From an uncultured archaeon (GTDB taxonomy: Archaea; Asgardarchaeota; Thorarchaeia; Thorarchaeales; Thorarchaeaceae): DNA of 32,680 nt. The position numbers and the translations under genes were made by a program. Where the stretch lies: positions 1-32,680 of the forward strand of contig CAYWJO010000039.1 of NCBI GenBank assembly GCA_964458565.1. Reading direction: 5' to 3'. The notes under the pieces are model-generated. The model was not told where the DNA came from and searched no databases. It saw nothing but the letters and a program-made list of their open reading frames with translations. Shown piece by piece: positions 1-32,680 of this stretch (position 1 is its first letter; each line of letters starts with the position of its first letter).

Positions 1-34
1 AATATTGTAATCTGGAGCGTGAGTGCGAGAACAT

Positions 35-228
35 GCCATCGTGGCTCAGTAGGTAGGGTCAGTTCCAAAAGGACTGACTGCCGAAAGCGACAGACAAGCG
101 TGAATCACGCCGAACCGCTAAAGCCTGTTATCTTTCAGCCAACAGGATGAGAGCCAGACAGTTGTTGGTCGGAGGTTCGAGCCTTGCACCGATTTCCGGT
201 GTGAGAGTTTACCCTCCCGATGGCGCCA
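35..228 (+). tRNA. tRNA-Asn(GTT) with four introns (57-85, 92-121, 131-159, 182-211) and encoded CCA
   Basis: Exons 35-56, 86-91, 122-130, 160-181 and 212-228 join to GCCATCG TG GCTC AGTAGGTA GAGC G ACAGC CTGTTAA GTTGT TGGTC GGAGG TTCGAGC CCTCC CGATGGC G CCA (76 nt). All four stems pair, anticodon is GTT, discriminator is G73. Each intron has BHB-like geometry. Confidence 0.9.
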
Positions 229-240
229 CTCTTCTTTTTA
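229..240 (+). terminator. pyrimidine/T-rich tract after tRNA (possible archaeal terminator)
   Basis: ctcttcttttta immediately after the CCA. Confidence 0.4.
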
Positions 241-324
241 CATGAACTCAATCATTTATATTTAAGCTCGGTAAAACGAAAAGGAGGTTATATCCATCTC
301 TAAGAGATTGGGAGGTTCTTCGGC

Positions 325-1527
325 GTGGTGACTTATGATCTGATTGTTGTGGGAGGTGGCCCTGCTGGTGCTACATGTGCAAGAAAGGCTGCGATGCTTG
401 ATCTTGAAGTTCTCATTCTTGAAAAGGCTCAACACCCACGAAGGAAAGCATGTGGTGGAGGTGTAACAGTGAGAGTCCTCGCTTCTCTCGATTTTGATCT
501 TTCTTCCGTCATCGAACGAAAGCAACATGGTGTTCGAATATACTCACCGTCTGGGTTGGTAGTGGAACACTCCCACGCTGATTCTTCTGGTTGCACTGTG
601 CGTAGAGAGGATTTTGATAATCTATTACTTAGAGAGGCAGAAAAGGCAGGTGCACATGTTATTGAAGGAGAGGGTGTTGTTGATGTAAAAGAAAGCGATA
701 ATGCAGTTGCAGCTATTACTGATGTTGACACCTATTCAGGCAGACTACTTGTTGGTGCGGATGGGGTAAACAGTATTGTTGGCAGACAAACTGGAATCCT
801 ACCAAAATGGGACGATGATGAAGTAGGATTGTGTATAGAGGCATCTGTACCTATGGACATGTCAGAGATCCAGCGGATTGCAGCGGCCTCGGAGGATGAG
901 AACCGTTCAGTAATTGAAGTTCATTTTGGACCTGTACTATATGAATATGCATGGGCATTCGCAAAGGAATGTGAATTCAGCCTTGGTATTGGTGTACGTG
1001 TAAGTAAGATGGACAACTTGAAAGGGGCATGGAAAAAGTTTGTTGTAGATTTTGAACATAGACATGGTGTCGATTGTGATTTGACTGATACCACTGCAGC
1101 AAGACTTCCACTTAGAGGAAAAATTAAGAACACGTGTTCTAAGAGGATCATGTTAGTCGGTGATGCAGCAGGACTGGTAGCACCTGTGACAGGTGAAGGA
1201 ATTTATTATGCAATTGAATCTGGAAAAATAGCCGCAGAAGTTGCAGACAAAGCCCTTTTACAGGGTAATGATGTATTATCTTACGAACAACAGTTGCGTG
1301 ATGCTTTTGGGGACGATCTAAAAGCAGCTGAGTCATTATCCAGATTATTAATGAAATCAACAAAGAATATGGAGCTAGCATGTCAAGCTGCTCATGGTGA
1401 TACAATCCTTAGAGAGCATGTAATGAAATTAGTGATGGGAATGTGTTCCTACAATGAATCTAGGAGCAGTATTTTGAAGAGAATGTTGTTGAAGCATCCA
1501 GGTAAGGCATTACAAACTTTATTCTAG
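325..1527 (+). CDS. geranylgeranyl reductase family FAD-dependent oxidoreductase (DGGGPL reductase-like paralog)
   Basis: N-terminal YDLIVVGGGPAG, RKACGGG, VGADG, YAWAF and LVGDAAG..P.TGEGI motifs. GGAGGT SD at 311-316 before the GTG start. Confidence 0.9.
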   Translation: MVTYDLIVVGGGPAGATCARKAAMLDLEVLILEKAQHPRRKACGGGVTVRVLASLDFDLSSVIERKQHGVRIYSPSGLVVEHSHADSSGCTVRREDFDNLLLREAEKAGAHVIEGEGVVDVKESDNAVAAITDVDTYSGRLLVGADGVNSIVGRQTGILPKWDDDEVGLCIEASVPMDMSEIQRIAAASEDENRSVIEVHFGPVLYEYAWAFAKECEFSLGIGVRVSKMDNLKGAWKKFVVDFEHRHGVDCDLTDTTAARLPLRGKIKNTCSKRIMLVGDAAGLVAPVTGEGIYYAIESGKIAAEVADKALLQGNDVLSYEQQLRDAFGDDLKAAESLSRLLMKSTKNMELACQAAHGDTILREHVMKLVMGMCSYNESRSSILKRMLLKHPGKALQTLF

Positions 1528-1559
1528 ATTGAGAGCTGTAAACTAAAAAGATTGCATAG

Positions 1560-1574
1560 CTCCCGATGGCGCCA
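1560..1574 (+). repeat. duplicated 3' end of tRNA-Asn (att-like site)
   Basis: exact 15-bp match to 214-228. Confidence 0.85.
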
Positions 1575-1709
1575 AATCATCAAATGATAATTTTAATAAA
1601 TTCTAAGGGTCTTCTAACCATTCTTCAGCTATCTCTCGCTACATATTTCCACTTTTTCTCATTGACAAGATTCTTAGACAAGCTATAGACTAATTGCACT
1701 TCGTTTGAG

Positions 1710-1892
1710 ATGGAAGATATGAAGACTGAAGTTGCACCAAAACACGGGTTAATGGCGATTCTTGGTTTTCCAATTGTGTTAGTGACTGTAGGTAGAAACA
1801 TAATGACTGCTGCTGAATTCAGCTTCTATTCATATGATCCACCGTGTGTCATGGTGGGCATAGTTCCTAATGCTTCAAAGGGGTTGAAGTAA
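1710..1892 (+). pseudogene. truncated flavin reductase family protein (N-terminal fragment)
   Basis: GFPIVLVTVG-RNIMTAA..S..SYDPP.VMVGI resembles the N-terminus of flavin reductase-like proteins, but the ORF stops at 60 aa. Confidence 0.6.
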
Positions 1893-1919
1893 AAGAGAAA
1901 AGAATGTTTAGAGAGAGTT

Positions 1920-2684
1920 TCATCTTCTTTTTATGATTATAACTACAACGACTATAATACCTACAACAACCGCAGCGCCTACTCCAATTATTAGGGGGAT
2001 TGGAAGTGCTGGTGCTAGAGTAGTTGACGGAGTTGTTGGTGGAGTAGTGGATGGAGCTGTTGATAGGGTTGTTGATGGAGTTGTGGATGCTGAGTGATGG
2101 TATACCAAAGTCCATAACACATTTTGTACCGCATCATTTATTCCATCTGTCTGAAAGTGATCTTCGGACATTCTACTTAGCACATAGTCACTGGTATAAT
2201 GAATTTCAGCGTCATAAGTCCAACTAGTTCCTGTTCCACTTCCATATGCAGATATAGAGAGATTATTTCCAGCTCTTAACATACTAAAGTTGGCCAAAAC
2301 TGCGCCTAGTGTATCATTAATTTGAGACATTTGAGATTGAAACCTTTGCTCGTCAGCAATATATCGTATGTTTATTCCGTTTGAAGCTCGTATGTTAATT
2401 CCATAGTCGTCGTCAAGGCTTTGAGTGTTAAAGAACACACTAACCGCGACACCGCCATCCTCACTCATATTAGCAGTAACGTAGTCATCCACATAAGTTA
2501 CATTGAATGTTACTGTCATTGTGTTCGTTTGATCAATAATAAATTGATTATCGGTGTATTTAGTTGCGCTATACTTCAATTCATCTCCATTACTAACACC
2601 CCAAGTTGCTGCTGCTGTACTTGGAACGCCAGTAATCATAAGAACGACTAGTAACACAAAACAAAATTGTTTGGATTTCTTCAT
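1920..2684 (-). CDS. secreted, C-terminally membrane-anchored cell-surface protein
   Basis: Signal peptide (MKKSKQFCFVLLVVL...AAA), Thr/Pro/Ser linker (STTP-type repeats), C-terminal TM helix followed by KRR, several N-x-S/T sequons. Confidence 0.8.
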   Translation of the reverse strand: MKKSKQFCFVLLVVLMITGVPSTAAATWGVSNGDELKYSATKYTDNQFIIDQTNTMTVTFNVTYVDDYVTANMSEDGGVAVSVFFNTQSLDDDYGINIRASNGINIRYIADEQRFQSQMSQINDTLGAVLANFSMLRAGNNLSISAYGSGTGTSWTYDAEIHYTSDYVLSRMSEDHFQTDGINDAVQNVLWTLVYHHSASTTPSTTLSTAPSTTPPTTPSTTLAPALPIPLIIGVGAAVVVGIIVVVVIIIKRR

Positions 2685-2941
2685 TTATAGATATTACACC
2701 TTTACTTTATTAAATTCTATTCGAATATATACACCAGTGTTACTAGCTCAAAGGAGTAGCCATCCTTATCATCTTTGCACAACCCACACGCCGCTCCTGC
2801 TGCCGCGTAGTCAGATACGCCCACATAACGACGAATTTCACAAAATCTCCCACCTAATCCGTTATATTCAAAGAGTAATTATAAACAACTCAAATGTCCG
2901 TTTGTTTACAGGCTCCAGGCAGCGTCAGATCTCTACTAATA

Positions 2942-3928
2942 TCATAGACTATCTACAATCTTTCCGACGATGTTATACACTAGTTCGGGATGTCGCTCAC
3001 AGAAAGCAACGGTGTACACCGTGTTTGATGTGATCACCTAACCATTACTCTTTGTTATGAGTTCATCAAATAGTCGTTCTCCATTATTCCTGATGGGTGT
3101 GACATGCAAGACGACAATACCAACATCAGTTGCACCCTGATCTCGTAGGAGTTTCACAGCTCCAAGCAAAGTGGTCCCACTCTTTGTGAGATCATCAAGA
3201 ATAATGACATTCTTCCCTGTAACCTCCAGCTCTCCCTGCATATCTATAGTAAATGAGTCTGAGCGTCGTTTACTGAAGCCAGATACTCCAAATCGTTTCT
3301 GTGCCCCCTCATCAGGAGCTGTAAGGACATAGTCTTCGAATCCGAATATGTTCGCAGCCATCTCAATGAGTTCCTCAGTGAAGGTGATAACCTCATACTT
3401 CCCTTGCTCTGCCAATTTCACAGCCCAATTGAGACCTCTGTTCACGACTGGCTCTACGACCCAGAGTCTATCGCATAGTCCTGCAATGCTGTTCATAGCA
3501 CTTCGACTGGATACTGCTTCACCAGTACTGAAGGCCTTGTCCTGAAGTGCAAATGGCTGAAAGGTCAACACAACCTCAATACGGCTTGGTGGAGTCAAAT
3601 TCTCTATTTCGTACTGTTTGTGTTCAATCTTCGTAACTCGAAAAGGATGCTTTAGCATGTCAAGTAATAGAACAAGCTCTTGGATGCGATCAGAGGTTGT
3701 ATAGAACTCCTCTGCTGCAGAAGTTGAACCTGTACAACCCTGAAGTACAACAACCCTCTGATTAGCTAGTTCTTCGATTTGAGCTATTTTCACATAGAGA
3801 TCTGTGTTGGGAAAAAAGTGCTTCCCATCAAAGTTAGCATCCGTACAGAAGACTTGGAATCCAAGTTCAGTAAACTGTTCCTTCAGGTGTTCAGCACCAC
3901 TTGCCAATACAACTTTGAAATCACTCAT
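2942..3928 (-). CDS. ribose-phosphate pyrophosphokinase-like / phosphoribosyltransferase, interrupted by an in-frame TAG at 3038-3040
   Basis: FPNTDLYVKI, APDEGA, KRR and VIILDDLTKSGTT (PRPP-binding loop). The frame continues after TAG as VITSNTVYTVAFCERHPELVYNIVGKIVDSL to TGA at 2942-2944. Confidence 0.75.
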
Positions 3929-4064
3929 TCTCTATCATTTGATGGGGAGTTACAGAGTTCTTTACGTCGATTGTGGATTAATTCTTCAATTCGGTGATGT
4001 AGGTCTATTGTGATATATCCCACCCACTTTTTCGTACATACTATCGTTGTTTCTATCTATGATA

Positions 4065-4943
4065 TCACTTTAAGTCACTCATACTGCTTGCTATCACTTG
4101 CATTTCGAACTCTTCAACAATGGAGTTCATCTCTTCATTGGATGGTCGCTTTTTAAAACGATTAGCAGCATCTAATATCTTGGGTAGAACCTTCATATCA
4201 CCGGCTGTGATTAGAAAGCTGTCTGGAAGACCTAGTGCCCAATGCACTGACCGTTCAATTGCAACCTGATTCTCTAATGGCTCATAGAAGTACGTGTTGT
4301 GAGTCTTGGGACGTTGCCCCCACGGCCGCCGAGAAATGGACTTGATGGTCTGAAATGCAGTTTTGCGTCTACGGCACAACTCAACTAACTCATTGAAGTC
4401 AGCTGCGTAACGGTCATTCTGCATCTGTAGATAGTTGTATGGCAAGAGGACTGAATCGAAATCAAAGCGCTCTAGGCTTTGTTTGTGCATTGCTGGTACC
4501 TTCTTACCATGACCTGTCACACCTAGAAACCGCACCAGACCTTTGTCACGCGCTTCAATAAAGGCATCCATTGCACCCCCAGGCGCCATCACCTTTTCCC
4601 AGCTTACCGGGTTGGTCAGACCATGCATCTGCCAGAGGTCTATAGAGTCAACTCGCAGTCTACTCAAAGAATTCTGAAGATCATCCCAAGCTCCTTTGTA
4701 TGATCGCTTTCGTGATTTGGTTGCGAGAAAGAGCTCATCTCGGTGTTGCTCCATCCAAGGCCCGATGCACTTCTCAGCGTTTCCATACATAGGTGCTGTG
4801 TCAATATGATTCACACCATATTTCAATAACATCTCAAGGATGCGATCAGCCTCTTTTTGCGTAGCTTTACTGAGAGCGTACGCTCCAAAAATGACACGTG
4901 TACTTGAGTGTCCGGTACGACCAAAAGGTTGTTTGGAAATCAT
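4065..4943 (-). CDS. aldo/keto reductase
   Basis: FGRTG, GVNHIDTAPMYG, LATK, SLSRL..D.IDLWQMH, GLVRFLGVTGH. Confidence 0.92.
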   Translation of the reverse strand: MISKQPFGRTGHSSTRVIFGAYALSKATQKEADRILEMLLKYGVNHIDTAPMYGNAEKCIGPWMEQHRDELFLATKSRKRSYKGAWDDLQNSLSRLRVDSIDLWQMHGLTNPVSWEKVMAPGGAMDAFIEARDKGLVRFLGVTGHGKKVPAMHKQSLERFDFDSVLLPYNYLQMQNDRYAADFNELVELCRRRKTAFQTIKSISRRPWGQRPKTHNTYFYEPLENQVAIERSVHWALGLPDSFLITAGDMKVLPKILDAANRFKKRPSNEEMNSIVEEFEMQVIASSMSDLK

Positions 4944-5133
4944 ATGTCATTACCCACGCGAATTCGGAATGATGTTTGTTAGAGTAATTTTTCAGAAATA
5001 AGAGTGTTTTACTCAAAACATCCGAGTTATGTATTTCTGGATAAATCAAAGAGAGAGGGGGGGATTGATATTTTGAGGTTCTGTTTCGTGGACTCTACAA
5101 CATTCCTCAATAATTCATGTATACACAGCTAGG

Positions 5134-6045
5134 TCAATTCTGTCCGATCAATTCAATGTATGGAATCTCAAAAAGGGACGCAGCCTCCTTTGGAAGTAAT
5201 TGGGTACCCCTTGCTTCATCTCCTAAATGCAATGAATCTAAGAGAATCCGTCTAGCATTTTTACCAGTGTGGATTTTTGTACTCATTTTTTCCTTTTTCC
5301 CGGTATGAGAGATAGCAGATAACAATGTGTTCAATGCCATGTTGAATGTAGCGTCACTCATCTGAGTTCCCCAGAAAGCAAGAATAACTCGACATTCAAG
5401 TAGCACGTCTGAACACATCCGTTCATATGCGGCCTTGTGCCATTCGAGGGAATTGAGAGCTCCGACATCGTATTGTGCGTGGGGTTCGCTAGTTCCCAAC
5501 CATCCTACAGTATTGTCATGCAATTGAACTTTTTCGAGCGCGGATTTGTATTTTCGCTCAACTAATTTTCGTGAGAAGTATCCTGGTTTTCTGGGTCTTA
5601 TCCACACTTGATAAATCGAAGATCCTCCAGCTCGCTTCATTGATTCAACTAGACTATCAAGTGAATTTCGGGTTGATAGTGGAACACCTGAAATTTCTGC
5701 AACGAATAAAGGGTCGGTAACTTCAAGGTTGGTATTATTGGGATGGGTGTTGAGTTTAATATCCGGGAACTGTGGTACAAATGATGATGTTACAATATTT
5801 TGCATGCCATTAATAGTAAGATATAGGTAACGTGTTTTATTATGCGTTTGTTGGATTCTAAAACCCATCCTCTGGTTAGAATACATGACTGCTCCAAGAA
5901 ATCGCGTGTATCTTAATTTCACAAGGGAAAGGATATCATGATGTTCCTGACTGGAATTGGAAGGATTGTATATTTCCGCTCTGTAGCTTTGTGGAATTTC
6001 TATGACTTCTACATATGAAGTATTTAGCAACGTTTCATTGGGCAT
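5134..6045 (-). CDS. hypothetical protein (possibly the N-terminal non-ATPase domain of a DUF87/VirB4-HerA-type protein)
   Basis: 303-aa ORF. YQVWIRP and the terminal L..KEAASLFEIP pattern recall such domains. No Walker motifs. Confidence 0.5.
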   Translation of the reverse strand: MPNETLLNTSYVEVIEIPQSYRAEIYNPSNSSQEHHDILSLVKLRYTRFLGAVMYSNQRMGFRIQQTHNKTRYLYLTINGMQNIVTSSFVPQFPDIKLNTHPNNTNLEVTDPLFVAEISGVPLSTRNSLDSLVESMKRAGGSSIYQVWIRPRKPGYFSRKLVERKYKSALEKVQLHDNTVGWLGTSEPHAQYDVGALNSLEWHKAAYERMCSDVLLECRVILAFWGTQMSDATFNMALNTLLSAISHTGKKEKMSTKIHTGKNARRILLDSLHLGDEARGTQLLPKEAASLFEIPYIELIGQN

Positions 6046-6155
6046 TTTTTAGCCCAAAGTTTGTGGACTCAACTACCTAAAGAAGTCCACTAGAACTATG
6101 ATGAAAACGTGATTGTTCTTATGTTTATCAGGAATTTCCGAACAATGCTGAGTAA

Positions 6156-7034
6156 TCAAAGAACTCTCTCAAGAAGAGTTAATCCTATCTTCTCTTCCTC
6201 ATGTGGTTGTACCCAATCGAGTGCATAAAGCATTTCGATAAATTCCATCTGATAGGTTCCAAATATTGTACTGCACTCATGTTCAGTCGCTAGATTCAGA
6301 TGAAATGCGATTTGATCAAGAAAGCTTGGTATGTCTTTAGCGTATATTGTAAAGCTCCATTGTGGTCCTTGTGCATCATTACGAATAAAGCCAATAGAAA
6401 TTGATGTTAAGGCATCATCAGATCTTTGTGTCCAGAACTTGGATAATAGTCCAATTTTGTGCAAGTTTTCTGCTGTAATGTCAAGTGCTTTCCAATCATA
6501 TACAAAGACATTATGTGGCACCAGATTAGCATCTATCAGATCTGGATAAATCTCAGATGGAGATGCTACCTGTATGCTGCTATTAGAAGATCCTCTTGGT
6601 GATATATTTCCAAGTTCCTGCCAGTGAATCGCAAGGTCGAACATTCTTTTCATCCCAACAGATTTTCCAAGATGCAAAGATGTTTCATTGCCTGTGGCAG
6701 TTGTATACCGAACACGCTCTACTGGAATATTCGTAGCAAGTTGTAGGATGTGATTTGTCAAAGTTGATGCAAGACCTTTACCCCTATAATCTGAATGAAC
6801 TCGAAGACCCTCCATCCAACCAGTCTTTCCATTTTCAATGACTCTCAAATTTGCAAGCGCGATAACTGTACCATCATATTCAACGGCGGCGGTATGTGAG
6901 TTGGCATCATTAATCCAAGAATCAAATGAGTAAGGTAGATAGTCATGCCCATCCCAGGTTCGTCTGGCTATCTCTAATACATCTTCTTTGTCAGTTGCTC
7001 TTAAAGGTCGAATAAATTCCATAATCTGTTCCAA
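6156..7034 (-). CDS. GNAT family N-acetyltransferase
   Basis: IRPLRATD, GWMEGLRVHSDYRGKGLA (acetyl-CoA motif A), N..S..L. Confidence 0.9.
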   Translation of the reverse strand: MEQIMEFIRPLRATDKEDVLEIARRTWDGHDYLPYSFDSWINDANSHTAAVEYDGTVIALANLRVIENGKTGWMEGLRVHSDYRGKGLASTLTNHILQLATNIPVERVRYTTATGNETSLHLGKSVGMKRMFDLAIHWQELGNISPRGSSNSSIQVASPSEIYPDLIDANLVPHNVFVYDWKALDITAENLHKIGLLSKFWTQRSDDALTSISIGFIRNDAQGPQWSFTIYAKDIPSFLDQIAFHLNLATEHECSTIFGTYQMEFIEMLYALDWVQPHEEEKIGLTLLERVL

Positions 7035-7101
7035 TGGGAATACAGATTTTAAATTCGTTTGAATTATTCGATTGGTACTTTACACATTCCTAGTGAAGAT
7101 T

Positions 7102-7413
7102 TCATTCTTTGATTTTCCAACAGGGAAGATTATCTTCTACGACCGTCCAACGAGGTTCTTCAAGAGAGCACTTTACATACCATATCTTGTTAACCTCTCT
7201 GCAGGAAGAACCGAAATAGCAAGTTCTACAACTCTTAACAATATCCTTTTGCTCAATCTGTGGAATAGGTTTCTCTTGTTCGGAAACGTCTTTCCGCCAT
7301 TTGTCAAGTTTTGAACGGACGGCTTTTTTCGTCAACCACACAAGATCCTCATATTCGGATTCTGTCATCTCAGGTTCTTTATCTTCGGATTCGGAATCAC
7401 GAGAAGTTGGCAT
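7102..7413 (-). CDS. small hypothetical protein, possible Zn-binding
   Basis: CRTC...C...C...CW in the C-terminal half, acidic N-terminus. Confidence 0.6.
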   Translation of the reverse strand: MPTSRDSESEDKEPEMTESEYEDLVWLTKKAVRSKLDKWRKDVSEQEKPIPQIEQKDIVKSCRTCYFGSSCREVNKIWYVKCSLEEPRWTVVEDNLPCWKIKE

Positions 7414-7480
7414 AGACTATCCCAATCCTATCCATATGTGTTGAACGAGATAAAGTTGTTTCATATGTTATGATTTTCGT

Positions 7481-8128
7481 TTAGTCCCCTGTAGCAGTTA
7501 CCGTATTCCCTTCTACCATGAGGATTGCTGTTCGTTTTGGAGCCCTTGTGCGATGAGTAGTCCCTCGAGGTACCACAAAGCCATGTCCAGGATGAATCTC
7601 ATGAGTCTGATCAGCTATATCGATTAGTAACAGACCAGAAATCACATAGAAAAACTCATCCTCATTATCGTGACTGTGCCAATGGAATTCACCATGTATT
7701 ACCCCAAGACGCACAATGCAGTCATTCACCAGAGATAGGCTGTGATTCTGCCAATCTTTCTGGGAGGCTGTGATCAATTTGGGGATGTCGATATCTTCCA
7801 ATGGCTCGAATTTCACATCTGTATCTATATTATATCTTGTATAGTCGTTCATCCATTCTTCCTCGACTATGTGTCTTGTGACTTTGTAAACAACTTGATG
7901 CGTATAGTCAGAACAACCAACAGTCACACTGTTATCGTTTTCAAAGAAAGAAAAGCTACCACCAGATTGCATAACCAGTATCCAAGGATAAAGAATGTGA
8001 AAAGAACTGGTACACATTTTACCACGATCTTCAGGATATTCGTAGACATCACCTACATGCTGTTCCATTGAGCATTTTCCACTTCCAAGAATGTCGACTA
8101 CTTCTATTTTTATCTTGAACGCTGGCAT
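7481..8128 (-). CDS. TIGR04076-family domain fused in frame to a cupin domain
   Basis: N-terminal KIKIEVV...GKC...VGD...MC....H.LYPW...GG...C.D....VVYKVTR. C-terminal cupin GEFHWHSHDNEDEFFYV...VVPRG..HRT. Start taken at ATG 8128. Confidence 0.75.
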   Translation of the reverse strand: MPAFKIKIEVVDILGSGKCSMEQHVGDVYEYPEDRGKMCTSSFHILYPWILVMQSGGSFSFFENDNSVTVGCSDYTHQVVYKVTRHIVEEEWMNDYTRYNIDTDVKFEPLEDIDIPKLITASQKDWQNHSLSLVNDCIVRLGVIHGEFHWHSHDNEDEFFYVISGLLLIDIADQTHEIHPGHGFVVPRGTTHRTRAPKRTAILMVEGNTVTATGD

Positions 8129-8281
8129 GAGAATCGTATCAATAGGATGCACATCACCATAGAAATACATCGGCTGACGCAAATAGATATTATATCATTC
8201 TAGTCCTAGATTTCCCATCAATATCCTTCTTCAGGAATCTAGACGGGGTAGGAATAAAAACAGGCTGTGCGATTACTCAGT

Positions 8282-8890
8282 ATGACACCAGTTGATTCAG
8301 CTAGGAATGTACCTCTAGTATGGTGTCCTATTATTCCACTAGATAAAATTGATGAACTCTCAGACTATGAGGAAGAGCTTCGTACTCTTGCTGATGTTTA
8401 TGATGATTGGGCAGCATCAATGAGAGGAAAACCGATTACAGGGGGAGAAGTGGGAATCTATCTGGACAGAATTCGAATCCTAATGTTTAGAGTTGGTGTT
8501 GCCTCCGGTACAAACCGTGAGTTTGCTGAAAAGGCCCAGTCGATTATATCTGATGAACTCAGAAAACAAGCTATGCGTTCTGTCAAAGCTATTTGGGAGG
8601 ATTCGAAGAGTAAAAGGGTTATGAAGAACATACTCAATAATTTTTTTTCTGATATTAGGTTCACTCGAGATATTGACCCTGTTGAGGAGATGGAAAAAGC
8701 AGTTACAAAATCACTCAAGTCCAAATCGACAAAGGTTCTAGGGAGTAAGAGAAAAGACCTTGCTCGAAGAACCGAGAAAAAATCCAGCGTAGACGTGAAA
8801 TCTGTCAGGGCAATTTTAGTAGAAGCGACGAGAATAGTTTTGAGGATCTATATGAAACTTCTAAGTCCAGATCCTTGGAGTCTGGACTAG
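8282..8890 (+). CDS. hypothetical protein
   Basis: About 200 aa, helical-looking ORF ending LLSPDPW. No recognised motif. Confidence 0.65.
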   Translation: MTPVDSARNVPLVWCPIIPLDKIDELSDYEEELRTLADVYDDWAASMRGKPITGGEVGIYLDRIRILMFRVGVASGTNREFAEKAQSIISDELRKQAMRSVKAIWEDSKSKRVMKNILNNFFSDIRFTRDIDPVEEMEKAVTKSLKSKSTKVLGSKRKDLARRTEKKSSVDVKSVRAILVEATRIVLRIYMKLLSPDPWSLD

Positions 8891-8903
8891 ATTCGTCTTG
8901 ATG

Positions 8904-9479
8904 CTATTTTTCAGCAATTATCATGTCATTCTCCTTCCTAAAGTGCATGTGTGATTGTTTTGATATTCTCCAATCAGTAAGATGAAGAGTCACATGTATT
9001 TGCGTCTTTGAAACCTCAATCTCCATGAAGCTCGCATCTTGTACTCCAGTCCACCCTCCGGTGGCCCCGGATAATGTGCCCGGGTTCAAGAATAGTTTAT
9101 CCTTGTACAGAGTTATATCTGATTGATGGGTATGTCCATGAATTGTTACATCGGAATTTACCTGTTGGGCAATTTTGTAAAGTTCTTGGATACTTCCTCT
9201 TGGTCGTAGTTGGGTGCCATGCAATAGAAGAAAGTCAAAATCCTCGATCTTTAATATTTCATGATGGTTATAGGAAGTATAGTCCATATTTCCTTGAACA
9301 ATGTAGCAATGTGGAAGAGCTGGTAATGCGTTTCTCATGTCGACTTCTCTGACTAAATCTCCGGTGACGAGCGCAAAATCATATTCGGACTTCTCAATAT
9401 GTGCAAAGAATGATGGAGGAATTGAGTTTCGACGTGATGGAATATGTGTGTCTCCAAATAGAAGGACCCGTTTCATCAA
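8904..9479 (-). CDS. YfcE/MJ0936/Vps29-like metallophosphoesterase
   Basis: GDTHIPSR, TGDL, VQGNMD, LHG, HGHTH, NPGTLSGATG. Confidence 0.88.
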   Translation of the reverse strand: MMKRVLLFGDTHIPSRRNSIPPSFFAHIEKSEYDFALVTGDLVREVDMRNALPALPHCYIVQGNMDYTSYNHHEILKIEDFDFLLLHGTQLRPRGSIQELYKIAQQVNSDVTIHGHTHQSDITLYKDKLFLNPGTLSGATGGWTGVQDASFMEIEVSKTQIHVTLHLTDWRISKQSHMHFRKENDMIIAEK

Positions 9480-9499
9480 TTACGGCCTCTTGATTGATC

Positions 9500-11734
9500 T
9501 CAATCGGAACGAGCTCGTTCGAGATTCTCAAGTATCTTAAGATACACTTCTTTCTTTTGGCCTTTTGATAACTTTGCTAATCGCTCGACAATCAACTCAG
9601 GTGTACTTCTTGCAAGAACACCGAATTTTGGAGTTCTATCAACAATCAACTCAAGGTTTTCATCCAAACCCTTTGCTTCAATTCCATCAATTCGAACCGG
9701 TACATCAGTCACCTCTCTCACTTCACGTGCAAGATGACTACAGAGTACAGTGCAACTTCTTGAATCAGATTGCAGTATTTCAATGAGACCAGCTATCACA
9801 TTTGCAGCACTACCTGGTTCAGTAATTGCCTCAATTTCATCAAAGAGAGCCAATTTATGTTTTCCAGACACAACAATGTCTGCGAACTGCTTCAGTGTTG
9901 TTTCAAACGCTCCCGCACTCACAATCCCACGGCTTTTGTAGAAGAAGTAGGTTTCTTCAAAGGGACATAAATACGCAACATCTGCGGGTACTGGAAATCC
10001 GGCCTGAGCCATGGTCGCAATTTGAGCTAAGGTCTGAATTGTAGTTGTCTTTCCACCACTATTGGCTCCAGAAAGGATTGCGCAATTCTCTTTATTGGTG
10101 CCCTGTGGCTGAAACGGTGTGTTGCCAATTGTATAATCGATTGGCTGGACCCGCCCATGTTTTCCCTTCAACATGCTTTCAAGAAGAAAGAGGTTATTGG
10201 CACCTTGAACACCTATGCCTGAGTACTCTCTTGAAAAGATAGGGCGTGTGAGGTTATAGTCAATAGAAAAGAGCCCTACAGCAAGAAAGAGATCGAACTC
10301 GAGTAATGTCTGCACGGCGTTATTGACTGAATCTTTTAGCACATCCAGTTCTTTTGCTATACTTTTGACAAGATAGTATTGTCTGTCTGCGAATAATCGT
10401 CTAAGACGGTCCTCAAGGTCATTAATTTGAGTGTGAACCATCTTTACAGGAAGCGCTATTTCCTCACTTACAACGCCCGTCACCCAGTCAGATTCACGTG
10501 CCGTAAGTCCAAGCATCTCTGCTAACTTATCTTCAGCCTCTTGGACTGTGGTTGTGAAAGTTTCAATGATTTCTGCGGGAAGCATATTACGAAGTGACCC
10601 CGCATCAGTCCCTTCAAGGTCAGCGGATTGAAGAATGCTTATGATCTGCTGGCCTCCCAAAGTGATTTGGCTCTTGGCTATTCTAGATTTGATTTGTTCG
10701 TTGAGCCAAGATTCAACCTCTGCAATAGCAGTTGGAAAGACCTTCACCGCTTTCCGATAGCGATCAAGAGCCGCATCAACGTCATCAGCAATCTCTCCGT
10801 CCTCGTTTATATTTTCTATAATTCCTCCTACACGAGACAATTTTTCAAAATCAAGCCCATTTGCAAAATCATTCACAGAGTCATTAGTTGGTATTTCAGT
10901 AAATAGCTTGGCTAGTTGACATGCAGCATCAATAACTCGATAATTTCTAGAATAAAAAGCAAGAGTACGTTCAGGAAGAAGGTTATCAACAGTCCAGTTT
11001 TTACCAAGTATCTCTACATTATCTAGCATATCCAAAGAGTCATCATACACTCCAAACGGAGAGATAAATAGGACGAGGTCATAACCTCTTGAATAATCAA
11101 TGGCATTTTCACCCTCTGACATTAAATAGACAGGACACCACTTGTCAACTTCCTCGATGACCAGTTTGTCATAGACTTTTTCATCATTTGTCAGAACGAC
11201 TCGTCCTTCTAGTCGCTTAGGTTTTGAACGACGATAGAGACCTCGAACTTGGGAGAGATGAGTGATTAGTGATTTGCGTTGTTCTTCAGTAAGGCTTTTT
11301 GTCATAGATGTAGCATCAGCAAAATACTCCTGCCTCTCCTCGATTACAGAAAGTTTTTCGGGAGGTAGTGGAAAATACAGTAAGAGCTTGTCTTTTGCAT
11401 AACTCGTATTTGCATACCCACGAATAATATCGAGTACAGATTCGAATATTTTACGAATATCTACAGTTCTCAAGAGCATATTCGAACTGGCACCGAACTC
11501 TTGTTCAAAGGCGCCTTTTACGATGTTGACAGCTTGTCGAGTTCCTATTCCTGGAACAGCTGCAATAAGATCCACTCTTGAGTCCATGATTACTTTGAGT
11601 GCAACAGTCTCATTTCCAAAGTGATCTACTAATGCCTTTCTGATTTTATCACCCACACCTGGGACGTCCGAAAGATGCTCGATGCTCACCATTGAATCCT
11701 CTATGTCTTGAATATTGGTAGTTATACTCGTCAT
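9500..11734 (-). CDS. archaeal MutS-related ATPase with N-terminal helix-hairpin-helix motifs
   Basis: Two HhH motifs (VPGVG, VPGIG), Walker A SGANSGGKTT, AQAGFPVPA, SAGAFETTL, Walker B LALFDEIE, SHL. Confidence 0.88.
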   Translation of the reverse strand: MTSITTNIQDIEDSMVSIEHLSDVPGVGDKIRKALVDHFGNETVALKVIMDSRVDLIAAVPGIGTRQAVNIVKGAFEQEFGASSNMLLRTVDIRKIFESVLDIIRGYANTSYAKDKLLLYFPLPPEKLSVIEERQEYFADATSMTKSLTEEQRKSLITHLSQVRGLYRRSKPKRLEGRVVLTNDEKVYDKLVIEEVDKWCPVYLMSEGENAIDYSRGYDLVLFISPFGVYDDSLDMLDNVEILGKNWTVDNLLPERTLAFYSRNYRVIDAACQLAKLFTEIPTNDSVNDFANGLDFEKLSRVGGIIENINEDGEIADDVDAALDRYRKAVKVFPTAIAEVESWLNEQIKSRIAKSQITLGGQQIISILQSADLEGTDAGSLRNMLPAEIIETFTTTVQEAEDKLAEMLGLTARESDWVTGVVSEEIALPVKMVHTQINDLEDRLRRLFADRQYYLVKSIAKELDVLKDSVNNAVQTLLEFDLFLAVGLFSIDYNLTRPIFSREYSGIGVQGANNLFLLESMLKGKHGRVQPIDYTIGNTPFQPQGTNKENCAILSGANSGGKTTTIQTLAQIATMAQAGFPVPADVAYLCPFEETYFFYKSRGIVSAGAFETTLKQFADIVVSGKHKLALFDEIEAITEPGSAANVIAGLIEILQSDSRSCTVLCSHLAREVREVTDVPVRIDGIEAKGLDENLELIVDRTPKFGVLARSTPELIVERLAKLSKGQKKEVYLKILENLERARSD

Positions 11735-11757
11735 GATTGACCCCCTTAAAGAACCTA

Positions 11758-12100
11758 TTTTTTACACTATATGGTGAGTGAACCATAGCTGTAAGAAACC
11801 TCTGTGTTCCGCCCCTCTCCTGCCGGTGTCACCACCCCTTGATATCAGATTGGTATCAAGATTAGCAAGAGTATTGTCTGTCTTCATCAAGATGGAATCC
11901 CTCCAACAGACCTGGTTTCTTTCTCCTGTCTTGTTGCTGCTTCATCACTTCCAGCGACAGAAAGAGTTCCCACAGTTTTTTCCACGGCAGGGTCCTCATC
12001 ACCCATCCTAACATCATCACTGAAGTCAAGAAGACTCGACTGAGCATGGTGAACGGCCGCGGACTCCCCAGGACCTGATGAGTGTCCCTCTTTGGAGAGT
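11758..12100 (-). ncRNA. candidate omegaRNA (reRNA) and right end of IS200/IS605-type element. The scaffold probably ends at GTTCAC (TCAC 11781-11778), followed by the guide.
   Basis: GC-rich, structured region overlapping and following the tnpB 3' end, with a hairpin at 11838-11860 and a GGTTCAC end motif. The 5' boundary is a guess. Confidence 0.5.
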
Positions 12101-13065
12101 AAGGACTTCCCTCTTGAAGAAGGCTTCTTCTCATGGGCTTTCAGTCGTGCACGTCGGATAGTTGTTCCTTGAACAACTGCTCTAGTCCACAAACCTAGTC
12201 CTCTCACAGAGTACAGTGACTTTGTGAGCTTAAGCATGCGTGCTGCGATATTGATACTACCATTCTTGTCAGCATTGGTCTTGTGTCCACAAGATGGACA
12301 GTGGAATAAGTTCTGTTTGGGTCTTCTTCCTCTACTTCCACACTTCCAACACATGATGGAGGTCCATGCCTCTGGAACAGCTCGGAATCGAGCATTCTTT
12401 CCATCGACCTTCCATCCGAGCTGTGCAAGACCATGCTTTAGACTATTAGTTACTCTAGCGAAGGCCCAAGAGTGTATCATACCTCTGAACCTTCGTCCCT
12501 TGTAGTTTCCTTTCTTCGCACGCAATCGTATATTCTTCAGGCGACCAATGGCAACATAGAGTGTGTATTTGATGGATAATTCAGAAATGTAGTCAAGAAG
12601 ATTATGGACAAGTACCCGGTCATATTCTCGCGAAACATTCTCTCTCTTGGAACGTGTCTTTCGGAGACTCTCTGCAACCTTATCAGATGATTCCCCATTG
12701 TTATTCCGGATATGCATCTCTCTCTGAAGATTTGCTACAAGATTATCATATTTCTTAATGAGTTCGACCTTCTCTCTCTGAACAAAGTAGCGAGTTTCTC
12801 TTGTCTTTTCAGGAGTGACAAGAGTAGAACAGGCTGCTTTCTTAATACCGAGGTCAATGCCCAGGATGGCAACAGGTAGGTTGTTTTCTGAAATCATATC
12901 AGGAATTATCTTTACTGCTAGAGTCACCCACCACTTACGTTTCCTATCTGTAAAAATCTGGAGAGCTTTTACATCACCTCGTTCAATCTGATTAAGATGG
13001 AAGGGTGACATCTTAAGAGGAATTCTCAAGCGATCATGGATTCTTCTACCATCCTGTGCAGAGTC
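11887..13065 (-). pseudogene. tnpB: 5'-truncated TnpB RNA-guided endonuclease with rearranged RuvC-II
   Basis: RuvC-I GIDLG, YVAIGRL (G at canonical E), VPEAWTS, Zn finger CWKC...CPSC, RuvC-III NADKNGSINI. Only about 60-70 aa precede RuvC-I, so most of REC/WED is missing. Confidence 0.85.
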
Positions 13066-14231
13066 AGACTGGATGATGACGAGTTTACAAGGATTCCTGA
13101 GAAAATAATCTCGTTTTCAAGGGGTTCCATGACCAGCAGGAAGAGTCCATCTGTGCCATTGAGGATTGGGTCATGGACATCTACAATCGGAAAGCCTTCT
13201 CCGTCTGTGGTTCCAGCTATATATATCTGTCCTGCATCATCGACAGATATTGTAGAGGCACGGTCACCACCAGACCCCCCAAGATACGTCGAGAACATAA
13301 GATGCCCAGTTTCATTGATTCTAGCTATGAAGATATCATACGAACCATTGAGTGTGGTATCAAGGGCGTTCAGTATGAGAAAGTCTGCAGAAGTCGTATA
13401 ACCAACAATTCCTACTCCTCCCTGAGAATCAATAGCAACCCCATATGTAGTTTCTTTGTCACTCGTACCGAGATACATCGAATAGTTCATACTATTTCCA
13501 TCATTAGACAGTCTGAACACAAATCCATCTCTTGTCCCTCCAAGCGTGTGACATGATGGTTGAGAGTTTGATGTAACAACTGGAAAGTCAGTAGAAAACG
13601 TATCGCCCACGACAATACAATCTCCATTTTCAGCTACTGCAAGACCATACGGGGCGTCATTAGCAGATCCGCCAACATAGGTAGAGAACACCAGATTACT
13701 ACCATCTGGACTGATTTTTACAACAAAGCAGTCCTCACCAGAGTTGTGTGTGTCATCATACGCATTGACGGTGGGGAAGTCACTGCTGTCTGTACTCCCC
13801 GCCACGTATACATTTCCCAAGTCATCAACTTCTATGTCACTACCATAGTCATCGCCCGATCCACCGAGAAATGTGGAGTAGATTATCTCCTGACCATCAC
13901 TACTGAGCTTCATGACGAAGGCATCGATGGGTAACCATTCCAGTGTACCCCCATCATGTGACCTGTCAAATGCACCTTCAGTGGTGGGGAAGTCTATCGA
14001 CTCAGTAGTTCCAGTGATGTAGATGTAACCATTGGCATCTATTGCTATATCCGCCATGTAATCATAACCCTGCCCTCCGAAATAGGTCGAGAACTGGAGG
14101 TCAAGATTCCCAGATAGTCTATGATTTCCTGATACTGTGACATTGTCTGGTTCTATTGGAGATATATTGTACATAACTCCCATTATAAGGAGTATAGCAA
14201 GGATTAACACGTTCATTGTTCTATGATTCAT
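13026..14231 (-). pseudogene. SBBP-repeat (beta-propeller) secreted/surface protein, apparently 3'-truncated at the tnpB junction
   Basis: Signal peptide, repeated STYxGG..D....IAVD..GNxYxxG.T.S.DFP..D.FV.K units, GGAGG SD before ATG 14231. The last repeat breaks off into out-of-frame tnpB sequence. Confidence 0.8.
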
Positions 14232-14632
14232 CAGCAAGGACCCTCCAGCATCATTACAGGTTCTCGAGGTTGTACATAATCTCTCTTGTGTTGATTTGAA
14301 CATATTCTTCTCATATTCTTCCAATAGAAACACAATGAATTTTCTCCTTAGCCCTCGTTTCATATGCACTACCTCAGATACGAGTTTTTGGAACACCCTT
14401 ACATTTGGGAACTAGATATCTTGGTGTGATGTCCACATAGGTGTTACAATATAATATTATAATTAAAAAACTAATAACATAAACATTTCACCCCCTTAAA
14501 GCGTTCGCTCTATAGTCCATTGACTAGGGGTTACGACATGACGGACATGACGAACCCCAGAGCATAGATGAATCTTCTAACTAGTAGTAAAGATAGAGGT
14601 ACTATATACTCCTACATTATTATGAATGAGAT

Positions 14633-15616
14633 TCAATATCCTCTCACCATATCAACAACGCTATCAAGAGGCTCCCCATGGATAAAGCGTAATATATTCT
14701 TTACAGATGATTGAATTTGAAGTTCTTCAACATGCTTTGAATATGCAGCACGATGAGGTGATAAGATTACATTGTCAAGTTCGTGAATAGGAAATTCGGA
14801 TGGGAAAAAATCATCCCTCTGATTCGACGATGGGTAACGCCACCATACATCAAGAGCAGCTCCACGAATTTTGCCTTCCTTTAGTGCTCTAAAGAGTGCA
14901 TCCTCTTCTACTATAGCACCACGTGATATATTGACCAGAATTGCATTGGGTTTCATTTTTGAAAGAAACTTCTCATCAACAAGACCCTTTGATTCTTCAG
15001 TAAGTGGTAATGAAAGAATAACAAAATCGGCAGCTTGAACAGCATCCATAATATCATCGATACAGATCATTTTGTCTACAAGCTCACTATGTTTACTCAA
15101 TCCAGTCTTTGTGACTGCATGAATAGTAGTATCGAATGCACGAAGATGTTTGGCTATCTCAACTCCCACATTACCCAATCCGATAATTAGGCAAATGCTG
15201 TTTCGAAGCTCAATATTATGGATTGGTCCACCCCAACTTAAGATCCAATCACCTCTTCTCATGGTTCTATCATTCATTACTAGATTCTTTGCTGCAGCGA
15301 GAAGCAACGCTACAGTATATTCCCCTACTTCAGGTGCATTCACATGTGTGTTGCATACAATAATGTTCTTGCGTTCTAATACAGCTTCTCTATCAACACC
15401 GTTTACACCTGCACCAAAAGTTTGAATCAGACGGAGATTTTGATTCGCGCGAATATATTCAGCAGGAACACGTCCTGATGCAATCACAGTAGCATCACCA
15501 CCATGCTCTATCATAGAAGTGATTTCACGAGTGGATTGTACTACCTCAGCTTCCGAACCCAAAATATCACGCACGGTTTTTACGAGTTCATCTGTGTATG
15601 GGACTAATACTTTCAT
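14633..15616 (-). CDS. D-isomer-specific 2-hydroxyacid dehydrogenase
   Basis: GAGVNGVD, IIGLGNVG, LVNISRG, GAALDVW, SPHRA. Start taken at MKVLVPY. Confidence 0.92.
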   Translation of the reverse strand: MKVLVPYTDELVKTVRDILGSEAEVVQSTREITSMIEHGGDATVIASGRVPAEYIRANQNLRLIQTFGAGVNGVDREAVLERKNIIVCNTHVNAPEVGEYTVALLLAAAKNLVMNDRTMRRGDWILSWGGPIHNIELRNSICLIIGLGNVGVEIAKHLRAFDTTIHAVTKTGLSKHSELVDKMICIDDIMDAVQAADFVILSLPLTEESKGLVDEKFLSKMKPNAILVNISRGAIVEEDALFRALKEGKIRGAALDVWWRYPSSNQRDDFFPSEFPIHELDNVILSPHRAAYSKHVEELQIQSSVKNILRFIHGEPLDSVVDMVRGY

Positions 15617-15702
15617 TGTGAAGCACTTGGGTAGAACTAGAAAGAGCGGCTTAATTGTTAATACATAGGGGCAGTGAGCTTGATTGCTCACTGCGAATTA
15701 AT

Positions 15703-17187
15703 CTAATACGATCTAGCAATGTAGACGATTTCTTCTGCCATTTTTCCGCAGACGGGACATACTCCGCTAGTAACTTCTTCTTTATCAATTCGTGTGCCTC
15801 GAATCTCTCCACCGGTCCGGTCTTTAATTTCTTCAGCACAGGCTAAACCCTCCATCTCAATGGTACAGAATGGGCTTCGAGCAATTTTGGATTTGTTGAG
15901 AGCGTCGTCAATGAGACCGATTGTATCAGCATCTACGATAAGTCCATCAAAGTTGGATTCTGCTTGTGACCTCAGAGTCGTGTCGATTTCTTCACCTAAT
16001 GCTTTTACTCGTTTAGTAATCCCCTTGAGTTCTATAGTTTCTTTCTTCAGAAGGTCTCTACGGAATAGGACGACCTTATCTTCCTGGACCTCTTTTGGTC
16101 CGATATGGACTCGGATAGGTACACCTTTCATCTCCCACCAGTTGTATTTCCATCCCGGTGTGGCTTCACGATTATCCAGGTGTGTACGGAAACCAGCCTT
16201 CTGAAGCTTAGATTTCACTTTCTGGCAATACTTCAGCACTTCTTCTTCGGTCTTAGCCTTGAAGATTGGCACAATTACGACCTGATATGGTGCGATCTTA
16301 AAGGGAAGTCTGAGGCCTCTATCGTCACCATGTACAGCAATCATAGCCCCATATATTCGTGATATTGCAGGACCGTAGCATGTCTGAAATGCATACACAA
16401 ATTCATTATCATCATTAAGATACTTGATATCAAATGCTCTTGCGAAGTTGTCTCCAAGATCATGAGTCGATGGAAGTTGAATGACTTTTCCATCAGGCAT
16501 TAGGGTATCAGCAGCGTATGTGTTCAAACCTCCGGGAAACTTATCCCATTGTGTACGTCTGAATACCATTACAGGAATACCGTAGTCTCCTGTCACCACT
16601 TCCTTAGTAATCTCAAGATCTTCTAGAACTTGTGCCTTTCCCTCTTCATGAGTAGCATAGACATTGTGACTTTCGATCCAGAGAAACTCGCGCCCTCTTA
16701 GAAAGGGTCGCGTACTCTTTATCTCTGATCTGAAAATTGATGCGCGTTGGTATAACTTCATGGGAAGATCACGCCAGCTTCGTACCCAGAGTGAATACAT
16801 TGGATAGATAGCGGTCTCACTAGTGGGTCTGAGAGCTAATCTCTCTTCCAATTTGCCATCCTCACCATAGTCCTCAATCCAAAACACCTGAGGAGTGAAT
16901 CCTTCAACATGTTGTGCCTCTCTTGTAAGGTTACTCTCGGGGATTACGGTAGGGAAAATCATTGGCAAGTGATCTCTGCGTTGTAGAGAATCTTCGAGAT
17001 AATCGAACATAAGTTCCATTGACATTGTACTCCAGGGAGGAAAAGGAGTGAATCCCTTTACTCCATATCGAACGTCAGCCAACTCAGCAAGTTTGCAAAT
17101 TTCTGTATACCAGTCTGGAAAATTGCCAGTCTTACTGATATTGAAAATAGCCTGTTTATTCTGTTTCGTTTCTTCACTACCGCTCAT
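15703..17187 (-). CDS. proS: proline--tRNA ligase (archaeal/eukaryal type)
   Basis: RPTSET, SWRDLP, TRPFLRGREFLW.E.H, HGDDRGL, PGWKYNWWEMKGVP, C-terminal ARSY. Confidence 0.97.
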   Translation of the reverse strand: MSGSEETKQNKQAIFNISKTGNFPDWYTEICKLAELADVRYGVKGFTPFPPWSTMSMELMFDYLEDSLQRRDHLPMIFPTVIPESNLTREAQHVEGFTPQVFWIEDYGEDGKLEERLALRPTSETAIYPMYSLWVRSWRDLPMKLYQRASIFRSEIKSTRPFLRGREFLWIESHNVYATHEEGKAQVLEDLEITKEVVTGDYGIPVMVFRRTQWDKFPGGLNTYAADTLMPDGKVIQLPSTHDLGDNFARAFDIKYLNDDNEFVYAFQTCYGPAISRIYGAMIAVHGDDRGLRLPFKIAPYQVVIVPIFKAKTEEEVLKYCQKVKSKLQKAGFRTHLDNREATPGWKYNWWEMKGVPIRVHIGPKEVQEDKVVLFRRDLLKKETIELKGITKRVKALGEEIDTTLRSQAESNFDGLIVDADTIGLIDDALNKSKIARSPFCTIEMEGLACAEEIKDRTGGEIRGTRIDKEEVTSGVCPVCGKMAEEIVYIARSY

Positions 17188-17344
17188 TATAGTATCCTCT
17201 TACACGGTTATCTTGAATGGAGAACTGGCTAGGACGCAAAAGAAGCGATTTATGAATGATATGGAACATATTCACCTAGCATAATTGTTCACCAATACAT
17301 TGTCAAAGGTGATTCTTATTTAAACTTCGTCATAAGCGATTTAC

Positions 17345-17866
17345 TCAACGTTTGATGCGAGCTTCTCCTACTGCTTTGACGCGTTCGTCTAATTTATGTT
17401 CCTTTATCAGCTTAACAACACTCGGAGGTACTAGAGGTTCCCATTCACCGTCCCATCTCATAAGGTCTCGGACGTGTTTTGCACTGAATGTATTACGTTC
17501 TAATAACTCGGTTTCAAAGACTTCAATCTCTGCATCTCTGAATAATGTCTTTACTAGGGGATTGTGTGTGACTACTCTATCAAAATAAGGAATAAGTGAC
17601 CTGAGATGAGAGATCCAGATAGGATTGATACCAACATCGGGTACAGGAATGATGTACATTCGGTCCATAGAAATACCCTCTTCCATGAGTGCATACTTTA
17701 GAAACATCACTCTCTCACCACCTGTGAATGGATTGTCGGGTGTATGAGAATGCTGCGCACTTCCGATTGCAATGATAAGGATTTCATCCCTTTCAAGAAT
17801 CTGTTTAATTGTATGAAGATGTCCCCTATGAACAGGCTGAAACCGCCCTATGAATAAAGAAACCAT
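17345..17866 (-). CDS. nadM: nicotinamide-nucleotide adenylyltransferase
   Basis: FIGRFQPVHRGH, IGSAQHSHTPDNPFTGGER, WEPLVP. Confidence 0.95.
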   Translation of the reverse strand: MVSLFIGRFQPVHRGHLHTIKQILERDEILIIAIGSAQHSHTPDNPFTGGERVMFLKYALMEEGISMDRMYIIPVPDVGINPIWISHLRSLIPYFDRVVTHNPLVKTLFRDAEIEVFETELLERNTFSAKHVRDLMRWDGEWEPLVPPSVVKLIKEHKLDERVKAVGEARIKR

Positions 17867-17962
17867 TGCTCATCAACACCACGAAAATGAAAACAATGAC
17901 GTAAAAACAGTTTGGAAGGACCGCGAAAGGCCTTATTTGTGAATTTGAAACTAATCCATTCA

Positions 17963-19033
17963 ATGTCTGTCATTAGTATTGACGGCGCCTACGGTGAAGG
18001 CGGCGGTCAAATCATTCGTTCAACTATTGCATTATCGGCTCTCACAATGAAACCAGTGATAATCAAAAATATCAGAGCTGGAAGACCACAACCAGGTCTT
18101 AAGAGACAACATATTGCGGGGGTAGAACTTACAGGAACTTTGGTGAATGCAGAGATATCCGGACTAGAGATAGGGAGTACTGATCTCAAGTTTGTTCCCA
18201 CGGAGAGGAGAGGGGGTCACTTCAAATATGATGTGGGGACAGCAGGTGCAATCTCATTAGTCCTTCAAGCGATACTTCCAGCAGCAGTTCTCTCCCCAGA
18301 AAAAGTCCATTTCAAGATAACAGGAGGTACAGATGTATCTTGGAGTCCTCCTATTGATTATATGAAGAATATTCTATCGCCGATGCTGAAGCAAGTTGGT
18401 TTGTCTGTTCACATCGATCAAGAGAAACGAGGCCATTATCCAAGAGGCGGCGGATTAGTAAACTGCTCAGTTGAAAGTACCACCGAAGTCACTCCTTTAT
18501 ATGCTGTTAAATTCGGGGAACTTGAAGAGATTAATGGGATATCTCACTGTGTTAGACTTCCAGCACATGTCGCATCAAGGCAAGCATCTGCAGCTAAAAC
18601 CGAGTTATCCGGAATTTCACCGATTGTTAAAATATATGAGGAAACATATCCAAAAGAGAGAGATACCCATTTAGGACCAGGTAGTGGGATTGTCTTGTGG
18701 GGAAAATCAGATAGTGGATTCCGAATTGGGGCGGACGCTCTTGGTGACAGAGGAAAACGGGCAGAGATTGTAGGAGAGGAGGCTGCACGGCAACTGAAGG
18801 ATGAGATTGGAGTGGGATATGCAATTGGATCTCATCTGAGCGATATGCTTGTCCCATTTTTAGCAATTGCTACGGGGATTAGCACCATTGGAATAACTAA
18901 GGTTACATCTCATCTTACTACTAACTTGTGGGTGAATGAGAGAATTTTAGGCGTTAAGACGCACCTCTCTGGGAAGATGGGCGAACCCGGAGTATTAGAA
19001 ATCGAGGGAGTCGGACTCACCTCTACTCAATGA
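17963..19033 (+). CDS. rtcA: RNA 3'-terminal phosphate cyclase
   Basis: IDGAYGEGGGQIIR, NIRAGR..PGLKRQH, TAGAISLVLQ, GGTDV.WSP, RGHYPRGGG, H..D, HL.TN. Confidence 0.95.
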   Translation: MSVISIDGAYGEGGGQIIRSTIALSALTMKPVIIKNIRAGRPQPGLKRQHIAGVELTGTLVNAEISGLEIGSTDLKFVPTERRGGHFKYDVGTAGAISLVLQAILPAAVLSPEKVHFKITGGTDVSWSPPIDYMKNILSPMLKQVGLSVHIDQEKRGHYPRGGGLVNCSVESTTEVTPLYAVKFGELEEINGISHCVRLPAHVASRQASAAKTELSGISPIVKIYEETYPKERDTHLGPGSGIVLWGKSDSGFRIGADALGDRGKRAEIVGEEAARQLKDEIGVGYAIGSHLSDMLVPFLAIATGISTIGITKVTSHLTTNLWVNERILGVKTHLSGKMGEPGVLEIEGVGLTSTQ

Positions 19034-20071
19034 AGAAAGATACTCATCTATTGCCTCTTTTGTTGGTGCAAGATCGACCTCATCAACGGCAGCAAGCATC
19101 AATTCGTCAACACCGATGCCCTCTACTGCGATGATTTCGAACGCATCTGGAATCCGTCTTCTAGCTTCTTCAAGCCTATCTGAAGGGGTGATATCTATTT
19201 TGTTGAACACTACCGGTGTAGGAACCAACGGAAACATTCGTCTAATCTCGTCATATAGTGCAATCTGTTCATTCAATGGCCAACCACATGCCTCTGATGG
19301 ATCTATCATAAAGATGATGACATGTGCGAGGTATTTGAGAGCTGCAATAGCCTCAAGCTCAATTTTATTCCTTTTCGACATTGGCCGATCAAGTAGTCCA
19401 GGAGTGTCTACAATCTGGACACTATGTTCCCGCACTTTCAGATGTCCTACAATGACCTTCCTTGTGGTGAAGGGATAATATGCAATCTCAGGTTCTGCAG
19501 TTGAAACTGCACGAACAAGAGTGGACTTTCCTACATTAGGAAATCCAGCACACACGACGGTTGGAGAGTTGGGAATAATTCCAGGAAGTTGGGACATCTT
19601 TATTTTTGCATCTATTATGAAGTCAATGTTCTTTGCGGTTGCTCTGAGAATTGAGGCGATTCTGCCTTTGGCCGCACTACGTGTACGTTTCATTTGTTTT
19701 GGATCAGTGCTCAGTTTAAGAGCTTGCAAGTGGTTATCTGTAATTTCGTCAATAGGAGGAATACTGTTGTATACTGCTCCTAAAGATTGTTTCAAACGAT
19801 CAAGACCAACTAGGACCTCGGTGAGTTCTAGATAGAATGGATGAAGCCGGTCAAGTGATGGAAAATCTTCTACTATAGATTTGAGTTTTAGTTTGACTTG
19901 CTTTACGAATTCTTGGAGACGCGTTATTTCACGGATTCGAGTTCGCTCATTCCTACTCAAACGCAAAGAGCTCTTCATGCTGATTGTTGTTGATTTATTA
20001 TGCGCAAACTCAATGATCTCCTCTGCAGTGAGAAGAGTTGGAATATTTACAAATGGATTGAGATTACGCAT
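18995..20071 (-). CDS. Nog1-family GTP-binding protein
   Basis: LHPFY, GFPNVGKS, YPFTT, DTPGLLDR, DPSEACG, NKID. Confidence 0.93.
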   Translation of the reverse strand: MRNLNPFVNIPTLLTAEEIIEFAHNKSTTISMKSSLRLSRNERTRIREITRLQEFVKQVKLKLKSIVEDFPSLDRLHPFYLELTEVLVGLDRLKQSLGAVYNSIPPIDEITDNHLQALKLSTDPKQMKRTRSAAKGRIASILRATAKNIDFIIDAKIKMSQLPGIIPNSPTVVCAGFPNVGKSTLVRAVSTAEPEIAYYPFTTRKVIVGHLKVREHSVQIVDTPGLLDRPMSKRNKIELEAIAALKYLAHVIIFMIDPSEACGWPLNEQIALYDEIRRMFPLVPTPVVFNKIDITPSDRLEEARRRIPDAFEIIAVEGIGVDELMLAAVDEVDLAPTKEAIDEYLSSLSRGESDSLDF

Positions 20072-20180
20072 GGATGGCCACATCTGTTGATTGAGTTATA
20101 TATGAACACTTCAAAATGCTAATAAACGAGTGGAATAGACCATATTTGTCGTTTAATAGCCAACGGAGATTTTAGATAAC

Positions 20181-20774
20181 ATGTCACTTCCTACCGGTGC
20201 CACAATTGTGGGTATAAAATGCGTTGACGGTGCAGTAGTTGCTACAGATTCACTAATTAGCTGGGGGACCATGGTCCTAAGCGAAAGTGGAATTAAAGCG
20301 TTCAAACTTACTGATACAATTGTATTAGCCTCCGCAGGGCTAACATCTGATTATCAGATGCTTGTGAATCGATTGAAAGCACAGATTAAGCTCTATGAGT
20401 TGAACCAAAAGAAGAAGATATCTGTAAAAGCACTCTCGAAGATTATCGCGAATACGCTCTACTCACGACGTCTTACACCTCTATATGTTCAGACAATTGT
20501 GGTGGGCAGTGATGCTGAGGGTCCGGCACTCTATACTCTGGACATGGGGGGTTCATTGATACCTGATGACTATACTGCTGCTGGAACTGGTACTCGTTCA
20601 GCATTTGGTGTGCTTGAAAATTACTACAAAGAGGGATTAACCGTAAAACAGGCTGAAGAAATTGCAATCAATGCGGTTAAGGCAGGTATTTCCAGAGATG
20701 TTCAATCCGGTGGTAGCATTCATATTATGAGCGTCACCAAAGATGGTGTAAGCGAACGAGTAGTTGACAACTAG
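20181..20774 (+). CDS. psmB: proteasome beta subunit (Ala at the catalytic Thr1 position)
   Basis: TG-ATIVGIKC.DGAVVATD, SAGLTSD.Q, LYTLD.GG, AAGTG, RD..SGG. Confidence 0.9.
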   Translation: MSLPTGATIVGIKCVDGAVVATDSLISWGTMVLSESGIKAFKLTDTIVLASAGLTSDYQMLVNRLKAQIKLYELNQKKKISVKALSKIIANTLYSRRLTPLYVQTIVVGSDAEGPALYTLDMGGSLIPDDYTAAGTGTRSAFGVLENYYKEGLTVKQAEEIAINAVKAGISRDVQSGGSIHIMSVTKDGVSERVVDN

Positions 20775-20787
20775 TGCGTGAGTCGAC

Positions 20788-22032
20788 TTGAACTCACATA
20801 CACTGGTCTTTAGAACCCATACAAGCTCAAGGTATAGCGTTGCTGCTTTGTTAGGTGCAGTGGAAACCGATTCCAGACTTGTTGAACTAGAGGTTAGTGC
20901 ACCAATTGACATGTCCAATGTGAATCTAAAGAAACTGACTGACGAAAGGCAGGTCATCCTCGCATATTCGATTATGAGTACACAAGCTGAATCTGTATAC
21001 AGTGAGGTAAAGCACATTCGCAAACGTTTTGGGACCCGAATAAAGGTAATCGGTGGTGGAGCCCATGCTAGCGCTAGACCCAGAGAATTGATTGAAAATG
21101 GATTTGACTATGTCGTTGTAGGAGAGGGTGAGCGTACTTTTCCGGATTTGTTGGACCAGCTGATTAACTATAAAGATCCCGAAGTAATGAAAGGTGTTGT
21201 ATCAGAACACACTGAAGATATCCCTGAACCCCGTTCATTAGTTCAGGTCAACCTAGATGATTACCCTCCCTTTGCATTGGGTATGAATGTCGTTGGTCCT
21301 ATTGAAGTAACTCGTGGATGTCCTTTCGGATGCAAATTCTGTTCAACACCTTTTCTCGCAGGAGCGAAAGTTAGACATCGGAGCGTTGATTCAATTGTTT
21401 ATTGGTTGACACGTGCGGTGGAGGAGAGAGGGTTTCGGAGAACATGGTTCTTATCACCGAATGCGCTCTGTTACGGTGGAAGAGGTAGGAAATCCGAGAA
21501 GGAAAAGCTTGAGATGCTTCTTAAGGCAGTGAGTTCAGTAAACGGCTTGGATGAAGTTTTCTTTGGGGCTTTTCCCTCAGAGGTTAGACCTGAATTTGTG
21601 ACTGAAGACATACTAGAGATGCTCCGTTTCTACGTTTCGAATAAGACTTTGCAGATTGGTATACAGTCAGGCAGTAATAGAGTGCTCGAGGTTGCTAATA
21701 GACAGCATTCAGTTGAAGATGGAGTTGAAGCAGTTAGAATTGCCCTAGAAACTGGTTTCATACCTCATGTAGACATGATATTTGGTCTACCTGGAGAAAG
21801 AAAAGAGGATGTGCAATCTAGTATAGAACTTTGCCAAAGAGTTCTTGATATGGGAGGAAAAATTCATGGGCATGTGTTTATGCCCCTACCCGGAAGTGAA
21901 TTTGAGAACAAACCTTCAGGAGTATTAGATCAAGATACGCGGAAGTTTTTGGGGGAACTTTCAAGGAAGAAACTTCTGACTGGTTCATGGAGCCATCAGG
22001 AACTCCTTGGAGAGCAGTTGCTGAAAAAATGA
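20788..22032 (+). CDS. B12-binding domain / radical SAM protein (TIGR04013, MJ1487-like)
   Basis: GGGAHAS, VVGEGE, IEVTRGCPFGCKFC, FPSEVRPE, IG.QSGS, H.FMPLPG. Confidence 0.88.
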   Translation: MNSHTLVFRTHTSSRYSVAALLGAVETDSRLVELEVSAPIDMSNVNLKKLTDERQVILAYSIMSTQAESVYSEVKHIRKRFGTRIKVIGGGAHASARPRELIENGFDYVVVGEGERTFPDLLDQLINYKDPEVMKGVVSEHTEDIPEPRSLVQVNLDDYPPFALGMNVVGPIEVTRGCPFGCKFCSTPFLAGAKVRHRSVDSIVYWLTRAVEERGFRRTWFLSPNALCYGGRGRKSEKEKLEMLLKAVSSVNGLDEVFFGAFPSEVRPEFVTEDILEMLRFYVSNKTLQIGIQSGSNRVLEVANRQHSVEDGVEAVRIALETGFIPHVDMIFGLPGERKEDVQSSIELCQRVLDMGGKIHGHVFMPLPGSEFENKPSGVLDQDTRKFLGELSRKKLLTGSWSHQELLGEQLLKK

Positions 22033-22085
22033 AATAAAATACGAACATTAGCAAATCCTGATAAGATAGCATAGTTGAGGCGTTT

Positions 22086-23066
22086 ATGGATATCAAATTG
22101 ACAGACCCTATGCACATTGCCCTCAGAGAGAAGCTTGAGACCCAAGGATATCATATACTGGGTGAAAGAGGGGCATACAAGGGATGTCAATGGCAAAAAA
22201 AGAGTCTGCTTCATAACGATGTATGCTATAAACAAAAATTCTATGGAATTCAGTCACATCGATGCCTCCAGATGACTCCAGTGGTCGATAAATGTACACA
22301 TAACTGCAAGTTCTGTTGGCGAGTTACACCATCAGATGTTGGAATAACTTGGAACCAAACAGATGTTATCAGAGAAGAATCGTATTCTCCAGAAGATTTG
22401 ATGAACGATACAATTGCAGCAAATATTAGGTCTCTTGGAGGATACAATCCAAAAGTGAATCATGGTGTGAGCGAAATCAAGTACGAAGAAGCACGAAATC
22501 CAAGACATGTAGCAATATCTCTTGCAGGTGAACCAACATTATATCCGCAATTGGATACTCTGATTAACGAAATTCATAGTAGAGGAATGACATCTTTTCT
22601 TGTAACAAATGGTACAAGACCAAATCTACTCAGCAATATGGTCCTACCAACGCAGCTATATGTCACATTAGCAGCACCAGATGAAGAGATTTACAAGAAG
22701 ATATGCAGACCTCTCGAAAGAAATAGTTGGGATAAATTGATGAATACCCTTGATATTTTCTCGTCACTATCATGTAGACGTGTGATTAGACTTACGATGG
22801 TTGCAGATAGGAATATGCAAAACCCTAGAGCATATGCAGAGATGATATTGAGAAGTGAAACAGATTTTGTTGAAGTAAAAGGTTACATGTTCATTGGTTC
22901 TAGTCGTAATAGACTAGCACGTTCAAATGCTCCATCGCATAGAGAGGTTAGATCATTTGCAGAAAAACTCTCTCAGTTAACAGGATATTTTATTGCCGAT
23001 GAGCAGGCAGAAAGCAGAGTAGTACTATTATCTCGCAGTAGAAACATAAACAGGATTGTAACATAG
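22086..23066 (+). CDS. taw1: 4-demethylwyosine synthase (Taw1/TYW1)
   Basis: CYKQKFYGIQSHRCLQMTP, CTHNCKFCWR, HVAISLAGEPTLYP, FLVTNG, VEVKGYM, ESRV. Confidence 0.95.
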   Translation: MDIKLTDPMHIALREKLETQGYHILGERGAYKGCQWQKKSLLHNDVCYKQKFYGIQSHRCLQMTPVVDKCTHNCKFCWRVTPSDVGITWNQTDVIREESYSPEDLMNDTIAANIRSLGGYNPKVNHGVSEIKYEEARNPRHVAISLAGEPTLYPQLDTLINEIHSRGMTSFLVTNGTRPNLLSNMVLPTQLYVTLAAPDEEIYKKICRPLERNSWDKLMNTLDIFSSLSCRRVIRLTMVADRNMQNPRAYAEMILRSETDFVEVKGYMFIGSSRNRLARSNAPSHREVRSFAEKLSQLTGYFIADEQAESRVVLLSRSRNINRIVT

Positions 23067-23081
23067 AGGATGGGTATACAA

Positions 23082-23711
23082 ATGGACTTAGAGAAATTAT
23101 TTAATCAATTCCGTGAAGAGATTGACTCTGATGATTTAATTCGAGAGCGAATCTTACCGATATCAAGAGAAGCAGTCAGAAAGTGTAGTGAGTCGATAAA
23201 ACACACTCATCGAAAGGAATTTGCTAAGGCGGAAACACTTCTGGATGATGCATATTCTTTAATCACAGAAGGTGAAAATGAACTAACCAAGAGCGAGTTT
23301 CTATTAAAATCAAGGATATTTGATATTGCATATCAGGAATTGACTGAAGCGGCCTATCTATTATCAATTATCCAATCGGGTCATTTGAAGATAAATGAAA
23401 AATACAACATCCCCTCGCGCCCATATATGACTGGGCTTGCTGACACTATAGGAGAACTTCGAAGATCGATACTTGATTCAATTCGAGCTGAAAGAATAGA
23501 ATCTGCTGAAAATCTCTTATCAATCATGGAAGAAATACTTGAGTCACTCGTCACCTTTGATTATCCAAATGCATTAATCCCGGATTTAAGAAGAAAATGT
23601 GATGTTGCTAGATCAATCGTAGAAAAAACCAGAGGCGATGTTACTACAGCCATACAGACCGCGAGATTGGTAAAGAAACTTGGAATATTGGATAAAGAGG
23701 GTCTGGATTGA
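23082..23711 (+). CDS. translin/TRAX (C3PO-like) family protein
   Basis: RE.IL..SRE, YQELTEA, YMTGLADTIGELRR, LRRKCD. Confidence 0.9.
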   Translation: MDLEKLFNQFREEIDSDDLIRERILPISREAVRKCSESIKHTHRKEFAKAETLLDDAYSLITEGENELTKSEFLLKSRIFDIAYQELTEAAYLLSIIQSGHLKINEKYNIPSRPYMTGLADTIGELRRSILDSIRAERIESAENLLSIMEEILESLVTFDYPNALIPDLRRKCDVARSIVEKTRGDVTTAIQTARLVKKLGILDKEGLD

Positions 23712-23736
23712 TGAGATTAGGAGATAGGAATTAACA

Positions 23737-24417
23737 ATGATCACACCAGAAACATGGTTCACATTATACTCGCTAGCTAAGAGAGGAGCGCTTCACAAGG
23801 CTATAACTTTGACAACTCGTGAACTTGGTGATACTCTGGGTATAAGTCAGCAAACAGCATCAAGACGTATTACAGAGTGTGTTGAAATGGGACTAATAGA
23901 TCGGAGCCACACAGCATCAGGAATGATGATTCAATTGACCGAAATTGGGAAGAATGAACTCTCATACGTATTGAAGGAACTAGAAATTGCCTTTATACCA
24001 CCTGAGGATGAAATTGTAATCAAGGGTATATTGGTAGAAGGAATTGGCGAAGGCGCCTACTATGTTGAAGCTTATGCAGATCGTTTCCAAAGGTCTCTTG
24101 GATTCAAGCCATTTCTAGGTACACTTAATGTGAAAATAAACAATGAAGAATCACGAAGAGCAATAAGTAAAATGAAACACACTCCACCATTGATTGTGAG
24201 TGGATTCACTGATGAGGGGAGAACTTTTGGTGATGTCATTTGTTATAGGGTGAAGGTGAACAGTAAAATGGAGGGTGCGGTAGTGATAGCTCAAAGAACT
24301 CATCATAGCCCAAACATACTTGAAATCATAGCCCCATTTAATATTCGGGAGAAACTAAAAGTAAAAAATGATGATGAAATCATCCTCACAATCGTACCAC
24401 TGCATCTGGCAACCTAA
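23737..24417 (+). CDS. ribK: CTP-dependent riboflavin kinase with N-terminal HTH (RbkR-type)
   Basis: ISQQTASR HTH, G.GEGAYY, LGFKPFLGTLN, RTHH, EIIAP. Confidence 0.93.
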   Translation: MITPETWFTLYSLAKRGALHKAITLTTRELGDTLGISQQTASRRITECVEMGLIDRSHTASGMMIQLTEIGKNELSYVLKELEIAFIPPEDEIVIKGILVEGIGEGAYYVEAYADRFQRSLGFKPFLGTLNVKINNEESRRAISKMKHTPPLIVSGFTDEGRTFGDVICYRVKVNSKMEGAVVIAQRTHHSPNILEIIAPFNIREKLKVKNDDEIILTIVPLHLAT

Positions 24418-25100
24418 AAACCATATTTTCCTGTAAGTGGAACGAAGGCTACGCCACCCCAGCGCCGTTCTGAAATGTTACCATCTTCATCCTTTCTGAG
24501 CATCATTAGTTCTTGGTAGAATCCTCTAGAACCAACGGGGATTAACATAATTCCAGGCGAAGCAAGCTGCTCAGTAAGAGGCGTGGGAATTTGAGGTGCA
24601 GCGGCAGCTACAAGGATTCTGTCAAAAGGAGCATGAGAGGGCAGACCGAGACCTCCATCTCCGTGAATTAAAGTAACTCTATCAGAATACCCTGCCCGTT
24701 CTAGGTTATTCCTTGCAAATTCAATAAGGCCTTCAATAATTTCGATAGTATAGATATGACCACGATTTGTCGAATCAATTGGGGCAACCATTTCAGCGCA
24801 GAGGGCAGCATGATACCCAGATCCAGCTCCAATTTCAAGAACTCTAAGACCCTCAATCAACTCAAGTCCTTCACACATTATCACACACATATGCGGTGCT
24901 GAAATGGTCTGACCAAGGCCAATAGATAAAGGGGAGTCTCGATAGGCATCGTTTCTGGAGCTATCGCGCACAAATTCCTCTCGTGGAACTGCTCTGAGCG
25001 CTCGTTCCATGGCTTCTGTTTTCAGATATCCGCGTTCTTTCAATCGACGAACAAGAGAGTCAACATCACGCTTCAATCCAAACGACGACATCCCAATCAC
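24414..25100 (-). CDS. pcm: protein-L-isoaspartate O-methyltransferase
   Basis: VPREEF, GQTISAPHM, VLEIGAGSGY, GDG..G, APFDRI, FVPL. Confidence 0.95.
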   Translation of the reverse strand: MIGMSSFGLKRDVDSLVRRLKERGYLKTEAMERALRAVPREEFVRDSSRNDAYRDSPLSIGLGQTISAPHMCVIMCEGLELIEGLRVLEIGAGSGYHAALCAEMVAPIDSTNRGHIYTIEIIEGLIEFARNNLERAGYSDRVTLIHGDGGLGLPSHAPFDRILVAAAAPQIPTPLTEQLASPGIMLIPVGSRGFYQELMMLRKDEDGNISERRWGGVAFVPLTGKYGF

Positions 25101-25137
25101 ATTAACAGATGTGGAGCATTGATAAAAGCATTGAGCT

Positions 25138-25575
25138 ATGAGTTATCTCATGTCAAGAGTCCAATTTACCGCATATGGCCACCATAATATCACAGGCAAA
25201 CATAGAACAACACTAGAAATAACAACAGAGGAGTATCTAACAAAAACAGGAACTTGTATCATAGGCATTAGTTCGGATAATAATCTAGCAATGCTAGATG
25301 ATGAGATCAGAAACCTTGCAAGAAACCCTGACACCATTATAATGTTGAGAATGAGTGTGAACGGAATTGTTGAGGAAATCAGAGGACATGGTAGTCCAGG
25401 TTTGAGCTATGAAAATAAGGTCAGCATGGTTGCACGCACAAGTGACTATGAATGTGATCGAACTCTTATGATAAGAGCAAACAAAGCAGCCTCGGATTTA
25501 AGTCGAGAGTTTATTGAAAATCTGAAAGAGGATGGTATCGCGATTGTGTGTGAATTAAGCTATTTTACACAATGA
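25138..25575 (+). CDS. DUF371 domain protein
   Basis: GHHNI...H.TTLEIT, GTCIIG, SMVARTS, RTLMIRANKAASDL. Confidence 0.88.
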   Translation: MSYLMSRVQFTAYGHHNITGKHRTTLEITTEEYLTKTGTCIIGISSDNNLAMLDDEIRNLARNPDTIIMLRMSVNGIVEEIRGHGSPGLSYENKVSMVARTSDYECDRTLMIRANKAASDLSREFIENLKEDGIAIVCELSYFTQ

Positions 25576-26626
25576 TGACATCAGCCACCATCTGCCATTC
25601 GTATGGTGCACTATCACGAATGCGACGTGTCAGTGAGATCTCAGCAACGTTATGGTCTGCATTCTCTACCAATTCATGTATTCGGTTTCGCAAGATGTCA
25701 TCTGGATTACTTCCCCCTATGAAGTCGTAATAGTGCAAAATACCAGATGGTTTGAGTGCGTTGCATGCTACAGTGATAAAATCCTCTGCACCTGATGGAT
25801 GATTCATTATGATTCGGTCTACGGAATGATCAAAATTGGTTGAGGTATATTCGTGGGCATCTGCAACAACCGGAGTAATTTCGCCAATCAACTTGTTTAA
25901 TGTCATACTCTTCTGCAAAAGAGAGATTGCATCGGGGTTGATGTCTATAGCTGTGATTTTCGCCTTACAACGTCTGGCAATATGTAGCGCAAAGGGACCT
26001 ACTCCTGTAAACATATCCACAACATGCTCATCCTCTTGTACCAAAGTAGATACTCGATTATGCTCTTCTAACAGACGAGGACTAAAATAGGCTTTTGAGA
26101 GATCAACTGCAATACGACACCCATATTCTGTATGTATTGTGGTGGTCTTGTCTTCACCCGCTATTAGATCATACTCTCGAATACGATTAGTACCTGATAT
26201 AGCTCCAAGTTTAGCAAGCACAGTACTGAAGTTTGTGTGTAGTTTCAAGAAGGCAGAACCAATCTTGAATCGATCTGAGAATATTTCATCAGGTATCTCA
26301 AGCACTGCGATATCGCCAATCAGATCATAAGCTCTTGGCAATAGTTTGAGCTCGGAATCATCGAGTTGTCCATGAAGAGCATCTTCCAAGCTCTTTGGGC
26401 CAAATAATACTCGCTCGAATGACATATTCCCGGTTTCATAGTCATACCTCTGGAGTAACGAGACGAGCGCAGCAGAATCTATATCCTCTGTTATCGGTAG
26501 AAATAGAAAATTCTCTATCGACGAAATTCTGTAATCAGTATCAAGTATTCCTGCTTCAAGGAGAATTCTCCTAACAGATTCACCAGATTCTGATTTAACA
26601 CGCACGTATTTTTTTTCGTCTGTCAT
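25565..26626 (-). CDS. trm5: Trm5-family tRNA (guanine37-N1) methyltransferase
   Basis: YDLIGDIA, T.HTEYG, YFSPRL..E, DMFTGVGPF, IDINP, DRIIMN.P, LHYY. Confidence 0.9.
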   Translation of the reverse strand: MTDEKKYVRVKSESGESVRRILLEAGILDTDYRISSIENFLFLPITEDIDSAALVSLLQRYDYETGNMSFERVLFGPKSLEDALHGQLDDSELKLLPRAYDLIGDIAVLEIPDEIFSDRFKIGSAFLKLHTNFSTVLAKLGAISGTNRIREYDLIAGEDKTTTIHTEYGCRIAVDLSKAYFSPRLLEEHNRVSTLVQEDEHVVDMFTGVGPFALHIARRCKAKITAIDINPDAISLLQKSMTLNKLIGEITPVVADAHEYTSTNFDHSVDRIIMNHPSGAEDFITVACNALKPSGILHYYDFIGGSNPDDILRNRIHELVENADHNVAEISLTRRIRDSAPYEWQMVADVIIV

Positions 26627-26674
26627 CAGATACCTAAACAGATGAAATGCCTAAGATAGTTGTGCTTCTCGGTC

Positions 26675-27733
26675 CTATTCAATTAGTCTGATGTATTCTT
26701 TACCAATTCCGCTCTTTGTACCAACCATTATTTGATAGAACGGACTTCTATTAGCAGAATTAGGTGTAACAACTCTTTGTACTGTGCCAAAAATCTGAAC
26801 TCGATCACCATCTCGAAGCATGCTGCGAAATGATCCATCATACATCATGATTCTTGTGACTTCGATGCCACCTAGTTCTTCAATGGGATTAGAATATCCG
26901 GTATAAATTGTGGGAAGAAAGATACCATAGTCGCAACCATCTATCCACATTTTGATGTCTATTGGTGAATCAGTCATTGTAATGTACTGCTCAGAACCAT
27001 ATTCTATTGGTGCCTCATACGGTAATAATACGGGCATGATTGTAACAAATTGGTCTTGCAGAATTAATTCGGTACGTCTTTTGTAAAGCCGTGTGAGGTC
27101 TTCTTGAGAGAGAAATGGAACCCTTGATTTTAGATGAGCCATAGTACTTGACCAGTCCACACCTCGCCTTATTCTGATGGTTGGTTCACTCTCATCTAAA
27201 AGCTCATGGTGCTTGTAAAGGTGCCAGGAATTATCGAAACCATAGATATTCATATTGATATCAGACCATTCTGGGTCATGTGCACCCCATGCAACACTAC
27301 CAGTGATTCCTAAACTTGAGAGAGGAACATCAAGACTCGTTTGGATTGCTTCAGCAAGAGTTACAATCATCTCTTCTATGGAATCGCTGGGACCTCGAGT
27401 CACAATCTCTCTGAGCCTTTCTTCAGGGTTAAAATACTTGGAAACATCGGTTTTTGGAACCTCAAGCAAGTTTGCACCGAAGTATGTATCTTTGTACATA
27501 TATTGGTCTGGAACTTTCTGTGTTCCCTCAACAACAGAGGTTATGCTGCCTGAAAACATTCGTTGGTATCGAGTCTGCCCAACTTTCCATTTTCCATCTT
27601 GACTTGGAATATATTTCAGATAGGATAGGATTCGATTGTCTGGTTGAATATATCCAAGTGTTACATATACTCGACCATCAATATCGTGAAAAACATCACG
27701 ATCACGAAATTGCTGCTTCAAGTAACCAGACAT
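26675..27733 (-). CDS. archaeal predicted nucleotidyltransferase (COG1665-like)
   Basis: RDRD, G..QP, YLKY.P, GITGS......SDIN.NIYG, C-terminal OB-like part. Confidence 0.75.
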   Translation of the reverse strand: MSGYLKQQFRDRDVFHDIDGRVYVTLGYIQPDNRILSYLKYIPSQDGKWKVGQTRYQRMFSGSITSVVEGTQKVPDQYMYKDTYFGANLLEVPKTDVSKYFNPEERLREIVTRGPSDSIEEMIVTLAEAIQTSLDVPLSSLGITGSVAWGAHDPEWSDINMNIYGFDNSWHLYKHHELLDESEPTIRIRRGVDWSSTMAHLKSRVPFLSQEDLTRLYKRRTELILQDQFVTIMPVLLPYEAPIEYGSEQYITMTDSPIDIKMWIDGCDYGIFLPTIYTGYSNPIEELGGIEVTRIMMYDGSFRSMLRDGDRVQIFGTVQRVVTPNSANRSPFYQIMVGTKSGIGKEYIRLIE

Positions 27734-28028
27734 TCAGAGCACATATTTCTAGCATCTTCAAGATGATATGTGTCTTATCTTTGGTCATTGCTCAAAACGG
27801 ACCTTACAATTGTAAGGAATCATCATAAGAGTGGGTCATAGTCTGCTTTGAAGAACTTGGATTTTTATCCAGAGCCGCACCAGTTCCCCTGTCAGTCCCG
27901 TCGCAGACCATTGACCCTTGGAAGAAATGAGAAACATACTTCACACTGAAGTACCTCTTCCTCTTCATAATATAATTCAGACCAATTGAATTTAAACAAC
28001 CCAAGAAAGAACCTAATATTCCTCAGTT

Positions 28029-28349
28029 CTAAAACTCAATATCCCCATAGCGCTCGATATTACGTACTCTTACCATTGTGGTGTAATAGTCCTCGTAGAG
28101 CTCTAGGTGCTTTTTACAGACAAAGCTCTCAAGACATTCATCATTCTCCTCAAATGCATGGACACAGTTCCAACAGAGTTTTGATCGATAACAATCTGGT
28201 GACAATGCTGACCCATGAAGTTCGTATATAGAGCTTCGTTCTCTGACTATAGATCCGATTATACACCCCTCTATTTGACCTAAGACTGCCTTCACAAACC
28301 AGTTAACATTCTGAGTGTGTGTGGTTTTTTGTGTTTGCTCCTCTTTCAT
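28029..28349 (-). CDS. small Cys-rich hypothetical protein
   Basis: 106 aa, C..C...C, CWNC, C....CKKH. Confidence 0.5.
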   Translation of the reverse strand: MKEEQTQKTTHTQNVNWFVKAVLGQIEGCIIGSIVRERSSIYELHGSALSPDCYRSKLCWNCVHAFEENDECLESFVCKKHLELYEDYYTTMVRVRNIERYGDIEF

Positions 28350-28404
28350 GCTGTTTAGTGAAGACCGCTGCTTTTAATCCCACACATAAATTTGCAACTC
28401 ACTT

Positions 28405-28776
28405 TCAATGTGTTCTAGAAACATTCAGGTAGAAATCAATGATATCCTGTACTGTGGGAGTTCCTATCATGAAATCATCCCCAATATTGATTCGTGGGAC
28501 TGGTTTCGATGAGATGAGTGCTTTCAACCGCTCTAAAAGTGACATTTGGTTGATATCTATAATCTCAAAGGGCACGCCAAGTTCTGTAGCTGCTGCCTTC
28601 GCAGAGAAGACGAGTGGGAGTGCTTCTGGTGGGACTAATTTCGTCAACGTATCATCGGACTTCAGACCTAGTGCCTTATCACAGGCGTGACACACAGGTT
28701 GCAGACCAACCCTACCAGGTCTTCCTCCAATCGTCCTTGAATGATAGAACACGCTAATCCCTATTAATTCACTCAT
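28405..28776 (-). CDS. hypothetical protein, possibly thioredoxin/glutaredoxin-like fold
   Basis: CHAC, then FEIIDI...PVPRINIG...G.PT, resembling the cis-Pro region. Confidence 0.6.
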   Translation of the reverse strand: MSELIGISVFYHSRTIGGRPGRVGLQPVCHACDKALGLKSDDTLTKLVPPEALPLVFSAKAAATELGVPFEIIDINQMSLLERLKALISSKPVPRINIGDDFMIGTPTVQDIIDFYLNVSRTH

Positions 28777-28853
28777 ACCAAGTACCTACTGGTAATTGGT
28801 CACTAGGTAATATAGAGTTAAATTTCAGGGAAATTTTGTTCGATAAAATGGAA

Positions 28854-29933
28854 TTAGAAGTCACGTTGGATGAGAAAGTCTGAGAGACCTATGAGAAACT
28901 CTCTGTACTTTGGAATCAGAGGAGGTTCAGCTGTATCAAGAGCTGCCTGACCTGTTGTTAGGAGCTCGGACATTCGCTTCTGTGTGGCTTCGAGTGCCCC
29001 AGTATCACGGAAAATTTTTCTAACATAATCAACTTCTGCATCAGACATTCCTTCCTTGCCAAGGAGTTTATCAAGTTCTTTCTTCTTTTCGAAACTCGCT
29101 CGATCATAGGCTTCAAAAACGAGCATGGTCTTTTTACCCTCACGAATATCACCAGAGGATGATTTTCCAAGCTTCTCTTCATCACCGAATGAACCAAGAA
29201 TGTCGTCTTGAACTTGGAATGCCTTGCCTACATTAATGCCGAATTCTTCCAGTGCATTTACCTGCGAATCAGATGCTTTAGCTATGGCGGCACCCATCAT
29301 CAGTGAACGGTCAAAAAGGACAGCTGTCTTCATTCTGACCATCCTGAGGTAGGTTTCTGGTGTGGCTGATTTGTCAGTTATCATGTTCATCTCGAGAAGA
29401 ACACCATCGACAAGATGTTGGAAAGCAAACTCATAGTAATCATGTAGTTTCACTGACACCTCAGGATCTAATTTTGCTGCTGTGATAGCTGCTGCGCCTA
29501 GGTTGATCAGTGAGTCGCCACCGAGGATTGCCATGGTCATTCCATAGTCATCCGATGCAGACTTGTTACCAGAACGTTCCAAGAAGAGATCTCTGTAGGT
29601 CGCATGGAAGGTTTTACTACCCCTGCGAGTTTCATCATGGTCAATCAAATCATCATGGAGGAGGGACCCATTATGTAGAATTTCTACAGAACAGGCTGCC
29701 ATGTAGAGATTTTCAGGAACATCATCACCCTTGATAGCTTTGTAACCTAGCACGATGAGGACAGGACGCAATCTTTTCCCACCGCGCATGATATATTCCT
29801 TGACATTCTCGTAGTACTTCTTGTGCCATGCACTGAAAGTACTAACTTCTTCAATCTTGGAGTCGAAGAATCCGTTCAGAGTCTTTACGACTCTTTTTAT
29901 TTCGTCCTTCAGAGAATCAAGATAATCAGTCAT
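28854..29933 (-). CDS. polyprenyl diphosphate synthase (probable GGPP synthase)
   Basis: GGKRLRP, LLHDDLID.D.TRRG, KTA, FQVQDD, GK...DIREGK. Confidence 0.93.
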   Translation of the reverse strand: MTDYLDSLKDEIKRVVKTLNGFFDSKIEEVSTFSAWHKKYYENVKEYIMRGGKRLRPVLIVLGYKAIKGDDVPENLYMAACSVEILHNGSLLHDDLIDHDETRRGSKTFHATYRDLFLERSGNKSASDDYGMTMAILGGDSLINLGAAAITAAKLDPEVSVKLHDYYEFAFQHLVDGVLLEMNMITDKSATPETYLRMVRMKTAVLFDRSLMMGAAIAKASDSQVNALEEFGINVGKAFQVQDDILGSFGDEEKLGKSSSGDIREGKKTMLVFEAYDRASFEKKKELDKLLGKEGMSDAEVDYVRKIFRDTGALEATQKRMSELLTTGQAALDTAEPPLIPKYREFLIGLSDFLIQRDF

Positions 29934-30068
29934 GGTCGCTCCTCTCTTGGCTATTGTTCAATCCACAACTTAAGAGGATTTCTGAATATTAAGCTAGATT
30001 ACTTGTTTCATAAGATATTAAGCACAATGTCATTGGTAATTGGCATATCATTACTAGGAGAATTTCAA

Positions 30069-30971
30069 ATGAAGTCACATTCGGATTCCAATCGATTTGC
30101 TATTATTAGTGACCCATCAGAAGAAGAGGTAAAACCATTCCAAAAGGGACTCGAATCGTATAATCTGGAACAGACGGATGGAGAATATAATAGTCCTGAA
30201 GAATGGCTAAGTCTGGTCCTCAAGGACCATAATGGTAACATTGTTGGAGGAATTACGACAAGCACATTGTATTGGGCTCAATATCTAGAAACCTTCTGGG
30301 TGGATAAAAGATTTCGGAAACAAGGTTACGGAAGAGATCTTCTTTTTGAAGCAGAACGATTAGCAAAGAAGAATGGATGCGTCGTGTCTCAGACCTATAC
30401 ATTTTCTTGGCAAGCATCTGATTTCTATCAAGCCGTTGGATATAAGCTGGTTGCCACTTATGATGGATATGTTGAGGGAATTACTGAGCTCATCTTGATG
30501 AAAAGTCTGGATACTACAGACATAGCACCTAAGAAAACCGATCCAACTCGATTTGCAATCCATAAGGCTTCATTAGAAGAAGCTCAGAAGCCAATCTACG
30601 ATGGAATGGCTGAACATACAATTAGCCAGCTTGGAAATCTTCGTAGTGTACATCCTGAGATTGGGATCAAACTGATTATAAAAAATGGTGAAGGACAGAT
30701 TATTGGAGGGTTGTCTGGGTATACCACTCTTGGGACTATGAATTTTGGAGAATTATGGGTTCACGAAGACTATCGCAATCAGGGATATGGAAAAGATCTT
30801 CTACAAACCGCAGAGAAGATCGCAAAGGAGAAGGGGTGTATCGCAGGACAGACCGCCTGTTTCACTTTTCAGAATCTGGAGTTCCTGAAGAAGCAAGGCT
30901 ATAGTGAATATGGATGTCTTGATGGGTATCCCAAGGGAGTAAGGGAGTATCTGCTCATAAAGAGATTCTAG
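30069..30971 (+). CDS. tandem two-domain GNAT acetyltransferase
   Basis: Two repeats of G.I.GG...WV...R.QGYG.DL...AE..AK..GC..QT.F.FQ...GY. ATG at 30069 preceded by AGGAG. Confidence 0.88.
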   Translation: MKSHSDSNRFAIISDPSEEEVKPFQKGLESYNLEQTDGEYNSPEEWLSLVLKDHNGNIVGGITTSTLYWAQYLETFWVDKRFRKQGYGRDLLFEAERLAKKNGCVVSQTYTFSWQASDFYQAVGYKLVATYDGYVEGITELILMKSLDTTDIAPKKTDPTRFAIHKASLEEAQKPIYDGMAEHTISQLGNLRSVHPEIGIKLIIKNGEGQIIGGLSGYTTLGTMNFGELWVHEDYRNQGYGKDLLQTAEKIAKEKGCIAGQTACFTFQNLEFLKKQGYSEYGCLDGYPKGVREYLLIKRF

Positions 30972-31019
30972 CATACCATGAACAGTAACGTACAAGTTCA
31001 AGCGGAATGAATAATTCTC

Positions 31020-31549
31020 ATGGATAATTGGATTGTGAAGTTGAAAGATTATAGAGAAGTGACTCTATGCTTTCTATCACTTGATGACAAGAAAGATCTA
31101 TTGACTATGTTCTCAACCATGTCTGAAGAAGCACTTCGATGGGGTTTACCCCCGTATAACGAAGAGTGGTTCCAGCGGTTGGAGTCTAGATTTGAGAACA
31201 TTATACCTCTGATAGCAATTTATGAGGAAAGGAAGTCGGTTTTACAGCCATCAACAAACACACTCATGAGAGAAGGAGGGGTATTGGTGATCTAGGCATC
31301 TTCCTGCATCAAGACTTTCATGGAATCGGATTGGGTACTGCTATTACAGAGCGCGTTCTTGATATAGCAAAGAAACACGGTCTACGCAGAATAAGCCTAG
31401 AAGTTATTGAACCAAACAGAGCTGCTGTGCGGCTTTATGAAAAAGTGGGTTTCAAAATCGAGGGCAGATTGATAGAGTCGTTTTTCGGAATTGATGGAAA
31501 ATACTATGACTCACTCATTATGGGAAAGATGTTGAATGAAGAGGCCTAG
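31020..31549 (+). pseudogene. GNAT acetyltransferase with a frameshift near 31228-31236
   Basis: Frame of 31020 matches the paralog up to AIYEER. The shifted frame continues VGFTAINKHTHERRRGIGDLGIFLHQDFHGIGLG, colinear with the paralog at 31565-32086. Confidence 0.85.
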
Positions 31550-31564
31550 TAGGAGTGAAATTGT

Positions 31565-32086
31565 TTGTCAAGTTGGAATGTAAAACTAAAAGATGACAGA
31601 GAAGTGATACTTCGATTCCTAATGACGGAAGATAAAGAAGCACTAATGATTATGATGAATTGTTTGTCAGAAGAGGCCTTGAAGTGGAGTAGTCCGCCTT
31701 ACGATGAAGCTAAGATCACTCGTTGGATGAGTGGTGTAGGAAGTGGTCTTTCTCTTGTGGCTGTATATGAAAAGAGACTTGTAGGAATTGCTGGAATACA
31801 TCACCGAATCTCCCACCCAAGAGAGAAAGGAATAGGAGGGATGACGATATACATTCATCAAGACTTCCATGAGGTGGGATTAGGAACTGCTATGACTGAA
31901 CAACTTCTCAGTCTGGCGAAGAGTAAAGATCTGCATAGAATCGGTCTTGAAGTTGTAGAAGACAATCTAGCTGCAGTATCTCTATACAAGAAAATGGGTT
32001 TGGAAATCGAGGGAACAATGAAGGATGCGTATTTTGGAGTAGACGATAGGTATTGTAATGTGTTAGTTATGGGAAAAATCCTGTAG
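31565..32086 (+). CDS. GNAT family acetyltransferase
   Basis: IHQDFHEVGLG, L.V..DN.AA..LYKKMG..IEG. AGGAG SD before TTG. Confidence 0.9.
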   Translation: MSSWNVKLKDDREVILRFLMTEDKEALMIMMNCLSEEALKWSSPPYDEAKITRWMSGVGSGLSLVAVYEKRLVGIAGIHHRISHPREKGIGGMTIYIHQDFHEVGLGTAMTEQLLSLAKSKDLHRIGLEVVEDNLAAVSLYKKMGLEIEGTMKDAYFGVDDRYCNVLVMGKIL

Positions 32087-32092
32087 AAGTAT

Positions 32093-32117
32093 TGGCGGGT
32101 CAGGAGGGATTTGAACC
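32093..32117 (-). repeat. tRNA 3'-end fragment (probable att remnant)
   Basis: Minus strand reads GGTTCAAATCCCTC CTGACCC G CCA (T-loop, T-stem, acceptor 3' strand, CCA). No matching 5' half seen nearby. Confidence 0.75.
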
Positions 32118-32214
32118 ACTCCATAATAGTAAGGCTTCGTAATAGTTGGTCTATCTAATGAAGAGATTTATCTATGCGAATCTAGTCAGTGGTAAAAAGA
32201 CAGCTGTGAACAAG

Positions 32215-32680
32215 ATGATAAAGACAAGAGTAACTGAAATGTTGGGATGTAAATATCCGATTATAGCTGGGACCATGGCAAGAATTTCTAATCCTGAATT
32301 TGTTGCGGCAGCTAGCAATGCTGGTGCCTGTGCTGTATTAGCCAGTGCAAATTATAAATCTCCTGATGAACTGCGTGATGCGATTAGAAGAACAAAATCA
32401 CTCACAAATCAACCATTTGCAGTTAATATCAATTTGTTCCCTGCTTTGATGCCTCAAGACAAGCTAGAAGATTATGTGGATGCTACATTAGCTGAGGGTG
32501 TGAAGATCATTGAAACAAGTGGTCACAAAGCTCCAGAAGATTTAGTTCCTAAATTCAAGAACAGCGGCGCCATCTGGATCCATAAATGTGCAGGAGTGAG
32601 ATACGCGAAGAAGGGAGCATCTCTAGGTGCTGATATAGTAACGGTCGTTGGATATGAGAATGGTGGAGCTACTGGAGTCT
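32215..32680 (+). CDS. nitronate monooxygenase / FabK-like FMN oxidoreductase (partial, runs off window)
   Basis: MIKTRVTEMLGCKYPIIAGTM, AAASNAG, PFAVNINL, IETSG, GAD..V.G.ENGG. Confidence 0.9.
   Translation, partial: MIKTRVTEMLGCKYPIIAGTMARISNPEFVAAASNAGACAVLASANYKSPDELRDAIRRTKSLTNQPFAVNINLFPALMPQDKLEDYVDATLAEGVKIIETSGHKAPEDLVPKFKNSGAIWIHKCAGVRYAKKGASLGADIVTVVGYENGGATGV

Follow-up and report, generated by a model that had tools for sequence, protein, structure and literature searches.

Can a stretch of 194 nucleotides, 118 of which would have to be removed as introns, be a working tRNA gene, and how would its transcript be turned into a tRNA? The question is raised by positions 35–228, on the forward strand, of a 32,680-nt contig of archaeal DNA, which we analyzed over its full length and refer to as the window. 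The window is contig C39 of an assembly (genome G000) of 3.73 Mb in 93 contigs, with 41% G+C and an estimated completeness of 93%. An earlier note, made from the letters of the sequence, had described the locus as a tRNA-Asn gene split by four introns. Our analysis indicates that it is very probably a functional Thorarchaeota tRNA-Asn(GTT) gene, the only copy that we found, and that its four introns are of the bulge-helix-bulge (BHB) type and spliced by proteins.

Gene architecture and the spliced product

The gene consists of five exons of 22, 6, 9, 22 and 17 nt, separated by four introns of 29, 30, 29 and 30 nt. The intron coordinates proposed in the earlier note (57–85, 92–121, 131–159 and 182–211) proved to be exact throughout, and joining the exons yields a 76-mer, which ARAGORN identifies as tRNA-Asn(gtt) over [1,76]. 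The product has a 7-bp acceptor stem, a discriminator G and an encoded CCA. All four intron hairpins named in that note are present as well, with 8, 5, 6 and 9 bp in introns 1, 2, 3 and 4, respectively. The features of the locus are as follows, where A1 denotes an alignment of the orthologues from 11 genomes, each with four introns:

1–34 (+): 5′ flank with the 3′ part of the promoter and a short leader; the contig starts inside TTAATATT
35–56 (+): exon 1, tRNA positions 1–22, with the 5′ strand of the acceptor stem, the 5′ strand of the D stem, the D loop and G22; invariant or nearly so in A1
57–85 (+): intron 1, site 22/23, 29 nt, with an 8-bp hairpin of 58–65 with 71–78; missing in G020, G058, G009, G011 and others
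86–91 (+): exon 2, positions 23–28, AGCGAC, a 6-nt micro-exon; invariant in A1
92–121 (+): intron 2, site 28/29, 30 nt, with the hairpin GCGTG/CACGC; missing in G023, G007, G083, G009 and others
122–130 (+): exon 3, positions 29–37, with the anticodon GTT at 127–129; assigned from ARAGORN and relatives
131–159 (+): intron 3, canonical site 37/38, 29 nt, with the hairpin CTTTCA/TGAGAG; present in 30 of 30 orthologues
160–181 (+): exon 4, positions 38–59, with the 3′ strand of the anticodon stem, the variable loop, the 5′ strand of the T stem and TTCGAG; assigned from ARAGORN and relatives
182–211 (+): intron 4, site 59/60, 30 nt, with a 9-bp hairpin CTTGCACCG/CGGTGTGAG; missing in G023, G058, G064, G060, G024, G051 and others
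212–228 (+): exon 5, positions 60–76, with the 3′ strand of the T stem, the 3′ strand of the acceptor stem, the discriminator G225 and CCA at 226–228; assigned from the sequence and ARAGORN
229–240 (+): T-rich trailer CTCTTCTTTTTA, by its sequence a probable transcription stop

The remainder of the promoter motif, CAGCAATGTTAATATTG, is supplied by contig C11, and the same motif is found 5′ of tRNA-Asn in relatives. When we tried it for promoter-based gene discovery, it was not common to the other tRNA genes of the genome.

Two further ways of interrupting a tRNA gene are ruled out for this locus: the inserts are 29–30 nt long, compared to a ribozyme core of hundreds of nucleotides, and no Rfam intron family matches the window, which excludes group I and group II self-splicing introns, and the exons are collinear, on one strand and within 194 nt, which excludes a split or permuted gene.

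Further along, the window encodes the following proteins:

11887–13029 (−): TnpB-like protein (Cas12f1-like TNB domain)
15703–17187 (−): prolyl-tRNA synthetase (ProRS)
17912–19033 (+): RNA 3′-phosphate cyclase RtcA
18995–20083 (−): NOG1-type GTPase

The ProRS is 70–78% identical to the ProRS of about 69 Thorarchaeota/Promethearchaeota MAGs, in agreement with the Asgard-like genome that the note had assumed. A search for related loci with the FAD-oxidoreductase encoded next to the tRNA gene gave no matches.

The same note had expected default finders to overlook the gene, and they do: in the unspliced window, ARAGORN calls no tRNA and no Rfam family matches at its gathering threshold. Scores of the orthologues against RF00005 decrease from 54–58 bits in genes with one intron to 39.7 bits in a gene with two, and this model does not match the tRNA-Asn of L127 or that of L141, in which the canonical intron is accompanied by a T-loop intron. 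This decay of the score with added introns explains why the gene in the window is invisible to Rfam.

Orthologues and intron sites in the family

The locus was compared by BLAST with 86 genomes from its GTDB family, and the matches were processed with a spliced-alignment script. A tRNA-Asn(GTT) gene was recovered in 30 genomes from 12 genera, all Thorarchaeota MAGs, with 62–73 of 73 exon nucleotides identical, and the spliced products of all 30 orthologues were identified as tRNA-Asn(gtt) by ARAGORN. An exon chain shared by 30 genomes is far more than chance would produce. The 73 exon nucleotides up to the discriminator are identical between the window gene and those of G022, G049 and G068.

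Some relatives lack the insert at 22/23, some that at 28/29 and some that at 59/60, in each case precisely; the one at 37/38 is universal. G023, for example, has only the inserts at 22/23 and 37/38, G009 only those at 37/38 and 59/60, and G060, G024 and G051 only that at 37/38; G020 lacks the insert at 22/23. In relatives without the 59/60 intron, the sequence of the T loop is TTCGAGC or TTCAAGC. By alignment to these relatives, the predicted exon/intron junctions are confirmed without the use of any splicing motif. Across the 30 genomes, six sites are occupied:

Site 22/23: 18 of 30 genomes
Site 28/29: 19 of 30 genomes
Site 37/38: 30 of 30 genomes
Site 43/44: 4 of 30 genomes
Site 50/51: 2 of 30 genomes
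Site about 59/60: 22 of 30 genomes

The number of introns per tRNA-Asn gene ranges from one to five, in proportions that are biased towards genes similar to the query, since the latter had four introns:

1 intron: 3 genomes
2 introns: 5 genomes
3 introns: 8 genomes
4 introns: 12 genomes, the commonest number among the genes recovered
5 introns: 2 genomes (G079 and G063)

The view that a four-intron tRNA is exceptional, taken in the note, is not upheld by these counts, as 12 of the 30 family genomes carry the gene with four introns and another two with five, and multi-intron Asgard tRNAs have been published.

The five-intron gene of G079 (L126, 1411–1635, minus strand) has its introns at 22/23, 28/29, 37/38, 43/44 and 60/61, and that of G063 (L129, 1411–1634, minus strand) at 22/23, 28/29, 37/38, 43/44 and 50/51; the smallest exons of these two genes are 6–7 nt long. 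The encoding of CCA is polymorphic within the family: it is encoded in the genome of the window and in most relatives, and some family members have no genomic CCA (among the orthologous loci L125, L126, L129, L136, L143 and L042).

Splicing motifs and machinery

We placed the BHB motifs, which consist of a 4-bp helix with a 3-nt bulge on either strand, so that each bulge is cut behind its second nucleotide. The pairings are:

Intron 1: central helix AGGT/GCCG, 3 of 4 pairs; 8-bp hairpin offset by one nucleotide
Intron 2: central helix AGCG (86–89)/CGCT (116–119), 4 of 4 pairs; flanking helices weak
Intron 3: central helix CTGT/CCAG, 3 of 4 pairs; classic hBHBh′, with the anticodon stem outside (4 of 5 pairs) and 5 of 5 pairs inside
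Intron 4: central helix TTCG/AGTT, 1 of 4 pairs (U.U, U.U, C-G, G.A); T stem outside (5 of 5 pairs) and the 9-bp hairpin inside

Introns 1 to 3 are thus predicted to form bulge-helix-bulge motifs. For intron 4, the prediction is only a relaxed motif, composed of the 5-bp T stem, a 7×7 internal loop and the 9-bp hairpin.

Of 95 introns in the relatives, nearly all have a central helix with 3 or 4 of 4 pairs, and the intron strand of this helix varies along with the exon strand (AGGT/GCCT, CGGT/ATCG, TGGT/ACCA, TTCA/TGAA). RNAalifold, applied to the 11 orthologues of A1, yielded 56 pairs. Compensatory changes are seen in 23, a count that is inflated by kinship and is therefore supportive only. 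Among these pairs are those of the acceptor, anticodon and T stems, of the central helices of introns 1 and 3 (H1 and H3) and of the hairpins of introns 1, 3 and 4. Further, a solver that combines cloverleaf rules with the splicing motif and uses no homology recovered introns 1 to 3 de novo. For the T loop, its seed step gave a 30-nt gap, which is placed at 58/59 by the motif and at 59/60 by homology. The junction of intron 4 is in any case ambiguous due to flanking C residues, as cuts from 59/60 to 61/62 yield an identical product.

The two placements of the T-loop gap lead to an alternative in which intron 4 is really 181–210 (58/59). The central helix would then be GTTC/GAGT, with a perfect 4 of 4 pairs, and the T loop would be TTCGAAC, which is also valid; it is this register that the motif-guided solver picked. 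However, it departs from the TTCGAGC or TTCAAGC of intron-less relatives, and neither flanking helix would stay in register with the T stem or with the 9-bp hairpin, which is supported by covariation. We consider it unlikely that intron 4 lies at 58/59.

The poor central helix of intron 4 could also be a sign that the locus is a decaying or non-functional copy, in which at least one insert, most plausibly intron 4, cannot be spliced, and that a working tRNA-Asn gene lies in the 7% of the genome missing from the 93%-complete assembly. Of the 21 other genomes with a 59/60 intron, 18 form 3 or all 4 of the pairs of this helix, in contrast to the 1 of 4 seen here; the closest carriers, G022 and G049 (TTCG/CGAA), are among them. 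Against this, all 76 exon nucleotides are intact, 73 of them identical to G022, G049 and G068, the promoter and the trailer are intact too, and the T stem and the hairpin of intron 4 are perfect. Broad-specificity EndA enzymes are known to cleave relaxed motifs (PMC5829648). Moreover, no second tRNA-Asn was detected in the assembly by blastn-short with the spliced sequence, by RF00005 hits, by ARAGORN or by the solver census described below. Taken together, we give decay only a slim chance.

An assembly artefact, such as a chimera at the end of the contig or the collapse of strain variants, might be suspected from the start of the contig 34 nt 5′ of the gene and from a 55-nt overlap with C11 that ends at the border of exon 1 and intron 1, but its probability is negligible given that independent MAGs (G022, G049, G008, G017 and others) have the same layout of five exons and four introns inside contigs, with G022 and G049 being 80–82% identical to the window over the whole 194 nt. 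The overlap itself, in which window positions 1–55 are the exact reverse complement of C11 1–55, is a k-mer-sized graph overlap that puts C11 directly upstream, and the graph break at the exon 1/intron 1 border may reflect strain polymorphism. Judging from these comparisons, misassembly of the locus is very unlikely.

For a functional gene with four protein-spliced introns, we infer the following course. Transcription from the TATA-type promoter just upstream would give a precursor of approximately 194 nt. EndA, probably a two-subunit, crenarchaeal-like enzyme of broad specificity, would cleave the precursor at its eight exon-intron borders, within the bulges, after which the five exons would be ligated by RtcB into the 76-nt tRNA, with the CCA already encoded. 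Introns 1 and 2 would probably be excised one after another. In the motif of intron 1, A86 is a bulge nucleotide and G87/C88 are part of the outer helix, and the motif of intron 2 pairs 86–89. Since the two motifs share nucleotides 86–88 and both borrow residues of the D arm, they cannot form together, which makes sequential removal probable. Such stepwise excision would keep the 6-nt exon attached.

Candidates for the enzymes of this route are encoded in the genome. One RtcB (589 bits) is accompanied by a pair of paralogous EndA proteins, located at C1:27246–27500 and C5:17476–17736; these are 187 and 212 aa long, and both contain an N-terminal domain (PF02778) and a catalytic one (PF01974). 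RtcA is encoded within the window itself. The first EndA matches the PDB splicing-endonuclease chains 3p1z_B, 3ajv_B, 2cv8_A and 2zyz_B with E-values from 1e-45 to 1e-33, whereas the second paralogue is divergent. We take these four chains to be crenarchaeal catalytic subunits. Asgard EndA has been described as an (αβ)2 enzyme with a broad-specificity L1 loop (Kaneta 2018, PMC5829648). The presence of two EndA and one RtcB would fit a broad-specificity (αβ)2 EndA in this organism, for which the heterotetramer and the substrate range are carried over from that study.

Other tRNA genes, intron turnover and known systems

In a census of the genome with the solver, 36 tRNA genes were resolved, all of them confirmed by ARAGORN after splicing; as Trp and some Val, Leu and Arg isoacceptors fall outside the census, this number and the following counts are lower bounds:

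0 introns: 8 of 36 resolved genes
1 intron: 19 of 36 resolved genes
2 introns: 8 of 36 resolved genes
4 introns: 1 of 36 resolved genes (Asn, the most split)

At least one intron is present in 28 of the 36 genes and at least two in nine, corresponding to about 1.1 introns per gene. The sites include 10, 14, 15, 20, 25, 46 and 59/60. Nine solver solutions with scores ≤20 ('Asn(att)', 'Cys(aca)' etc., with 4–7 long introns) were dropped as false positives. A 'tRNA-Asn' reported by ARAGORN at C5:23467–23606 was found, by eye and with the solver, to be a tRNA-Thr(TGT) with two introns.

The suspicion in the note that the genome hides more fragmented tRNAs proved justified, as 15 of the 36 resolved genes are missed or only partly matched by Rfam, that is, they are not full-length matches above the cut-off. 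Examples are genes for Tyr, Met, Asp, Gly(GCC), Pro(GGG) and Pro(TGG), with up to four introns of ∼30 nt in the D arm, the variable region and the T loop; loci of this kind include C82:1–107, C77:6319–6461, C45:956–1092, C32:24312–24449, C5:88771–88909 and C7:51432–51570. Since non-canonical introns are about 30 nt long throughout the genome, the near-identical length of the four introns is a property of the introns of this lineage and not of the tRNA-Asn gene. In the whole genome, searches for other copies of the four Asn introns found none, with matches limited to chance 12–15-mers, so these introns are not a recently spread repeat.

In relatives, the introns at 43/44 and 50/51 (L126, L129, L136, L139, L143) belong to one sequence family (AGTGCATCAC...GTGGTGTGCGGCTAA), with a mean cross-site identity of 76%, compared to 48–58% in other cross-site comparisons. 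By means of G-U wobble, the 3′ end of this family (GGCTAA) is able to pair at either site, where the exon context is AGTT or GGTC. At the level of sequence, the pattern looks like transposition. One possible reading, to which we give somewhat less than even credence, is that tRNA-Asn in Thorarchaeaceae is an arena of live intron turnover, with six sites, one to five introns in any combination and a single 30-nt family at 43/44 and 50/51, and that the gene in the window is a snapshot of it, with introns 1 and 2 having to leave in sequence owing to their overlapping motifs around the 6-nt exon. If this is true, comparison of the relatives would directly document that BHB introns move by copy-and-paste from site to site in an Asgard tRNA gene.

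A separate observation concerns the 3′ end of the gene (214–228), of which CTCCCGATGGCGCCA at 1560–1574 is an exact 15-nt direct repeat. The two copies bracket 229–1559, a region with one FAD-binding, geranylgeranyl-reductase-like ORF (325–1527). Similar repeats of the 3′ end occur downstream of tRNA-Asn in G061 (+1448) and G059 (+397) and, inverted, in G100. In sequence and position, the 15-nt repeats resemble att-type scars left by elements that integrate into tRNA-Asn. An integrase was not seen, and tblastx comparisons of the flanks with relatives gave only weak hints of an insertion downstream of the gene.

To our knowledge, tRNA genes of Thermoproteales and other Crenarchaeota have been reported with at most three introns. 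The figure of 'up to three introns' in the note goes back to this older literature on Thermoproteales; for a single Asgard gene, up to five are reported (bioRxiv 10.64898/2026.10.13.758758). The system described here resembles that of Thermoproteales/Crenarchaeota (Marck & Grosjean 2003; Sugahara 2007, 2008; Fujishima 2010; reviewed in PMC4090602) in its two-subunit-type EndA, relaxed hBH/HBh′ motifs and RtcB, in having sites in the D arm, the anticodon loop and the T loop, and in the occurrence of related introns at different positions, here at 43/44 and 50/51 of the relatives. It differs in belonging to another phylum and in its very uniform introns, which are 26–34 nt long with a mode of 30.

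Closer parallels exist within the Asgard archaea. In Atabeyarchaeia and Freyarchaeia, 92–95% of tRNA genes contain introns and over half contain several (Valentin-Alvarado et al. 2024, PMC11291895); Supplementary Data 4 of that study provides columns for four introns and contains a single tRNAscan call with that number. A recent preprint (Goswami et al. 2026, bioRxiv 10.64898/2026.10.13.758758) reports 2.2 intervening sequences per gene in its focal families, with up to five, and finds that 30%, most of them in the D arm, escape tRNAscan-SE; copying between tRNA genes was tested there and no general route was found. As in the tRNAs of these papers, for which up to five introns per gene are given and repeated gains inferred, the introns studied here are several and short, many of them at non-canonical sites in the D and T arms, BHB-associated and missed by standard annotators. 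The layout is therefore already described for Asgard archaea in the literature of 2024–2026, and the picture drawn by the two papers is unchanged. In contrast to their focal groups, the host is a Thorarchaeote, a lineage named as intron-rich in the main text of neither paper, and its load is about 1.1 introns per resolved gene, as opposed to 2.2 in the focal families of the preprint. This lower genome-wide load makes the four-intron Asn gene an outlier within its own genome.

Annotation by covariance models and ARAGORN drops such genes, and the tRNA sets of Asgard MAGs consequently look falsely incomplete. The locus provides a clean case, backed by homology, of an essential gene that is kept though it is cut into five exons, some as small as 6 and 9 nt. 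With six sites, one to five introns and 30 genomes, the orthologues form a compact set of data from which the gain and loss of BHB introns could be dated, and the same matrix, derived from a single gene, could be used for testing the substrate rules of Asgard EndA.
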